Shown here one piece after another: positions 1-64,000 of a stretch of DNA of 64,000 nucleotides (positions are counted from its first letter, which is position 1; every line of letters begins with the position of its first letter). The DNA comes from Tagaea sp. GTDB lineage: Bacteria; Pseudomonadota; Alphaproteobacteria; CACIAM-22H2. The position numbers and the translations under genes are program-made. The stretch is from contig JAYRYC010000005.1 in the NCBI GenBank assembly GCA_041917215.1, forward strand, positions 103,687-167,686, given 5' to 3'. Below the pieces are notes generated by a model. The model saw only the letters and a list, made by a program, of their open reading frames with translations. It made no database searches and had not been told where the DNA came from.

Positions 1-1596
1 GAAGCCCTGAATGCGCGCCTCGGCGACGTTCGTCGTCGTCGTCGTCGTGCCGCCGACGACCTGCTGGATGTAATCCTCCAGATCGTTGACGAAATACGCG
101 GCGCGCACGCGCAGACGGTCGCGCGCGGCGAACACGTCGGAGAAGCGGAAATTCACGCCGCCTTCCTTGTTGAACGACGTTTCCGGCTTCAGATTCGGAT
201 TGGGCACGAAATTGTTGCCGGGGAAGTGCTGGCCGCTGACGTAACGCTCGGTCAGCGACGGCACGCGGAACGCTTCGGCGTAGGACACATAGGGTGCGGC
301 CCACGGCGTGACCTGATAGGCGACCGACGCCTTGGGCGAAACGCGCTCGTCGCTTTTCTGCGTCGGGTTTCCGAAGGACGATTGCTCGAACCGGTCGTAA
401 CGCACGCCCGGCACGATCGTGACCTTGCCGATCTCGATTTCGTTCTGGATGAACGTGCCGAACACGGTTTGGTCGGCGTTGGGATATTCGGTGCGGCGCG
501 CGCCGTTGCGCCGGCTCGACTGCTCGTCGCGATAGGCGTCCATGCCGATTGTCAGCGCGTTCATCTCGGCGCCGAACAGAGAGAAGCGCGACGTGTTTTG
601 CACGTCGAAGCCGTTGGTCCGCAGATCGGTATCGTCCTTTTCGATCGCCGTCGCGGGCAGGACGCGCTTTTCGTAGATGTCGACTTCGTTGCGATAGACG
701 ACCGTCTTCAGGTCGATCAGCGGCGTCGAGGGCGCCGCGTAGGCCCAATTGACCGAGAAGCTGCGCTGCTTGGTGTCGCGGTCGACGATCGTGCTGGTGG
801 TGGTCGCGTTGCCGAGATTGGCGTCGCGCGGGATCGTGTGGTCGTCGGCGTAGAGCAGCGTCGAGATGCCGATCTTGTGGCCGTTGCCGACGTCGTAGCC
901 GCCCTTCAGCAGGCCGCTCGTCACGTCGTCGCCCGAAAAGGGAATGTCGATGCCGCGGCCGTCGGTGTAGTTGCCGTTGGTGCGGCGCGTCACGTTGCCC
1001 ACCACTTCGCCGCCGAAGCCGCGCGCGGCGCCGGTGAGGCTCGCCAGACGCGAGGAATTGTTCGTCTGATAGCCCACACGCGCGCGGCCGCCAAAATTCG
1101 CACCCGGCTTCAGAATGTCTTCGGCGTCGACCGTGCGCATATTGACCGCACCGCCCAGCGCCCCCGACCCGAACAGCAGCGCGCCGGGGCCGCGCGAGAC
1201 GTCCAGGCTCTTCAGCAGATCGGGCTCGAGGAACACGCGGCCGCGATGGCCGGCGTTGAAGTTGTTGCGCACGCCGTCGACGCGCAGCACCACACGCTCG
1301 TCCGACAGACCGCGCACGGTGAACTGGCGCACCGTGTTGCGCGGCACGCCGTTCGTCTCGACGCCGGGCATGTCCTTGACCAGATCGTCGATGCTTTGCG
1401 GCTGGCGGCGCTCGATCTCCTCGCGGTCGACGACGGAGACGGAGCCCGCGACGTCGCCCGCGACCTTTTCGGTGCGCGTGGCGGAGGTGGTGACGGCGTC
1501 GAGCGCCGTGACAGGCGCCGTTTGCGCGTAGGCGGCGGCGGAGAAGACGAGCAAAGCGGGAATGGCGCAGCTGAGCGCCGGACGGCGTGCCAACAT
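1..1596 (-). CDS. TonB-dependent outer-membrane receptor, probably a heme/hemin receptor; 3' end runs off the window (partial)
   Basis: I translated the minus strand by hand; it is not in the track because it has no stop inside the window. The ATG is the reverse complement of cat at 1594-1596. The N-terminus reads MLARRPALSCAIPALLVFSAAAYAQ (signal peptide) followed by a TonB-box/plug-like region (TALDAVTTSATRTEK...VSVVDREEIERRQPQSIDDLVKDMPGVE), then typical receptor barrel sequence. It lies directly downstream of a hemP-like ORF, as hemP/hmuP lies upstream of hemR/hmuR in characterised heme-uptake loci. Confidence 0.8.
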   Translation of the reverse strand, partial: MLARRPALSCAIPALLVFSAAAYAQTAPVTALDAVTTSATRTEKVAGDVAGSVSVVDREEIERRQPQSIDDLVKDMPGVETNGVPRNTVRQFTVRGLSDERVVLRVDGVRNNFNAGHRGRVFLEPDLLKSLDVSRGPGALLFGSGALGGAVNMRTVDAEDILKPGANFGGRARVGYQTNNSSRLASLTGAARGFGGEVVGNVTRRTNGNYTDGRGIDIPFSGDDVTSGLLKGGYDVGNGHKIGISTLLYADDHTIPRDANLGNATTTSTIVDRDTKQRSFSVNWAYAAPSTPLIDLKTVVYRNEVDIYEKRVLPATAIEKDDTDLRTNGFDVQNTSRFSLFGAEMNALTIGMDAYRDEQSSRRNGARRTEYPNADQTVFGTFIQNEIEIGKVTIVPGVRYDRFEQSSFGNPTQKSDERVSPKASVAYQVTPWAAPYVSYAEAFRVPSLTERYVSGQHFPGNNFVPNPNLKPETSFNKEGGVNFRFSDVFAARDRLRVRAAYFVNDLEDYIQQVVGGTTTTTTNVAEARIQGF

Positions 1597-1693
1597 ATGG
1601 CGGACTCCTTGAACTTGGAGACCGTTGCTGGCTGGCTTGTCCGGAGCGCTCGCGCCCCGCTTGGCTGGCTGGCTGGGTCGAAGATTGTTTAGG

Positions 1694-1873
1694 TCACTTG
1701 GTCAGCAGCAGCTTTCCCGCACCCGTTACCTTCAGCCGATAGATCGATCCGGCATGGACGATCTTCACTTCGGACCGCCCCGCCAATATTTCGCGGCTGT
1801 CGACCGTAAGCTCGGCGTCGGGCGGCGTATCGGCGGGCGCGGCAACGGGGGCAGTCGAGTTGCTGCGACGCAT
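1694..1873 (-). CDS. hemP: HemP/HmuP-family hemin-uptake small protein (59 aa)
   Basis: This is a small ORF I found by hand; it falls below the track's length cut-off, and the 66-aa ORF listed at 1689-1889 is a different, off-frame reading. The translation is MRRSNSTAPVAAPADTPPDAELTVDSREILAGRSEVKIVHAGSIYRLKVTGAGKLLLTK. The C-terminal EV-I-H-G-YRL--T--GKL-LTK pattern is the HemP signature. There is no in-frame ATG between the upstream stop and 1873. Confidence 0.7.
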   Translation of the reverse strand: MRRSNSTAPVAAPADTPPDAELTVDSREILAGRSEVKIVHAGSIYRLKVTGAGKLLLTK

Positions 1874-1892
1874 GGGGGTGAAATAGCACCCG

Positions 1893-1928
1893 CGAATCTT
1901 AAATGCAAATGATTCGCACTAGCATTCT
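1893..1928. promoter_or_regulatory. AT-rich overlapping palindromes upstream of hemP; candidate iron-responsive (Fur/Irr/RirA-type) operator
   Basis: The sequence is cGAATCttaaatgcaaatGATTCg, overlapping AATGCaaatgattcgcactaGCATT. It is an AT-rich island inside GC-rich DNA, lying between the hemP start and the mnmA 3' end. Confidence 0.35.
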
Positions 1929-1974
1929 CAAAATAGATTGTAACGGTCCTACCCCTTTGAAAGGGCGCCATTTT

Positions 1975-3093
1975 TTACTTTTGTTTGCGCTGAATCCAGC
2001 CGCCGCCAAGCACGCGATTGCCGTCATAGAAGACGGCGGCTTGACCGGCGGCGACGCCGTATTCCGGTTCGGCGAGGACGAGCTCGGCCCTGTCCCCTTC
2101 CCCGCGCTCTAGATGCGCTGGCTTGGGCGACGTCGTGGAGCGGATTTTGACGGCGACATCCGCGCTATCGATCGCGCGCGGTCCCAGCCAATTCACGCCG
2201 GCCAGCGCCACGCGCCGTTCGGCCAACGCTTCGCGCGGGCCGACGACCACGCGCTTCAATTCGGGATCGACGCGCAGGACGTAAAGCGGCTCGGCATCGG
2301 GGCCGCGCGATTGCGACAACGCCAGACCGCGCCGCTGGCCGATCGTGTAGTGGATCGTGCCTTCGTGGCGGCCCAGCACGTTGCCGTGCAGATCGACGAT
2401 ATCGCCGGGCTCCGCCGCACCGGGCTTCAAACGCTCGACGAGCTTGGCGTAATTGCCGTCGGGCACGAAGCAGATATCCTGGCTGTCGGGCTTGGAAGCG
2501 ACCGGCAAACCCAAGCGCTCGGCTTCCGCGCGCACTTGCGTCTTGGGCATGCCGCCCAAGGGAAACCGCAAAAACTCGAGTTGCTCGCGCGTCGTCGCGA
2601 ACAGGAAATAGCTCTGATCGCGCGTATCGTCCTCGGCGCGATGAAGCTCCGCACCCTCCGGCCCCGCCACGCGGCGCGCGTAATGCCCGGTCGCCAAAGC
2701 GTCGGCGTTGAGATCCTTGGCGACCGCCAGCAGATCGCGGAACTTGACCGTGCGATTGCACTGGATGCACGGGATCGGCGTTTCGCCGCGCGTGTAGCTG
2801 TCGACGAATTCGTCGATCACCGCGTCGCGAAAACGGCTTTCGTAATCGAGCACGTAATGCGGAATGCCGATGCGGTCGGCGACGTTGCGCGCGTCGTGGA
2901 TATCCTGGCCGGCACAGCACGCGCCCTTCTTCTGGACGGCCGCGCCATGATCGTAGAGCTGGAGCGTGACGCCGACGACGTCGTAGCCCGCCTCCTTCAT
3001 CAACGCCGCAACGACGGAGGAATCCACCCCGCCGGACATCGCGACGACGACGCGCGCACCCGGCCGCAGACCGAGGGCATCCGGCATGGTCAC
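1975..3093 (-). CDS. mnmA: tRNA-specific 2-thiouridylase MnmA
   Basis: The protein carries the PP-loop motif [13 protein letters not shown], the C-IQCN motif and the overall MnmA/TrmU fold sequence. MnmA takes sulfur from the IscS persulfide, which fits its position at the end of the isc array. Confidence 0.9.
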
Positions 3094-3779
3094 GGCAAGC
3101 GCTCCAGCCCCATCCGCCAGAACGAGGTTTCCAGGCGGCAGGCACGATCAAAGATCGTCGCGAGCGATTCGAAGCGACCGCCGCCGGCGCGCGTATACCA
3201 CAGGCGGTCGACGAAATCGGCCTTGCCGCGCGCGATGCGGCGATAATCGTCGCTCGAATAGGCGGCGATCCAATCGTTGTAGCGATTGCCTTCTTCGCGC
3301 CGCCAATCGGCTTCCTCGAGGCGCATCGCGATCTCGGCATAGCCCACGGTGCAAGGCACGAGCGCCGTCACGAGATCGAGGATATCGCCCTGCATGCCCG
3401 CCTCGAGCACGAAGCGCGTATAGGCGATGGTCGCCTCGGCTTCCTCGTAGGTCTCGATCTCGTCTTTCGAGATGCCCCAGCTTTCGCAATACTTCACGTG
3501 CATCGCCATCTCACCGTCGAGAATGGCTTTGACGCTGTTATTGACGAAAATCATGTCGGCGAGATTCTCGGCCTTATAGACCGCCAGCGCCCAGGCGCGC
3601 GCGAACTGCACCAGGAACAGATAGTCCTGGATCAGATAATGGCGGAAGCTTTCGACCGGCAGCGTGCCGTCGCCAAGCCCCCGCGTGAACGGATGCGTCG
3701 TATACGCGTCCCAGGAATCGCGGCACGCGTCGCGCAGGCGCTCGAACAGACCGTCCTTCTGCCACAGCACGACGCTCAT
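3090..3779 (-). CDS. TenA/thiaminase-II family protein (heme-oxygenase-like fold)
   Basis: The inner ATG at 3779 starts [62 protein letters not shown]. The HPF-...-YLIQDY-FL-F-RA pattern is TenA-like. Its start overlaps the iscX stop by 4 nt (ATGA) and its stop overlaps the mnmA start. Confidence 0.65.
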
Positions 3780-3979
3780 CGCCGCTCCTCCAGCCACGCC
3801 ATCTGGATCGCTTCCAGGATCTTCTCGTTCGACTTGTTCGGGTCGTCCTCGAAGCCGGGCAGCGCCTGGACCCATTTCCACAAATCGGTGAAGCGCAAAT
3901 TCTCGACGTCGGCGTCGGGATGCGCCTCCTCCAACTCGATGGCGATGTCGTTCACATCGGTCCAGCGCAGCTTCTTCAT
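3776..3979 (-). CDS. iscX: Fe-S cluster assembly protein IscX (YfhJ)
   Basis: The 67-aa protein MKKLRWTDVNDIAIELEEAHPDADVENLRFTDLWKWVQALPGFEDDPNKSNEKILEAIQMAWLEE aligns along its whole length with E. coli IscX (..KWTD..EIGEAL...PD.DP..VRFTD...W...L..FDDDP..SNEKILEAI...WL.E). Confidence 0.85.
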   Translation of the reverse strand: MKKLRWTDVNDIAIELEEAHPDADVENLRFTDLWKWVQALPGFEDDPNKSNEKILEAIQMAWLEERR

Positions 3980-3984
3980 CGCAT

Positions 3985-4323
3985 TCAGGCCTTATCGACC
4001 ATCATGTTGCGCGTGGCCGTGGGCAGTGCCACCGTCAAGCCATCGAGCTCTTCGGTCATCGTGATCTGGCAGCCCAGGCGCGAGGTATGCGTCAGGCCGA
4101 AGGCGAGATCGAGCATGTCCTCCTCGTCCTCCGAGGCTTCGGGCAAGCGCTCGTAATCGTCCTTGTCGACGACGATGTGGCAGGTCGAGCAGGCGAGCGA
4201 ACCTTCGCACGCACCCTCGAGCGGCACGTCGTTGCGATGCGCGATTTCGAGCACCGAGAGGCCGACCGGGGCCTCCACTTCCTTCTTCGTGCCGTCGGGA
4301 TAGACGAAAAACATCTTGGGCAT
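3985..4323 (-). CDS. fdx: ISC-type [2Fe-2S] ferredoxin (adrenodoxin-like Fdx)
   Basis: The protein has the motifs [11 protein letters not shown] and GCQI, a C-x5-C-x2-C ... C spacing, and sits in the fdx position between hscA and iscX. Confidence 0.9.
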
Positions 4324-4349
4324 GGGCTTCTCTTCTTTTCCTGAAGTTC

Positions 4350-6212
4350 CTATCCGCCGATATCGGCGACGGCACGGCCCGCGAGCGCTTTGCGGATTCC
4401 GCGATCCATCCGCCGCTCGGCGAAGATCTTGGTGCGGTGTTCGAGTTCTTCGGCAGCACCTTGAATTGCTGCACGATCGGTGCCGGACATCGCGCGCTCG
4501 ACGATTTCGATCGTTTCGTCGATACGCGCGCGTTCTTCGGCCGACAGAAGATCGGCATCGACCGCCAGCGCGGCCTGCACCGCGTTGACGCCGCGGCGCG
4601 CTTCGACGCGCGCTTCGGTCAACAAGCGGCGCTCCATGTCGTCCTGCGCGTTGTCGATCGACGCGCGCAGCATCGCGGCCATTTCGTCCTCGGTCAGGCC
4701 ATAGGACGGCTTCACCTCGATGCGCGATTCAACGCCAGTCGTCGCTTCCTTGGCCGAGACGGTCAGCAGGCCGTCGGCATCGACCGAGAACGTCACGCGG
4801 ATACGCGCGGCACCCGCGACCATCGGCGGGATCCCGTCGAGTTCGAAGCGTGCGAGGGAACGGCATTGATCGACCATCTCGCGCTCGCCCTGCACGACAT
4901 GCAGCGCCATGGCGTTCTGGCCGTCTTGATAGGTCGTGAATTCCTGTGCGCGGCTGACCGGGATCGGCGTGTTGCGCTCGACCACTTTTTCGACGATGCC
5001 GCCCATCGTTTCCAAGCCCAGCGACAGCGGCAGCACGTCAAGCAGCAGCGTATCCGAGCCGGCGGTCAACGCTTCGGCCTGCAACGCCGCCCCCACCGCG
5101 ACGACTTCGTCGGGATCGATATCCGTAAGCGGCGGCTTGCCGAAGAATTCGGCCACGCGCTGGCGCACCAAGGGTACACGCGTCGATCCGCCGACGAGCA
5201 CCACGCCGCCAAGTTCGCCGGGCGCCACGCCCGCATCTTCCAGCGTCGCGGCGGCGATTTGGATCGTCCGCTCGACCAAGGGGGCGATCAGCGTTTCGAA
5301 TTGGGCGCGCGTGAGCTTGTGCTCGCTTTCGGCTTCGCCTAGATCGAGGAAGCCGTCCCAATCGTCGCGATCTGTAAGGCATTCCTTGGCGAGGCGCGCG
5401 GTGACGAGCGCTTGCTTCACATGATCGCGGTCGAGCTTGTCGCCGCGTTCGCCCATGAAGCGTTGCGCGATCGCGTGATCGAAATCGTCCCCGCCCAAGG
5501 CCGCATCGCCGCCGGTCGCGAGGACTTGGAACACGCCGCGCTCCAAGCGCAGCAGCGAGAAATCGAACGTGCCGCCACCCAGGTCGTAGACGGCGTAAAG
5601 ACCTTCGGCCTGGCTATCGAGACCGTAAGCGAGGGCGGCCGCCGTCGGCTCGGCAACGAGGCGCAACACTTCGAGACCGGCAAGGCGGGCCGCATCGCGC
5701 GTCGCGGTACGCGCGGCGTCGTCGAAATAGGCGGGCACGGTCACGACCGCGCGATCGACGGCGCGGCCGAGCGCGATTTCCGCGCGCTGCTTCACCGCGC
5801 GCAAGATGTCCGCGCTGATTTCGACCGGCGTGAGCAAGCGTTCGCCGATTTTGAGACGCGCCATCCCGCCTTCGGCCGGCGGTCCCAATTCGTAGGGCAA
5901 CGCGTCGCCGAGCTTGGCGAGTTCGTCGGGCCCGCGCCCCATCAAACGCTTGATCGACGAGACGACGACTTCCGGATTGTCGAGCAATTCGCGGCGCGCG
6001 AGTTCGCCGACCAGCGGATCGCCTTCGTCGAAATAGGCGACGACCGACGGCACCAGCCCCACGCCGCGGGCATCGCGCACGATCTCGGCCTTCTGGTCGC
6101 GCGAAAACGCGACCACCGAGTTGGTCGTGCCGAGATCGATGCCGACCGCGAGACCCTTTTCGGTCTCGTGGGGCAGCGGCGTCTCGCCCGGTTCGTGAAT
6201 CTGCAGCAACAT
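4350..6212 (-). CDS. hscA: Fe-S cluster chaperone HscA (Hsp70 family)
   Basis: The inner ATG at 6212 gives [10 protein letters not shown]..., matching the E. coli HscA start MALLQISEPG. The protein has the [17 protein letters not shown] and GGDDFD motifs and a C-terminal HscA-specific lid. The track ORF extends 9 codons further upstream to 6239. Confidence 0.9.
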
Positions 6213-6252
6213 GTCGAGCGCGGCCGTTAAAGAAAGCAAACGTTTTGACGAG

Positions 6253-6279
6253 GGCTTCGGCGAACAAGTCGCCGAAGCC
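6253..6279. other. Perfect 11-bp stem hairpin in the hscB-hscA intergenic spacer
   Basis: The sequence is GGCTTCGGCGA-acaag-TCGCCGAAGCC, in the 88-nt gap between the hscB stop and the hscA start. It may be an intra-operon processing or attenuation structure. Confidence 0.3.
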
Positions 6280-6300
6280 GGCAGCAGTTAGCACGAGCAA

Positions 6301-6948
6301 TCAGCGCGCCAGGGTCAGGCGTGCGCGCCGCGCGCGGGCCTCTTCGCCCAATTTGACCAAGTATTTGAGGCGCAGATAACCGCGTTTGGCGGCGATCTTG
6401 TCGCCCGAAGCGAAGTCCGACGCAAGGGCCGAAAGGGCGGCCTCGGCATCGAGTTTGGCTTGGCGCGCGATGGCCTCGACCGCGGCCGGATTATCGGCCT
6501 CCATCAAGGCTTCGCGGCGCTCCAATTGCTCCATGAGCAATTCTTCGTCGGCGATGGTGTGGGCCCCCTCGCCCTCGACCTTTTCGCCCCAAAGATCGAG
6601 CAGATAGGCCGCGCGCGACAGCGGATCCTTCAAGATCTCGTAGGCCTCGTTGAAGGCCACCGCCTGGCTTTGCGAGATCTGTTTGGCCTTCGGCGCGGCC
6701 GCCGCGAAACGATCCGGATGCAGCTGGCGCTGGAAGCCGAAATAGAGCTGGTCGAGCACCGGCACTTTGATGTCGAAATCGCGCTTGAGACCCAATCGCG
6801 CGAAATGGTCGAGCGGGACCGGCGGCTGCACCGCCTTGCAGGTGTCGCAAAACAAACCGCCCCACGCGACCGGCCCTTTGCAGGACCAGCACACGGCGAG
6901 AGCGGGACCGTTATTCGTCGAAGCGGATGTCTGCGGCGCGTTCGTCAT
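6301..6948 (-). CDS. hscB: Co-chaperone HscB (J-domain) with N-terminal zinc-finger
   Basis: The J-domain is recognisable (DHFARLGL...QLYFGFQRQLHPDRF) and is preceded by a CxxC...CxxC tetracysteine finger (CWSCKG...CDTCKA), the Jac1-like architecture. It sits in the expected position between iscA and hscA. Confidence 0.85.
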   Translation of the reverse strand: MTNAPQTSASTNNGPALAVCWSCKGPVAWGGLFCDTCKAVQPPVPLDHFARLGLKRDFDIKVPVLDQLYFGFQRQLHPDRFAAAAPKAKQISQSQAVAFNEAYEILKDPLSRAAYLLDLWGEKVEGEGAHTIADEELLMEQLERREALMEADNPAAVEAIARQAKLDAEAALSALASDFASGDKIAAKRGYLRLKYLVKLGEEARARRARLTLAR

Positions 6949-6971
6949 CGAGCATTAGAACCAGCGCCCGA

Positions 6972-7364
6972 TCAGACGTGGAAACTATCCCCGCAGCCGC
7001 AACGGCCCTTTTCGTTCGGATTGCGGAAGACGAAGCCCGATTGCAGCTTCTCCTCGACGAAATCCATCTCGGTGCCGAAGACGAACATCGACGCCTTCGG
7101 ATCGATGAAGATCGAGATGCCGGCTTCGGGTTCGACCACTTCGTCGCCCGGGCCCTTCGCGTCGGCGTATTCGAGCGTGTAGCTGAGGCCCGAGCAGCCG
7201 CGCGTGCGCACGCCCACGCGCACGCCCGCCGACGGCTTGCCGCGCTGGGCGAGCAGCGCTTTCACGCGCCCGATCGCCGCTTCCGTCACCGTGATGGCGG
7301 GCGGACGCGCGCGCGGAGCCCGCTTCACCGGGGCGGTCGTCGTCGTGTTCGCGGCGTCGGTCAT
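6972..7364 (-). CDS. iscA: A-type Fe-S carrier IscA (HesB family)
   Basis: The protein has the C-terminal CGCGxSF motif plus a conserved Cys (GCSGLSY), and lies in the iscU-iscA-hscB context. Confidence 0.9.
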   Translation of the reverse strand: MTDAANTTTTAPVKRAPRARPPAITVTEAAIGRVKALLAQRGKPSAGVRVGVRTRGCSGLSYTLEYADAKGPGDEVVEPEAGISIFIDPKASMFVFGTEMDFVEEKLQSGFVFRNPNEKGRCGCGDSFHV

Positions 7365-7379
7365 CGCAACAACCCTCGC

Positions 7380-7763
7380 TTAAGCGCCGTGCTTGCGCTT
7401 GTAATCGTCGATCGCGGCCTTGATCGCGTCTTCGGCCAGTACCGAGCAATGGATCTTCACCGGCGGCAGCGCCAGATGCTTGGCGATGTCGGTGTTCTTG
7501 ATCGTCGAGGCTTCGTCGATCGACTTGCCCTTGACCCATTCGGTCACGAGCGACGACGAAGCGATCGCCGAGCCGCAGCCGAAGGTCTTGAACTTCGCGT
7601 CCTCGATGATGCCGTCGGCGCTGACTTTGATCTGCAGCTTCATCACGTCGCCGCAGGCGGGCGCGCCAACCAGCCCCGTGCCGACGGCGGCGTCGTTCTT
7701 GTCGAACGAACCGACATTGCGGGGGTTCTCGTAGTGGTCGACGACCTTTTCGCTGTAGGCCAT
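7380..7763 (-). CDS. iscU: Fe-S cluster scaffold IscU
   Basis: The protein has the signature motifs HYENPRNVGS, GAPACGD, FKTFGCGSAIASSS and LPPVKIHCS. Confidence 0.95.
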   Translation of the reverse strand: MAYSEKVVDHYENPRNVGSFDKNDAAVGTGLVGAPACGDVMKLQIKVSADGIIEDAKFKTFGCGSAIASSSLVTEWVKGKSIDEASTIKNTDIAKHLALPPVKIHCSVLAEDAIKAAIDDYKRKHGA

Positions 7764-7802
7764 TTTCGTTTCTCCTTATTCGATCCGGTTATAGCCCGAA
7801 GA

Positions 7803-9053
7803 TCAGTGGGCCGCCCACTGGATCGATTTGATGTCGATACCTTCTTGCGCCATTTCCCACAGCGGGCTCATCGAGCGCAGCTTGGAAACGGCCTGGACGA
7901 TGCGATCGGCCGCGTAATCGACTTCCGCTTCGGTCGTGAAGCGGCCGAAGCCGATGCGCAGGCTGGTATGCGCGAGTTCTTCCTCGACGCCCAGCGCGCG
8001 CAGCACGTAGCTGGGTTCCAGCGACGCCGATGTGCAGGCCGAGCCCGAGGAAACGCACAAATCCTTGATGCCCATCATCAGCCCCTCGCCTTCCACGTAA
8101 GCGAAGGAGAGGTTGAGATTGCCGGGCAAGCGGTTCGAGAAATCGCCGTTGAGGAACACCTCCGGCAGCTTGTCGTGAACCGTTTTGAGGAAACGATCGC
8201 GCAACGTGGTCAGACGCGCGTTTTCCGAAGCCATTTCCTGGCGCGCGATCTCGGCGGCCTTGCCAAGGCCCACGCAAAGCGGCGTGGGCAACGTGCCCGA
8301 GCGCATGCCGCGCTCCTGCCCGCCGCCATGGATCAAAGCCTGCAAGCGCACGCGCGGCTTGCGGCGCACGAACAACGCGCCGATGCCCTTGGGCCCGTAG
8401 ATCTTGTGGCCGGAGATCGACATAAGATCGATCTTCATCGCCTCGACATCGAGCGGAATTTTGCCGAAGGCCTGCGCGCAATCGGTGTGGAAGAACGCGC
8501 CCTTCTTGCGGCACAGCGCGCCGATCTCGGCCAATGGCTGGATCACGCCGATCTCGTTATTCGCCGCCATGATGGAGACGAGCACGGTCTTGTCGGTGAT
8601 CGCGGCTTCCAGTTCCGCGAGATCGACGAGGCCGTCGGTCTTCACCGGCAGATAGGTGACCGTGAACCCTTCCTGCTCCAGATGGCGGCAGGTATCGAGC
8701 ACGCATTTATGCTCGGTCACCACGGTGACGATGTGGTTCTTCTGGTCCTTATAGAAATGCGCCACGCCCGCGATCGCGAGATTGTTCGATTCCGTGGCGC
8801 CGGAGGTGAACACGATCTCGCGCTCGTCCGCACCGATCAGATCGGCGACCTGCTTGCGCGCGGTTTCGACCGCTTCTTCGGCTTCCCAGCCGTAATGATG
8901 GTTGCGGCTGTGCGGATTGCCGAACTTCTCGATGAAGAACGGCATCATCGCGTCGAGCACGCGCGGATCCATCGGCGTCGTCGCCTGATAATCCAGATAG
9001 ACGGGCTTCGTCGGCGCGTTCGCCAGCCTGTCGTTGGTCGTTTGCGTGCTCAT
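7803..9053 (-). CDS. iscS: Cysteine desulfurase IscS
   Basis: The inner ATG at 9053 gives [33 protein letters not shown].... The protein has the PLP-lysine motif ([12 protein letters not shown]) and the catalytic-Cys loop SSGSACTS. The track ORF extends upstream into GC-rich junk. Confidence 0.9.
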
Positions 9054-9079
9054 AAAATCTCTCGCTCCCGTACCCGAAA

Positions 9080-10171
9080 CTACGCTGCCCGCGCCGCCTG
9101 CCGGCGCCGGGCGAATTCGATATAGGCGGCGGCGAAACCGTCGAGCTGCGCCGCTGTCGTCGCCGGCCCGAACGAGACCCGAATGGCCTCCGCCGCGCCG
9201 TCCCCCGCCCCCATCGCCAGCAACGTGGCGCTGGGGCCGACCTTGCCCGACGAACACGCCGAACCGGCCGACACCGCATACCCGGCAAGGTCGAGCGCCA
9301 TGACCTGGGTATGCGCCGGAACGCCCGGCAGACCGATGCTCAACGTGTTGGGCAGGCGGGGGGCCTTCCTACCGTAGAAGATGGCCCCTATTCCGGCGGA
9401 ATCAACCATGTCGATCACATGGTCTCTCGCCGCATAAAGCTTTGACCAAGCGTCGATTTCGCGCCGCGCCAGCTCGGCCGCCGCACCGAAGGCGACGATC
9501 CCCGGCAGATTGGGGGTGCCGGAGCGCCAGCCGCGCTCCTGCCCGCCGCCCAGCCACAGGGGCGAAACCGCGCGTTTTTCGCGCACGACCAGGGCGCCCA
9601 CACCCATCGGCCCGCCGATTTTATGCGCCGACAGCGCCAGCGTATCGACGTCGAGTGCGGCGAAATCGACCGGGATTTTGCCGGCGGCCTGCACGGCGTC
9701 GCAATGGACGCGCAAGCCCGCCGCATGCGCGCGCGCGGCAAGCTCGGCCACCGGCTGGATCACGCCGGTTTCATTGTTCGCCAGCATCACCGCGACGAGC
9801 TTCACGCCCGCGATGTCGGCGCGGTCCAAATCCAGCACGCCATCCGCCGTGACGGGCAGCACGCGCCCATCGGGCAAATTGGCGCGCACCGCGTCATGCT
9901 CGATCGCCGAATACGCGGCGTCGGCGTCGAAGCCCGACAATGCGAGCGCGTTGGCTTCCGTGCCGCCGCTGGTGAACACCACGCGATCGGCCGGCGCGTT
10001 GACGAGGGCGGCGACTTGTTCGCGCGCCTTCTCGATCAGTGCACGCGCCGCACGACCGGCGTTATGGACAGACGAAGGATTGCCCGCCTCGACCAAAGCA
10101 CGCGCCATCGCCGCCGCCGCTTCCGGGCGGACGGGCACACTCGCGTTCCAGTCGAGATAGGCGGTCGGCAT
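9080..10171 (-). CDS. Second, NifS-like class-V aminotransferase / cysteine desulfurase
   Basis: The protein has a PLP-lysine motif ([12 protein letters not shown]) and an active-Cys loop SAGSACSSG. It is shorter than IscS and lacks the IscS C-terminal tail. It sits between iscR and iscS. Confidence 0.8.
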
Positions 10172-10176
10172 CGCCG

Positions 10177-10662
10177 TTACTGCGCCGCGACCATCGGGAT
10201 CGCTTCGGCCGTTTCGGCCTCCGTCCCGTCGATCACGCCCGCCGTGCCGAGCACGCGGCGCGACACCACGTTCGCCAGCGTCACCGACGACAGATAGAGA
10301 TGGATCTGGTTACCCAGCTCCTCCCACAGATCATGCGTAAAGCAGCGCGCTTTGTTGGCGCGGCAGCCCACGGGCGAACCCGGCGCGCAACGCGTCGCGC
10401 GGATCGGCTCGTCGACCGCGAGGATAATGTCGGAAATGCGCGTCTGATCGCTGGCATGGGCGAGCAGATAACCGCCGCCCGGCCCGCGCACGGAGCGCAC
10501 CAGCCCGCCGCGCCGCAGCTTGGCGAAAAGCTGTTCGAGATAGGAGAGCGAAATCTCCTGACGCTCGGCGATATCGGCCAGCGCCACGGGATTGCCTTGG
10601 CTGGTCGATGCGAGATCGACCATCGCCATCACGGCGTAGCGGCCTTTGGTGGAAAGCTTCAT
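10177..10662 (-). CDS. iscR: Rrf2-family Fe-S-cluster-sensing regulator IscR
   Basis: The protein starts MKLSTKGRYAVMAMVDLA (Rrf2 HTH) and has the three-Cys cluster C-x5-C-x5-C (CAPGSPVGCRANKARC). It is the first regulator gene of the isc array. Confidence 0.85.
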   Translation of the reverse strand: MKLSTKGRYAVMAMVDLASTSQGNPVALADIAERQEISLSYLEQLFAKLRRGGLVRSVRGPGGGYLLAHASDQTRISDIILAVDEPIRATRCAPGSPVGCRANKARCFTHDLWEELGNQIHLYLSSVTLANVVSRRVLGTAGVIDGTEAETAEAIPMVAAQ

Positions 10663-10680
10663 GGGATCAACCTCCCGATC

Positions 10681-11397
10681 TCAAACGCGGTCATTCGCGT
10701 AAACACGCAATGGAGCGGCTTCGCGTTCGTCCAGCGCCTTGCGCTGGGCGGCGACGATGCCTTCGAGCTCGGCCATGCGCGCGCGCAGGATGCCGAGATC
10801 GCCTTCGAATCGTTCGAGCGCGCGGGCGACGGGGTCTTGCACCTCGCCCGTCGTGCCATAGGCGCAGAAATCGTCGTTCTTCGGCCGGCCAACGACCTTC
10901 GCGGGAATGCCCACCACCGTGGCACCCGCCGGCACCGCTTCGAGAACGACGGCGTTGGAACCGACGCGCGCGTTCTTGCCGACCGTGAACGGCCCGAGGA
11001 TTTTGGCACCCGCGCCGACGATCACGCCGTCGTCCAGCGTAGGATGGCGCTTGCCCTTGTCGAGCGACGTGCCGCCGAGCGTGACGCCTTGATAGAGCGT
11101 CACGTCGTCGCCGATCTCCGCCGTCTCGCCAACCACGACACCCATGCCGTGATCGATGAAGAAGCGTTGGCCGATGCGCGCGGCGGGGTGAATTTCGATT
11201 CCGGTCAGGAAGCGCGAGAACACCGCGATCGCACGGGCGACCAGTTTCAGGCCGCGCGTCCAACACCCATGCGCCAGACGGTGCAGCAGCACCGCATGGA
11301 AGCCGGGGTAGCAAAGCACAACCTCCAGCCGCGAACGGGCGGCCGGGTCGCGGGCCAAGATGGCCTCCATATCCGCGCGAATTGCCTTGAAACTCAT
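10681..11397 (-). CDS. cysE: Serine O-acetyltransferase CysE
   Basis: The protein has hexapeptide-repeat left-handed beta-helix sequence ([41 protein letters not shown]) and a SAT N-terminal domain. The ATG at 11397 starts [14 protein letters not shown]. It lies directly upstream of iscR. Confidence 0.85.
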
Positions 11398-11464
11398 TGT
11401 CTTAACCAATTAACATTCGGAACTGCCTCGAAAAAGCGGTATCCAAAAACCTTCCTGGCCCGCC

Positions 11465-11489
11465 ATACCCGAGAAACGCAGTCGGAATT
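11465..11489. promoter_or_regulatory. Candidate type-1 IscR binding site upstream of cysE-iscR
   Basis: ATACCCGAGAAACGCAGTCGGAATT matches about 17 of 25 positions of the E. coli type-1 consensus ATASYYGACTRwwwYAGTCRRSTAT. It lies 68-92 nt upstream of the cysE start, in the only sizeable promoter gap of the array. Confidence 0.3.
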
Positions 11490-11645
11490 TAGGGAGACCG
11501 ACAAAATCGGTCAAGTATGTTTATCCCTTGCCGCCGGAAGCCGAGTCGTCGTTTCGTACAGCCGCAAAACATAAGCAAATCCAACTTTGGGCTCGATCGC
11601 TGCGGATTTGCCAAAACAGTTCACCTCGTGGAGTAGGACCCGGGA

Positions 11646-12488
11646 ATGCCGGATGTGACGATCAACGGTGCCGAAGGCCGGCTGGAGGGCAAGTTCGCGC
11701 CCGCCAGTGCGGGCGACCGCGCACCCATCGCGCTTCTGCTGCATCCCCATCCGCAGCACGGCGGCACGATGCACAACAAGGTCGTGTACACGCTGAACTT
11801 GGCTTTTCAGAAGGCCGGGTTCTCGACCTTGCGCTTCAATTTCCGCGGCGTGGGCCGCAGCCAAGGCAGCTATGGCCGCGGCGAAGGCGAATTGCAGGAC
11901 GCGGCTTCGGCGCTCGATTGGATTCAGCAGAACCTGCCGAATTCGCGCGGCTGCTGGATCGCGGGTTTCTCGTTCGGCGCTTGGATCGGCATGCAGCTGC
12001 TGATGCGCCGTCCGGAGATCGATCGCTTCATCTCCGTCGCCCCGCCCGCCAACATCTTTGATTTCTCGTTTCTGGCGCCCTGCCCCTCGTCGGGCCTGAT
12101 CGTTCAGGGCGACAAGGACGAGATCGTGCCCGAGGAATCGGTGCTCAAGCTTTCCGAGAAATTGGCGAAGCAAAAGGACATCGTCGTCGATTTCCGCGTC
12201 ATCAAGGGGGCAAACCATTTCTTCGCCGACCGGCTCGATAAGCTCGATGCCATGGTCGCGGAATACGCCGCCTCGGCCCTGCCCACGATGCGCGACGCGG
12301 CCCCGCCGCCGCCGGTGATGGCGCCGCCGCCCCCGCCGCAGCCGGAACGCAAGCCGCCGGCGATTTCCCTGCCGCCCGACGCGCCCAGCCGCGCGGAAGC
12401 GAAGAAGGCCGCCGCCGCCAAGGCGAAGCCCAAGGCCGCCGCGCCGAAGGCCGCGGTCAAAAAAGCCGCGCCCAAAGCGAAACGCTGA
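11646..12488 (+). CDS. Small alpha/beta-hydrolase with a C-terminal Pro/Ala/Lys-rich histone-H1-like tail
   Basis: The hydrolase core reads IAGFSFGAW, with the nucleophile elbow G-F-S-F-G. The last 80 residues are low complexity: [19 protein letters not shown]...[29 protein letters not shown]. The tail is in frame up to the stop. Confidence 0.7.
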
Positions 12489-12523
12489 CGGACACGGCCT
12501 CGGCGTGTTATAGCGCCGCCGCC

Positions 12524-13762
12524 ATGACGAAATTCCGCTCCGAATTCCTGCAAGCGGCGCAAGCGCGCGGCTTCATCCACCAGATCACCGACCCCGAAGG
12601 TCTCGACGCGCGCTTGGCGTCGGGCAAGCAGATGGTCGCGTATATCGGGTTCGATGCGACGGCGGACTCGCTGCATGTCGGGCATCTGTTCCAGATCATG
12701 ACGCTGCGCCTCTTTCAGCGCTGCGGCCACCGGCCGCTGGCGTTGATGGGCGGCGGCACGACCAAGATCGGCGATCCCTCGGGCAAGGACGAAGCGCGCA
12801 AGCTGCTGTCCGAAGCCGATATCGCGGCCAACGTCGCCAGCATCAAGCGCAGCTTCGACAATTATCTCGATTTCGGCGAAGGCAAGGCGCTGATGGTCGA
12901 CAACGCCGAATGGCTCGACAAGCTGCTCTACATTCCGCTGCTGCGCGATATCGGCCGCCATTTCTCGGTCAATCGCATGCTGACGATGGATTCCGTCAAG
13001 CTGCGCTTGGAACGCGACCAGCCTTTGTCGTTCCTCGAATTCAACTACATGATTTTGCAGAGCTACGATTTCGTCGAGCTCGCCAAGCGCTACGATTGCG
13101 CCATGCAGATGGGCGGCTCCGACCAATGGGGCAACATCGTCATGGGCGTCGAGCTCGGCCGGCGTGTCGCCGAGAAGCAGCTCTTCGGTTTGACGACGCC
13201 GCTGCTGACCACCGCCTCGGGCGCCAAGATGGGCAAGACCGCCGCCGGTGCGGTGTGGCTCAGCCAGCAGCGCCTGTCGGTCTACGACTACTACCAATAT
13301 TGGCGGAACACCGAAGACGCCGACGTGATCCGCTTCATGAAGCTGTTCACCGATTTGCCGCTCGACGAGATCGAGAAGCTCGCCAAGCTGCAAGGGGCCG
13401 AGATCAACGAGGCGAAGAAGATCCTCGCCTTCGAGACGACGAAATTGTGCCACGGCGAAGCCGCCGCCGCCGAAGCCGCCGAGACCGCGCGCCGCGCATT
13501 CGAGGAAGGCCAATCGGCCGAAGGCTTGCCGACGGTCGAGTTGCCGAAAGCCGAACTCGCCGCCGGGATCGGCGTGCTCGATCTTTTCGTGCGCGCGGGC
13601 CTCGCCGCATCGAAGGGCGAAGCGCGCCGGCTGGTGCAGGGCAAGGGCGCCAAGCTCGACGACGCGATCGTCGAAAGCGACACGGCTGTCGTGAAGCTTG
13701 ACGGCGGCACGGTCAAACTCACCGCCGGCAAAAAGCGCCACGCGCTGGTGAAGGCAGTTTAA
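12524..13762 (+). CDS. tyrS: Tyrosyl-tRNA synthetase
   Basis: The protein has the class-I HIGH-type motif region ([14 protein letters not shown]) and a KMGKT motif (KMSKS equivalent), plus a C-terminal S4-like domain. Confidence 0.9.
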
Positions 13763-13787
13763 ATCGTCGTCATTGCAGTCCGTCAGA

Positions 13788-13817
13788 TCCCGGGTCTCGC
13801 TCGCGCTCGCCCGGGAT
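13788..13817. terminator. Palindromic hairpin between convergent tyrS and the amidase gene
   Basis: The sequence is ATCCCGGG-tctcgctcgcgctcg-CCCGGGAT. It has no clear U-tract, so it may be a bidirectional, possibly factor-dependent, stop. Confidence 0.3.
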
Positions 13818-13825
13818 GACGGGAA

Positions 13826-15226
13826 TTACCGGCGCGGATTGCGCGTGAAATACGCGTCGATCGAGCGCACGATGCCGCTCGCCACGCGCTGGCGATATTG
13901 CGGCTTGTTGAGCTGGCCTTCGTCCTGCGCGTTGGAGAGATAGCCAAGCTCGATCAATGCCGACGGCACGTCGGGGGCGCGCAGCACCGCGAAGCCCGCG
14001 AAGCGATGCGGGTTGACGGGCAGCAATTGAACTTCACGCCCCATCTCCTGCACCAGCGACCGCGCGAGCGAGATCGAGTGGTTTGAAGTTTCGCGTTGCG
14101 CGAGATCGATCAGGATCGATGTCACGTCGCGGCTTTCGCGGCTCAAATCCACGCCCGCGATGATGTCGGCGCGGTTTTCGCGCGCGGCCAAGGCGGCGGC
14201 TTCGGAGTCCGACGCGTTTTCCGACAGCGTGTAGATCGATGCCCCCCGCGTTTCGCGGTTGCCCATCGAATCCGCGTGGATCGAAATGAACAGATCGGCC
14301 GATTGCTGACGCGCGATGGCGATGCGATCGCGCAAGCGGATGAACACGTCCTGATCGCGCGTCAGGAACACGCGATATTTGCCGGTCGCTTCCAACTGAC
14401 GCCGGATCTCGCGCGCCATCGCCAGCGTGATGTCCTTCTCGTGCGTGCCGCCAATACCGATGGCGCCGGGATCGACGCCGCCATGGCCGGGATCGAGCAC
14501 GATCACCGGGCGATCCATCCGGCGCGGCGCTTGCGCCGATGGGGCCGAGGGCGCGGCCGCGCGCGGGGCAGGTGCGGCACTCGCGACCTGGGTTGACGGG
14601 GCGACGGGTGCCGGGGCCGCGACTTGCGGAACGCTCGGCGTATGGATCTGCGCCGGCGCGGCGGCGGCGCGCGGGGCGGGCGCCGTTTGCGCGGGCGCGT
14701 CCGGAACAGGTGGCGGCATATTCGCCTGCATGGCGCGCAACACGCCCGACGCACTCCAGGGCTGGACGTCCTGGGCGAAGGCTTCCTGGGTCGTGCGCTC
14801 GAACTCAATCGTCAAGCGATGCCCCGCCCCTTGGCGGGCGGGAAGTTCGAACCGCGCCTCGCGCACCCGTGCGGGCCCGGCAAGGTCCAGGACCAGGCGC
14901 CCGGTCTTCGCGTCGAAGGCGCCATAACGCAATCCGGCGACGAGCCCGCGCGGCGGCGGGTTACCGGCGTTCTGGCGCCAGACCACGGCGGGCAGATCGA
15001 CCACCGCGCGCATCGGTTCCGACAGAAAGAACAACTGATATTCGATCCGGCGCGAGACCTCGACCGTCAGTCGAACTCCCCAAGGGGAGTCTGTTAAATT
15101 GACCGACTGCACGACGATTTCGCGTCCCGACCCCGGGCGCGCGGTACTCTGGGCATGGGCAATGGCCCCTGCCAAAAAAGCCGCCAGCGCTAAAAAGACG
15201 GCGCCAAAGCGCCGGGCCCACAACAT
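13826..15226 (-). CDS. N-acetylmuramoyl-L-alanine amidase (AmiC-like) with N-terminal AMIN domain and Ala/Pro-rich linker
   Basis: The protein has a signal peptide MLWARRFGAVFLALAAFLAGAIAHAQ. Its Amidase_3 core has the motifs VLDPGHGGVDPGAIG and DLFISIHAD. A long linker reads APAPRAAAAPAQIHTPSVPQVAAPAPVAPS. Confidence 0.85.
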   Translation of the reverse strand: MLWARRFGAVFLALAAFLAGAIAHAQSTARPGSGREIVVQSVNLTDSPWGVRLTVEVSRRIEYQLFFLSEPMRAVVDLPAVVWRQNAGNPPPRGLVAGLRYGAFDAKTGRLVLDLAGPARVREARFELPARQGAGHRLTIEFERTTQEAFAQDVQPWSASGVLRAMQANMPPPVPDAPAQTAPAPRAAAAPAQIHTPSVPQVAAPAPVAPSTQVASAAPAPRAAAPSAPSAQAPRRMDRPVIVLDPGHGGVDPGAIGIGGTHEKDITLAMAREIRRQLEATGKYRVFLTRDQDVFIRLRDRIAIARQQSADLFISIHADSMGNRETRGASIYTLSENASDSEAAALAARENRADIIAGVDLSRESRDVTSILIDLAQRETSNHSISLARSLVQEMGREVQLLPVNPHRFAGFAVLRAPDVPSALIELGYLSNAQDEGQLNKPQYRQRVASGIVRSIDAYFTRNPRR

Positions 15227-15742
15227 ATGGTCAACTCCGAGCCTGGATTCCGCCAGCTATATCCCGCGACGCGAGCGACCGACAAGCATCGAACGACTCG
15301 GGTGGAATTTCCGATTGTTACCAGGGGACCCGGTCTGTATGGTGGATTCGTCCGCTGGTGGGGGCCCCTTTAAGACCGGAGTGCCCTCCACCGTGCGAAC
15401 GGCCTCGTGGCCTCCCGGCTTCCGACCCTTTTGGGGACGATCCGGGTTCGGTGCCTGGGACCGTTTCGCGGCGGACGCGCCAGGGCGGCCGGGTCATCTC
15501 CCGCGCGACGCCCCAGGGTTTCGGGTTCGATGCCCGGGCTGGCTTTCCTTCGGGGAAGGCTCCCGGCGCGGCATCCCCGGAATTCGGATTACCCCGCGGC
15601 GCGGGCCAAGGAACCCGCGCGCGACACGCGAACTCCCCTTGGGGCCGTGCGCGAATTCGATCCGGTCTTTGATTTTTTGGGACGCGAACCCGCGTGGTTC
15701 TCGCGCGATCTGGCGTCCCCCAGATAAGTTCGGAGCGGCAGT
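15227..15742 (+). promoter_or_regulatory. Long GC-rich structured 5' leader of rne (candidate autoregulatory RNase E 5'UTR)
   Basis: The roughly 515-nt gap upstream of rne has no credible ORF and is full of GC-rich inverted repeats (for example ccgggttcggtgcctggg...cccagggtttcgggttcg). Long structured rne leaders are the established autoregulation target in other Proteobacteria. Confidence 0.45.
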
Positions 15743-18673
15743 ATGGCCACCAAACGTATGTTGATCGACGCGACGCACCCCGAGGAAACGCGGGTCGTCG
15801 TGCTCGATGGTAACCGCCTCGCGGAATTCGACTTCGAAATCGCGAGCAAGAAACAACTCAAGGGTAACATCTATTTGGCGCGCGTTACGCGCGTCGAACC
15901 TTCCCTTCAAGCGGCGTTCGTGGAGTTCGGCGGCAACCGCCACGGCTTCCTCGCCTTCAACGAAATCCACCCCGACTATTATCGTATTCCGATGTCGGAT
16001 CGCGAGGCGCTGGACGCCGAGCACGATCACGACCACGACGATGTCCGCCACGCGGAACCGGAGCACGCCGCCCCCGCCATCATCGATGTGCCAGTCGACG
16101 AGCCGCCGATCGATCCTTCGTTGATCAACGTGACGCCGGCGGAAAACGCCGGCCCGATCGATCTGCTGCCGCCGCCGCATCTGCCCGAAGCCGCGGTGCC
16201 CGCGCCCGAAACGACCCCGCCCGCGCCCGCAAGCGACGCCGCCCCGGAACTGCCCTTCGCTTCACCCGCCCCGGCGCCGGTCGAAGCCGCGGCACCCGCG
16301 ACGGACGCCACACCGGCCGATGCCGTTCCGACCGAACAGGTCACGGTGGAAACGGCCACGGTTGAAGCGGGCGGCGCCGACTTGCCGCCGCTCGAAGAGC
16401 ATGCCGAACCGCGCCAGCATCACGTCGAAGACCTCGGCGGCGACACGGTCGAGGAAGCGCATGAGACGCGCCGCAGCCGCCGTCCGCAGCGCCACTACAA
16501 AATCCAGGAAGTGATCAAGCGCCGCCAGGTGCTGCTCGTCCAGGTCGTGAAGGAAGAACGCGGCACCAAGGGTGCGGCGCTGACGACCTATCTCTCGCTG
16601 GCCGGCCGCTATTGCGTGCTGATGCCCAACACCGAGCGCGGCGGCGGCATCTCGCGCCGCATCACCTCGCAGCAGGATCGCAAGCGCCTGAAGAGCCTGA
16701 TCGAGGAACTCGACATGCCCGAAGGCATGGCGGTGATCCTGCGCACGGCGGGCATGGAGCGCGACACCTCCGACATCCGGCGCGACTACGAATATCTGAT
16801 GCGCTTGTGGGAGGAGATCCGCGATCTCACCCTGCGTTCGTCCGCACCCGCTTTGATCTACGAGGAGGGTACCCTTCTCAAGCGCGCGATGCGCGACATC
16901 TACTCGGCCGATGTCGGCGAGATCCTGGTCGAAGGCAAGGCCGGCTATGAAGGTGCCAAATCATTCATGTCGATGCTGATGCCGTCGGACATCGGCAAGA
17001 TCCGCCTTTACGAAGATCGCACGGCGCCGCTGTTCCAACGCTTCCAGGTCGAGAACGAGCTCGACGAGATGCACCAGCCCACGGTGCGCCTCAAATCGGG
17101 CGGCTATATCGTCATCAACTCGACCGAAGCCTTGGTCGCGATCGACGTCAACTCGGGCCGCGCCACGCGCGAGCGCCATATCGACGAGACCGCTTACAAG
17201 ACCAATCTCGAAGCCGCCGACGAAGTCGCGCGCCAGCTGCGCTTGCGCGACCTCGCGGGTCTGATCGTCATCGACTTCATCGACATGGACGACCATCGCC
17301 ATCAGGCGGCGGTCGAACGCCGTCTGAAGGAAGCGATGAAGTCCGATCGCGCGCGCATCCAGATCGGGCGCATCTCGGCCTTCGGCCTGTTGGAGCTGTC
17401 GCGTCAGCGCTTGCGCCCGTCGATCGCGGAAATGAGCTTCGAGGTCTGCCCGCATTGCGAGGGCACGGGCCGCATCCGCTCGACCGAGTCCACCGGCCTG
17501 CATGTGCTGCGCGGGATCGAGGAGGAAATCTCCAAGTCGCGCAACACGGGCGAGTTCGTCGTCCATGTGCCCGCGTCCGTGGCGCTCTACCTCTTCAATC
17601 ACAAGCGCGCGGCGCTGGCGGATATCGAAACCCGCCACGGCGTGCGCCTGACCTTCCAGGCCGACGACAAGCTGATCTCGCCCGCCTATCGCGTGGAGCG
17701 CGTGCGCGCCAAGCAAGGCGGCAGCGAAGCGGGCCCCGCCCCGATCCGGCATGTCGAAGACTTCACGCCCAGCGAGCCGCCGGTGCGCGAGCGCGATGAA
17801 TTCGCCGATGCGCGCCATGACGGCGAGCAAGGCGGCGAACGCGAGTTCAATCGTCGCGACGGACGCGGCGAAGGCCGCAACGAAAGCGAAGGCGAGGCCG
17901 ATGGCGAACGCCGGGGCCGCCGCCGCCGCCGTCGCGGCCGCGATCGCGACCGCGATCGTGGCGATCGTCCCCAACACGCCGCCAACGGCGAAGCCCCGCA
18001 ATCGGGCGGCGAGCCCGCGGCCCTGCAAGCACCCACCGGCGACACGCCGGTGGAAGCGGCGCCGATGGACCTCGTCCCCGGCGGCACGGAAGCCCATCGC
18101 CCGCGCGAACCGCGCCCCGTGCCGAACGGCGCCCCGCATAGCGAAAATGGCGAGAACGGCGAGGGCGATGATTCGCGCCGCCGTCGTCGTCGCGGCCGTC
18201 GCGGCGGCCGGCGCCGTCGTGGCGAAGGCGGCGAAGGTTTGGAATCCGGCGCGCCGCAAGCCGCGGAAGGTCAAACGCCCGATGTCGCGAACGGCAACGG
18301 CAATGGCAACGACGCGCAAACGCCGCAGACCGACGCTTACGCGCCAGCCCCCTATCGCGTGCCCGGCCCCGGCGACGATCTCGACCGGCCCGGCTTCGCC
18401 TCGGCCCCGCCGCCGCCGCGCGTTGCGGGCCCCGGCGACGCGCATGATTGGCCGTGGAATCGCCGCGTCGATCAACCCGCGCCGGCGGTCAACGTCGCGG
18501 CCCCGGTTTCGGCACCTGCCCCGATCGTTGCGGAAACCAAGCCGGAAGAACCGGCGGCACCGGCCCCTCAGGCCGCCGCCGCACCGGCCGCCGAGCCTGT
18601 GGCTCCGCCGCCGCCCGAAGACGATCCCAACAAGCCCAAGCGTCGCGGCTGGTGGAATCGCCTGACGGGCTAA
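15743..18673 (+). CDS. rne: Ribonuclease E
   Basis: The N-terminus has an S1 domain (MATKRMLIDATHPEETRVVVLDGNRLAEFDFE...GNIYLARVTRVEPSLQAAFVEFG) with an acidic insertion. The catalytic core is present (DIDETAYKTNLEAADEVARQLRLRDLAGLIVIDFIDM) together with a Zn-link CPxCxGxG. A long Arg/Pro/Glu-rich scaffold forms the C-terminus. Confidence 0.95.
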   Translation: MATKRMLIDATHPEETRVVVLDGNRLAEFDFEIASKKQLKGNIYLARVTRVEPSLQAAFVEFGGNRHGFLAFNEIHPDYYRIPMSDREALDAEHDHDHDDVRHAEPEHAAPAIIDVPVDEPPIDPSLINVTPAENAGPIDLLPPPHLPEAAVPAPETTPPAPASDAAPELPFASPAPAPVEAAAPATDATPADAVPTEQVTVETATVEAGGADLPPLEEHAEPRQHHVEDLGGDTVEEAHETRRSRRPQRHYKIQEVIKRRQVLLVQVVKEERGTKGAALTTYLSLAGRYCVLMPNTERGGGISRRITSQQDRKRLKSLIEELDMPEGMAVILRTAGMERDTSDIRRDYEYLMRLWEEIRDLTLRSSAPALIYEEGTLLKRAMRDIYSADVGEILVEGKAGYEGAKSFMSMLMPSDIGKIRLYEDRTAPLFQRFQVENELDEMHQPTVRLKSGGYIVINSTEALVAIDVNSGRATRERHIDETAYKTNLEAADEVARQLRLRDLAGLIVIDFIDMDDHRHQAAVERRLKEAMKSDRARIQIGRISAFGLLELSRQRLRPSIAEMSFEVCPHCEGTGRIRSTESTGLHVLRGIEEEISKSRNTGEFVVHVPASVALYLFNHKRAALADIETRHGVRLTFQADDKLISPAYRVERVRAKQGGSEAGPAPIRHVEDFTPSEPPVRERDEFADARHDGEQGGEREFNRRDGRGEGRNESEGEADGERRGRRRRRRGRDRDRDRGDRPQHAANGEAPQSGGEPAALQAPTGDTPVEAAPMDLVPGGTEAHRPREPRPVPNGAPHSENGENGEGDDSRRRRRRGRRGGRRRRGEGGEGLESGAPQAAEGQTPDVANGNGNGNDAQTPQTDAYAPAPYRVPGPGDDLDRPGFASAPPPPRVAGPGDAHDWPWNRRVDQPAPAVNVAAPVSAPAPIVAETKPEEPAAPAPQAAAAPAAEPVAPPPPEDDPNKPKRRGWWNRLTG

Positions 18674-18694
18674 GGCTCGTTACGGAAAAAGAAG

Positions 18695-18730
18695 AAGGGC
18701 GCCGGAATTCGTTCCGGCGCCCTTTTTGTT
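18695..18730. terminator. Bidirectional rho-independent terminator for rne (+) and the convergent aminotransferase (-)
   Basis: The stem-loop is GGGCGCCGG-aattcg-ttCCGGCGCCC, followed by TTTTTG and preceded by an A-rich tract. Confidence 0.6.
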
Positions 18731-18740
18731 TGCGTGGGAT

Positions 18741-19898
18741 TTATTTCCGCCAGGCTTTGAGGCGGGCGGCCGCCTCCTGCATATCGGCGAAAGTGCCGGC
18801 GAAGGAAAAGCGCATCGTGCGATGGCCGCGCAGCGGATCGAAATCCTTGCCCGGCGTCGCGGCCACGCCCGCTTCGTCGAGCATGCGGCGGCAGAATTCG
18901 GCGCTGTCGTTGGTCATGTGACCGACATCGCAATAAAGATAGAACGCGCCGTCGGGCGGCGCGAATTCCGCGAAGCCCGCCTTGGGCAACTCGGCGAGCA
19001 AATAGTCGCGATTGGCGCGGTAGTTGCGGATATGGCCTTCGAGCTCCTCGCTCGCGTCGAACGCGGCGACCGCCGCGTGCTGGGCGAGCGTGGGCGGCGA
19101 GATGAATAGATTCTGCGCGAGACATTCGACCGCGCGCACCAGATCGGGCGGCACGATCAGCCAGCCCAAGCGCCAGCCGGTCATCGAGAAATATTTCGAG
19201 AAGCTGTTCACGACGAACATGTCGTCGCCATAGCTCAGCGCCGTTTGCGTCTGCGCGCGGTTCTCGTAGACGACGCCGTGATAGATCTCGTCGGAGACGA
19301 GGCGAATGCCCTTCTTGCGGCAGGTCTCGACCAGGGCTTTGAGATCGCCGGGGCTCAGCATCGAACCGGTCGGGTTCGCGGGGCTCGCCACGATCAATCC
19401 CGCCAGCGTTTCGTCGAGCGAAGCCGGATCGGGCTGGAATTTGGTGCGCGCTTCGGCGGCCAAACCCACCGGCACGCAATCGAGCGCCTTCAGAATATTG
19501 CGATAGGCGGGATAGCCCGGATCGGCGAGCGCCACGCGGTCGCCCGCATCGAACGCCGCCAGAAAAGCGAGCAGGAACGCACCCGACGAGCCGACGGTGA
19601 CGCACACGCGCTCCCACGGCAGATCGATGCCGTACCAATTCTTGTAATGCCGCGCGATCGCTTGGCGCAGTTCGGGAATGCCGAGTGCGAGCGTATAGCC
19701 GAGCTTATCGTTGTCGATCGCGCGCTTGGCCGCTTCGCGCACCAAATGGGGGGCGGGCGTGCCGGGCTGGCCGACTTCGAGATGGACGGATTTGCCCGAC
19801 GCATCTTTGGCGCCGGCGTCGCGCGCGGCGGCCGCGCGCATCACGTCCATGACGATGAACGGCGCGACGTCGGCGCGCTTGGCGATTTTATGCGCCAT
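18741..19898 (-). CDS. Class I/II (aspartate-family) PLP aminotransferase
   Basis: The protein has the motifs SFSKYFSMTGWRLGW (PLP-Lys region) and NPTGS, and the overall AspC-like fold sequence. The ATG at 19898 (MAHKIAKR...) leaves a 1-nt gap to the upstream GGT stop. The track ORF would overlap GGT by 65 nt, so its extent is an alternative start. Confidence 0.75.
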   Translation of the reverse strand: MAHKIAKRADVAPFIVMDVMRAAAARDAGAKDASGKSVHLEVGQPGTPAPHLVREAAKRAIDNDKLGYTLALGIPELRQAIARHYKNWYGIDLPWERVCVTVGSSGAFLLAFLAAFDAGDRVALADPGYPAYRNILKALDCVPVGLAAEARTKFQPDPASLDETLAGLIVASPANPTGSMLSPGDLKALVETCRKKGIRLVSDEIYHGVVYENRAQTQTALSYGDDMFVVNSFSKYFSMTGWRLGWLIVPPDLVRAVECLAQNLFISPPTLAQHAAVAAFDASEELEGHIRNYRANRDYLLAELPKAGFAEFAPPDGAFYLYCDVGHMTNDSAEFCRRMLDEAGVAATPGKDFDPLRGHRTMRFSFAGTFADMQEAAARLKAWRK

Positions 19899-19899
19899 A

Positions 19900-21369
19900 T
19901 CAGTTGGAACCGATCGCGAGACCCGCACCGCGCCGATCGGTTTCGATCCGGCACGTATTGCCATCGGCGATCAAACCGCCGGGGCAATGGATCGCCTGCA
20001 CGCGCGCGGCTTCGCCGTTCGCGGGCAAATTCGCGCGCGGCGCTTCGATCGACGCGGCCAGCGCTTCGCGGCCTTGCAGGGTGTCGAGAGCCGCGCGCGC
20101 CAATGCCAAGGGGGCCGCCGCGCCGCCGGACGCGGCACCGACGAAAGTTATGTCGTTGCGCTCGCGCAACGCGATCGCCACGGTCAGCCAGCGGGTATCG
20201 GGCCCGCCAATTCGCGGCGCGGGGGCCAGCGGAAACGCGGTCCCTTGCGGCAGCTTCGCGATCCCGAACGGCGTATAGCCGGTCAACGCGCAAGCGACCG
20301 CACCGCCGTCGCGATCGACGATCGCGAAACTCGTTCCCGATGCCGTATCGGGTTCGGCCGCGAACTCGCCGCCCACACCCGCGAGGCCGCGAACGCGCGC
20401 CGGCGCCATCGCTTCGCCCATCGGCACGCTCGACGTGAGATCGGCTTGCAGCCATTGCGCGCGATCGCGCGACGCGGCGGCGGCGGTCGACACCAGCAGC
20501 GGCAAGCGCGCATCGGGGGCGGTCGGCCGCCAGCGCGATTCGAGCGCGCCGAAGATTTGTCCCACGGCCAGCGCGCCGAAAGCCGGCGTCGTGCCGACGA
20601 ACAGATCGTTGCTTTCGCCGATCCGGACCGCCGGTTGAATTTGCGCCATGCCCGCGGCCAAATCAGCGACGGTCACGCGAATGCCCGCTGCGTTGAGCGA
20701 CTGCACCATTTCGCGCGCGTATTGCCCGTTATGCAGATCGCCGGGGCCGCGACTGCGCAACACGCCGAGCGCCGCCGCCATTTGCGGCTGCACCATGCGT
20801 TCGCCCTCCGCGATCGGGCGGCCCTGCGGCAGGAAGATCGCGCGCAATCCGGGATCGGCGGCGAGACGCTGCGCGTTCGCGGCGACGTCGATGGCGAGTG
20901 CGCGCGTCGCGTCCGTGCCGTTGCGCGCGAAACTCTCGGCCGGGCTCACGACCTGTTCCCAACGCAAGCGGCCATAGCGCGCATGCATGGCGAACAATCC
21001 GCGCGGAATGCCCGGCGTCGCGATTTGCGCGTCCGCACTTCCCGCCGTCGCGGGGAAGGAAATCGATTCGACGCTGCGCGTGCGCGCACTGCCCGTCGCG
21101 ACCAGGCAGAATCCGCCGCCGCCCAAAGGCGCTTGGCTCGGCAACGTAACGGTGAGTGTCAGCGCCGCCGCGACCGCCGCGTCGGTCGCCGACCCGCCCG
21201 CCGACAGAATGTCGCGCGCGACCAATGCCGCGCGCGGCTCGGCCAATGTCGCCCCGCCCAGGAAACCGCGCACCGATCCGACGACGCCCAAATCCTCGGT
21301 TTTCGTGCCGCCCATTCCGAGCCAGGAACAACCCGACAAAGCCATGCCCGATGCGAGCAAGCCCGCCAT
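19900..21369 (-). CDS. Gamma-glutamyltransferase-family lipoprotein
   Basis: The lipobox is MAGLLASGMALSGCS at the inner ATG (21369). The autoprocessing and catalytic Thr region reads TSFAIVDRDGGAVACALT. The sequence carries GGT large- and small-subunit features. Confidence 0.7.
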   Translation of the reverse strand: MAGLLASGMALSGCSWLGMGGTKTEDLGVVGSVRGFLGGATLAEPRAALVARDILSAGGSATDAAVAAALTLTVTLPSQAPLGGGGFCLVATGSARTRSVESISFPATAGSADAQIATPGIPRGLFAMHARYGRLRWEQVVSPAESFARNGTDATRALAIDVAANAQRLAADPGLRAIFLPQGRPIAEGERMVQPQMAAALGVLRSRGPGDLHNGQYAREMVQSLNAAGIRVTVADLAAGMAQIQPAVRIGESNDLFVGTTPAFGALAVGQIFGALESRWRPTAPDARLPLLVSTAAAASRDRAQWLQADLTSSVPMGEAMAPARVRGLAGVGGEFAAEPDTASGTSFAIVDRDGGAVACALTGYTPFGIAKLPQGTAFPLAPAPRIGGPDTRWLTVAIALRERNDITFVGAASGGAAAPLALARAALDTLQGREALAASIEAPRANLPANGEAARVQAIHCPGGLIADGNTCRIETDRRGAGLAIGSN

Positions 21370-21457
21370 GAAAAGGCCGCGCTTGGGCGATTGATTTGCC
21401 GTGCCTGTGGCCCTAGCTTGGGTCCGCACGCGGTGCGTCGGGCTTGGAAACTGGGTC

Positions 21458-22849
21458 ATGCGATTGAAACTGCTCGATTATGCGAAATTCTTGCGGGCCG
21501 CCGGAAAGGCGAGCCTCGCGGGCGTTATCGCTCTTTCGGTCGCACTCTGGCAACCCCCGGCCGCGCACGCCCAAGCCCAGCAGCGCATCCAGTTCATCCG
21601 CGACGCGGAAACCGAGACGATCATCCGCGCCTATGCGACGCCGATTTTCCGCGTCGCCGGCCTCAATCCCGACGACATCAACGTCCATCTCATCAACGAT
21701 CGCACGCTGAACGCGTTCGTGGCGATCGGCCAGAACATGTTCTTCCACACCGGCCTGTTGATGCGCACGGAGAATCCCGGTCAGCTGATCGGCGTGATCG
21801 CGCACGAAACCGGCCATATCGCGGGCGGACATTTGGCGCGCCTGCCCGAAGCGATGCGCGACGCGTGGACCGCGACGGTGGTCTCGCTGCTGGGCGCGGC
21901 GGCGGCGGCCGTCGCCGGGCGCGGCGACGCGGCGGTCGCTTCGGTCTTGGCCGGCCAGCAAATCGCGGAGCGCAGTTTCCTGCGCTATTCGCGCGCCCTC
22001 GAATCCTCCGCCGATCAGGCGGGCACCACCTTCCTCGACCGCTCGCAGCAATCGGCGAAGGGCTTCCTCGAATTCATGCAGATCCTGCAGGATCAGGAAT
22101 TCGCGCTGGTCGAGCGCCAGGACCCTTACGTGCGCACCCACCCGGTCACGCGCGAGCGCATCGACTTCATCCAGAATTTCGTCGCCGGTTCGCGCTTCAC
22201 CAACGCGCCCACGCGGCCGGAATTCGTCGAGATGCACAAACGCATGCGCGCCAAGCTGATCGGCTATATCGAGCCCGCGCGCGCGCTGTCCCAATATCGC
22301 GATGGCGACACGTCGCTCGAGGCGCGCTATGCGCGCAGCTGGGCCTATTACCGGCGCGGCGACATGATGCGCGCGATCCCGTTGATGGACGCGCTGCTGA
22401 AGGATTATCCCGACGATCCGTGGTTCGCCGAATCGCGCGGCCAGTTCACCTACGAAAACGGCCGTCCGCGCGACGCGATCCCGTTCTACGAAAAAGCCGT
22501 CGCCAAGGTGCCCAACAACGCGCTGCTGCGCTTGGGCCTGGCCGCGGCGCAGATCGCGACCGAGGATACCGCCCTGCTCAAAGCCGCGATCGACAATCTG
22601 ATCCAGGCCCAGGCGCGCGAGCCGGAAACCGCCGAAATCCATCGCCAGCTTGCGGTCGCCTATGGCCGCGACGGGCAAATGGGCATGGCGGCGTTGTCGC
22701 AGGCCGAATACGCGCTGCTGATGGGCCAGCGCGTGGCCGCGCGCGGCTTCGCCGAACGGGCGGAACGTTTGCTCCCGGCCGGTTCGACTTATATCCTGCG
22801 CGCCCAAGACATCAAAAACGCGATCGACCCGAACCCGCCCCGCCCATGA
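21458..22849 (+). CDS. M48-family periplasmic metalloprotease with TPR region (BepA/YfgC-like)
   Basis: The protein has the HExxH motif (IAHETGHIAGGH) and a signal peptide starting at MRLKLLDYAKFL. It has a C-terminal TPR-like helical region. Confidence 0.8.
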   Translation: MRLKLLDYAKFLRAAGKASLAGVIALSVALWQPPAAHAQAQQRIQFIRDAETETIIRAYATPIFRVAGLNPDDINVHLINDRTLNAFVAIGQNMFFHTGLLMRTENPGQLIGVIAHETGHIAGGHLARLPEAMRDAWTATVVSLLGAAAAAVAGRGDAAVASVLAGQQIAERSFLRYSRALESSADQAGTTFLDRSQQSAKGFLEFMQILQDQEFALVERQDPYVRTHPVTRERIDFIQNFVAGSRFTNAPTRPEFVEMHKRMRAKLIGYIEPARALSQYRDGDTSLEARYARSWAYYRRGDMMRAIPLMDALLKDYPDDPWFAESRGQFTYENGRPRDAIPFYEKAVAKVPNNALLRLGLAAAQIATEDTALLKAAIDNLIQAQAREPETAEIHRQLAVAYGRDGQMGMAALSQAEYALLMGQRVAARGFAERAERLLPAGSTYILRAQDIKNAIDPNPPRP

Positions 22850-23619
22850 AAAAAAACATCGTCATCACTGCCATCCTGCTCGTCCTCGCCGCGTGCTCGA
22901 GCGGACCGTCCGGCCAAGCGCCGGCCCCCGCCCAAGCGACGCGCGCCTCGGTCGTCGACGGCACGATCCGATTGCTCGACCGCATTCCGGGTGCGCAGGC
23001 GAACGCGGCGCCCGAGCAATGGTGGACGCGCCGCCAAGCGAACGAAGGCCCGCTGACGGTCGTCGATCTGCAAGGCACGCTCGCCATCCGCCCCGACGCG
23101 CCCGGCGGTTCCTTGATGGCACGGCGCGTGGATGCGAGCCTTGCCGCGACCCCCTTCCTGCGCTGGAGCTGGTATCTCGAGCCCAGCGTGTTCGGCGGCG
23201 GGCCGGGCACGGGCCAAGAGCGCGGGTTGCGCATGGTCGTGTTCTTCCGCTCGGTCGATCGGCCGTTCAGCGAGCGCCTTGCGTCGTGGGCTTTCGTCGA
23301 GCCGGCCGAATACGATCATTGGGTCGAAATCTCGTTCGGCGGGTTCGGTGCGGCGCGCGCGGAGATGGCGCAGCAGCGCAAATGGACCGCCGACGATTCC
23401 GGCCGGCGCATCGTGCTGCGCGAGCCGCGCGCCGAGCAGGCGGGCAATTGGCATGTCGAGGCGATCGACCTCAACGAACTCTTCAAGCGCTTCTGGCCGA
23501 GCGGCGATCCTTCCAAGATGCGCATCGTGATGGTGGGCTTGGGCGGCTTCTCCGGCAACGTGCCCGAAGGCGTGCCCGGCGCCATCGGCTACATCTCCGA
23601 AGCGTATCTCACGCGATGA
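22846..23619 (+). CDS. Lipoprotein of unknown function (DUF3047 assignment tentative, from memory)
   Basis: The lipobox is MKKNIVITAILLVLAACSS. Its ATG overlaps the protease stop (ATGA) and its stop overlaps the dsbA start (ATGA). The track buries it inside a spurious 1302-aa ORF. Confidence 0.6.
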   Translation: MKKNIVITAILLVLAACSSGPSGQAPAPAQATRASVVDGTIRLLDRIPGAQANAAPEQWWTRRQANEGPLTVVDLQGTLAIRPDAPGGSLMARRVDASLAATPFLRWSWYLEPSVFGGGPGTGQERGLRMVVFFRSVDRPFSERLASWAFVEPAEYDHWVEISFGGFGAARAEMAQQRKWTADDSGRRIVLREPRAEQAGNWHVEAIDLNELFKRFWPSGDPSKMRIVMVGLGGFSGNVPEGVPGAIGYISEAYLTR

Positions 23620-24356
23620 GGCGCCTTTTCGCCGCGGTCGCGTTGATACTTGGGTTGATCGGACCCGCACAGGCGCAGACGCCCGCCCCCGATCGCGCCG
23701 CGATCGAGCAGATCGTGCGCGATCTCATCCGCCGCGAGCCGGAGATCGTTCTCGAAGCGCTCGACGCGCTCGAGAAACGCGGCGAAGCCCGGCAGCGCGA
23801 AGCGGCCAAGCAAGCGTTGAACGAGCGCCGCCGCGAGCTGGAGAACGATCCCGATATGCCCGTCGCGGGCAATCCCCAAGGCCGCGTGGTCATCGTCGAG
23901 TTCTTCGATTATCGCTGCCCCTATTGCAAGCGCATGGCCGCGCCGATCAAGGAACTGCTCGCGGCCGAAAAGGACGTGAAGCTGGTGCGCCGCGATTGGC
24001 CGATCCTGGGCCCGCCCTCGGTGATCGCGAGCCGCGCGGCTTTGGCCGCGCGCGCGCAAGGCGAGCAGCGCTACGAGAAATTCCACGACGCGATGATGAC
24101 CGCGCGCGTGCAGCTCGACGAGAACTCGATTTTCCAGATCGCGCGCGAAAGCGGGATCGACATCGATCGCCTGCGCCGCGACATGGAAAGCCCGCGTATC
24201 GCCGCGATCCTTCAAAAGAACGATGCGCTCGCCCGCGCCCTCGCCTTCACCGGCACACCGGGCTTCGCGATCGGCGACGCGCTCGTGCCCGGTGCCGTCG
24301 ATCTCGCGACGCTTAAAAATCTGGTCGCGGCGGCGCGCGCTCCAGCACCAAAGTAA
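23616..24356 (+). CDS. DsbA-family thiol:disulfide oxidoreductase
   Basis: The protein has a signal peptide MRRLFAAVALILGLIGPAQA and a thioredoxin-fold CPYC active site (FFDYRCPYCKRM). Confidence 0.85.
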   Translation: MRRLFAAVALILGLIGPAQAQTPAPDRAAIEQIVRDLIRREPEIVLEALDALEKRGEARQREAAKQALNERRRELENDPDMPVAGNPQGRVVIVEFFDYRCPYCKRMAAPIKELLAAEKDVKLVRRDWPILGPPSVIASRAALAARAQGEQRYEKFHDAMMTARVQLDENSIFQIARESGIDIDRLRRDMESPRIAAILQKNDALARALAFTGTPGFAIGDALVPGAVDLATLKNLVAAARAPAPK

Positions 24357-24807
24357 GGTTCAGCATCATGTCGGGCGCTTTGCCGTCCTCGGCGAGCGGC
24401 AGCATGATGCGTTCGATCGCGCGCCACATCTCCATGAAGCTGAAAGCGGGCGCCCCGCGCCGCCAGCTGATCGCGCCCTTCGCCACAGCGTGATAATCGG
24501 GCAGCGTCGGGTTGTCCGCGAAATCGGGCGAGACCTCGTCCATGAACCGTCCGGTCGAACCGGCGAGCGGGCCGGTATCGAGCGCCGTGCCGATCAATCG
24601 ATAGCGGAAGCGCGGCGGCGCGCCGACGATATCGAGCAGCCAGATATTGGGCATAAGGTCGGGTATCGCGGTCGGATCGAAATGCCGGCGCGCGGGCAAA
24701 AGGCCGGGACCGGGCGACAGGCTTTTCCAATGGTCGTGGAACAGGCGCACGCGCGGATCGGCGTCCGCCGGCACGTGATCGAGCGCGCCGTTTTCCTCGC
24801 CGATCAC
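24313..24807 (-). CDS. Small stand-alone PAS-domain protein (alphaproteobacterial family)
   Basis: The protein is about 160 aa and has a PAS-like core WLLDIVGAPPRFRYRLIGTALDTG. It has no output domain. Its 3' end overlaps the convergent dsbA 3' end by 44 nt. Confidence 0.55.
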   Translation of the reverse strand: MIGEENGALDHVPADADPRVRLFHDHWKSLSPGPGLLPARRHFDPTAIPDLMPNIWLLDIVGAPPRFRYRLIGTALDTGPLAGSTGRFMDEVSPDFADNPTLPDYHAVAKGAISWRRGAPAFSFMEMWRAIERIMLPLAEDGKAPDMMLNLTLVLERAPPRPDF

Positions 24808-25451
24808 GGCTCGGCGTCCGGCTGATTTTCGGGCCGCGCCGCGTCGAAAGCGGGCACCGTCATGCAGGTTTTAAAAATCGCCATCAATCGCGGCCAAGCG
24901 GTTTCGAGTTCGGCGTCGCTATAGAAGCGCTTGGCGTTGAAGGTTTGCGGCACCAGGCACACATCGGCGAGCGTGGGCGTATCGCCGTGGCAGAATTTTC
25001 CCGTCGCGGGTGCCGCGAATTCCGTCTCCAGCGCGTCGAAGCCCACGGCGATCCAATGCCGATACCACGCCGCGACACCCGCCTTGTCGAGCTTCAGCGT
25101 GTCGCTCAAATAATTGAGGACGCGCAGATTGTTGAGCGGATGGATATCGCACGCGATCGCGAAGGCGAGATTGCGCACGCGCGCGCGGCCGGGAATGTCC
25201 GGCGGCAGCAACGGCTTTTCGGGATAGGCTTCGTCGAGATACTCGCAAATCGCCAGCGACTGCGCGATGCCGAGATCCCCATCCTGCAGATAAGGAATCA
25301 AGCCTTGCGGATTGCGCGCGAGGAATTCGGGCGAACGCTGTTCGGCCTTGCGCAGATGGATGAACTCGTTGTCGTAGGGCAAGCCCTTCAATCCCAGCGC
25401 GATGCGCGTGCGGAAGGCGGCCGACGAACGGAAATAGCCCCAATGTTTCAT
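24804..25451 (-). CDS. maiA: Maleylacetoacetate isomerase / zeta-class glutathione S-transferase
   Basis: The ATG at 25451 gives MKHWGYFRSSAAFRTRIALGLKGLPYDNEF, the canonical GSTZ/MaiA N-terminus (M-LYSY-RSS-YRVRIALNLKG). The protein is 215 aa. Confidence 0.8.
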   Translation of the reverse strand: MKHWGYFRSSAAFRTRIALGLKGLPYDNEFIHLRKAEQRSPEFLARNPQGLIPYLQDGDLGIAQSLAICEYLDEAYPEKPLLPPDIPGRARVRNLAFAIACDIHPLNNLRVLNYLSDTLKLDKAGVAAWYRHWIAVGFDALETEFAAPATGKFCHGDTPTLADVCLVPQTFNAKRFYSDAELETAWPRLMAIFKTCMTVPAFDAARPENQPDAEP

Positions 25452-25512
25452 GTCCGGTTTTCCCGACGATTGTGCCGGGAAGATAGCGCCGGACGCTACG
25501 ATTTGCACCCGC

Positions 25513-26403
25513 TCATGCCGCGTTCGGATTGCGCCGGCTGGCGAGCGCGATCGCGACGGCGATACACGCGAAACCGGCACCCAGGCGCCAATCCACCGCC
25601 TCGCCAAGCACGAGCGCGCCGCAGGCGGCGGCGGCGATCGGATTGAGCGTCACGAACAACGTGACGTTCGACGCCGAAATCCGCGTCAACGCGAAGAACC
25701 AAAGGTAATAAGCGAGAAGCCCCGCCGGGAAGGTGAGCCAGAACATCGCGAACCAGCCCGACGCGCTGAAATGCCCGAAGCCCGAGAAATCGCCGCGCAG
25801 GATCAACGCGGCGCCCAACACGGCCGCACCGGCGAGGCATTGCAACGCGGTCAGCGACATCGGCTTGTAGCGGCGCACGTAACGCGCCGACAACACGGTA
25901 TGCGCCGCGCCGAGCACGGCCCCGATCAGCATGACGAGATCGCCCTTCCACGCCTCGGGCCCGCCGCCCGCCCGATCGCCCAGCGCCACCGCCACGCCCA
26001 ATGCCGCCAGCACGCAAGCCGCGACCTTGTTGACGCTCAATTTCTCCTGCCCCATCGCCGCCGCCAACGCCAAGGCGAGCACCGGCATCAACGACAGGAT
26101 CAGCGCCGCGCGCGCGGCGGGGATGTAGCGCGTGCCCGTCGCGAACAGCCAGCCGAAGCCCGCGAACATCAGCGCGCCCAGCAGAAAGATCGGCAGAATG
26201 TCGCCGCGTGCGATCCAGCCCGCGCGCCGCCCCGGCACGCCCCATGCGACGATCGCAAGCCCGGCACCCGCCCCCAGTGCCCGCAGGAACGCGACGGTCA
26301 TCGGTTCGCTTTCGGCGACGGCATAGCGCGACGCGACGAAGGCGGTGCCGCCCAGAATAGCGGCGGCGGCGGCGAGTAGGACGGCGACCTGCTCTTTACT
26401 CAT
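25513..26403 (-). CDS. DMT-superfamily (EamA-like) transporter
   Basis: The protein has ten predicted TM helices and duplicated EamA halves. Confidence 0.75.
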   Translation of the reverse strand: MSKEQVAVLLAAAAAILGGTAFVASRYAVAESEPMTVAFLRALGAGAGLAIVAWGVPGRRAGWIARGDILPIFLLGALMFAGFGWLFATGTRYIPAARAALILSLMPVLALALAAAMGQEKLSVNKVAACVLAALGVAVALGDRAGGGPEAWKGDLVMLIGAVLGAAHTVLSARYVRRYKPMSLTALQCLAGAAVLGAALILRGDFSGFGHFSASGWFAMFWLTFPAGLLAYYLWFFALTRISASNVTLFVTLNPIAAAACGALVLGEAVDWRLGAGFACIAVAIALASRRNPNAA

Positions 26404-26591
26404 GACATTCCTTGTGCGGGCCGCGCATCATGCCCGGCAAATCGCGCCCGGCCACGTAAAACGCCCGCAACCGTCCCCTGCGCGGGGCGCAAGGCCTGGA
26501 AATCCCGGCCAAAAAGAGCGATTTGCGCCCCCCTCCCCCCTTGCTATAACCGCGCCCTAGCGACTCGTCCCCCATCGGAGGCCCGACGCCC

Positions 26592-27047
26592 TTGGAGCCC
26601 AAGCCGACTCTGCTGATCCTGAACGGGCCCAATCTCAATATGCTGGGCACGAGACAGCCGGAAATCTACGGCCGTACGACCCTTGCCGATGTGGAAGGCG
26701 AGTGCCGGGCGCTGGCCGAGGATTTGGGCGTCGAGGTCGATTTCCGGCAGTCGAACCACGAAGGCCAGCTTATCGACTGGATCCAGGAAGCGCGCCGGAC
26801 CGCCGACGGCATCATCATCAATCCGGGCGGTCTGACGCATACGTCCGTGGCGTTGATGGACGCGCTGACCGCCGCCGATCTGCCGGTCATCGAAGTCCAC
26901 ATCACCAATATCCACGCGCGCGAGGAATTCCGGCACCATTCCTATGTCAGCCGCGTGGCCAAAGGCGTCATCGCGGGCCTCGGCCCGCAAGGTTACCTCT
27001 TCGCGCTGGAAGCGTTGGCGCGCATCGTCGATCCCGATCTCGAGTAA
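26592..27047 (+). CDS. aroQ: Type II 3-dehydroquinate dehydratase
   Basis: The protein has the motifs [20 protein letters not shown] and [14 protein letters not shown] and the conserved catalytic His/Arg. Confidence 0.9.
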
Positions 27048-27051
27048 AATC

Positions 27052-27582
27052 ATGGCAGCCAAGAAATCGAAACCCGCCCCCGTCAAGAAACAAGCCGCCA
27101 AGCCGGCGGCCAAAGCGGCCCCCGCGTTGCCGAGCTTCGGCCCGTCTTCGGCCGATGTCGAACGCTTGGCCAAGCTTTTGGAAAAGACGGGCCTCGTCGA
27201 GCTCGAATATCGCGAAGGCGACAAGCGCCTGCGCCTGTCGCGCAGCGGCGGTGCGGTCGCTTACGCCGCCGCCCCGGTCGCCGCACCGGCCCCGGTCGCC
27301 GCACCCGTCGCGTCGGCCGCCGCGGCCCCGGCCGCCGAGCCGAGCCTCGAGAACGCCGTGACCTCGCCGATGGTCGGCACCGCCTATCTTTCGCCCGAAC
27401 CCAGCGCGCCCGCTTTCGTGCGCGTGGGCGACAAGGTCAAGGAAGGCCAGACGCTGCTGATCGTCGAAGCGATGAAGGTGATGAACCCGATCCGCAGCCC
27501 CCGTTCGGGCACGGTCGCGCGCATCATCGTGCAGAACGGCGCGCCGGTCGAATACGGCGAAGCCCTGATCGTGATCGAGTAA
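27052..27582 (+). CDS. accB: Biotin carboxyl carrier protein of acetyl-CoA carboxylase
   Basis: The ATG at 27052 starts MAAKKSKP. There is an Ala/Pro linker and a biotinyl domain with EAMKVM (biotin-Lys). Confidence 0.9.
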   Translation: MAAKKSKPAPVKKQAAKPAAKAAPALPSFGPSSADVERLAKLLEKTGLVELEYREGDKRLRLSRSGGAVAYAAAPVAAPAPVAAPVASAAAAPAAEPSLENAVTSPMVGTAYLSPEPSAPAFVRVGDKVKEGQTLLIVEAMKVMNPIRSPRSGTVARIIVQNGAPVEYGEALIVIE

Positions 27583-27590
27583 CCCGCGCG

Positions 27591-28934
27591 ATGTTCGAAA
27601 AAGTCCTCATCGCGAACCGGGGCGAAATCGCGCTGCGCATCCATCGCGCGTGCAAGGAGCTGGGCATCCACACGGTCGCGGTGCATTCCACCGCCGACGC
27701 GGACGCGATGCATGTGCGCCTGGCCGACGAAAGCGTGTGCATCGGCCCGCCGCCCGCGCGCGACAGCTACCTCAACAAAGCCGCGATCATTTCGGCCGCC
27801 GTCATCACCGGCGCGGACGCGATCCATCCCGGCTACGGCTTCCTGTCCGAGAACGCGGATTTCGCGCGGATGGTCGAGGATCACGGGATCACGTTCATCG
27901 GCCCGACGCCCGAACATATCTCGATGATGGGCGACAAGATCGAAGCCAAGCGCGCGATGATCGAACTTGGCGTGCCGTGCGTGCCCGGTTCCGACGGGCC
28001 GGTCGGCGATCTGGAAACCGCGCTGAAACTGGGCAAGGAAATCGGCTATCCCGTGCTGATCAAGGCGGCGGGTGGGGGCGGCGGCAAGGGTATGCGCGTC
28101 GCCAATTCGGCGTCCGAGCTCGAGGAAGCCTATCGCTCGGCGCGCGCCGAAGCGGGCGCCAATTTCGGCAACGACGTCGTCTATATCGAGAAATATCTCG
28201 GCCATCCGCGCCATATCGAATTCCAGATGCTGGCCGATACGCACGGCAACGTCGTGCATCTGGGCGAGCGCGATTGCTCGTTGCAGCGCAAGCACCAGAA
28301 GGTTCTGGAGGAAAGCCCGTCGCCCGCCCTCAACGCGGCGCAGCGCGAGAAGATGGGCAAGATCGTCGTCGACGCGCTGAAGAAGCTCGGCTACCGCAAC
28401 GCCGGCACGCTCGAGTTCCTTTATCAGGACGGCGAGTTCTATTTCATCGAAATGAACACCCGCCTGCAGGTCGAACATCCGGTGACCGAAATGGTCTGCG
28501 GCCTCGACCTCGTGCGCGAACAGATCCGCATCGCCTCGGGTGCCCCGATGGCGTTCACGCAGGACGACGTGCGCTTGCAAGGCCACGCGATCGAATGCCG
28601 CGTGAACGCGGAAAACCCCGAGACCTTCGCGCCGTCGCCGGGGCTGATCGCCGAATATCACACGCCCGGCGGCCTGGGCGTGCGCGTCGATAGCGGGCTC
28701 TATTCGGGCTATCGCGTGCCGTCGAGCTACGATTCGATGGTCGCCAAGCTGATCGTGCACGGCACCAGCCGCAACGAATGCCTGATGCGCCTGCGCCGCG
28801 CCCTCGACGAATACGTGGTCGGCGGCATCCAGACGACGCTGCCCTTGCATCGCCGCCTGACGCGCTCGCAGGAATTCATCGACGGCAATTACGACATCCA
28901 TTGGCTCGAACGCTGGATGGGTCTCAAGAAATGA
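27591..28934 (+). CDS. accC: Biotin carboxylase subunit of acetyl-CoA carboxylase
   Basis: The protein starts [17 protein letters not shown]. It has an ATP-grasp domain and reads as a full-length biotin carboxylase. Confidence 0.95.
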
Positions 28935-28953
28935 CCCGCCTCGCCGCGCGGCG

Positions 28954-29601
28954 ATGCCCGCAGCGATGGAGGAGCTGACTTACCGCCATCTGCTGTGGGC
29001 CTACGCCAACGGGATATTCCCGATGGCGCAGACCGCCGACGACCCGAAAATCGGCTGGTACGATCCCGATCCGCGCGGCGTGCTTCCCTTGGACGGCGTC
29101 CATATCCCCCGCTCGCTCGCCAAGCGCCTGCGCAAAAACCCGTTCGAGTTCCGCATCGACACGGCGTTCGCGGCGGTGATGGAAGGCTGTGCTGCGCGCG
29201 CCTCGACCTGGATCAACAAAACGATCCGCGATCTCTATCGCGAACTTCACGAAGCCGGCCACGCGCATTCGGTCGAGGCGTGGGCCGGCGGCGAGCTCGC
29301 CGGCGGGCTTTATGGCGTGCGATTGGGATCGGCGTTTTTCGGCGAAAGCATGTTCGCGCGCCGGGACGACGCGTCGAAAGCCGCCCTCGTCCATCTGGTC
29401 GCGCGTTTGCGCGCGGGCGGCTTCGTGCTGCTGGATACGCAGATGACGACCGAGCATATGGCGCGTTTCGGCACGGTCGAGATTTCGCGCGCCGAATATC
29501 GCCGCCGCTTGGCGCGCGCGTTGAAAGGCGTGGCGCCGTTTACGGAAATTCCGCAAGCGCGCATCGACGCCGAGTTTTCCAAACTGATCGGCCGGGGTTA
29601 A
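28954..29601 (+). CDS. aat: Leucyl/phenylalanyl-tRNA--protein transferase
   Basis: The protein has the motif [13 protein letters not shown] and the L/F-transferase GNAT-like C-terminal half. Confidence 0.85.
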
Positions 29602-29603
29602 GC

Positions 29604-29680
29604 CGGCCTCGCCCTTCGACAAGCTGAGGGTGAGGCCGAAGGAAAAGCCTCATGGTGAGCCTGTCGAACCATGAGGTCCG
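29604..29680. repeat. Copy 1 of a double-hairpin intergenic repeat (REP/MITE-like)
   Basis: Hairpin A is GGCCTCGCCC-ttcgacaagctga-GGGTGAGGCC (one G·U position). Hairpin B is CCTCATGG-tgagcctgtcgaa-CCATGAGG. The B module (cctcatggtgagcctgtcgaaccatgaggtc) is identical in the second copy at 45.3 kb. It sits right after the aat stop, in a terminator-like position. Confidence 0.7.
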
Positions 29681-29686
29681 CACCGC

Positions 29687-30067
29687 CTAACGGCAGCCGA
29701 CGACCCAGATGTCGTAGACCGGGTGATCCATCGCCGACACGGCCGGGGCGGAGGCGAACATCCAGCCCCGGAACACGGTCTGCGCCTGCTCGCCCGATTT
29801 GCGCTCGACCACGTCGAGATAGGCGGCACTTTCGGGCGGCTCCTCCGGCGGGCGCTTGCGGCAGGCGCGCACGACGACCGACAGCGTGCCGATCATCACT
29901 TCGCGTTCCACCGGCGCTTCGAGCGTGCGCACGCGCCCCGTGACCTTGTCCAGCGTCTGAAGCTGCGCCGTTTCCAGCGTGCGCCAATTGGCGGCGGGGG
30001 CGGTCTGCGCCCCGGCCGGGGCGGCGAAGGCGCACAGGATCGCGGCGAGGATGGAAAGAACGCGCAT
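29687..30067 (-). CDS. Secreted small protein, possibly DUF2155 family
   Basis: The inner ATG at 30067 gives a signal peptide MRVLSILAAILCAFAAPAGAQT. The protein is about 126 aa and has a C-terminal YDIWVVGC. Confidence 0.5.
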   Translation of the reverse strand: MRVLSILAAILCAFAAPAGAQTAPAANWRTLETAQLQTLDKVTGRVRTLEAPVEREVMIGTLSVVVRACRKRPPEEPPESAAYLDVVERKSGEQAQTVFRGWMFASAPAVSAMDHPVYDIWVVGCR

Positions 30068-30114
30068 GGTCAGCGCGGGCTTAGCCCCTAACGGGCGGCG
30101 GCGCAAGAACCCGC

Positions 30115-30408
30115 TTAGCGCCCGTATTGGTCGCCGCTATCGATATCGTAGAGATCTTCGGGCAGGCCGCTATCCGCACGGCGCGGCACTTCCTGGAAGC
30201 CGCGCTGGCCGGGCTGGCGCAGGCCGATTTCGGCCGGCGCGTTGGCGACCGGACCGGCGGCGACCGGCGAATTATGGGCGTCGCGCATCAAAATCGCCGC
30301 CCCTTGCCCCGTCGCGGCGACGAGAACCACCATCGCCAGCGCGCAGGCCGATTGTCCGAAAGTCCGGCACAGCCACGCGAACGGCGCGAATAAAATTCCG
30401 TTTCGCAT
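30115..30408 (-). CDS. Hypothetical small membrane-anchored protein
   Basis: The ATG at 30408 gives MRNGILFAPFAWLCRTFGQSACALAMVVLVAATG (one TM). I found no recognisable domain. Confidence 0.35.
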   Translation of the reverse strand: MRNGILFAPFAWLCRTFGQSACALAMVVLVAATGQGAAILMRDAHNSPVAAGPVANAPAEIGLRQPGQRGFQEVPRRADSGLPEDLYDIDSGDQYGR

Positions 30409-30526
30409 CGTTGTCCTCCACCACCACTCACATCGTGTCGAATTCCACGATGTCAATATGGCGTGGCCGAATTATGGCGCGCAGTGACCCCAGTCACAGC
30501 GCGATACATTACGACGCAAAAATTCG

Positions 30527-31327
30527 TCAGCGCGCGGGTGTGGAAAGGAAATCTTTCGGCAGATGCATCGCGCGCAGCACGACGCGCGCGATCTGGCGGC
30601 CCAGGCAGTCGTAAAGCATGTCCGCGACCTTGGTCATATCCTCGCGCGGCACGTTCTCGAGCTTCATCTGCCCGCTTTCGATCCAGTGGCGCATCGTCTC
30701 ATAGCGCGGGAAGATCGCCACGTCGTGCCGCAGACCCGCCTGGTTCATCGCATCGATATAAGGCTGGAAACCGATCAGGCGCACCGTGTCGCGCGCGTAT
30801 TGCGGCGTCACCAGCAGCGTGTCGGCCTTGGCCGCGGCGATCGCCGCGATCCCGTCCTCCAGCGTCGTGCCGAATTGATCGAGGTCGATCGAGCGCACGG
30901 CGTCGGCCGTGCCGGTTTCCCAGACGACCAGATCGGGCTTGAGCGACAGCACGTCTTTGGCCAAGCGCTTGGCCATCTGGTCGGCGGTCTCGCGCGGCTT
31001 GGCGCGGTTCGCGACCGTGACGGCGACATTGGGCAATCGGCGGCGCAGATCGGCTTCCAGCCGCGCGGGCCAGGCCGCGTCGGCGGACGAAGCGCCCATG
31101 CCCATCGTCGAAGACGAGCCGATCGCGACGATCGACAAGCGCTTTTCCAGGACGACGCGCTTGGCGGCGTGGACGAGCTTCGCGTCGGTGACGAAGACCG
31201 ACGCCGGCACGCGGCACGCTTCGGGCATCGCGTTCGCGGGCGGCGTTTGGGCATGGGCGATCGACGCGGCGAACAACGCCACCCCCATCGACGCCCAGAA
31301 CCTCGATCGCGACCCACGCCCCGCCAT
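30527..31327 (-). CDS. Secreted SGNH/GDSL-family hydrolase
   Basis: The protein has a signal peptide and a GDSL-like block IVAIGSSSTMG with a catalytic Ser. Its start is 3 nt after the opgC stop. Confidence 0.7.
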   Translation of the reverse strand: MAGRGSRSRFWASMGVALFAASIAHAQTPPANAMPEACRVPASVFVTDAKLVHAAKRVVLEKRLSIVAIGSSSTMGMGASSADAAWPARLEADLRRRLPNVAVTVANRAKPRETADQMAKRLAKDVLSLKPDLVVWETGTADAVRSIDLDQFGTTLEDGIAAIAAAKADTLLVTPQYARDTVRLIGFQPYIDAMNQAGLRHDVAIFPRYETMRHWIESGQMKLENVPREDMTKVADMLYDCLGRQIARVVLRAMHLPKDFLSTPAR

Positions 31328-31330
31328 GGA

Positions 31331-32455
31331 TCAGCCCTCACCTTTGCGCGGCTTGCCGTGCGCCTTATACCAAGAAAACAGCTTGGCGAGGGACAGCAGA
31401 ATGAAGCATCCCGCCGCCGTCACCACGGCTTGATTGGCGACCGACGCGCCGTATTCGACCAGGGCCGCGTGGCCCAGGACCGAGAGGAAAATCCCCAGAC
31501 AGAATATGGCGAGCGAGTTCGTGCCGCAGCGCGTGATGGCCCTGGCCCAGCGCAGATTGAGCCAAGCGGCATCGCGCGGCACGCGCCACACGACGACCGC
31601 GCACAGCGCCAAAATGCTGAGAAGCCTTAGCGGCCCTTCGTTGGTCTTGTCGGCGAATTGATAGATCGCCTCGGCGAAGGCGATCGGCACGTTGTCGAAG
31701 TAGTAGCCGACGGTGATCCAGGTGCGGATCGGGATCGTCGCGGCGAGGAAAATCGCCGCCACCCAATAGACCCATTTCGGCACGCCCACCGGTGCGTCGT
31801 CCACGCCCGCCCGCCAGCCGCAGAAAATCCCCAGCGCGAACAGGAATTGCCAGGCGAAGGGATTGAAGAACCAGCCGCCCTCGGGATAGCCGGGCAAATT
31901 CCAATCGAAGATCGGCACGCCGATATAGACCGCCGCCGACAGCACCAGCAGATAGCGGCCGTAGCGCGGGATCAGCGGCAGCAGCAGCGCGAAGCCCAGC
32001 AGCAGTGCGATATAGAGCGGCAGGATGTTCATGAACAGCGGCTGATGCGCCAGCAGCAGCGCTTGCACGATCGCGACATGCGGCCGGTCGAGGAACGCGG
32101 CGATCTGCATTTCCTCGATGAACAGCGGGTTGTCGAAATTCTGCGCCGTCCACGCGACCTGGGCCGTGTAGATCACGAACAAAAAGATATGCGCGACATA
32201 GAGCGTCCAAACGCGCGCCATCACGTTGGCCATCGCATAGGCCGTGCCGTCGGCGCGCGCGCGCCGTCCGAACACCAACGCGGCGGCGTAGCCCGACAGG
32301 AAAACGAAGATCTCGGCCGCGTCGCAGAACAGGAAATTGGCGAGCGTCAGGAACGAGAACGCGTTGTCGGGAATGTGATTGATGAAAATGAACAGCAGCC
32401 CGAGGCCGCGGAAGAAATCGAGCCGCTGGTCGCGGCCTTTGGCGGGCGCGCTCAT
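31331..32455 (-). CDS. opgC: OpgC-family membrane acyltransferase (osmoregulated periplasmic glucan succinylation)
   Basis: The protein has about ten TM helices and starts MSAPAKGRDQRLDFFRGLGLLFIFINHIP, as in OpgC/MdoC. It belongs to the acyltransferase-3-like family. Confidence 0.7.
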   Translation of the reverse strand: MSAPAKGRDQRLDFFRGLGLLFIFINHIPDNAFSFLTLANFLFCDAAEIFVFLSGYAAALVFGRRARADGTAYAMANVMARVWTLYVAHIFLFVIYTAQVAWTAQNFDNPLFIEEMQIAAFLDRPHVAIVQALLLAHQPLFMNILPLYIALLLGFALLLPLIPRYGRYLLVLSAAVYIGVPIFDWNLPGYPEGGWFFNPFAWQFLFALGIFCGWRAGVDDAPVGVPKWVYWVAAIFLAATIPIRTWITVGYYFDNVPIAFAEAIYQFADKTNEGPLRLLSILALCAVVVWRVPRDAAWLNLRWARAITRCGTNSLAIFCLGIFLSVLGHAALVEYGASVANQAVVTAAGCFILLSLAKLFSWYKAHGKPRKGEG

Positions 32456-32475
32456 GGGCGGCGCCTCCGGGGGCG

Positions 32476-32949
32476 TCAGTTGGGCTTGGCCGGTTGCTGC
32501 GTGGCGCTTTCGGCCGAATTGAAGATGAAGCGGCCGAGCAGCTGCACGAGATTGACCGGCGACTGCGTGAACTGGATCGTGCCGCCCGCGGCCAGCATCT
32601 TGTCGTCCGAGCCCGGCGACAGCGCGAGATAGGTGCCGCCCAGCAAGCCTTCGCTGGTGATCTGCGCCGAGGTGTCGCGCGGCAGCTTCACATGCGCGTC
32701 GATCGACAGCGTCAGCACCGCTTCGTAGGTGTCGGGATCGAGCGATTGCGCGAGGACCGAACCGACCTTGATACCCGCGAGCTTCACGTCGGTGCCGATG
32801 CGCACGCCGTCGATGCTCTGGAATTTCGCGGTGACCTGATAGCCGCGCACGGGGCGGATATCGGCCGTCGAATAGGCGAATACGACGAACATGCCGGCCA
32901 CGACCAGCACAAGCGCGCCCATCAGGGTTTCGACCAGATTCTTGCCCAT
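32476..32949 (-). CDS. mlaD: MlaD (MCE-domain) phospholipid transport periplasmic subunit
   Basis: The protein has an N-terminal TM anchor (LMGALVLVVAGMFVVFAY) and an MCE domain (YQVTAKFQSIDGVRIGTDVKLAGIKVGSV). Confidence 0.8.
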   Translation of the reverse strand: MGKNLVETLMGALVLVVAGMFVVFAYSTADIRPVRGYQVTAKFQSIDGVRIGTDVKLAGIKVGSVLAQSLDPDTYEAVLTLSIDAHVKLPRDTSAQITSEGLLGGTYLALSPGSDDKMLAAGGTIQFTQSPVNLVQLLGRFIFNSAESATQQPAKPN

Positions 32950-32996
32950 CGTCCTCGATCCGATTCGCGAATGACCGCCTCAGCTATGCGGCGGAA

Positions 32997-33359
32997 TCAG
33001 TTCGGCGTCCAGGGTTCGTAATCGCCCGTCGCCTTCGCGCGCTGGCCGCCTTGGAAATCATGTCCCGGCGGCCGATAGGCCTGGGGCGAGCCCGTCAGAT
33101 TGGGCTGGTGCGGGGCCTGCCAGGGCTTGCGCGTGGGCAAGCCCGACGCGGGCGGCGGCTCGGCCATCAGATGATGCAGCCAGGCATGCCAATCGGGCGG
33201 CACTCTCGATGCTTCGGCCTCGCCCTCGTACACGACCCAGCGCTTTTCGCGCCGCGCGCGCTTCAAGCCGGTCTTGTCGCGGTAGTAGCGATTGCCGAAT
33301 TCGTCGCGGCCCATTTCTTCGCCGCGCAGCCACGTATAGATCAACGTTCCGATGGTCAT
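32997..33359 (-). CDS. NDUFA12 (complex I 17.2-kDa subunit)-like protein
   Basis: The protein reads LIYTWLRGEEMGRDEFGNRYYRDK...RWVVY...PPDWHAWLHH, the NDUFA12 family signature. Bacterial homologues of this family occur in Alphaproteobacteria. Confidence 0.75.
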   Translation of the reverse strand: MTIGTLIYTWLRGEEMGRDEFGNRYYRDKTGLKRARREKRWVVYEGEAEASRVPPDWHAWLHHLMAEPPPASGLPTRKPWQAPHQPNLTGSPQAYRPPGHDFQGGQRAKATGDYEPWTPN

Positions 33360-34101
33360 AAATGCCCGTCCCTTGAAGCGGGCGGACTATCGCATGCGGC
33401 TTCGCGAGTCGTCCAGAATGGTGGCCGAATCCGCCGCAGCCGGCGTTTCGATTCCAGCCTGCGCCCAAGATGACGGATACAAGCGTTTGGGGGAGTCGCA
33501 TCCCCGTTTCGGGTCCGCCAAAGCCGGATCGCGCGCGACGCGGCACCGCAAATTCCTCGCGTCGCGCGGCCAATGCCGTTTTTCAATGAATTTCAGAATT
33601 ATACATTTTACCCGGTGTAGAATTAGGCACCTGAAATCGTTTGAAAAAATCCGAAATATGACGGTCTTGCAACAGTCGATGCTGCACTGCACACTAAGCC
33701 TCGGACATTTTCGAACCCATCGTTAATGCATTGATTTAGCGATCAAAATAAGCGCTTGACGGTTTTCGCCCTGGATTTTAGCGGTTTCCCGTCGGCAGAC
33801 CCCCTGTATCTAGTTGTCGTATCTACATTTTGTGGTTCTTGCCGTGATCTCGCCAAAATCCTGTTGCGGGTGAATCCGGGGTTTGTTCAACATTTGGTAA
33901 CGAGCTTCGCCATCCACCACGAAATCTAGTGAGCGGTTTTCACCCGCGACATTCGGGATCGGGGGACGAGTCGGCGAAGACGGGGGCTGATTCTGCGCGT
34001 TGTCCGGCAACGGGTCACGCGCAAACGGCTCAAGCAATCAGGCGATGAAGCGGGCCGAGAGAGGCCGCGCACATCGGGATCGAAGACGGCTGGAGGCTAG
34101 G

Positions 34102-37100
34102 ATGCGGATCGAGCGGCGCTTTACGACGGACGGGGCCGATGCTTACGCGAGCATCGCGTTTACGACCACGAACAGCGAGATCAAGAACCCCGACGGCTCC
34201 GTCGTCTTCCAGGCGAAGGACATCGAAGTCCCCGCCGGCTGGTCGCAGGTCGCGTGCGACGTGCTGGCCCAGAAGTATTTCCGCAAGCGCGGCCTGCCCG
34301 CGGCGCTGAAAGCCGTCGAAGAAAACGACGTGCCGTCGTGGCTGTGGCGCAAGAAGCCCGATGATGCGGCGCTGGCGAAGCTTCCCGAGAACGCGCGCAA
34401 TGTCGGCGAGAATTCGGCCAAGCAGGTCTTCGATCGCCTTGCCGGCACGTGGACGTACTGGGGCTGGAAGGGCGGCTATTTCGATTCCGAAGCCGACGCC
34501 CGCGCCTATTTCGACGAGATGCGCTACATGCTGGCGGCGCAGATCGCGGCCCCCAACTCGCCGCAATGGTTCAACACCGGTCTGCACTGGGCCTATGGCA
34601 TCGACGGCCCCGGCCAGGGCCATTTCTACGTCGATTTCCGCACCGGCAAGCTGACGGCGTCGACTTCGGCCTACGAACATCCGCAGCCGCATGCCTGCTT
34701 CATCCAATCCGTCGAAGACGACCTCGTCAACGAGGGCGGCATCATGGATTTGTGGGTGCGCGAAGCGCGCCTGTTCAAATACGGCTCGGGCACGGGCTCC
34801 AACTTCTCGCGCCTGCGCGGCGAAAACGAGAAGCTGTCGGGCGGCGGCAAGTCGTCGGGCCTGATGAGCTTCCTGAAGATCGGCGACCGCGCGGCGGGCG
34901 CCATCAAGTCGGGCGGCACCACGCGCCGCGCCGCCAAGATGGTGACGGTCGATATCGACCATCCGGATATCGAGAAATACATCGACTGGAAGGTCGTCGA
35001 GGAACAGAAGGTCGCGGCCCTCGTCGCGGGCTCGCGCCTCGCCGCCAAGCATCTCAACGAGATCATGGCCGCCTGCGACAAATCGGCGGGCGAAGCCGGC
35101 TACGATCCGAAGAAGAACACGAGCTTGCGCAACGCCATCAAGGGTGCTCGCAAGTCGCTGATCCCCGAGAACTACATCCAGCGCGTCATCCAATTCGCGA
35201 AGCAAGGCTTCGAGAAGATCGACTTCAAATCCTACGACACGGATTGGGATTCGGAGGCGTATCTGACCGTTTCGGGCCAGAACTCCAACAACTCGGTGCG
35301 CGTGACCAACGCGTTCCTCCAGGCCGTGCTCGACAACGGCAAATGGGATCTGATCCGCCGCACCGACGGCAAGGTCCATGACCGCGTCGACGCCAAGGCG
35401 CTGTGGGACAAGATCGGCGAAGCCGCTTGGGCCTCGGCCGATCCGGGCCTGCAATACGACACGACGATCAACGAGTGGCACACCTGCCCGGAATCGGGGC
35501 GCATCAACGCCTCGAACCCGTGCTCGGAATACATGTTCCTCGACGACACGGCGTGCAACCTCGCCTCGGTCAATCTGCTGGCCCTGCGCCGCGAAGACGG
35601 CTCGTTCGACGCGCCCGCGTTCGAGCATGCGTGCCGCCTGTGGACGGTGACGCTCGAAATCTCGGTGCTGATGGCGCAATTCCCGTCCAAGCGCATCGCG
35701 GAACTCTCCTACGAGTACCGTACGCTGGGCCTGGGCTTCGCCAATATCGGCGGCCTGCTGATGGCGATGGGCCTTGGCTACGACAGCGACGAAGGCCGCG
35801 CGATCGCGGGCGCCATCACGGCGATCATGACGGGCGTCAGCTACGCCACGTCGGCCGAAATGGCCGCCGAGCTCGGCGCCTTCCCCGGCTACGAGCCCAA
35901 CCGCGAGCACATGCTGCGCGTCATCCGCAACCATCGCCGCGCGGCGTATGGCGAGGCGTCGGGCTATGAAGGCCTGACGATCCTCCCCGTGCCGCTGCCC
36001 GCGAAGGATTGCCCCGATGCGCGCCTGATCGAAGCCGCCCGCAAGGCGTGGGACGACGCGCTGGAGCTGGGTGTCGCCCACGGCTATCGCAACGCCCAAG
36101 CCACGGTCATCGCGCCCACCGGCACGATCGGCCTGGTGATGGATTGCGACACGACCGGCATCGAACCCGACTTCGCGCTGGTGAAGTTCAAGAAGCTGGC
36201 CGGCGGCGGCTACTTCAAGATCATCAACCGCGTCGTGCCCGTCGGCCTGAAGACGCTGGGCTACACCCAGTCGCAGATCGACGACATCATCGCCTACGCG
36301 GTGGGTCACGGCACGCTGAAGGGCTCCAACGCCGTCAGCCATGGCGCCTTGAAGGCCAAGGGCTTTGGTCAACCGCAGATCGACACGCTGGAAGGCGCTT
36401 TGAAGTCGGCGTTCGACATCAAGTTCGCCTTCAACAAGTGGACGCTGGGCGAGGAGTTCTGCCTCAACACGCTGAAGCTGACCAAGGAACAGCTCGACGA
36501 TCCGGCGTTCGACATGCTGGCCGCGCTGGGCTTCTCGAAGGCCGAAGTCGAAGCCGCGAACACCTGGTGCTCGGGCTCGATGACGCTGGAGGGTGCCCCG
36601 CACCTCAAGGAAGAGCATCTGCCGGTGTTCGACTGCGCCAATCCGTGCGGCCGTAACGGCAAGCGCTATCTGTCGGTCGACAGCCATATCCGCATGATGG
36701 CGGCCTCGCAGCCGTTCATCTCCGGTGCGATCTCCAAGACCATCAACATGCCCAACCAGGCGACGGTCGAGGATTGCAAGGACGCGTATCTGCTGTCGTG
36801 GCGTCTGTGCCTCAAGGCGAACGCGCTCTATCGCGACGGCTCGAAGCTGTCGCAGCCGCTCGCCGCGATCGTGGGCGACGACATCGACCTGAGCGAGGAA
36901 GTCGAGACGATCACGGCGGCCCCGCAGGTCGTGAAGGTCGAGAAGATCGTCGAGCGTATCGTGGAACGCGTGGCGGCCACCGCCCGCGCCCGCCTGCCCA
37001 ACCGCCGCAAGGGTTACACCCAGAAGGCGATGGTCGGCGGCCATAAGGTGTACTTGCGCACCGGCGAATACGAAGACGGCAAGGTCGGCGAGCTGTTCAT

Positions 37101-37851
37101 CGACATGCATAAGGAAGGTGCGGCCTTCCGCAGCTTGATGAACAATTTCGCCATCGCCGTGTCGATCGGCCTGCAATACGGCGTGCCGCTCGAGGAATAC
37201 GTCGAAGCGTTCACCTTCACGCGTTTCGAGCCCAACGGCATCGTCCAGGGCAACGACGCGATCAAGAACGCGACGTCGATCCTCGACTACATCTTCCGCG
37301 AACTCGCCGTGTCGTATCTCGGCCGCGACGACCTCGCCCATGTGGTGCAGGACGATCTCGAGCCGGATTCGATGGGCAAGGGCGAGAAGGACTCGACCCT
37401 GCCGGGTGCGGGTTCCGCCGCGGCGGCCGCAGCACTCGACGCGGTGAAGAAGGTCGCGTCGACCGGCTTCGTGCGCTCGCGCTTCAAGGTGCTGCCGGGT
37501 GGCGCGCCCGCTTCGGCGTCGGCCGTGGCGCTGGCGGGCGACGTGGATCTGCTCGAGCCGGAAGTCGAGGACGACGTCGAAGTCGGCCTCGCCGAAACGG
37601 CGGAAGCGCCGGCCCAGGTCGAAGGCGACAAGCAGCCGATCGGCTTCGCGATCGAAGCGGTCGCCGCGGCGATCGGCACGGCGATGGATGCCGGTCAGCC
37701 CAAGGCCGCGTCGAAGGCCGACAAGATCCGCGAAGCGCGCATGAAGGGCTACACGGGCGATCCGTGCGAGACCTGCGGCTCGATGGCGATGGTGCGCAAC
37801 GGCACGTGCACCAAGTGCATCGATTGCGGCTCGACCAGCGGCTGCTCGTAA
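34102..37851 (+). CDS. nrdJ: Class II (adenosylcobalamin-dependent) ribonucleotide reductase, long monomeric NrdJ
   Basis: A GGAGG sits 6 nt upstream of the ATG at 34102. The protein starts [62 protein letters not shown], the canonical NrdJ N-terminus. It has the radical-Cys loop NPCSEY, is 1249 aa, and ends in a Cys-rich tail ([28 protein letters not shown]). The track's longer ORF adds 34 spurious N-terminal codons. Confidence 0.95.
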
Positions 37852-37877
37852 GCCGTACGCGATACCGCGAAACACGA

Positions 37878-37910
37878 AAAGGGCCGGGAGAAATCCCGGC
37901 CCTTTTTCAT
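37878..37910 (+). terminator. Rho-independent terminator after nrdJ
   Basis: The stem-loop is GGGCCGGGA-gaaa-TCCCGGCCC followed by TTTTTC, 27 nt after the nrdJ stop. Confidence 0.75.
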
Positions 37911-38113
37911 TGAACACTGTGCGCCGACCGAATGCGCAACCTATGGATCTATGGTGTGCCGCGTAACAAAACGGTCCGGCGCGCCTTGCAAAATGCGAAG
38001 GCGGCGCAATCGAGAACGCGTCCACGATTATTCCACATGGGCACTGGCGGTGTTTCGCGTATAACTCCGATCCCGCAAATTTTACCGAATCTGATGGCAT
38101 TGCGCCGCCGCCG

Positions 38114-39241
38114 ATGACCGACGACCAAGAAGACAAAACCCGCCGTCCCGGCGCCGACGTCGAGAAGTACGATTTGCGGCCGTTGCGCGAGATGCTGCGC
38201 TTGGCCGCCGACGGCGTCGAAGGCCTGTTGATGCACAACGTGCCGGGCCGCGAGAGCACGATCGATCGCGAAATCTTCGACGACATCGCGCGCGCGAAAT
38301 GCTTCCGCTTCAAGGAAGCGACGGGCGCCTTCGCCGACGCGCCGATCCGCTTCGACGCGACGCGCGGCCGGCTCGACGTCGTCACCAAGCTCGACGCGCG
38401 GGACGCCGACAGCGAAATCCAGATCGTGCGTTCGGGCAGCGACGCGATGCTGATGAAGGATACGGATCCGGGATCCGCCTATAACCGCCGCTTGGTCGAA
38501 ATCGTCTCGCAGGTGCTGGGCTTGGGCATCGTCGACGAGGTCGTGTTCGGCCAGACTTTGCCGGAGGCTTCGCTCCTCTATCTGCGCCCGCTGCCCGATC
38601 CCGAGGAAAGCTGCGAACAATTCATCGACCAGATCGTCGGCGCGATCGCGCGCCACAAGCCGCAACCGATCCGCAACAAACAGGCCTTCAACGAGGCCTA
38701 TGCGGGGCTGGTGATGCGGCTCGCGCGCTCGGGCATTCCGCCATCGCGCATGAACCCGATCGACATGCAGCAGACGATCCAGCAGGAAATGCTGCGCGGC
38801 ATGATGAAGGTCGAAATCTGGCGCAAGCTTTGGCGCTGGACGACCGAATGCGAAACGAAGCTTCAGCCGGTGAAGGCGATTCCGGCGGTGCAGTCGGACA
38901 AGGCCTCGTCCCAGCAGATCGCCGATCTCGAAAAGGCGATCAAACGCGCCGCCAAGACGATCGGCGTCCACGTCACCAACGCGAGCCTGCTCTACGAGCG
39001 CGCGGTCGGCGGCGAGAATTTCTACGTCGAGGCGATGCCCGCCATCCTCTATATCCGCGAGGCGCGCCAGACGGTGGAAGAGCTCTACACCATCGCCAAC
39101 GAGTGGTCGGTGCTGTGGACGGCCGTTCCGAAGAACGCCGCGTTGAACGACGTGAAAATGCTGCTGAAGCCCCTGCTCGTTTCGATCAAGGACGTTTTGT
39201 CCCGCCCCCAACCGCGCGAAGCCGTTTTGGGCACAAAATAG
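38114..39241 (+). CDS. Conserved hypothetical protein, tandem paralogue A (375 aa, no recognisable domain)
   Basis: This is a clean ORF with host-like GC3 codon usage and no signal peptide or TM segment. It shares long identical blocks with the next gene: LREMLRLAA-GVEGLLM, CFRFKE-TGAFADAPIRFDA-RGRLDVV, NRRLVE-VSQVLGLGIVDEVVFGQ-LPEASLLYLRPLP-PEESCE-FI, KPQPIRNKQAFNEAYA, NPIDMQ-T-QQEMLRGM-KVEIWRKLWRW, NFYVEAMPAILYIREAR and KDVLSRP. Confidence 0.7.
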   Translation: MTDDQEDKTRRPGADVEKYDLRPLREMLRLAADGVEGLLMHNVPGRESTIDREIFDDIARAKCFRFKEATGAFADAPIRFDATRGRLDVVTKLDARDADSEIQIVRSGSDAMLMKDTDPGSAYNRRLVEIVSQVLGLGIVDEVVFGQTLPEASLLYLRPLPDPEESCEQFIDQIVGAIARHKPQPIRNKQAFNEAYAGLVMRLARSGIPPSRMNPIDMQQTIQQEMLRGMMKVEIWRKLWRWTTECETKLQPVKAIPAVQSDKASSQQIADLEKAIKRAAKTIGVHVTNASLLYERAVGGENFYVEAMPAILYIREARQTVEELYTIANEWSVLWTAVPKNAALNDVKMLLKPLLVSIKDVLSRPQPREAVLGTK

Positions 39242-39315
39242 CCCGCGTCAAAATAATAACCGTAAAATTTTCGGATTAGCTTGCTGGGTGGAACACCCCT
39301 TGCTACCTAATCCCC

Positions 39316-40449
39316 ATGGCGATCCAGGGTAACGATCCGCGCCGGCCGGGCGAGGATATCGACAAATACGACGATCGCGGCTTGCGCGAGATGCTGCGCT
39401 TGGCCGCCGAGGGCGTCGAAGGCCTGTTGATGCGCCACGTGCCCGGCAAGGAAAGCGATATCGACCGCGAGATTTTCGAGGATATCGGGCGCAGCGGCTG
39501 CTTCCGTTTCAAGGAATCGACCGGCGCCTTCGCCGACGCGCCGATCCGCTTCGACGCCGAGCGCGGCCGTCTGGACGTGGTGATGAACCTGAACCAGACC
39601 GGCCAGGAGACGGGCATCCAATTCGTGCGCTCGGGCTCCGACGCGTCGCTGATGCGCGATTACGATCCGGGCTCCGACTACAACCGCCGCCTCGTCGAGC
39701 TCGTCTCGCAGGTGCTGGGCCTGGGCATCGTCGACGAAGTCGTGTTCGGCCAGAAGCTGCCCGAGGCCTCGCTCCTCTATCTGCGTCCGCTGCCCCAGCC
39801 CGAGGAGAGCTGCGAGCGCTTCATCAACGACATCGTCACCGCGATCGGCAACTACAAGCCCCAGCCGATCCGCAACAAGCAGGCCTTCAACGAAGCCTAT
39901 GCGCGCCTCGTGCAGCGCCTGGCCAAATCGGGCGTGCCGCCGTCGCGCCTCAACCCCATCGACATGCAGCACACGCTGCAGCAGGAAATGCTGCGCGGCA
40001 TGGTGAAGGTGGAGATCTGGCGCAAGCTCTGGCGCTGGGTGATCGATTGCGCGGTGAAGGTGCAGGACCTGCGGCCCATTCCGGCGATCCTGTCGGATAA
40101 GCCGCTCTCGGCCCAAGTGCGCGACCTGGAAGACGCGTTGAAGCGCGCGGGCAAGATCATCGGCACGCATGTCTACAACGCCAGCATGCTCTACGACCGC
40201 GCGGTGAAGGGCATCAATTTCTACGTCGAGGCGATGCCCGCGATCCTTTACATCCGCGAAGCGCGGCCGGTGGTCGAGGAGATCTACGTCAAGGTCAACG
40301 GCTGGTCGGCCGCCTGGACGCATATGCCCAAGACAGCGTCGATCGGCGAAGCGACCAATCTTCTGGCCCCCACGATGGCGGGCGTGAAGGACGTGCTGTC
40401 GCGCCCCGCCCCGCGCGCGATCGGGGCCCCAGCCGGCGCGAAAAACTAG
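39316..40449 (+). CDS. Conserved hypothetical protein, tandem paralogue B (377 aa)
   Basis: It is collinear with paralogue A along its whole length, with roughly two-thirds or more identity by eye. A 74-nt spacer separates the two genes. Both upstream regions carry an AAATTTT-then-CCGAAT/CGGATT motif about 45-55 nt before the ATG. Confidence 0.7.
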   Translation: MAIQGNDPRRPGEDIDKYDDRGLREMLRLAAEGVEGLLMRHVPGKESDIDREIFEDIGRSGCFRFKESTGAFADAPIRFDAERGRLDVVMNLNQTGQETGIQFVRSGSDASLMRDYDPGSDYNRRLVELVSQVLGLGIVDEVVFGQKLPEASLLYLRPLPQPEESCERFINDIVTAIGNYKPQPIRNKQAFNEAYARLVQRLAKSGVPPSRLNPIDMQHTLQQEMLRGMVKVEIWRKLWRWVIDCAVKVQDLRPIPAILSDKPLSAQVRDLEDALKRAGKIIGTHVYNASMLYDRAVKGINFYVEAMPAILYIREARPVVEEIYVKVNGWSAAWTHMPKTASIGEATNLLAPTMAGVKDVLSRPAPRAIGAPAGAKN

Positions 40450-41072
40450 CGGATCATTCCGAAACGGCGCAGCGTGGCGAGCAGCGTTTCGCCCGCGACC
40501 GGCACGACGCGGATATCGGCGGGCGGCTCGAAAAGGCTCGCGTCGAAGCGTCCTGGCGTTACATCCTCGAAATTCCAATCGAGGCGGCCGGGCTGACCGC
40601 CGACCGTGCCGGTCCCTTCCAGGCGCCACAACACGCCGCGCCGGTCGACCAGCGCCGTCGCGTCGAGCGCGACATCCGAAGCGTCGCGCTGCACGCGCAA
40701 TTGCGACGCGGGCACGCCGTCGACCGACGTGCTGCGGATCGCCGATTCCCGGAAGCCGCGCCCGCGCAAAATCGCGGGCGGCAAGCCCAGCCCTGTCAAA
40801 TCGGTTTCGAACGCCATGCGCAACGCCGGCGCCATCAGCCACGCTTTGTCGCGGTCGAGCCTGGCGATCACCACATGCTCGATCCCGTCGGTCGCGTGAT
40901 AGCGGATCGCGTCGCGCGTGCGATGAATGCGCGCCGAACGTTTGGCGTCGCGCCCGAACCAGCCGATGGCGGTGTAGTCGATTTGCGGCGCGAAGATCGA
41001 CGGCCGCGCTTGGCCGTACGCGGGGGCCGCCAGCAAAGCCAGCCCCGCCAAAGCGCCGCGGCGCGAAATCAA
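40446..41072 (-). CDS. Secreted hypothetical protein (about 208 aa), TTG start 3 nt after the Sel1 gene stop
   Basis: The signal peptide is MISRRGALAGLALLAAPAYGQA if the TTG at 41072 is used. The longer track ORF upstream is Arg-rich junk that would run through the Sel1 gene. Its 3' end overlaps the convergent paralogue B stop by 4 nt. Confidence 0.5.
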   Translation of the reverse strand: MISRRGALAGLALLAAPAYGQARPSIFAPQIDYTAIGWFGRDAKRSARIHRTRDAIRYHATDGIEHVVIARLDRDKAWLMAPALRMAFETDLTGLGLPPAILRGRGFRESAIRSTSVDGVPASQLRVQRDASDVALDATALVDRRGVLWRLEGTGTVGGQPGRLDWNFEDVTPGRFDASLFEPPADIRVVPVAGETLLATLRRFGMIR

Positions 41073-41074
41073 GC

Positions 41075-41983
41075 TCAGGAGCCCCGCTCCGGATCGAGGC
41101 CGGCGGCGCGCCGATAAAGCTTCGCCGCCTCGGCCGGATCGCGCGCCACGCCGCGCCCGGTTTCGTACATGCCCGCGAGATTGTTCATGGCGCCGCGATC
41201 GCCCAAGCGCACCGCGCGGCGGAAGAAATCGACCGCGCGCCCATCGTCGCGCGCGACCAATCGTCCGTCGCGATACCAGCGGCCCATATTGTTGAGCGCG
41301 GAGGCGTTGTTGAGCGCCGCCGCGCGCTCGTACAGCGCGAAGGCCGCCGGATCGTTGCGATCGATGCCGCGCCCGGCGGCGAACAGCGAGGCGAGGTTGT
41401 TCATCGCGGCGGCGTTGTTCTGCGCGGCCGAGCGGCGATACCAATCGACGGCGGTCTTAGCGTCCTGCGGGCCGCCTTCGCCGATATCGTTCATCACGCC
41501 GTACATGAATTGCGCGCGCGGATCGCCAAGCTCCGCGCCGCGCAAACTCCATTCGCGCGCCGAGGCGAGATCGCGCGACACGCCGCGCCCGTTGTAATGC
41601 GCTTGCGCCAGAAAAAACGCGGCCGAGGGCAAGCGCGCGGACCAGGCGCGCTCGAACATCTTGACGGCCGAGGCTTCGTCCTTCGGCACGCCCGCGTCGC
41701 CGTTGGCGGCGAGCAAACCCATCTCGACATAGGCGACCGGCTCGCCCTTGCCCATCGCCTGGACCAGCAGCTTGCGCATCTCGGCCAGATCCTGCGCCAC
41801 GCCGTCGCCGCGCCGATGCATCATGGCGAGGCGCACCAGCGCCAAACCTTCGGGCGTCGAGCGCAGATTTTGTTCTTGGGCGGCGGTTTGCGGACGGGGG
41901 GCATCGCCGGAATTGGCGACGCAAGCCCCGAGGGCCAACGCCAGTCCGGCCGCGACGCCAAAGCGGAAAAGTTTCGAGCGCAT
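41075..41983 (-). CDS. Sel1-repeat (TPR-like) lipoprotein
   Basis: The lipobox is MRSKLFRFGVAAGLALALGACV. There are multiple Sel1 repeats (A-A--NNLA--Y--GRGV-RD---A---Y-RAA). Confidence 0.8.
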   Translation of the reverse strand: MRSKLFRFGVAAGLALALGACVANSGDAPRPQTAAQEQNLRSTPEGLALVRLAMMHRRGDGVAQDLAEMRKLLVQAMGKGEPVAYVEMGLLAANGDAGVPKDEASAVKMFERAWSARLPSAAFFLAQAHYNGRGVSRDLASAREWSLRGAELGDPRAQFMYGVMNDIGEGGPQDAKTAVDWYRRSAAQNNAAAMNNLASLFAAGRGIDRNDPAAFALYERAAALNNASALNNMGRWYRDGRLVARDDGRAVDFFRRAVRLGDRGAMNNLAGMYETGRGVARDPAEAAKLYRRAAGLDPERGS

Positions 41984-42089
41984 GGGAAGATGATGGGCGA
42001 GCCGCGCCCGCCCGGCAAGCCCCCTGGCGTAACCCGGATGGGGCCGCTATCGTCGCGCCCTTTTCCGCCTCCAGCGAAGGGAAATACCC

Positions 42090-42557
42090 ATGACCGGCAC
42101 GATCGACGCTCGCCTCAAACAACTCGGCATCGAATTGCCGCCCGGCTCCGCCCCGGCGGCGAATTACGTGCCCTTCGTCGTGACCGGCAAGCTCGTGTTC
42201 ATCGCCGGCCAGATTTCACAGAAGGACGGCAAGCCGGAGTTTTTGGGCAAGCTCGGCCGCGAGTTCGGCGTGGCGGAAGGCCAGCAGGCCGCGCGCCTAT
42301 GCGCGCTCAGCATCCTGTCGCATCTCAAGACGGCCGCCGGCGGCGATCTCGACAAGGTCGTGCGCTGCGTGCGCCTGGGCGGCTTCGTCAACGCGACACC
42401 CGAATTCACCGACCATCCCGCCGTGATCAACGGGGCGTCGGACATGATCGTCGAAATCTTCGGCGACAAGGGCAAACATGCGCGCGCCGCCGTGGGCACG
42501 TCGTCGCTGCCGCGCGGCGTGGCGGTCGAGATCGACGCGATCTTCGAACTCGCGTGA
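42090..42557 (+). CDS. RidA/YjgF/UK114-family protein, paralogue 1
   Basis: The 155-aa protein has the YjgF-like fold sequence and ends in the conserved R..VEIDAIFEL region. Confidence 0.75.
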   Translation: MTGTIDARLKQLGIELPPGSAPAANYVPFVVTGKLVFIAGQISQKDGKPEFLGKLGREFGVAEGQQAARLCALSILSHLKTAAGGDLDKVVRCVRLGGFVNATPEFTDHPAVINGASDMIVEIFGDKGKHARAAVGTSSLPRGVAVEIDAIFELA

Positions 42558-42994
42558 CTTTGGGCGAACGCGTCGCGAAGGCCGGGCTGGTTCTGCCGCC
42601 CGCCTTCGCGCCGGTCGCAAGCTATGCCGGTATCGTGCGGGCGGGCGCGCAACTCCATGTCTCCGGCATGGGCCCCACACAGGGCAAGGCGATCGTCGAA
42701 AGCGGCAAGATCGCGGACGGCCGCGATCTCGACAAGGCGCAGCGCGCCGCGCATCTGACCGCGCTGAACCTGCTGGCGCAGATCGACGCGAATATGCGCG
42801 TGATGCCGGTCAAAATTTTCGCGCTGGTGAACGCGGGCCCCGAATTCACGGCGCTGGACGAGGCGATCGAAACCGCCCGCAAGCTTTTCGCCGATCTGTT
42901 CGGCCATCCGGGGGCGTGGACGATCGTCGGCGCCCCCGCCCTGCCATTCGCCATCACGACCGAGATGGAAGCGATTTTCGCCCTGGAAGATTAG
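42554..42994 (+). CDS. RidA/YjgF-family protein, paralogue 2 (GTG start overlapping upstream stop)
   Basis: It is translated from the GTG at 42554 (GTGA overlap with the upstream stop): VTLGERVAKAGLVLPP...TEMEAIFALED. It is collinear with paralogue 1. The track hides it in the tail of a spurious 494-aa ORF. Confidence 0.65.
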   Translation: MTLGERVAKAGLVLPPAFAPVASYAGIVRAGAQLHVSGMGPTQGKAIVESGKIADGRDLDKAQRAAHLTALNLLAQIDANMRVMPVKIFALVNAGPEFTALDEAIETARKLFADLFGHPGAWTIVGAPALPFAITTEMEAIFALED

Positions 42995-43018
42995 GCGGCG
43001 GGGACTATTCTATTCGCC

Positions 43019-44170
43019 ATGCCCGATGGCGCGCTGACGCTGAAGATCGACGCGGTCGAAAGCCTGGCCGCGATCACCCCCGCGGAATGGGATGCGTGCG
43101 CCGGTGCGGATAATCCGTTTTTGAGCCACGCCTTCCTGTCGGCGCTGGAAGATTCGGGCAGCGTGGGCCCGCGCACCGGCTGGGCGGCGCATCACCTGGT
43201 CGCGCGCGACGACGCGGGCACGCTGGTCGGCGCCGTGCCGCTTTACGCCAAAAGTCACAGCCAGGGCGAATACGTCTTCGACCATAGCTGGGCGCAGGCC
43301 TATCAGAACGCCGGCGGGCGCTATTACCCGAAGCTGCAAGCCTGCGTGCCGTTCACGCCCGTTCCCGGCGCGCGATTGCTCGCAAGGCCCGGCGAAAGCC
43401 GCGACGCGGTGCGCGAAGGCCTCGCACAAACCCTGGCCGGTTTGCCGCGCTCCAGCGGCGTGTCCTCGCTGCACGTCACGTTCTGCGACCAAAGCGACGC
43501 CGAGCTGCTCGCCGAAAACGGCTTCGCGTTGCGCCGGGGCGTGCAGTTCCATTGGGAAAATCGCGGCTATGGCAGCTTCGACGATTTTCTGGGCGCGCTG
43601 TCGCATTCGCGGCGCAAGGCGATCAAGCGCGAGCGGCGCGACATTGCCGCGACCGGGATCGAGTTCGTAGGCCTGACCGGCGGCGATTTGCTGCGCGAGC
43701 ATTGGAGCGCGTTCTTCGCGTTCTACATCTCGACCTCCGACCGCAAATGGGGCAATCCCTATCTCACGCGCCGCTTTTTCGATCTGCTGCATGATCGCCT
43801 GGCGGACAAAGTGCTGCTGATCCTGGGCCGCAAGGACGGCGAATGGGTGTGCGGCGCGCTGAACCTGATCGGTAGCGACACGTTGTACGGCCGCAATTGG
43901 GGCGCTTCGGTCGATCTGCCGTTCCTGCATTTCGAAGCGTGCTACTACCAAGCGCTCGACTTCGCGATCGCGCGGGGATTGAAACGCGTCGAAGCGGGGG
44001 CCCAAGGCGAGCACAAGCTGCAACGCGGCTATTTACCCGTGTCGACATGGAGCGCGCATGCGCTGCGCGATCCGGGTTTCGAGAAAGCCGTGCGCGATTT
44101 CTGCCGCGCCGAGGACGACGCGATGCGCGCCCATATCGACGAGCTCGCTGCCGAAGGGCCCTATAAATGA
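43019..44170 (+). CDS. GNAT-fold acyltransferase of the FemAB-like / BioF2-like (DUF482) family
   Basis: The 383-aa protein starts ...NPFLSHAFLSALEDSGSVGPRTGW... and its C-terminal half is GNAT-like. It is typical of the peptidoglycan-interpeptide-bridge-like acyltransferase family of unknown function. Confidence 0.6.
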   Translation: MPDGALTLKIDAVESLAAITPAEWDACAGADNPFLSHAFLSALEDSGSVGPRTGWAAHHLVARDDAGTLVGAVPLYAKSHSQGEYVFDHSWAQAYQNAGGRYYPKLQACVPFTPVPGARLLARPGESRDAVREGLAQTLAGLPRSSGVSSLHVTFCDQSDAELLAENGFALRRGVQFHWENRGYGSFDDFLGALSHSRRKAIKRERRDIAATGIEFVGLTGGDLLREHWSAFFAFYISTSDRKWGNPYLTRRFFDLLHDRLADKVLLILGRKDGEWVCGALNLIGSDTLYGRNWGASVDLPFLHFEACYYQALDFAIARGLKRVEAGAQGEHKLQRGYLPVSTWSAHALRDPGFEKAVRDFCRAEDDAMRAHIDELAAEGPYK

Positions 44171-45303
44171 GCCTGCCCGCGATCCGAGATTTCGCGCGCG
44201 AAGGCTACGATCCCGCGCGTTATCAAGCGCTGGGGCCCGATTGGTTCCTCGCCGTCGCGGATGTGGAGGCGAGCACGAAGCTCGCCGGGGCGGGCCGCGA
44301 CCGCGACGTGAATTTCGTCGCCGGGGCGGCCGTTGCCGTGCTGTCCACCGTCGCGACGAAGCCACCCGACATGACCGCCTGCCAATTCGGCGGCGACGGC
44401 GCCATCGCCGCCGTGTCGCCGGGCTGCGAAGCCGCGACGCGCGCCGCGTTGGCGGCGCTGGCGCATTGGGCGGCGGCGGAGATCGACATTCCCTTGCGCG
44501 TCGGCCTCGTGCCCGTGAAGGCGTTGATCGACGCGGGCCACGATGCGCGCGCGGCGTTGCAGGATTTCGGCGGCGGCAATGTGTTCGGCCAATTCCTCGG
44601 CTCGGGCATCGCGGCGGCCGACGCTTGGGTCAAAGCCGACGGCAAATGGCGCATCGATCCCGCCCCCGGTGAATTGCCGGGGATCGAGGGCTTGTCGTGC
44701 CGCTGGCAGCCGGTCCCTTCACGGCGCGGCCATGTGCTGTGCGTGATCGTCGATCCCGCCCCCGGTGCGGCGGGCGAAGCGGCCCTGGCGCGCTTGCTGG
44801 CCGATTTCGAGCGCATCGTGCCCGGCGCGACCGCGGCCCCGCTGGGCAATGGCGATACGCTCGAACCCAAAGGGATCCCCGCCTGGCGCGCCTTGCGCAA
44901 CGAGATGCGCGCGCAGAAACCGGGTGCACGGCTCAAGCGCCTGGCGGCGGCGATCGGCGGGATGATGATCCTGAAGACCGTCCACGCACTGGGCGGCAAA
45001 TGGGGCCGCATCGACACGAAGAATTATACGCGCGGCCTTGCCGAACGTTCCGACCACCGCAAGCTCGCCGGCGGCCCGCGCTTCGTGCTGGATGTGACCG
45101 ACGCGGAAGAAGCGGCGATCCAGGCCGCCCTGGCGCGCGAGGAGAACGCGGGCGCCATCGCGTTCGGCACGGCGCGCGCCGACAGCACGACGATCACCTG
45201 CCTGGTCGGCGATTTCATGGCCGACCGGCATGTCCATTTCGTCGATGGCGACGGGTTGGGTTTCTGGCGGGCGGCCAGCGCACTTAAAGCCAAACGCACT
45301 TAG
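44167..45303 (+). CDS. Nucleotidyl-cyclase-fold protein (class III cyclase-like, possibly DUF3095)
   Basis: The N-terminal domain FLAVADVEASTKL...FGGDGAIAAV...LRVGLVPVKALIDAG has the same arrangement as class III cyclase motifs (F-DI-GFT ... IGDA-MAVF ... LR-GIH-G-V). Its ATG overlaps the GNAT gene stop (ATGA). Confidence 0.5.
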   Translation: MSLPAIRDFAREGYDPARYQALGPDWFLAVADVEASTKLAGAGRDRDVNFVAGAAVAVLSTVATKPPDMTACQFGGDGAIAAVSPGCEAATRAALAALAHWAAAEIDIPLRVGLVPVKALIDAGHDARAALQDFGGGNVFGQFLGSGIAAADAWVKADGKWRIDPAPGELPGIEGLSCRWQPVPSRRGHVLCVIVDPAPGAAGEAALARLLADFERIVPGATAAPLGNGDTLEPKGIPAWRALRNEMRAQKPGARLKRLAAAIGGMMILKTVHALGGKWGRIDTKNYTRGLAERSDHRKLAGGPRFVLDVTDAEEAAIQAALAREENAGAIAFGTARADSTTITCLVGDFMADRHVHFVDGDGLGFWRAASALKAKRT

Positions 45304-45327
45304 AGTTTATTGGGACCGATCTTGGTC

Positions 45328-45419
45328 CGGCCTCACCCTTCGACATGGGCGTCTATTGGCGGCCACAGGGTGAGGCCGAAAATAGACCTCATGGTGAGCC
45401 TGTCGAACCATGAGGTCAG
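45328..45419. repeat. Copy 2 of the double-hairpin intergenic repeat
   Basis: Hairpin A is GGCCTCACCC...GGGTGAGGCC with a longer loop insert. Hairpin B, CCTCATGG-tgagcctgtcgaa-CCATGAGG, is identical to copy 1. It lies between the convergent cyclase-like gene and the cNMP-binding gene. Confidence 0.7.
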
Positions 45420-45457
45420 ACGAGCACGCCCTCAAAGCCAAACGCGCGGCGTGACGC

Positions 45458-45910
45458 TTACGCCGGCGGCGCTTTGGGGTCGACGTCGTTTTTGATCTCG
45501 ACGCCCATTTCCTTGAGCTTGGCGCGCAGCACTTCGTTCTGCGTTTGCGAGATCAAGGCATTGCGCGTCATCACGCGCAGATTTTCGACGAACATGCGCA
45601 GCAAGGCGCGCACGAACGGGTCGGCTTGGCGCATCTTCTCGGTGAATTGATCGGCCGAAACCAGAATGACGGTCACGTTGGTCGAAGCGATGGCGTCCGC
45701 CATGCGCTTCTTGCCGTCGATCAGCGCCATCTCGCCGAAAATCTCGCCGGCGGCGAGCTGGGCGATGCGCTTGGTCTGGCCGCCCACGTTGCGCACGATA
45801 TCGACCGTGCCGCTTTCGATCACGTAAGCCGCGTCGCCCGCGTCGCCGGTGCGGAAGATCGTCCGCCCATTGGCGAAATGCTTGCGGGGAAGAATCGTTT
45901 GCTGCGACAT
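45458..45910 (-). CDS. Stand-alone cyclic-nucleotide-binding domain protein
   Basis: The protein has the cNMP-binding beta-roll motif region (IFRTGDAGDAAYVIESGTVDIV...GEIFGEMALI...R-A). It is 150 aa with no DNA-binding domain. Confidence 0.7.
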   Translation of the reverse strand: MSQQTILPRKHFANGRTIFRTGDAGDAAYVIESGTVDIVRNVGGQTKRIAQLAAGEIFGEMALIDGKKRMADAIASTNVTVILVSADQFTEKMRQADPFVRALLRMFVENLRVMTRNALISQTQNEVLRAKLKEMGVEIKNDVDPKAPPA

Positions 45911-45981
45911 CCGTCGAGTATCGCGCGATTCCCCCGGCCCCCAAAGCGAAACGGGCGGGGTTTCCCCCGCCCGTCCGGTCC

Positions 45982-48348
45982 TTACTCCACCATCGCGGGG
46001 AGCTTGGGAACGTCCTTTTCGGGATTGGCCGGCGGCGGGTAGTCGAAAGCGAGCTTGCCGTTTTCGACCTTCACGCGGACCTTGCCGCCCTTCGCCAAGC
46101 GGCCGAACAGCAATTCGTCCGCCAGCGGCTTCTTGATGTTCTCCTGGATCACGCGGCCGAGCGGACGCGCGCCATAGAGCTCGTCATAGCCCTTCTCGGC
46201 GAGCCAGGTGCGCGCCTCGTCCGACACCGACAGCACGACCTGACGGTCGGTCAGCTGGCGCTCCAGCTCGCCGACGAATTTGTCGACGACCTTGTTGATC
46301 ACTTCCGGCGACAGCCGCGCGAACGCGACGGTCGCGTCCAGACGGTTGCGGAATTCCGGCGTGAACATCCGCTTGATCGCTTCTTCGTCCTCGCCCACGC
46401 GCATTTCGTTGCCGAAACCGATCGCGGGCTTGGCCTGTTCGGCCGCCCCGGCGTTCGTGGTCATGATCAGGATCACGTTGCGGAAATCGACGTTCTTGCC
46501 GTTATGGTCCGTCAACTTCCCGTGATCCATGACCTGGAGCAGGATGTTGTAGAGATCGGGATGCGCCTTCTCGATTTCGTCGAGCAGCAGCACGCAATGC
46601 GGATGCTGGTCGATCGCGTCGGTCAGCAGACCGCCCTGATCGAAGCCGACATAGCCCGGCGGGGCGCCGATCAAGCGCGAGACCGTGTGGCGCTCCATGT
46701 ATTCGGACATGTCGAAGCGCTTCAATTCCACGCCCAGCGACAAGGCCAATTGGCGCGCCACTTCCGTCTTGCCGACACCCGTGGGGCCGGAGAACAGATA
46801 CGAGCCGATCGGCTTTTCGGGTTCACGCAAACCCGCACGCGCCAGCTTGATCGCCGCGCACAAGGCTTCGATCGCCTTGTCCTGGCCGAACACGACGCCC
46901 TTCAGCTGCTTGTCGAGATTCTGCAGCACTTCCTTGTCGTCGGTCGAAACCGATTTGGGAGGAATGCGCGCGATCTTGGCGACGGCCGCTTCGACGTCCT
47001 TGACGTTGATCGTCTTCTTGCGGCGTGCGGCCGGCAGCAGCATTTGCGCCGCCCCCACTTCGTCGATCACGTCGATCGCCTTGTCGGGCAGCTTGCGGTC
47101 GTTGACGTAGCGCGCCGACAATTCGACCGCCGCGCGCACCGCGTCCTTGGTGTAGCGGACCTTATGATGCTCCTCGTAGTAAGGCTTGATGCCTTCGAGG
47201 ATCTTGATCGCGTCCTCGACCGACGGCTCGTTGACGTCGATCTTCTGGAAGCGGCGGACCAGCGCGCGGTCCTTCTCGAAATAGGTCCGGTATTCCTTGT
47301 AGGTCGTCGAGCCGATGCAGCGCAGGCCGCCCGAGGCGAGGGCGGGCTTCAGCAGGTTCGATGCGTCCATCGAGCCGCCCGAAGTGGCGCCGGCACCGAT
47401 CACGGTGTGGATTTCGTCGATGAACAGGATCGCGTTTTCCTGCGCTTCGAGTTCCGACAGAACGGCCTTCAACCGTTCCTCGAAATCGCCGCGATAACGC
47501 GTGCCCGCCAGCAACGTGCCCATATCGATCGCGTAGATCACCGCGTTCTGGAGCACTTCGGGCACTTCGCCCTTCACGACCTTGCGCGCGAGGCCTTCGG
47601 CGATCGCCGTTTTGCCCACGCCCGGATCGCCCACGTAAAGCGGGTTGTTCTTGTAGCGCCGGCACAGGATCTGGATCGTGCGCTCGACCTCGGCCTCGCG
47701 GCCGATCAGCGGATCGATCTTGCCCTGCGCGGCCTTCTTGTTGAGGTTGACGCAGTAAGCTTGGAGCGCGCCTTCCTTCGGCTTCGCCCCTTGCTTGCCT
47801 TCGCCGCCGCCGGATTGACGCTCCGGCCCGCGATCGGCGGGGCCGCGCTCGCCCGATTGGCCGGTCGCCTGTTCCTCGTCGGCGCCGCGCACGCGACGCG
47901 GCTCGGACTTGCCCGGCACCTTCGCGACGCCATGGCTGATGTAGTTGACCGCGTCGAGGCGCGACATGTCCTGCTCTTGCAGGAAATAGACGGCATGGCT
48001 CTCGCGCTCGGAGAACATCGCGACCAGCACGTTCGCACCGGTCACTTCCTCGCGGCCCGACGATTGAACATGGATCGCGGCGCGTTGCAGCACGCGCTGG
48101 AAGCCGGCGGTCGGCTTCGCTTCGCCGCCGCGGCTGGTGACCAGCCCCGCGAGCTCGTTGTCGAGATATTGGGTCAGGTCCCGGCGCAGCTTGTCGAGAT
48201 CGACGCCGCATGCGCGCAAGACCGCGATCGCGTCCTGATCTTCGGTCAGGGCCAGCAGAAGATGTTCGAGAGTCGCATACTCGTGACGCCGCTCGTTGGC
48301 GAGGGCGAGCGCGCGGTGCAGGCTCTGTTCGAGATTGCGCGACAGCAT
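45982..48348 (-). CDS. clpA: ATP-dependent Clp protease ATP-binding subunit ClpA
   Basis: The ATG at 48348 gives [34 protein letters not shown] (ClpA N-domain). It has two AAA+ modules (GDPGVGKT and GPTGVGKT) and lies downstream of clpS. Confidence 0.9.
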
Positions 48349-48531
48349 CGAGAGGTCCGCTCCCTTTCCGTCACGCCCCGTCGCGCAATTGCGGCGGAGC
48401 GGCCCACAAACCGGGCTTTGCAAGCCTCGCGCCGGGACGCCCGGCGCGAGTCCTAAGACTATAAATGTAAGTGCGCTGCGGTGACTTTGCCAGTGATGGG
48501 CGGCGAAGAGCCGCGAATGCCGGAAAACTTA

Positions 48532-48867
48532 TCACTCTTTTTCGAGTGTGCAGCGCAGCGGATGCTGATTCCGCCGGGCGAACTCGGTCACTTGATTGAC
48601 CTTCGTCTCGGCGACTTCATAGGTGAACACGCCGCACACGCCCACGCCGCGGCGGTGGACATGCATCATGATCGTCGTCGCTTCCTGGCGGGATTTGCCG
48701 AAAAACCGCTCCAAGACGTGCACGACGAATTCCATCGGCGTGTAATCGTCGTTGAGCATCAGCACCTTGTACATCGCCGGCTTCTTGGTGCGGGTGCGCG
48801 TTTGCAGCGCAATGCCCGAACCGTCGTCGCCGCCGCCGGTGCGATCGGTATCTTTGTCCTCGCTCAT
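48532..48867 (-). CDS. clpS: Clp protease adaptor ClpS
   Basis: The core reads [62 protein letters not shown]. Confidence 0.9.
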
Positions 48868-48943
48868 GCCGAAATCCGAAACCCTCTTTCAGCCCGATGA
48901 TATGGCATCCGGGCGGGGCGAATAAAGGGGCTGGTGCCGCCAA

Positions 48944-48985
48944 AAGAAAAACCCGGCCGCCCTTGCGGGCGACCGGGTCTTTGCC
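48944..48985 (-). terminator. Rho-independent terminator downstream of the phasin gene
   Basis: On the minus strand the stem is CCCGGTCGCC-cgcaag-GGCGGCCGGG, followed by TTTTTCTTTT. Confidence 0.55.
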
Positions 48986-49008
48986 GGCTTGAAGCGTCGA
49001 AGGGGCTT

Positions 49009-49461
49009 TTAGGCCGCCAGCGCGGGCTTCAGCATCTTTTCGACCGCGACGTTGACGCGGGCGTTGATCGGCTCGAGCGCCTCGTTCGTCACCTTGATCG
49101 AGGCTTCCGAGACCTTCGTGCCTTCGGCGACGAACTTGTCGAACGTCGTCTTGGCGAAATCGGTCTGCAGGTCGACCGCTTCCTTCAGCGTCTTGGCGCC
49201 GAGCATCGCCTTGGCGACGTTGGCCGAAGCCTCGAACGTCTCCTGGGCGAACGCGGCCCACGACTTCGACACCGATTCCACGCCCTTGGCGTAGGTGGTC
49301 GAGGCCACGACGAACGCGTCGAGGTTTTCCTTGTTGAACTTGGCGGCGTCTTCATACGCCTTCATCGTCTGGGCCGAGGCCTTTTCGACCTGGGCCTTGG
49401 CGTCGCCGAAATACTTGTCGAACGACTTGATGTCGAAGAGCGCTTTGAACTGGTCGGTCAT
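49009..49461 (-). CDS. Phasin (PHA-granule protein; Mms16/ApdA-like alphaproteobacterial phasin)
   Basis: The 150-aa core MTDQFKALFDIKSFDKYFGDAKAQVEKASAQ... has strong GC3 bias and AGGAA 9 nt upstream. An in-frame upstream ATG at 49662 would add a Lys/Ala/Pro-rich 67-aa extension, but the codon usage there is atypical. Confidence 0.7.
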   Translation of the reverse strand: MTDQFKALFDIKSFDKYFGDAKAQVEKASAQTMKAYEDAAKFNKENLDAFVVASTTYAKGVESVSKSWAAFAQETFEASANVAKAMLGAKTLKEAVDLQTDFAKTTFDKFVAEGTKVSEASIKVTNEALEPINARVNVAVEKMLKPALAA

Positions 49462-49863
49462 GGCGAATGTTCCTTTGACGAACTGTTCCCCGATGGCCGG
49501 GGCTGGGACGGGTTTGGCCGCAGGCGCCGCCGGAGCGGCCGCGACTTGGACGGGAGGAAGGCTGGGCTTCGCGGCCGGGACGGGCTTGGCAGCGGCCGCA
49601 ACGGCTTGGGCCGACGCCTTCGGCGCGGCTTTGCTCGGTTGCTTTGACTTGCCTTTGCCCATCTTGGTCGCCTTCGCTTCGTCGTCCTCGAGTGGGGTTG
49701 TGCCGCTTTGTGCAGCGCAACATGACGTGAATATAGCCACTCGCGCGCGAGGGTCAAGGGAGTTTTGTGCGGCGCAGCAAAAATCCCTCGCACCGCAACA
49801 TAAACCCTTGCGGCGTCGAGGGATTTTTTTAGGACCGAATACGCCTCAGCGGTATTCCGCTGA

Positions 49864-50550
49864 TCAGAACGGCGTCAGGATGTTCCCGAGCTCGCCCTTG
49901 CGCACGATCATTTCGAAATTCCGGTCGGGCCCCAGATCGCCGGTGCGCCGGCTGATATAGGCGCCATAGGTGTTGGCGAAGGGTTTGGCGGGCGGAATGC
50001 TGGTCGTGTCGTGGCTGTAGAGGAGCTGCGGGAAACGCAAGGCGGCGAAGCCCGGCGTCTGGTTGACCCAGGCGTTGAAATGGAATTTGCCGCCCGCGCA
50101 GGCGCTGACCGCCCAATAGAAATCGTAGGATTGCAGCCGCAGGCCTTCCTGCGCCGGGGCGCCGAAACCGTCGGCCTCGACCTGGCGGATCAAGGCGAGA
50201 TAGTCGGCGCGGTTCAGTTCGGCCTCGGCCTGGCGTTTGATGCCTTCGGGCCGGATCGGCCAGGACAGCGGGAACTCGAAGACCCGGATTTCCGAGTTGC
50301 CGACATTGACGTTCAATTTTCCGCCATCGCCGGTCTGAACCAGGTCGTAGCTGCGGACTTGTTCGTCGAATACGGCGTTATAGACGAAGCGATAGCGCGC
50401 GGGCGCATCGGCCGTGCAGGCGGCTTTGATGTCGTTTCCGGCGAGGTAGGTGAAGTAGGACAGCCCGCCGACGACGGGGGTGTGAACCCGCGACGTGTCG
50501 GCGCAAGCGGCCAACGCCAAGGCAATCCCCAACAGCGCGACGCGTTTCAT
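49864..50550 (-). CDS. Lipoprotein of unknown function
   Basis: The inner ATG at 50550 has a GAGGAG Shine-Dalgarno. The lipobox is MKRVALLGIALALAACAD. Confidence 0.6.
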   Translation of the reverse strand: MKRVALLGIALALAACADTSRVHTPVVGGLSYFTYLAGNDIKAACTADAPARYRFVYNAVFDEQVRSYDLVQTGDGGKLNVNVGNSEIRVFEFPLSWPIRPEGIKRQAEAELNRADYLALIRQVEADGFGAPAQEGLRLQSYDFYWAVSACAGGKFHFNAWVNQTPGFAALRFPQLLYSHDTTSIPPAKPFANTYGAYISRRTGDLGPDRNFEMIVRKGELGNILTPF

Positions 50551-50725
50551 GTGTCTCCTCGATTCGAGTCGAATGTACGACGCCAATGGCATGGAATCGC
50601 GGTTTTTTATGGACATCAAGATTCGCTCTCGATTATCGTTCCGACTGCAACGAATTGAAACATTCGTCGAGTCGCACCCTCCAGACTCGGGCCACGAAAA
50701 CCACTCACTTCAGGAATCTTTTCGC

Positions 50726-52000
50726 GTGACCCCTGCTCTGAATATCCTAACGCATCGCTTCGCCCGGTTGTTCCCGATCCTCGCCGTACTGGCGGCGATC
50801 GTGATCGGCGGCACGGCGCCCGCGCAAGCGCGCTACGCGTCGATCGTGATCGATTTCGAATCCGGCCGCGTGCTGTCCGAACAAGGTGCCGACGAACGCC
50901 GCCATCCCGCCTCGCTCACCAAGATGATGACGCTGTTCCTCATCTTCGAAGCGCTCGATGCGGGCAAGATCACGCTCAACACGCGCTGGAACGTGTCGGA
51001 ATACGCCGCCGGTCAGGCGCCGACGAAACTGAACCTTCAGGCGGGCGACCGCGTGGCGGTGCGCGACATCATTCTGGGCATGGTCACGCGATCGGCCAAC
51101 GACGCGGCGATGGTCGCGGCGGAAGGTCTTGGCGGTTCCGAAGCGAAGTTCGCCGACCTCATGAACAAGCGCGCGCGCGAGATCGGCATGACGCGCTCGA
51201 ATTTCGAGAACCCGCACGGCCTGCCGAACGACGCGCAGATCACCACCGTGCGCGACATGGCCACGCTGGGCCGCGAGATCATCAAGCGTTATCCGCATCA
51301 CTACGCGTTCTTCTCGACCCAGCAATTCACCTTCGAAGGCCGCAAATACGCGAACCATAACCGGTTGATGAACTGGTATCAGGGCGCGGACGGCATCAAG
51401 ACCGGCTATATCCGCGCGTCGGGTTTCAACCTGGTCGCATCGGCCGTACGCGACGGGCGGCGCATCGTCGCCGCCGTGATCGGCGGGCCGAACCCGTCGG
51501 AACGCGATCAGTATACGGGCAAGCTGCTCGACGCCGGTTTCGGCCGCGGCGATCTGCCCGTTGCCACAACGCGCGTCGCGAAAGCGCCGCCCGCGCGCAA
51601 CGCCGCACCCGCGCGCGCGCAAGCCAGCAGCGCCACGCCCAGCAACGCACCGGCACGCCGCGCCAACCCGCCCCAGCGCGCGCAGCAAACCTCCGCCGTC
51701 GAACACGCCGACAAGCCCGAAGAATGGGGCGTGCAGGTCGGCGCCTTCTCGCGCATCGACGCCGCGCGCCGTGCGGCCAACGCCGCGCAGAAGATAGCAC
51801 CCACCTATCTCAGCGACGCGACCGTCGATATCAGCGAAGCGGGCAAGCGCTATCGCGCGCGCCTGTTGGGCATCACGCAAGCACAAGCGCGCGAAGCGTG
51901 CCGGGCGCTCGACAAGCGCGATATGGACTGCATGACGCTGGGCCCGGCGCAAAGCCGCCCGTCGACGCGCCTCGCCGACGCGAATTCGCGCCGCAAGTAA
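50726..52000 (+). CDS. D-alanyl-D-alanine carboxypeptidase (PBP5/6 class) with C-terminal SPOR domain
   Basis: I call a GTG start at 50726, 9 nt after AGGAA; the track's longer ORF overlaps the divergent lipoprotein gene. The signal peptide reads ...HRFARLFPILAVLAAIVIGGTAPAQA. The motifs are SxxK (ASLTKMM), SxN (SAND) and KTG. The SPOR-like C-terminus reads WGVQVGAFSRIDAARRAANAAQKIA...YRARLLGI. Confidence 0.8.
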   Translation: MTPALNILTHRFARLFPILAVLAAIVIGGTAPAQARYASIVIDFESGRVLSEQGADERRHPASLTKMMTLFLIFEALDAGKITLNTRWNVSEYAAGQAPTKLNLQAGDRVAVRDIILGMVTRSANDAAMVAAEGLGGSEAKFADLMNKRAREIGMTRSNFENPHGLPNDAQITTVRDMATLGREIIKRYPHHYAFFSTQQFTFEGRKYANHNRLMNWYQGADGIKTGYIRASGFNLVASAVRDGRRIVAAVIGGPNPSERDQYTGKLLDAGFGRGDLPVATTRVAKAPPARNAAPARAQASSATPSNAPARRANPPQRAQQTSAVEHADKPEEWGVQVGAFSRIDAARRAANAAQKIAPTYLSDATVDISEAGKRYRARLLGITQAQAREACRALDKRDMDCMTLGPAQSRPSTRLADANSRRK

Positions 52001-52015
52001 GTTCCGCAAAAAACC

Positions 52016-52276
52016 CTAACGCCCCACGCCGGCCATCGCCGGCGGTTTGGCGGTCGTCGGCACCATGCCGCCCGCCGCCCCGCCGGTGCGCCCGTCGGTC
52101 AGGCGGCGCAATTTGCCCTCGGTCACCATCCGCTCCAGCACCGAGAAGACCTGCATCGTGGGGGCGCCCACGGCGTCGGCGATTTGGCCCAGCGAAAACG
52201 TGCCCTTGCCCTTCACCGCGGCGCGGATCAGGGGTTCGGCCAGTTCGGGCGAGAGCATCTTGGGTGGGGCGGCCAT
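52016..52276 (-). CDS. Small hypothetical protein, possibly winged-helix (FeoC-like)
   Basis: The ATG at 52276 gives MAAPPKMLSPELAEPLIRAAVKGKGTFSLGQIADAVGAPTMQVFSVLERMVTEGKLRRL.... The longer track ORF would run through the tRNA gene. Confidence 0.35.
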   Translation of the reverse strand: MAAPPKMLSPELAEPLIRAAVKGKGTFSLGQIADAVGAPTMQVFSVLERMVTEGKLRRLTDGRTGGAAGGMVPTTAKPPAMAGVGR

Positions 52277-52389
52277 AAGCCCGATTTTGGGCCTGTCGGG
52301 GCCCTTGCGCAAGGCGAGTTGCGGCCCGCGCCCGTCTATGGCATAGACCCGGCCCCGCGCTGATTTTCGGGCCCCTCGGGACCCGGAGC

Positions 52390-52464
<75 letters not shown>

Positions 52465-52498
52465 GCGGGGTTCAAGGAAATCCCCGCCTTAAAACGGA

Positions 52499-53278
52499 TC
52501 AAAACGCCGGCAGAAGCCGCGTGAGCGCGTCGACGACTTGGCGCTCCGAAATCGGCTTCGAGATCGCGGCGTCGGCGCCCATCTTCTTGGCGGCGAGCAG
52601 CGCGTCGTCGGGCGTCATGCGCGTATCGAGCCCGCCCGAAATCGCGACCACGGGCAGATGGCCCCAATGCTCGCGCACGTATCGAATACCTTCCACGCCG
52701 CCCATGCCGGGCATGAAGATATCGGTGATGACGATATCCGCCCCCAGCGTGTCCCAGCCCGCGAGCGCTTGTTCCCAGGTCGGCTTCACGACCGAATCGT
52801 AACCGCGCTTGCGTAAGTACGCTTTGAGGATTTCGCCGATTGTCTCGCTGTCGTCGACGACCAGCGCCATCGGCTTGCGCTTGGCGCCGCAGCCCTTGCG
52901 CATGAGGTCTTCGATCCGGCGCGCAAGATCGTCGTGCGACACGGGCTTCATGGAGAGGAAATGCGCGCCGGCGGCGCGCGCCCCCGCCAGCATTTCCGTG
53001 TCGGTCTTGTCGCGCTGGGGCTGCGCCAGCGCGATCACGCCCATATGCGGCCAGCGCTGCTTCAAGCGCGGCATGTCGGCGATCATTTCGTCGTCGAGCC
53101 CATCGACATCGACCACGGCGATTTTCGGCGCCATCGCCAGCCCCGCGACCGAAGGATCGCCGGGCGTGCGCGCCGTCACCGTTTGATAGCCTTTACCGGC
53201 AAGACCGGCCGCCAGCGCCTGCAACGATTCTTCGAAGGCGTCGACGATGAGAATGGGACCTTTCATGGCCCGGGGCAC
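52499..53278 (-). CDS. Response regulator with two tandem receiver (REC) domains and no output domain
   Basis: REC 1 reads ILIVDAFEE...VVDVDGLDD...KPV and REC 2 reads ALVVDDSETIGE...DIVITDIFMPGMGG...KPI. The track start is a GTG; an in-frame ATG (MKGPILIVD) lies 4 codons in. Confidence 0.75.
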   Translation of the reverse strand: MPRAMKGPILIVDAFEESLQALAAGLAGKGYQTVTARTPGDPSVAGLAMAPKIAVVDVDGLDDEMIADMPRLKQRWPHMGVIALAQPQRDKTDTEMLAGARAAGAHFLSMKPVSHDDLARRIEDLMRKGCGAKRKPMALVVDDSETIGEILKAYLRKRGYDSVVKPTWEQALAGWDTLGADIVITDIFMPGMGGVEGIRYVREHWGHLPVVAISGGLDTRMTPDDALLAAKKMGADAAISKPISERQVVDALTRLLPAF

Positions 53279-53328
53279 TTAGCGCGCCCCTGTTGTCCTG
53301 ACAAGCCCCGTATCGGCCTTGGGTACCG

Positions 53329-54501
53329 TCAGCTACGCAAGGGCTCCAAGATAGAGACGTAATTCGCCACGGCGGCGCCGCCCATGTTGAAAACGCCGGT
53401 AATGCCGGGCTTAGGAACCTGCATGTCGCCGGCACGGCCCGTAGCCTGCATCGCGGCCATGATGTGCATCGAAACGCCTGTCGCGCCGATCGGATGGCCT
53501 TTGGCTTTGAGCCCGCCCGAAGCGTTGACGGGCAATTTGCCGTCCTTTTCGGTGAGGCCTTCCATCGCGACGCGTCCGCCTTGGCCCTTCGGCGCCAAGC
53601 CCATCGCCTCGTATTGGATCAATTCGGCGATGGTGAAGCAGTCATGCGTTTCGACGGCCGCGAGATCGCCGAGCGTGAGTTTCGCGTCGCCCAGCGCCTT
53701 GCGCCACGCCAGCGCGCAGCCTTCGAAATCGACGATGTCGCGCTTGGACATCGGCAGCAGATCGTTCACCTGCGCCGTGGCGCGCAGGGCGACCGCCTTG
53801 CCGCCCAGCGCCAGCGCCGTCGGCAAATCCGCGAGCACGAGGGCCGCGGCCCCATCGGAGACGAGGCTGCAATCGGTGCGGCGCAACGGGCCCGCGACCA
53901 GCGGATTTTTGTCTGAGACCGTACGGCAGAATTCGTAGCCGAGATCCTTGCGCAACTGCGCATAGGGATTCACGGCGCCGTTTTTGTGATTCTTCGCCGC
54001 GATCTTCGCCATCGCGTCGGATGGGTCGCCATAACGTTGCGCGTAAAGCTGCGCGATATGGCCGAACACGCCCGCGAAACTCATGCCGGGGCGATCCTCC
54101 TCCTTGACGTAGGAGGCCTTCATCAAAATCTCGCCGATCTTGTCGCCCGGCGTTTCGGTCATCTTTTCGACGCCGACGACCAGCACGACGCGTGCCTTTT
54201 TCGCGGCGATCGACGTCAGCCCCAAATGCACCGCGGCCGATCCGGTCGCGCAAGCGTTCTCCACGCGCGTCGCCGGCTTGAAACGCAACGCTTCCGACGC
54301 TTGGAACACGAGCGATGCGGGAAAATCCTGCTTCACGAAGCCGCCGCCGAAATGGCCGACATAGATTTCGTCGACGTCGCCGGGCGCCACGCCCGCATCG
54401 TCCATCGCCTGAACCGCGACTTCCGCGATCAACGCTTCGAGGTCGAGTCCTTCGCGCTTGCCGAACTTGCCGTGCGACCAGCCGACGATGCATCCCGCCA
54501 T
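53329..54501 (-). CDS. Thiolase-family protein (SCP2-thiolase / acetyl-CoA C-acyltransferase-like)
   Basis: The sequence has the thiolase fold, with an active-site Cys region (ENACATGSAAV) and the C-terminal motifs GHPIGATG and NMGGAAV. Confidence 0.75.
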   Translation of the reverse strand: MAGCIVGWSHGKFGKREGLDLEALIAEVAVQAMDDAGVAPGDVDEIYVGHFGGGFVKQDFPASLVFQASEALRFKPATRVENACATGSAAVHLGLTSIAAKKARVVLVVGVEKMTETPGDKIGEILMKASYVKEEDRPGMSFAGVFGHIAQLYAQRYGDPSDAMAKIAAKNHKNGAVNPYAQLRKDLGYEFCRTVSDKNPLVAGPLRRTDCSLVSDGAAALVLADLPTALALGGKAVALRATAQVNDLLPMSKRDIVDFEGCALAWRKALGDAKLTLGDLAAVETHDCFTIAELIQYEAMGLAPKGQGGRVAMEGLTEKDGKLPVNASGGLKAKGHPIGATGVSMHIMAAMQATGRAGDMQVPKPGITGVFNMGGAAVANYVSILEPLRS

Positions 54502-54648
54502 GGCGCCCTCCTCGGACGAATTTCAAGCCGTCGAATTTCCGCATTTTATCAGGGGCTTGACGATGCGGCAATTCGCCGGATGCCGCGCGTCCAAATCGCA
54601 CGCAGAAATGTCACAGAAAGAATGTGGTTATTGAGGGGGACCGGTCCG

Positions 54649-55137
54649 ATGACAAAACCGCGCGATATCGCTTCGATCCGGGCCGGATTGCACCGCGCAT
54701 TGGGTCTGCTGCCCGAAGACAGCATCGCCGCCGCCACGGGCAAATCGGCCTCGCTGTTCCGTAAATGCGCGGACCCCGACAACAAGCGCCATCGCCTGCA
54801 AGCCGAGGATGCCGTGGCGCTCGACGCCGCCTGCGTGGTCGCGGGCGAACGCGCGCATATCCTCGAATCCTATCGTCAGGCGCTGGATGCGCGCGTGGCG
54901 GAGCTGGGCGGACCTTGCGCGCATCGCGCGGCCGACCCGTTGCACCGCGTGGCGCAAGCCACACGCGAATTGGGTGCGGTCGCCGGCGCCGTCGCGGAAG
55001 CCGAGAAGCCGCCCTCGCCCGAGACGACGCAGCGCATCGCCAATCTGGTCGATCGCGCGCTCGATACGCTCACGCATCTCAAAAACGATCTGCGCGAAAC
55101 CGCGCGCGACGCGGGCGCCGTGCAAGCCGCCGAGTGA
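54649..55137 (+). CDS. Hypothetical protein (162 aa), no recognisable domain
   Basis: The ATG at 54649 is preceded by GAGGGGGA. It is in frame inside a spurious 383-aa track ORF that is antisense to the thiolase gene. The protein is Ala/Arg-rich and helical-looking: MTKPRDIASIRAGLHRALGLLPEDS.... Confidence 0.4.
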   Translation: MTKPRDIASIRAGLHRALGLLPEDSIAAATGKSASLFRKCADPDNKRHRLQAEDAVALDAACVVAGERAHILESYRQALDARVAELGGPCAHRAADPLHRVAQATRELGAVAGAVAEAEKPPSPETTQRIANLVDRALDTLTHLKNDLRETARDAGAVQAAE

Positions 55138-55154
55138 CGCGCACTAATTGTCGA

Positions 55155-55418
55155 TCATCGTTTTTTGGACTTGTCGTTTTCTGGCGAGTCATCGCCGGCT
55201 CGCCAACCTCTGATTTTTACGTGAGGCTTTTTAAGCAAGCCGCTCTGCGTAGCTTTCTTACTTACGACAGCCTTCTTCTTCGCAGCTGCCTTCTTCTTGC
55301 GCTGCTTCATTAGACCCTTCGTGTACAGGTGAGCATATGGATCATCTGACACAAAACCCATTTTGGGATTTCCAAACTCTTTGGAATGACCACCTAAATA
55401 GTATCCTTTCTTACTCAT
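55155..55418 (-). CDS. Small lysine-rich hypothetical protein encoded in an AT-rich islet
   Basis: The protein is MSKKGYYLGGHSKEFGNPKMGFVSDDPYAHLYTKGLMKQRKKKAAAKKKAVVSKKATQSGLLKKPHVKIRGWRAGDDSPENDKSKKR. Its 5' half and promoter region have far lower GC than the surrounding DNA. Confidence 0.4.
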   Translation of the reverse strand: MSKKGYYLGGHSKEFGNPKMGFVSDDPYAHLYTKGLMKQRKKKAAAKKKAVVSKKATQSGLLKKPHVKIRGWRAGDDSPENDKSKKR

Positions 55419-55616
55419 TGATTGCCCCCCATGATCATCATAATTGTATTGAACAAAAATATTGTCACTTGGAATTTATAAAAAAATTTTAGATTATTAT
55501 ACAAAATCCACCGAAATTTATTCAGGCCATTAGAAATACTGAGATTTTCTTGACGGGGCCCCCGCCCCCGGCCAAGTTCTGCCGCCATTGAGCGTAAGAC
55601 GGCGGGGGCTTCGGGC

Positions 55617-57026
55617 ATGTCGATTCGGGTATTTGCGTTGGCGGCGATCGGGGCCGTTTTGCCGGGGACCGTGTTCGCGGCCGATTTGAATGGTGCGGCG
55701 CTCGCTTGGCCGTGGGCCATTCCATTCTGCGGCCTGCTGCTGTCGATCGCCATTCTGCCGCTGGCGGCGCCGTCGCTTTGGCATCACCACTACGGCAAAA
55801 TCGCGCTGGCCTGGGCGCTGGCGATCATCCTGCCCTTCGTCGCCTCGTTCGGGTTCGGCACCGCCTTCGCCGCGATCTGGCACACGATGGCGGCCGAATA
55901 CATCCCCTTCCTGATTTTGCTCGGCTCACTGTTCACAATCGCGGGCGGCGTCTACGTGAAGGGCAATCTGCACGGCAGCCCGAAGACAAACACGGCCCTG
56001 CTGGCCGTGGGCACGGGCATCGCCAGCGTCACCGGGACCACGGGCGCCGCGATGCTGCTGATCCGCCCCGTCTTGCGCGCCAACGACGAGCGCCGTCATA
56101 ACGCGCATGTCGTGATCTTCTTCATCTTTCTGGTCGCGAATATCGGCGGCAGCTTGACGCCGCTGGGCGATCCGCCGCTGTTCCTCGGCTTCCTGAAGGG
56201 CGTCGGCTTCTTCTGGCCGACGGTCCATCTGTTCCTGCCGATGCTGACGGTGACCGTAATCCTGCTCGTCGCGTTCTACGCGCTCGATAGCTGGTTCTAT
56301 CATCGCGACGAAAGCTTCAAGGCGAAATACGATCCCACGCCGGACGCGCCGCTGTCGATCGAAGGCAAGGTCAATATCCTGCTGCTCGGCGGCGTCGTCG
56401 CCGCCGTGCTGATGTCGGGCCTGTGGAAGCCCGGCATCTCGTGGAACATCGCGGGCACGGTCATCGAGTTGCAGGGTGTCGCGCGCGACGTGATCCTGCT
56501 GGCGCTCGCATGGCTGTCGCTCAAAATCACGCCGCCGGGCTGCCGCGAGGCGAACGCGTTCTCCTGGGGCCCCATCCAGGAAGTGGCGAAACTGTTCTTC
56601 GGCATCTTCGTCACCATCGTGCCGGTGATCGCGATGCTGAAGGCCGGCAAGGACGGCGCTTTCGCGGGCGTCGTCGCCGCGGTGACGAATCCCGACGGCT
56701 CGCCCAATGCGGCGATGTATTTCTGGCTGACCGGCATTCTGTCGAGCTTCCTCGACAACGCGCCCACCTATCTCGTGTTCTTCAACACGGCGGGCGGCGA
56801 TCCCGCGACGCTGATGGGCCCGCTCGCCACCACGCTCGCCGCGATTTCGGCGGGCGCGGTGTTCATGGGGGCCAACACCTATATCGGCAACGCGCCGAAC
56901 TTCATGGTCAAGGCGGTGGCGGAGGAGAACGGCGTGAAGATGCCGAGCTTCTTCGGCTACATGCTGTGGTCGATCGCGTTCCTGATCCCGTGCTTCATTC
57001 TGGTCGACGTGATCTTCTTCCTATGA
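55617..57026 (+). CDS. NhaD/ArsB-superfamily ion transporter (Na+/H+ antiporter NhaD-like)
   Basis: The 469-aa polytopic membrane protein has duplicated halves with the GNIGGSLTPLGDPP and GNAPNF motifs typical of this permease family. Confidence 0.7.
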   Translation: MSIRVFALAAIGAVLPGTVFAADLNGAALAWPWAIPFCGLLLSIAILPLAAPSLWHHHYGKIALAWALAIILPFVASFGFGTAFAAIWHTMAAEYIPFLILLGSLFTIAGGVYVKGNLHGSPKTNTALLAVGTGIASVTGTTGAAMLLIRPVLRANDERRHNAHVVIFFIFLVANIGGSLTPLGDPPLFLGFLKGVGFFWPTVHLFLPMLTVTVILLVAFYALDSWFYHRDESFKAKYDPTPDAPLSIEGKVNILLLGGVVAAVLMSGLWKPGISWNIAGTVIELQGVARDVILLALAWLSLKITPPGCREANAFSWGPIQEVAKLFFGIFVTIVPVIAMLKAGKDGAFAGVVAAVTNPDGSPNAAMYFWLTGILSSFLDNAPTYLVFFNTAGGDPATLMGPLATTLAAISAGAVFMGANTYIGNAPNFMVKAVAEENGVKMPSFFGYMLWSIAFLIPCFILVDVIFFL

Positions 57027-57333
57027 CGCCTTCGGCGGCTTCGCGCGCCAGCGCGTAGATCGCGTCCGCATCGTCGTTCGGCGAGGTGCGGCAGCGGCGC
57101 GTGACGCCGCATTTGTCGCAGACATGCACGATCGAGCGTTTGCCGCCCTTCTCCTCGACCGCGACGGGGCGCATGGCGCCGCCGCAATCCTCGGCGCGGT
57201 CGCCGGGCGCCACGTCGACATGAAGCGACCACAGGCATTTCGGGCAATGATTGGTGTAGCCGTCGCCGCGCGTTTTGGCGCCGCATTTGACGCACACGAA
57301 ATCCTCGACGCGGCGGGTGAACGAACCGCTCAT
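56995..57333 (-). CDS. RNHCP-domain zinc-ribbon protein, translationally coupled to chrA
   Basis: The inner ATG at 57333 gives MSGSFTRRVEDFVCVKCGAKTRGDGYTNHCPKCLWSLHVD...VCDKCG, with C-x2-C, the NHCP-x-C signature and a second C-x2-C. Its start overlaps the chrA stop (ATGA). Its 3' end overlaps the convergent transporter gene by about 32 nt. Confidence 0.65.
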   Translation of the reverse strand: MSGSFTRRVEDFVCVKCGAKTRGDGYTNHCPKCLWSLHVDVAPGDRAEDCGGAMRPVAVEEKGGKRSIVHVCDKCGVTRRCRTSPNDDADAIYALAREAAEGVIGRRSRRPE

Positions 57334-58649
57334 AGCCCGGCGAGCATCCGCACGACGCCGTAAGCCGCCCCGCCCGCGACCAGATAATGGATCGGCGGGT
57401 TGAAGCGCACCGACATCGCGAAGGCGATCGCCGCCACGGCGATGGCGATGAAATCGGGTCCGGTCTTGGGCAAGAACACTTCCTGGCCCAGGAACACCGC
57501 GAGATTCAAGATCACGCCGACGATCGCGGCGGTGATCGCCGCCAACGCCGCCGACACCGCCTTGTTGGCATGTAAGCCTTCGACGTAAGGCGCACCCGCC
57601 AAGATGAACAGGAAGCTCGGCAGGAAGGTGCAGTAAGTCGCGAGGAACGCGCCGACGATCGCCGCCGTCGCGGGATCGGCGCCGCCGCCATTCCAGCCGG
57701 CATAGAAGCCGACATATTGCAGCACCAGAATCAGCGGCCCCGGCGTGGACTCGGCCAGCGCCAAGCCGTTCAGCATGTCGTCGGCCGACAGCCAGCCATA
57801 GAGATTGACCGACGCGTCGGCGATATAGGGCAGCACGGCATACGCACCGCCGAAGGTGACGAACGCCGCCTTGGTCATCAATTCGGCGAGATCGGCGAAG
57901 GGATAGGCGCCGAACGTGGCGACGACCGCATAGACCGGAATCGCCCACAGCACGGCGAAGATCGCGACCAGCTTGGCGATGCGCGCGGCCCCGTTGCGCG
58001 GCAATTCACCCGCTTCGCCCGGCTTCACGGCGTGCCCGGCGGGCGCGAAGAAATTGCCGAAGCGCGAGGTGAAAGATCCCAACGCCGCCGCGATCGCGAC
58101 GACCCAAGGAAAGTCGATTCCGGCGAAATGAAGCGCGCCGAAGGCGAAACCGGCCAGCGCCGTCGCCTGCCATGTCGTCAGCGCCTTCTTGCCGATGCGC
58201 CACACCGCATGCGCGACGATGGCGACGACGACGGGCTTCAATCCGTCGAACACCGCGCCGACCCATTTCGTGTCGCCGTAATGCGCCGCGATCCACGACA
58301 GGATCAGCATCGCCAAGGCGCCGGGCAGCACGAACAAGCCGCCCGCGACGATGCCGCCCCAGGTGCCATGCAGGCGCCAGCCGATATAGGTCGCAAGCTG
58401 CTGCGCTTCCGGCCCCGGCAACAGCGTGGCGAAAGACAGGCCGCGCAGGAACGGCCCCTGCCCGATCCATTTATGCCGATCGACCAGATCGGTCTGCATC
58501 ATCGCGATCTGCCCGGCGGGTCCGCCGAAGGACAGGCAGCCGAGTTTCAGCCAATAGGCGAAGGCTTCGCCGAAACTCGGGCGGTCGGGAAAAGCGGGCG
58601 CGTTGGCATCGGGCATGGGCGCGTTCATCCTTTCGGCGTGAACTCGCAC
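57330..58649 (-). CDS. chrA: Chromate transporter ChrA (fused two-domain CHR family)
   Basis: The protein has two CHR halves (GCLSFGGPAGQIAMMQ and VTFGGAYAVLPYIAD), about 12 TM helices and is 439 aa. Confidence 0.8.
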   Translation of the reverse strand: MRVHAERMNAPMPDANAPAFPDRPSFGEAFAYWLKLGCLSFGGPAGQIAMMQTDLVDRHKWIGQGPFLRGLSFATLLPGPEAQQLATYIGWRLHGTWGGIVAGGLFVLPGALAMLILSWIAAHYGDTKWVGAVFDGLKPVVVAIVAHAVWRIGKKALTTWQATALAGFAFGALHFAGIDFPWVVAIAAALGSFTSRFGNFFAPAGHAVKPGEAGELPRNGAARIAKLVAIFAVLWAIPVYAVVATFGAYPFADLAELMTKAAFVTFGGAYAVLPYIADASVNLYGWLSADDMLNGLALAESTPGPLILVLQYVGFYAGWNGGGADPATAAIVGAFLATYCTFLPSFLFILAGAPYVEGLHANKAVSAALAAITAAIVGVILNLAVFLGQEVFLPKTGPDFIAIAVAAIAFAMSVRFNPPIHYLVAGGAAYGVVRMLAGL

Positions 58650-58674
58650 ATGCGCCGGGCCCGCGCAATCTCGC

Positions 58675-59148
58675 TTATTTGAATTTCACCTTCATGATTT
58701 CGTAGGCCTTATGGCCGCGCGGTGTCGCGACCTCGACCGTATCGCCGGCCTGCTTGTTGATCAGCGCGCGCGCGAGCGGCGAGGTGATCGATATGCGGCC
58801 TTTCTCGATATCGGCTTCGTCCGCGCCGACGATCTGATAGGTCGATTCCTCGTCCGTATCCTCGTCCGCCAGCGTCACCTTGGCGCCGAACTTGATCTGC
58901 TTGCCCGACAGCGAGGCGATGTCGATCACCTCGGCGCGGCTGATCTTGTCCTCGAGCTCCAGAATGCGGCCCTCGATGAAAGACTGGCGCTCGCGCGCGG
59001 CGTGATACTCGGCGTTTTCCGAAAGGTCGCCGTGATCGCGCGCCTCGGCGATCGCGCGAATGATCGCGGGCCGCTCGGTCGACTTCAAATTCTTCAACTC
59101 GGCTTCGAGGCGCTCGTAGCCCTCGGGCGTCATCGGAACTTTGTCCAT
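58675..59148 (-). CDS. greA: Transcription elongation factor GreA
   Basis: The protein starts [62 protein letters not shown]. Confidence 0.95.
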
Positions 59149-59264
59149 TTATCGCGAACTCTCGTCCGTTTCCTATACCTCGCCCTCTTCGGCAAAATCG
59201 CACGCCCGCGGTCGGTTCCGGGGGAACCGGCCGCCCGGTCCGCAACGCGTTTCGGGAGGCGCCT

Positions 59265-62522
<3,258 letters not shown>

Positions 62523-62525
62523 GGC

Positions 62526-63716
<1,191 letters not shown>

Positions 63717-63924
63717 GCGGGGCTCCTCGGTTGGCGATCGGCGGCGGGTCTAGGGGCTTGCCCAAGCTTTGGTCAAGTCCGGATACGTCGCCCGCAAGTG
63801 GCTGAAATCATGTGAATTTCCATGCACCGTTCGGCGGCAGCACCGACTCGCCGGGCGATTCCGGTTCACTTTAATGGACCGATTGGTTTAGTCTGTACCT
63901 ATCGGTCCACAAAGATTTACCGCC

Positions 63925-64000
63925 ATGCCCCGAATTGTCGCCGAACGCCAAGACGTGCTGCCCAAGCTCGCGGAAATCTTCCGCAAGCGCGGCTATGACG
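63925..64000 (+). CDS. 5' end of a gene running off the window; possibly a TetR-family regulator
   Basis: The ATG at 63925 starts MPRIVAERQDVLPKLAEIFRKRGYD. The R--IL--A--LF---GY pattern resembles a TetR N-terminal HTH. Only 25 codons are visible. Confidence 0.25.
   Translation, partial: MPRIVAERQDVLPKLAEIFRKRGYD

What the first reader, a model, noticed from the sequence alone, without database searches (positions are those of the whole stretch)
43019..45910. Candidate second-messenger module: FemAB-like GNAT acyltransferase, nucleotidyl-cyclase-fold protein and stand-alone cNMP-binding protein
The GNAT (DUF482-like) gene and the cyclase-like gene overlap by ATGA, so they are translationally coupled. 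The cyclase-like N-terminal domain keeps the metal-binding Asp context (VADVEAST) and the FGGDGAIAAV block of class III cyclases. An effector-less cyclic-nucleotide-binding protein lies convergently after the repeat. A cyclase-fold protein wired to an acyltransferase, with a cNMP receiver nearby, is not a described pathway as far as I know.
Basis: partly seen in the sequence, partly recalled or inferred. Interest (0 to 1): 0.55.

Follow-up and report, generated by a model that had tools for sequence, protein, structure and literature searches.

The report
Cyclase-fold gene beside unrelated neighbours
The three genes are real and the middle one is predicted to have a double adenylate-cyclase-type fold, but comparison with about 160 related loci shows the trio is a recent gene-order accident in one small bacterial clade, not a conserved signalling pathway.

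Summary
Observation confirmed. The window holds a FemAB_like/GNAT gene (43019-44170, PF04339, E 3e-157) and a 378-aa gene (44167-45303) that overlaps it by ATGA. A 150-aa cNMP-binding-only gene (45458-45910) lies convergent to them.

The "module" is not supported.
- FemAB_like-DUF3095 adjacency occurs only in a narrow Tagaea-like subclade (six loci, DUF3095 at least 76% identical).
- Sister genomes keep clpS-clpA-(CoA transferase)-cNMP convergent with RidA-FemAB_like, with no DUF3095 between them. In one of these genomes DUF3095 sits elsewhere on the chromosome.
- None of about 155 other DUF3095 loci has a clear FemAB_like or cNMP-binding neighbour, or any conserved partner.

The most likely reading is a soluble NTP-binding, cyclase-type enzyme of unknown product that was relocated between two unrelated transcription units. 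Interest is low to moderate, and it rests on the DUF3095 family rather than on this locus.

The parts
42090..42557 (+). RidA/YjgF-like gene 1 (155 aa), first gene of the + strand unit
   Evidence: PF14588 E 2e-24 and PF01042 E 1.5e-12. Its ortholog lies directly upstream of FemAB_like in L080/L081 at 74% identity.
42554..42994 (+). RidA-like gene 2 (146 aa). Its GTG start overlaps the RidA1 stop (GTGA).
   Evidence: Sequence read. PF01042 E 8e-8. Present in L001, L002, L026, L164 and L165; absent in L068, L080 and L081.
43019..44170 (+). FemAB_like (PF04339) double-GNAT-type acyl/aminoacyl-transferase homolog, 383 aa
   Evidence: PF04339 E 2.9e-157 over 16-383, and PF13480 E 8e-10. No solved homolog found by sequence. 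Orthologs at 68-69% identity in L080/L081.
44167..45303 (+). DUF3095 (PF11294) protein, 378 aa, with two fused class III cyclase-homology domains. N domain is about aa 1-172, with D32 (44260-44262), D77 (44395-44397) and R111 (44497-44499). C domain is about aa 173-378, with C178, K299, C345, H355, H357, D360 and K374.
45304..45457 (.). About 150-nt multi-hairpin repeat element inserted at the 3' end of DUF3095, flanked by an imperfect duplication of ...AAAGCCAAACGC...
   Evidence: Absent in L068, L001 and L002, where the DUF3095 and cNMP genes abut. A second copy lies at about 29600-29679. Fold z-score -5.0.
45458..45910 (-). Stand-alone cyclic-nucleotide-binding (CNB) domain protein, 150 aa, last gene of the clpS-clpA unit
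   Evidence: PF00027 E 3.5e-21 over 10-95, with no other domain. The PBC sequence FGEMALIDGKKRMAD aligns with the FGE...R of PKG/PKA. Syntenic with clpA in L080, L081, L164 and L165.
45982..48423 (-). clpA (the likely true start is near 48348)
   Evidence: ORF. 93% identical to ClpA of L080. Pfam architecture of the orthologs.
48532..48867 (-). clpS
   Evidence: ORF. 83% identical to the PF02617 genes of L080/L081.

Best explanation
The region is the meeting point of two convergent and functionally unrelated transcription units in a Tagaea-like alphaproteobacterium. One unit is ridA-like, ridA-like2, femAB_like, DUF3095 on the + strand. The other is clpS, clpA, CNB gene on the - strand.

Shown:
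- DUF3095 is predicted with high confidence to be a single-chain pseudo-heterodimer of two class III cyclase-homology domains.
- This is the architecture of the clade-A Pycsar cyclase PaPycC, of soluble AC, and of the C1-C2 core of membrane ACs.

Inferred:
- The N domain acts as the C1-like half. It supplies the two-metal site (D32 at the end of beta1, D77 in the beta2-beta3 turn) and a phosphate-binding Arg (R111 in an RxG motif on beta4).
- The C domain supplies the complementary face (K299, D360, K374).
- One NTP-Mg2+ is bound at the interdomain cleft and probably undergoes a cyclase-type nucleotidyl transfer. The product is unknown.
- Because the canonical Asn/Arg transition-state pair is replaced, activity or chemistry may differ from cAMP or cGMP synthesis.

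The link to FemAB_like (ATGA overlap) and the closeness to the CNB gene arose when DUF3095 came to lie between the previously abutting femAB_like and CNB genes in one shallow subclade. They do not define a conserved pathway.
For: Fold:
- AF2 model pLDDT 90.3.
- Foldseek top hits are sAC and AC8.
- 6YII is a clade-A PycC with two consecutive cyclase domains (PMC11224242).

Residues:
- D32, D77 and G76-D77-G78 are invariant, and R111 is 98% conserved, in 138-140 family representatives at 26-63% identity.
- hhalign of the N domain against 120 PF00211 cyclases puts D32 on the FADIxGFT Asp and D77 on the IGD Asp (P 7e-4).
- The extended low-confidence alignment keeps RxG on beta4.

Synteny:
- RidA-(RidA2)-FemAB_like-DUF3095 convergent with cNMP-(CoA transferase)-clpA-clpS is found in L001, L002, L068, L164 and L165. 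L026 shows the upstream part (RidA through DUF3095) before its contig ends. DUF3095 identity is 76-97%.
- In L080 and L081 (ClpA 93%, FemAB_like 68-69%, CNB 62-67% identical) FemAB_like and the CNB gene overlap tail-to-tail with no DUF3095 between them.
- L080 comes from the same chromosome (OZ245864.1) as L010, which carries DUF3095 about 0.8 Mb away next to an SDR gene and a histidine kinase gene.
- 75 of 79 genome loci have neither a FemAB_like nor a CNB neighbour. Among 80 diverse metagenome loci there were 0 CNB hits and 1 weak GNAT hit (E 6e-6). No neighbour cluster occurs in more than 7 loci.
- No domain fusions were found in the longer family members.
Against: - The ATGA overlap and an SD-like motif suggest real co-translation of FemAB_like and DUF3095 in this clade. 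The pairing has been stable across about 24% protein divergence.
- A CNB receptor right next to a cyclase-fold gene is what a signalling pair would look like. Action in trans cannot be excluded by synteny.
- Catalytic activity is not shown.
- No sequence model (PF00211, PycC in PADLOC, PDB profiles) detects the protein.
- The residue mapping rests on a weak hhalign match (probability 26%) plus secondary-structure position, not on a superposition I could inspect.
Confidence: 0.7

Rival explanations
1. The trio is a true second-messenger module. DUF3095 makes a cyclic nucleotide, the neighbouring stand-alone CNB protein senses it, and FemAB_like is co-regulated or acts on the product.
For: - Cyclase fold with an intact metal site.
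- The CNB protein keeps the PBC Glu and Arg.
- The closest structural match is a Pycsar cyclase, and Pycsar systems pair a cyclase with a CNB-containing effector.
- ATGA coupling to FemAB_like.
- The arrangement is kept in six related loci.
Against: - The CNB gene stays with clpS-clpA, and FemAB_like stays with RidA, in sister genomes that lack DUF3095 at this site.
- There were 0 CNB neighbours in 80 metagenome loci and in 75 other genome loci.
- The CNB gene is convergent, not co-transcribed.
- It has no effector domain (no TIR or TM) and matches PADLOC PycTIR models only over the CNB part. DUF3095 matches no PycC model.
Confidence: 0.08
2. FemAB_like and DUF3095 form a newly evolved two-enzyme operon in this clade. 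One possibility is that a nucleotidyl-activated intermediate is made by one enzyme and transferred by the other. The CNB gene would be unrelated.
For: A 4-nt overlap with an SD-like motif. The overlap is conserved in L164 and L165 (5001-5004) and in L001, L026 and L068, where the two tblastn matches meet at a single coordinate. In L002 the matches are about 12 nt apart, so the pair is adjacent but no overlap was shown.
Against: - The pairing is confined to one shallow clade. Everywhere else DUF3095 is a stand-alone gene with lineage-specific neighbours such as Tpx, SDR, MutL, YccF, CBS, histidine kinase and LuxR-type regulators.
- FemAB_like exists without it in sister genomes.
- 4-nt overlaps are common between unrelated genes in these compact high-GC genomes.
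Confidence: 0.12
3. DUF3095 is a catalytically inactive pseudo-cyclase. It would be a nucleotide-binding sensor or scaffold that keeps the metal/NTP site but does not cyclise. 6YII was originally deposited in this spirit, as an 'adenylyl cyclase-like ATP-binding protein'.
For: - No conserved Asn or Arg on either helix that is topologically equivalent to alpha4. Conserved residues there are G145/G147/A151/K156 and G365/A369/A370/K374.
- The window's clade has also lost D301 and H336, which are conserved in about 80% of the family.
- No sequence-level match to any cyclase model.
- The 6YII deposition title.
Against: - D32, D77 and the GGDG loop are invariant, and R111 is near-invariant (98%), across about 1,400 family clusters. 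That fits selection for metal-dependent chemistry.
- 6YII itself was later classed as a clade-A pyrimidine cyclase.
- Pycsar cyclases use non-canonical specificity residues.
Confidence: 0.3

Closest known systems
Clade-A Pycsar pyrimidine cyclase PaPycC (PDB 6YII)
   Different: No match to any PADLOC PycC model and 14% identity. There is no adjacent CNB-TIR or CNB-TM effector and no conserved two-gene operon. DUF3095 is chromosomal and vertically inherited across Rhodospirillales in housekeeping contexts.
Soluble adenylyl cyclase ADCY10 (4CLF/4USU) and the membrane AC C1-C2 core (6R3Q, 8BV5)
   Different: The canonical alpha4 Asn/Arg pair is absent from both halves. The chain ends right after alpha4', so there is no beta7-beta8 loop Lys. 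The C domain has a long helical insert (about aa 200-293) and family-invariant C178, C345, H355 and H357. TM-scores are only 0.35-0.41.
Class III nucleotidyl cyclase domain, PF00211 (single-domain homodimeric bacterial ACs and GCs)
   Different: Below Pfam detection, with only PF11294 hit. hhalign probability is 26%. The domains are fused in tandem rather than forming a homodimer.
GGDEF diguanylate cyclases and Cas10/mCpol palm domains
   Different: Lower scores, and only one domain aligns. There are no I-site or GGDEF-specific motifs. A separate GGDEF gene follows DUF3095 in only 2 of 79 genome loci.
FemABX-type aminoacyl-transferases / PF04339 FemAB_like family (for the upstream gene)
   Same: Full-length PF04339 match at E 3e-157, plus the PF13480 GNAT region.
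   Different: Only a marginal match to the PEP-CTERM FemAB equivalog (20 bits against a cutoff of 260). No solved homolog by sequence. The substrate is unknown.
CNB domains of PKG and PKA regulatory subunits, and of the Bd1971 N-terminal domain (for the 150-aa protein)
   Same: phmmer E down to 5e-19. The PBC Glu and Arg align.
   Different: The protein is a single CNB domain plus a helical tail of about 50 aa, with no HTH, kinase, EAL, TIR or TM output. Met and Asp replace the Ser/Thr positions that flank the PBC Arg.

Membership tests
DUF3095 (PF11294) | Full-length match to the family HMM above the gathering score | tested here: met
   233 bits against a cutoff of 22.2, covering 2-374 of 378. 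There are 1,396 related 50%-cluster representatives.
Class III nucleotidyl cyclase (PF00211-type CHD) | Cyclase-homology-domain fold | tested here: met
Class III nucleotidyl cyclase (PF00211-type CHD) | Two metal-binding Asp residues (end of beta1, and the beta2-beta3 turn) | tested here: met
   D32 and D77 are invariant in 140 representatives. They are in register with FADIxGFT and IGD by hhalign and sit at the expected secondary-structure positions.
Class III nucleotidyl cyclase (PF00211-type CHD) | Transition-state Asn and Arg on helix alpha4 | tested here: not met
   No conserved Asn or Arg on helices 146-157 or 365-377. Conserved residues there are Gly, Ala and Lys.
Class III nucleotidyl cyclase (PF00211-type CHD) | Base-specifying Lys/Asp (AC) or Glu/Cys (GC) pair | tested here: inconclusive
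   K299 and D360 are conserved in roughly the right elements of the C domain. The C domain does not align significantly to PF00211 (P 0.33), and no superposition could be inspected.
Class III nucleotidyl cyclase (PF00211-type CHD) | Sequence-level detection by the family model | tested here: not met
   No PF00211 hit at E<=0.1. No PDB cyclase by phmmer or hmmsearch at E<=10. hhalign probability 26%.
Class III nucleotidyl cyclase (PF00211-type CHD) | NTP to cNMP + PPi activity | not testable with these tools
   Needs an enzyme assay.
Pycsar anti-phage system | Cyclase recognised by PycC models | tested here: not met
   No PADLOC hit for DUF3095 at E<=1.
Pycsar anti-phage system | Adjacent co-directional effector with a CNB domain fused to TIR or TM | tested here: not met
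   The CNB protein is convergent and has no second domain. It matches PycTIR models over the CNB part only. There are no CNB neighbours in about 155 other loci.
FemAB_like (PF04339) | Full-length HMM match | tested here: met
   524 bits, 16-383 aligned to 2-368 of 369.
FemAB_like (PF04339) | Aminoacyl-tRNA- or acyl-CoA-dependent transfer activity | not testable with these tools
   No characterised close homolog was found.
Cyclic-nucleotide-binding domain (PF00027) | HMM match and an intact phosphate-binding cassette (Gly-Glu ... Arg) | tested here: met
   75 bits. FGEMALIDGKKRMAD aligns to FGEAALIHNTQRSAT and FGERALLYDEPRSAT of PKG.
Conserved gene module (operon-level functional link) | Adjacency conserved across independent lineages | tested here: not met
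   Found only in six loci of one subclade. Absent in sister genomes and in 75 + 80 other loci.

The most novel reading that the evidence does not exclude
DUF3095 is an active tandem-domain nucleotidyl cyclase that uses a non-canonical catalytic set: Lys in place of the Asn/Arg pair, plus the invariant Cys and His residues. It would make an undescribed nucleotide signal. In this Tagaea subclade it would have been recruited into an operon with a FemAB-type transferase, with the adjacent stand-alone CNB protein as receiver.
Probability: 0.08. Interest if true: 0.7.

Novelty: new member of a known kind. Interest (0 to 1): 0.27.

Why it matters
The proposed GNAT-cyclase-receptor pathway would have been a new signalling design, but comparative genomics argues against it. 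It should not be pursued as a module.

What remains useful is a family-level lead. DUF3095 has about 1,400 clusters at 50% identity and no literature. It is predicted to be a stand-alone double cyclase-domain protein with an invariant two-metal site, and its nearest solved relative is a Pycsar pyrimidine cyclase. A simple NTP-turnover assay on any member could assign a function to the whole family. That assay would also show whether housekeeping relatives of defence cyclases exist.

Tried and rejected
- Sequence searches of DUF3095 against PDB chains gave no cyclase hit: single sequence, the 52-sequence profile and the 140-sequence profile.
- Literature searches for DUF3095, PF11294 and CL0276 found nothing relevant. 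DUF482/PF04339 papers mention the family only in passing. A search for the 6YII paper title found nothing.
- NCBIfam has no model for DUF3095. PADLOC has no hit.
The afdb50 fold library was unavailable.
- Longer family members were scanned for informative domain fusions. None were found.
- Neighbour clustering around 79 genome and 80 metagenome loci gave only lineage-specific neighbours.
- hhalign of the C domain against PF00211 was not significant (P 0.33). The N-versus-C domain duplication signal is weak (P 0.015).
- I considered a Pycsar-like reading because of the 6YII match and the CNB neighbour. I rejected it on PADLOC, orientation, the missing effector domain and synteny.
- I considered a link between FemAB_like (aminoacyl-transferase fold) and the clpS-clpA N-degron machinery.
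- The promoter/terminator scan was uninformative.
Full report
**1. What is in the sequence**

The window has about 65% G+C and its closest relatives are Tagaea-like Rhodospirillales.

- 43019-44170 (+), 383 aa
- 44167-45303 (+), 378 aa
- 45458-45910 (-), 150 aa

The first two overlap as ...TATAAATGAGCC... The TGA stop lies inside the ATGA, and a GAAGGG motif sits 8 nt upstream of the ATG.

Pfam gives these assignments:

| Gene | Pfam family | E-value |
|---|---|---|
| 383-aa | FemAB_like PF04339 (plus Acetyltransf_6) | 2.9e-157 |
| 378-aa | DUF3095 PF11294 | 6e-69 |
| 150-aa | cNMP_binding PF00027, no second domain | 3.5e-21 |

NCBIfam has no model for the middle protein.

Upstream on the same strand lie two RidA/YjgF-like genes. 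They are 42090-42557 and 42554-42994, and they overlap by GTGA. On the minus strand the cNMP gene is the last of clpS (48532-48867), clpA (45982-48423) and the cNMP gene, 71 nt after clpA. The locus is therefore the junction of two convergent units.

**2. The cyclase-like protein**

No paper in the library mentions DUF3095 or PF11294. No solved structure is detectable by sequence, even with family profiles.

An AlphaFold2 model built on 52 homologs is confident, with mean pLDDT 90.3 and pTM 0.88. The fold searches agree with each other:

- Foldseek puts sAC and AC8 on top (E 4e-4 to 7e-4), although TM-scores are only 0.35-0.41.

6YII is the clade-A Pycsar cyclase PaPycC. Clade A is the clade with two consecutive nucleotide cyclase domains (PMC11224242).

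The model's secondary structure fits this picture:

- N half: beta1(27-33) - alpha1 - beta2/beta3(72-83) - alpha2 - beta4(110-116) - beta5/beta6 - alpha4(146-157).
- C half: the same pattern (176-184 ... 298-310, 331-361, 365-377), with a helical insert at about 200-293.

The cyclase fold stands.

**3. Catalytic residues**

An exhaustive search finds 1,396 family representatives at 50% clustering. In 138-140 of them (26-63% identical to the query), the conserved residues include the following. D32, S36, G76, D77, G78, G145, C178, G334, C345, D360 and G365 are invariant; the rest are 90-99% conserved.

- N domain: D32, S36, T37, N49, F74-G75-G76-D77-G78, R111, G145, K156
- C domain: C178-R179-W180, D296, K299, D309, G334, T344-C345, H355, H357, D360, G365, A369, K374

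I fetched 120 real PF00211 cyclases, using a consensus-like seed only to retrieve them. Their precomputed Pfam annotation confirms PF00211. hhalign of the DUF3095 N domain against them gives P 7e-4 and probability 26%. The register places D32 on the Asp of FADIxGFT and D77 on the Asp of IGD. The extended low-confidence alignment also keeps R111-x-G113 on the class III RxG of beta4. From memory of the mammalian AC literature (Tesmer et al. 1999), these correspond to the two metal-binding Asp residues and the phosphate-binding Arg contributed by C1.

By contrast, neither helix in the alpha4 position carries a conserved Asn or Arg. The conserved pattern in both halves is GG-x3-A-x4-K (G146/G147...A151...K156 and G364/G365...A369...K374). 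This pattern also supports an internal duplication, though the signal is weak (P 0.015).

The C domain does not align significantly with PF00211 (P 0.33). Calling K299 and D360 the base-recognition pair is therefore only an inference.

The window's clade has additionally replaced D301 and H336, which about 80% of the family keeps.

The net result is that the metal and phosphate half of the active site is intact and under strong family-wide constraint. The canonical transition-state pair is not present.

**4. The cNMP-binding protein**

It matches PKG, PKA-R and other CNB domains (phmmer E down to 5e-19). Its phosphate-binding cassette FGEMALIDGKKRMAD aligns with FGE...R(S/T)A(T/S), so the Glu and the Arg are retained. 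No output domain is detectable. PADLOC PycTIR models match only through their CNB part.

**5. Is it a module?**

*Genome loci.* Among 79 genome loci encoding DUF3095, FemAB_like lies directly upstream only in L001, L002, L026 and L068 (DUF3095 76-97% identical). The other 75 loci (50-68% identical) have none of the window's neighbours. Two further metagenome contigs at 80% and 76% identity (L164, L165) show the same layout: RidA-RidA2-FemAB_like-DUF3095 convergent with cNMP-CoA_transf_3-clpA-clpS. The arrangement is therefore stable, but only inside one shallow clade.

*Sister genomes.* L080 and L081 share ClpA at 93%, ClpS at 83%, RidA at 74%, FemAB_like at 68-69% and the CNB protein at 62-67% identity. 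They have clpS-clpA-CoA_transf_3-cNMP running into FemAB_like-RidA. The two 3' ends overlap, and no DUF3095 lies between them. L080 comes from chromosome OZ245864.1, which carries its DUF3095 about 0.8 Mb away (L010), beside an SDR gene and a histidine kinase gene.

*Other lineages.* DUF3095 sits beside different genes in each lineage:
- Azospirillum: mutL, a CBS-domain gene, yccF and LuxR-type response regulators
- Magnetospirillum-type loci: tpx

*Diverse metagenome loci.* In 80 diverse loci (36-57% identical to a central family member), an HMM of the CNB family finds no neighbour. phmmer with FemAB_like finds one weak hit more than 2 kb away. No neighbour cluster occurs in more than 7 loci.

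*Other checks.* No longer family member carries an extra Pfam domain. A more distant CNB homolog in Azospirillum (45% identical) lies in yet another context.

The 4-nt overlap is weak evidence by itself. Such overlaps are frequent in these genomes, for example RidA1/RidA2 here and unrelated pairs in L080. From general knowledge, they are the commonest overlap class in prokaryotic operons.

**6. Most likely explanation**

DUF3095 is a soluble, stand-alone, single-chain pseudo-heterodimeric cyclase-type protein. It binds one NTP-Mg2+ at the interdomain cleft through D32, D77 and R111, and it probably performs a nucleotidyl-transfer or cyclisation reaction of unknown product. This activity is inferred. 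A non-catalytic NTP sensor is the main alternative, at about 0.3.

In an ancestor of the window's subclade the gene came to lie between the previously abutting femAB_like and CNB genes and became compacted onto femAB_like. The CNB gene belongs to the clpS-clpA unit and FemAB_like to the RidA unit.

Functional coupling with FemAB_like (about 0.12), or signalling to the adjacent CNB protein (about 0.08), cannot be excluded. Nothing beyond local adjacency supports either.

**7. Comparison with known systems and novelty**

In architecture, the protein resembles clade-A PycC, sAC and the tmAC C1-C2 core. It is not a demonstrable member of PF00211 or of Pycsar. It fails sequence-model detection, lacks the Asn/Arg pair, and has no effector partner (see the membership table).

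All three genes belong to existing Pfam families, and sequence databases already label the middle one "DUF3095 family protein". I could not verify whether Pfam already places DUF3095 in the nucleotide-cyclase clan.

I rate the finding as a new member of a known kind. The proposed pathway is not supported. The residual interest is the uncharacterised DUF3095 family itself.

Noticed in passing
window 45304-45457 and about 29600-29679: A multi-hairpin repeat of about 80-150 nt, REP/MITE-like. Shared core: GGCCTCRCCCTTCGACA...AGGGTGAGGCC...CCTCATGGTGAGCCTGTCGAACCATGAGGTC. The copy at 45304 is an insertion at the very 3' end of DUF3095. It is absent from L068, L001 and L002, it changes the last residues of the protein, and it is flanked by an imperfect duplication of about 17-20 bp (CTTAAAGCCAAACGCAC / CTCAAAGCCAAACGCGC). 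RNA fold z-score is -5.0.
   Followed up: partly
window 42554-42994 (+): A second, divergent RidA-like gene (about 30% identical to RidA1) overlaps the RidA1 stop by GTGA. Its presence varies. It is in L001, L002, L026, L164 and L165. It is missing in L068 (DUF3095 96% identical) and in L080/L081.
   Followed up: partly
between clpA and the cNMP gene: window 45911-45981, compared with L080 4915-5991, L081, L164 and L165: Relatives carry a CoA_transf_3 (PF02515) gene between clpA and the CNB gene. The window has only a 71-nt spacer, and L001 and L068 have a similar short spacer (about 75 nt). This junction gains and loses genes often (RidA2, DUF3095, CoA transferase, repeat element).
   Followed up: no
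DUF3095 residues C178, C345, H355, H357 (window 44698-44700, 45199-45201, 45229-45231, 45235-45237): Two invariant Cys and two near-invariant His in the C-terminal cyclase-like half have no counterpart in canonical class III cyclases. A metal site is conceivable, by analogy with the Zn ribbon needed for activity in clade-D PycC. I could not check spatial clustering without coordinates.
   Followed up: no
L056 7038-8600 and L077 7155-8582: A GGDEF-motif (RLGGDEF) ORF lies immediately downstream of DUF3095, on the same strand, in Novispirillum sp. DQ9 and in one Rhodospirillaceae MAG. That is only 2 of 79 genome loci.
   Followed up: no
Magnetospirillum-type loci (for example L011, L020, L025, L030, L035, L036) and the P0022 contig: A thiol peroxidase (Tpx, Redoxin/AhpC-TSA) gene lies directly upstream of DUF3095 on the same strand in about 8 loci. 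On the P0022 contig the two genes abut exactly. This is the tightest recurrent same-strand neighbour seen among the genome loci (CNB/FemAB pairing aside), and it is still clade-limited.
   Followed up: partly
window 43019-44170 relative to 45982-48867: A FemAB-type (aminoacyl-transferase fold) gene stays near clpS-clpA across the Tagaea clade (L080, L081, L164, L165). This recalls the position of the L/F-transferase gene aat near clpA in E. coli (from memory). A link to N-degron tagging is pure speculation and was not tested.
   Followed up: no

What the first reader, a model, noticed from the sequence alone, without database searches (positions are those of the whole stretch)
55141..55560. 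AT-rich islet, roughly 420 bp at about 40% GC in a 66% GC genome, carrying a small Lys-rich ORF
There is an abrupt compositional break between the end of the 162-aa hypothetical gene (54649-55137) and the transporter gene. The stretch 55420-55520 (..ttgtattgaacaaaaatattgtcacttggaatttataaaaaaattttagattattatacaaaat..) is extremely AT-rich. The 87-aa ORF at 55155-55418 has an AT-rich 5' half (MSKKGYYLGGHSKEFGNPKMGFVSDDPYAHLYTKGLM) and a more host-like 3' half. This looks like a small horizontally acquired insertion, such as a toxin or antitoxin fragment, a phage remnant or a nucleoid-protein target. It could also be a strong UP-element promoter driving the transporter gene. I cannot place the protein in any family.
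Basis: seen in the sequence. Interest (0 to 1): 0.55.

Follow-up and report, generated by a model that had tools for sequence, protein, structure and literature searches.

The report
Foreign mini-gene replacing a bicarbonate-transporter operon
The AT-rich islet is about 0.4 kb of foreign DNA found in only one strain lineage, where it replaced an ancestral two-gene transporter operon; it carries one intact gene for a tiny, very basic protein of unknown function from a rare, unnamed family seen mostly on mobile elements, which makes it an ordinary kind of event with a mildly curious passenger.

Summary
Window 55141-55560 has 40% GC against 65% and is the strongest compositional outlier in the 64 kb. 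The 87-aa ORF lies on the minus strand (55155-55418).

Sister genomes settle the origin:
- Strains with an identical CII-like neighbour have only a 93-bp spacer here.
- Two outgroup lineages about 91% identical, one including Tagaea sp., carry an sbtA plus P-II gene pair at this spot.

So roughly 405 bp of foreign DNA (about 55143-55548) replaced sbtA/P-II in this lineage. There is no target duplication, terminal repeat or transposase remnant.

The fragment holds one gene, a Shine-Dalgarno sequence and a 130-bp upstream block at 28% GC. The native 68 bp upstream of the transporter gene are untouched, so the islet is not that gene's ancestral promoter.

The protein belongs to a real family under purifying selection (dN/dS 0.02-0.11). 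The family is tiny: 14 clusters among 5.8 billion proteins, with no Pfam, NCBIfam, PHROG, PADLOC or PDB match. Members sit inside IS1-family elements, in a phage-like contig, and beside a PLD-SNF2 helicase and DUF932. The protein has pI 10.3, a Lys/Ala tail and is predicted disordered. Nucleic-acid binding is an inference only.

Verdict: an ordinary horizontally acquired ORFan islet, of modest interest.

The parts
55143..55548 (.). Foreign segment of about 405 bp. The left edge is ambiguous within 55138-55146. The maximum extent, 55138-55548, is 411 bp.
   Evidence: In the alignment of filled and empty sites, everything between ...GCCGCCGA and CTTGACGGGG... differs: 29 bp in empty-site strains against 415 bp here. 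The stop codon and the next bases (GAGTGACGC) match the sbtA/P-II state, so the foreign DNA starts a few bases after the CII-like stop. GC is 0.40. There is no other copy in the window and no DNA match in phages or plasmids.
55155..55418 (-). Gene for an 87-aa basic protein (pI 10.3; 20 Lys and 4 Arg). It has an N-terminal motif MSKKGxYxGGHSxExGxPKxGxxxDDPxAH, a Lys/Ala-rich tail, a KIRGWR motif, and a unique 14-residue C-terminal extension.
   Evidence: The ORF is listed. Homologues come, with alignments. The N-terminal 31 codons have dN/dS of 0.02-0.11 with synonymous sites saturated. GC3 is 0.49 against host 0.77-0.89.
55425..55430 (-). Shine-Dalgarno-like GGGGGG, 6 nt upstream of the ATG.
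   Evidence: Read directly from the sequence. A G-rich block plus CAATGAG at the start codon is shared with homologous loci.
55440..55468 (-). Sigma-70-like promoter match for the small gene: GTGACA, 17 nt, AATTAT.
   Evidence: It is a consensus match only: 1 site found against 0.5 expected in shuffles, so it is not statistically meaningful on its own.
55419..55548 (.). Non-coding AT-rich block of 130 bp (about 28% GC) upstream of the small gene. It abuts the transporter gene's native upstream region.
   Evidence: It has no Rfam family and no homology to the regions upstream of other family members beyond the SD and start.
55549..55616 (+). Native 68-bp region upstream of the transporter gene, starting with CTTGACGG. 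It is retained unchanged and is not part of the foreign DNA.
   Evidence: It is identical in the window and the empty-site strains, and homologous in the sbtA/P-II strains.
55135..55142 (+). Left junction: the stop codon of the CII-like gene plus CGCGC, which is of the sbtA/P-II-state type (GAG TGA CGC...) and not the empty-site type (GAA TAG CCG...).

Best explanation
The islet is a horizontally acquired, self-contained mini-locus. It consists of about 405 bp of low-GC foreign DNA that carries one intact small gene on the minus strand, with its own ribosome-binding site and an AT-rich, promoter-like upstream block.

Shown:
- Relatives (Tagaea-like Rhodospirillaceae) have, between the CII-like gene and the CitMHS_2 transporter gene, either an sbtA/P-II operon (both outgroup lineages) or a 93-bp spacer (closest strains).
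- The window lineage has the foreign fragment instead. It keeps the sbtA/P-II-type left junction and the native 68 bp upstream of the transporter gene.

Inferred:
- The fragment replaced sbtA/P-II by illegitimate recombination, since there is no duplication, terminal repeat or transposase.
- The empty state arose separately, by a microhomology deletion of sbtA/P-II.

The gene encodes a member of a very rare, unnamed family of small basic proteins under purifying selection. Other members lie inside IS1-family insertion sequences, between the transposase gene and the right terminal repeat. Others lie in a phage-like contig, or next to a PLD-SNF2 helicase and a DUF932 gene.

Inferred function, with low confidence: the conserved 31-residue N-terminal motif is a binding module, and the histone-H1-like Lys/Ala tail gives non-specific nucleic-acid affinity. 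That would make the protein an accessory DNA- or RNA-binding factor of mobile elements. In this host, the AT-rich unit would be a natural target for MucR-type silencing.
For: Composition: the islet is the lowest-GC segment of the window, with foreign codon usage.

Presence and absence:
- The 87-aa protein is a singleton cluster seen only on the source genome's contig and two Logan contigs. The neighbouring CII-like and transporter proteins have 19 and 33 members at 90% identity or more.
- Seven contigs with an identical CII-like protein have a 93-bp spacer.
- Eight loci from two lineages about 91% identical, including Tagaea sp. CACIAM 22H2 and a 5.3-Mb genome, have P-II plus Sbt_1 at the site.

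Junctions: the left junction is GAGTGACGC, as in the sbtA/P-II state. The right junction lies directly at CTTGACGG, which all states share.

The gene is real:
- The family has 14 clusters.
- Positions Y7, G9, P18 and P27 are invariant, and several further N-terminal positions are at least 90% conserved.
- dN/dS is 0.02-0.11.

Mobile contexts:
- In L004 the ATG overlaps the stop codon of an IS1-family transposase gene.
- L003 and L106 keep transposase-tail remnants upstream of the gene.
- Similarity ends at TGA-CCCACTAC(C) with three different flanks. The same terminal sequence, TTCAAACTGACCCACTACC, ends an annotated Mesorhizobium IS1-family element.
- P0007 lies between the terminase and portal modules of a phage-like contig.
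- P0004 lies between a PLD-SNF2 helicase and a TIGR03299/DUF932 gene.

Protein character: pI 10.29 with 24 Lys/Arg, and predicted disordered (pLDDT 58.8).

Silencing: MucR as a silencer of AT-rich foreign DNA in alpha-proteobacteria is described in PMC9410896.
Against: - No donor was found. The closest relatives are only about 50% identical.
- No mobility hallmark explains how the fragment arrived.
- Flank phylogeny places the window within the diversity of empty-site strains: 98.3% identity to L086, while L086 and L087 are 97.7% and 94.3% identical to each other. Replacement of sbtA/P-II, rather than insertion into an already empty site, therefore rests mainly on about 5 informative junction bases.
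- The promoter match is no better than chance, and no terminator was found.
- Expression is untested.
- The function is pure inference. There is no family, fold or solved-structure match.
- The conserved N-terminal motif is modelled with low confidence in both AlphaFold runs.
- The phage link rests on one contig pair, and none of three scans of viral contigs found a member.
Confidence: 0.7

Rival explanations
1. The AT-rich DNA is the native promoter or UP element of the CitMHS_2 transporter gene, and the ORF is incidental.
For: The AT-rich block ends exactly at a TTGACG hexamer, which resembles a -35 element, 62-67 bp upstream of the transporter gene's ATG. It therefore occupies the position of an UP element.
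Against: Strains with an identical CII-like protein, flanks 97-98% identical in DNA and 95-99% identical transporters lack the AT-rich DNA entirely, yet keep the 68-bp upstream region. The ORF is conserved at the protein level in unrelated loci. No sigma-70-like site for the plus strand was found in either state.
Confidence: 0.03
2. The islet is ancestral. Sister strains lost it by deletion, and the outgroups replaced it with sbtA/P-II.
For: Deletions are common. The empty state itself looks like a deletion product.
Against: The segment has foreign composition and codon usage in a 65% GC genome. Two separate outgroup lineages share sbtA/P-II with host-like GC. The empty-site spacer retains sequence homologous to the sbtA-proximal spacer, not to the islet.
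Confidence: 0.04
3. The fragment inserted into an already empty 93-bp spacer, replacing 29 bp. The match of its first bases to the sbtA/P-II-type junction is coincidence.
For: Flanks are 98.3-98.4% identical to empty-site strain L086, and the window nests within empty-site diversity. The 68-bp upstream region plus the first 32 nt of the transporter gene are identical to the empty-site strains.
Against: The foreign DNA would have to recreate the same final Glu codon class, an in-frame stop at the same position, and CGC after it, all matching the outgroup state. The chance of that is roughly 1 in 1000 or less by simple counting. Recombination tracts near the site weaken the flank phylogeny.
Confidence: 0.15
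4. The fragment was delivered by an IS1-family element carrying the small gene. The transposase part and adjacent sbtA/P-II were then lost by IS-mediated deletion, leaving only the passenger gene.
For: Three independent loci have the gene inside an IS1-family element. Two of them are truncated on the transposase side, leaving just the transposase tail, the small gene and the right end.
Against: The window has no transposase remnant and no match to the IS terminal sequence at up to 3 mismatches. Its upstream block is unrelated to the transposase tail. The window protein is only 45-53% identical to the IS-borne copies.
Confidence: 0.1
5. The ORF is a non-functional relic of foreign DNA that happens to remain open in this lineage.
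For: It occurs in a single lineage with no within-lineage variation to test selection. There is no significant promoter or terminator signal. It has a unique 14-residue C-terminal extension not seen in relatives.
Against: The full-length ORF keeps all invariant family positions, the C-terminal KIRGWR motif, a strong SD and correct spacing. Across the family, selection is strongly purifying.
Confidence: 0.15
6. It is a toxin or antitoxin fragment.
For: It is a small gene on a foreign islet.
Against: There is no partner ORF in the 411 bp. The only other ORF of 40 aa or more that lies within the segment is antisense to the small gene, and its conservation was not tested. There is no hit in Pfam, NCBIfam or PADLOC. 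Relatives are not in two-gene pairs of a conserved type.
Confidence: 0.03

Closest known systems
Phage 'morons' and, more generally, strain-specific ORFan islets acquired by horizontal transfer
   Same: It is a single extra gene with its own upstream control region and deviant (AT-rich) composition. It sits between two genes that are adjacent or differently filled in close relatives. One family member sits on the opposite strand between the phage terminase and portal modules.
   Different: The window locus is not a prophage. Its neighbours are a thiolase, a response regulator and transporters, plus one lone CII-like gene that is conserved across all the Tagaea-like relatives sampled. No terminator was found, and the promoter match is at chance level. 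The fragment replaced an operon rather than being added.
Passenger (accessory) genes of IS1-family insertion sequences ('transporter IS')
   Same: In L003, L004/L005 and L106 the homologous small gene lies between the IS1-family transposase gene and the right terminal sequence ...CAAACTGACCCACTACC. Its start overlaps the transposase stop (ATGA) and its last codons lie inside the terminal sequence.
   Different: The window copy has no transposase, no terminal sequence and no target duplication. Related IS1-family elements on plasmids lack this gene, and one carries a different 77-aa hydrophobic ORF in the same slot. No full-length element with both ends was recovered.
Bacterial histone-H1-like Lys/Ala-rich proteins, such as Hc1/Hc2 of Chlamydia, AlgP, and the C-terminal tails of mycobacterial HupB and PhaF (named from my own knowledge)
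   Same: It has a KKKAAAKKKA-type tail, a very high pI and predicted disorder. These features are associated with non-specific DNA binding in those proteins.
   Different: No Pfam or NCBIfam model of those families matches any of the members scanned. The conserved part of this family is the N-terminal 31-residue Gly/Pro/aromatic motif, which those proteins lack. Other subfamilies replace the Lys/Ala tail with a helical hairpin.
Targets of xenogeneic silencing by MucR in alpha-proteobacteria (PMC9410896)
   Same: It is AT-rich foreign DNA with promoter-like sequence in a high-GC alpha-proteobacterium.
   Different: Nothing about binding was tested. Whether this organism has MucR was not checked.

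Membership tests
Horizontally acquired strain-specific islet | Absent from closely related genomes at an otherwise syntenic site | tested here: met
   Seven empty-site contigs have an identical CII-like protein, and flanks are 97-98% identical. Eight outgroup loci have sbtA/P-II instead.
Horizontally acquired strain-specific islet | Composition and codon usage deviate from the host | tested here: met
   GC is 0.405 against 0.651 (-6.6 SD). GC3 is 0.49 against 0.77-0.89. The expected GC with host codons is 0.558 against 0.456 observed.
Phage moron | Inserted between genes of a prophage or phage genome | tested here: not met
   The neighbours are housekeeping genes. The only phage-like gene is a lone CII-like regulator present in all the Tagaea-like relatives sampled.
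Phage moron | Own promoter and terminator | tested here: inconclusive
   There is one sigma-70-like match upstream, against 0.5 expected by chance. There is no dedicated terminator. The only hairpin lies in host DNA inside the CII-like gene, and its fold z-score is 0.44.
IS1-family insertion sequence (or fragment) | DDE transposase gene or remnant | tested here: not met
   tblastn of two IS1-family transposases against the window gave only chance hits with E above 4.
IS1-family insertion sequence (or fragment) | Terminal repeat (here ...CAAACTGACCCACTACC) and target-site duplication | tested here: not met
   There were 0 matches at up to 3 mismatches in the window. There are no flanking direct or inverted repeats beyond chance. 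The junction is a 29-bp to 415-bp replacement.
Small basic protein family defined here (N-terminal motif MSK[KR]GxYxGGHS...P...P[FY]) | Conserved N-terminal 31-residue motif with invariant Y7, G9, P18, P27 | tested here: met
   Alignments A3, A5 and A6. The profile E-value is 1.9e-25 for the window protein.
Histone H1-like / Hc1 / Hc2 nucleoid proteins | Match to the family's sequence models | tested here: not met
   No such Pfam or NCBIfam hit was found, even at E up to 5, for the 9 members scanned. Only the Lys/Ala composition is similar.
KGG stress-protein repeat (YciG-like) | Profile similarity to the KGG repeat | tested here: not met
   hhalign probability was 2.4% against a YciG sequence recalled from memory, and there was no Pfam PF10685 hit.
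Toxin-antitoxin module | Two-gene operon with recognisable toxin or antitoxin domains | tested here: not met
   It is a single gene with no Pfam, NCBIfam or PADLOC hit, and relatives have no conserved partner.
Integron gene cassette | attC recombination site downstream of a promoterless gene | tested here: not met
   Only about 10-17 bp of foreign DNA follow the stop codon, and no imperfect inverted repeat is present there. The fragment instead carries 130 bp upstream of the gene.
Native promoter / UP element of the transporter gene | Conservation with the downstream gene in relatives | tested here: not met
   The AT-rich DNA is absent from all relatives, while the 68-bp proximal region is conserved.
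MucR/H-NS-type silencing target | Silencer occupancy and repression | not testable with these tools
   Only the AT-richness, which is a prerequisite, is shown (PMC9410896).
Known RNA family | Rfam covariance-model match | tested here: not met
   The only hit is a chance snoRNA match, at E=0.82 and 21.6 bits against a gathering score of 43.

The most novel reading that the evidence does not exclude
The 87-aa protein may define an undescribed family of small nucleic-acid-binding proteins borne on mobile elements. Each member would have a conserved 31-residue N-terminal module plus an interchangeable basic tail. In one IS1 sub-lineage the gene is translationally coupled to the transposase gene and overlaps the terminal repeat, which would make it an IS1 accessory factor with no reported counterpart that I could find. 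Elsewhere it would travel as a minimal module of promoter plus gene. In the host it could act as a counter-silencer or nucleoid modulator for AT-rich foreign DNA, including its own promoter.
Probability: 0.15. Interest if true: 0.55.

Novelty: new member of a known kind. Interest (0 to 1): 0.3.

Why it matters
As a genome feature it is a clean, well-bounded example of how a high-GC alpha-proteobacterium swaps content at one intergenic site. The site has three allelic states: an ancestral sbtA/P-II bicarbonate-transporter operon, a deletion, and a 0.4-kb foreign mini-gene. That is useful for annotation, because the gene is real and should be called on the minus strand. It is also useful for population genomics of this group.

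The protein family is the only part with discovery potential. It is extremely rare, unnamed and under strong purifying selection. It is physically embedded in IS1-family elements in some genomes. If it proves to be a DNA-binding accessory factor, it would add a new small-protein class to mobile-element biology. Nothing here suggests a new kind of system.

Tried and rejected
- Family and defence libraries gave nothing for the 87-aa protein: Pfam, NCBIfam, PHROGs and PADLOC. Pfam scanned member by member for 9 relatives also gave nothing.
- PDB sequence searches with two family profiles found only chance hits.
- AlphaFold2 of the window protein gave pLDDT 58.8 and pTM 0.17, with no fold.
- AlphaFold2 of subfamily member P0008 gave a confident C-terminal helical hairpin that the window protein lacks, while the shared N-terminal motif stayed at pLDDT around 50. 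Foldseek of that model against PDB and BFVD found nothing at E of 0.001 or below.
- blastn and tblastn of the islet and the protein against phage and plasmid collections found no match.
- Three viral-contig scans with three subfamily profiles found no member. A fourth attempt failed because the alignment was too diverse.
- The genome-contig scan with the transporter protein found only relatives at 68% identity or below, without synteny. It was not useful for the sister-genome test, which I solved instead through exact-protein look-ups.
- Rfam found nothing around the islet.
- RNA folds of the region downstream of the small gene and of the transporter leader were no better than shuffles.
- A search for terminal repeats or target duplications found nothing beyond chance.
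- The idea that P0008 occurs in several different neighbourhoods was rejected, because the contigs are overlapping pieces of one locus.
- Similarity to the KGG/YciG repeat was rejected.
- Literature searches for IS1-family passenger genes and for ISMhu11 found nothing relevant.
Full report
**1. Observation.** The compositional break is real and is the most extreme in the window. Coordinates 55141-55560 have 40.5% GC against 65.1% overall. No other 420-bp window is as low (mean 65.1%, SD 3.8%). The 127 bp at 55419-55545 have 27.6% GC, and all 127-bp windows at or below 30% GC in the 64 kb fall here.

The 87-aa ORF exists as quoted but lies on the minus strand, 55155-55418. Its low GC is not a by-product of its lysines. 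GC3 is 0.49 against 0.77-0.89 in five neighbouring genes. The same protein in host codon usage would be 55.8% GC, against 45.6% observed.

**2. Surroundings.** On the left is a 162-aa gene (54649-55137, plus strand) that matches Phage_CP76, the CII-like regulators (Pfam E=2e-10; PHROG 101). Beyond it are a thiolase and a response regulator. On the right is a CitMHS_2 transporter gene (55617-57026). The area is not a prophage. A tRNA-Thr lies 2.7 kb away and is not adjacent.

**3. Sister genomes.** The 87-aa protein is a singleton cluster. It was seen on the source genome's 461,637-bp contig and on two Logan contigs. The CII-like and transporter proteins belong to clusters at 90% identity with 19 and 33 members. 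One member is named Tagaea sp. CACIAM 22H2, of the Rhodospirillaceae.

Contigs encoding the identical CII-like protein show two states. One is the window state (L089 and L091, the same contigs as L001 and L002). The other is an empty state in seven contigs, where the CII-like stop codon is followed by only 93 bp before the transporter gene's ATG.

Contigs encoding CII-like proteins 94% identical or less show a third state: a P-II gene (99-100 aa) and an Sbt_1 (SbtA-type) gene on the minus strand in a 1405-1427-bp spacer. This state includes the Tagaea MAG and a 5.3-Mb genome.

Flank DNA identities group the window with the empty-site strains at 97-98%. The two sbtA/P-II lineages are each about 91% identical to that group and about 90% identical to each other. 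Because both outgroups carry it, sbtA/P-II is the ancestral state by parsimony.

**4. Junctions.** In the alignment of filled and empty sites, everything is identical up to ...GCCGCCGA and again from CTTGACGGGG... onwards. In between, the empty state has 29 bp and the window has 415 bp.
- The window's left junction reads GAG TGA CGC. This is the same as in the sbtA/P-II state (GAG TGA CGCCGCG) and differs from the empty state (GAA TAG CCG).
- The empty-state sequence GCCGCCGAATAG resembles GCGCCGAATATAG, which in the sbtA/P-II state lies just beside the sbtA start codon. The rest of the empty spacer resembles the sbtA-proximal spacer. I infer that the empty state is a microhomology deletion of the operon.
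- The window state therefore most likely derives from an sbtA/P-II-bearing ancestor by replacement. The alternative is insertion into an already empty spacer with a coincidental junction. I keep it as a rival at about 0.15, because the flank phylogeny nests the window among empty-site strains.
- There is no target duplication, terminal inverted repeat, transposase remnant or IS end.
- The 68 bp upstream of the transporter gene's ATG are untouched.

**5. Content of the foreign fragment.** It holds only about 10-17 bp beyond the stop codon, the 264-bp gene, and 130 bp upstream.
- A GGGGGG Shine-Dalgarno sequence lies 6 nt before the ATG.
- One sigma-70-like match, GTGACA-17-AATTAT at 55468-55440 on the minus strand, is present. 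However, 0.5 such matches are expected by chance, so it is not evidence on its own.
- No terminator belongs to the fragment. The nearest hairpin is host DNA inside the CII-like gene, and the fold there is no better than shuffled sequence.
- No Rfam family matches.
- No second copy exists in the window, and no DNA or protein match exists in the phage or plasmid collections.

**6. The protein family.** A word-based search of 5.8 billion proteins found two relatives. An exhaustive profile search of 1.84 billion representatives found seven proteins. A metagenome scan added one locus. A second search with a 10-member profile gave 14 clusters in all. All are 71-107 aa, none is named, and none has a Pfam domain.
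- They share the N-terminal motif MSK[KR]GxY[IL]GGHSxx[FY]G[NS]Px.G[YF]...P[FY]. Positions Y7, G9, P18 and P27 are invariant.
- Downstream they differ. The window's subfamily has a Lys/Ala tail ending in K.(K/R)(I/V)R.W(R/K). Another subfamily has a basic linker plus a helical hairpin. A third has a basic linker plus GRSAAQRYAERL.
- Across the first 31 codons, synonymous sites are saturated while dN stays at 0.01-0.3. Where computable, dN/dS is 0.02-0.11. These are real protein-coding genes, and the window copy keeps every conserved feature.
- The window protein has pI 10.29, with 24 Lys/Arg and 7 Asp/Glu.

**7. Where relatives live.**
- **(a) Inside IS1-family elements.** In L004 the ATG overlaps the stop codon (ATGA) of a DDE transposase gene. 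That transposase matches NCBIfam transpos_IS1 and is 63% identical to annotated IS1-family transposases on alpha-proteobacterial plasmids. L003 and L106 keep only the last 80-115 bp of the transposase gene in front of the small gene. Downstream, L003, L005 and L106 stay similar for only 8-9 bp after the stop (TGA CCCACTAC[C]) and then have three unrelated flanks. The same sequence, TTCAAACTGACCCACTACC, lies 272 bp after the transposase stop in the Mesorhizobium element, and similarity to the small-gene loci ends there too. The small gene therefore occupies the slot between the transposase gene and the right end, and its last codons lie within the terminal sequence. The Mesorhizobium element has a different 77-aa hydrophobic ORF in that slot.
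- **(b) A phage-like contig.** L111 and L112 carry a terminase large subunit (phrog_38, E=7.5e-73) and a portal gene. The small gene is on the opposite strand, in an accessory stretch that also holds an IS1595 transposase.
- **(c) Next to a helicase.** P0004 lies between a 1125-aa PLD-SNF2 helicase (PADLOC HKD+Snf2; DrmD-like) and a TIGR03299/DUF932 phage/plasmid-like gene.
- **(d) Next to a restriction-modification fragment.** P0006 follows a type I S-subunit fragment.

In L003 the gene lies in a 3-kb stretch of lower GC, next to a Schlafen/AlbA_2 gene. Viral-contig scans found no member, so the family is linked to mobile DNA in general rather than to phages specifically.

**8. Function.** No sequence family, solved structure or fold could be attached. 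AlphaFold2 predicts the window protein as essentially disordered (pLDDT 58.8). In the better model of P0008, only the subfamily-specific helical hairpin is confident, and the shared motif stays at pLDDT around 50.

My committed reading is an inference from composition and context. The protein would be a small nucleic-acid-binding accessory protein of mobile elements. The conserved N-terminal motif would be the specific interaction module, and the Lys/Ala tail would provide non-specific affinity, as in histone-H1-like bacterial proteins (own knowledge). I put the probability at about 0.4. In this host, the AT-rich unit is the kind of DNA that MucR silences in alpha-proteobacteria (PMC9410896). 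That was not tested.

**9. Comparison and novelty.** The feature behaves like a moron or ORFan islet. It fails the moron definition on prophage location and on a terminator. It fails IS membership on every structural criterion. Its protein fails membership in the H1-like, KGG and toxin-antitoxin families. It is a new member of a known kind, a strain-specific horizontally acquired mini-locus. The mildly novel element is the unnamed protein family and its embedding in an IS1 sub-lineage.

**10. Verdict.** Interest is modest, at 0.3.

Noticed in passing
L096-L101, L109, L110 (about 3490-4770 in each locus); same site as window 55138-55616: Relatives carry a convergent P-II (SbtB-like, 99-100 aa) plus Sbt_1 (SbtA-type, 324 aa) gene pair between the CII-like and transporter genes. 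This lineage lost it, and no other copy exists in the 64-kb window. The empty-site allele looks like a microhomology deletion of this operon.
   Followed up: partly
window 55649-55697: There are nine window-specific substitutions within 49 bp of the transporter gene's signal-peptide region: eight synonymous and one Trp/Gly change. The flanking sequence is identical to empty-site strain L086. This looks like a short recombination or gene-conversion tract from an unsampled relative, about 100 bp from the islet.
   Followed up: partly
window 54649-55137 (+): A lone Phage_CP76/CII-like regulator gene (Pfam E=2e-10; PHROG 101) is conserved next to the thiolase gene in all the Tagaea-like relatives sampled. 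It has host-like GC and lies outside any prophage. It is absent next to the transporter gene in the 80 more distant genomes fetched.
   Followed up: partly
L107 2320-2599 (Mesorhizobium loti plasmid CP050295.1): An annotated IS1-family element has 272 bp between its transposase stop and the terminal sequence TTCAAACTGACCCACTACC. This stretch holds an unannotated 77-aa hydrophobic ORF (2338-2571), in the slot where other copies carry the small basic protein gene. The slot therefore looks like a variable cargo position in this IS1 sub-lineage.
   Followed up: partly
L107 about 2280-2300 against L004 786-805: The Mesorhizobium transposase ends ...EARADRKRGPYAKLSAA. In L004 the transposase ends ...EARADGGAQ and the overlapping small ORF begins MSKKGLY. 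The short K[RK]G.Y resemblance at the same position could mean that the small ORF's start derives from a transposase tail, or it could be chance. No transposase fusion carrying the motif was found in the exhaustive search.
   Followed up: no
L115 2420-2641 and 3353-3574: A 222-bp direct repeat (98% identical) brackets a 711-bp unit that holds a 112-aa ORF and family member P0008. The second copy overlaps the 3' end of a 175-aa gene, so this looks like an integration-type duplication of a gene end or a tandem duplication.
   Followed up: no
L111 5979-8249: In the phage-like contig, an IS1595-family transposase gene sits between the portal and terminase modules, within 1.1 kb of family member P0007.
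   Followed up: no
window 33580-33770: This is the second-lowest GC stretch of the window (100-bp minimum 0.35). It is an intergenic region upstream of a 1283-aa ORF starting at 34000 and looks like an ordinary AT-rich control region.
   Followed up: no
window 55549-55616: The conserved region upstream of the transporter gene begins with TTGACGG and contains GC-rich complementary runs (GGGGCCCCCGCCCCCGG ... CGGCGGGGGC). Its predicted fold is no more stable than shuffled sequence (z=0.05), and there is no Rfam match.
   Followed up: partly
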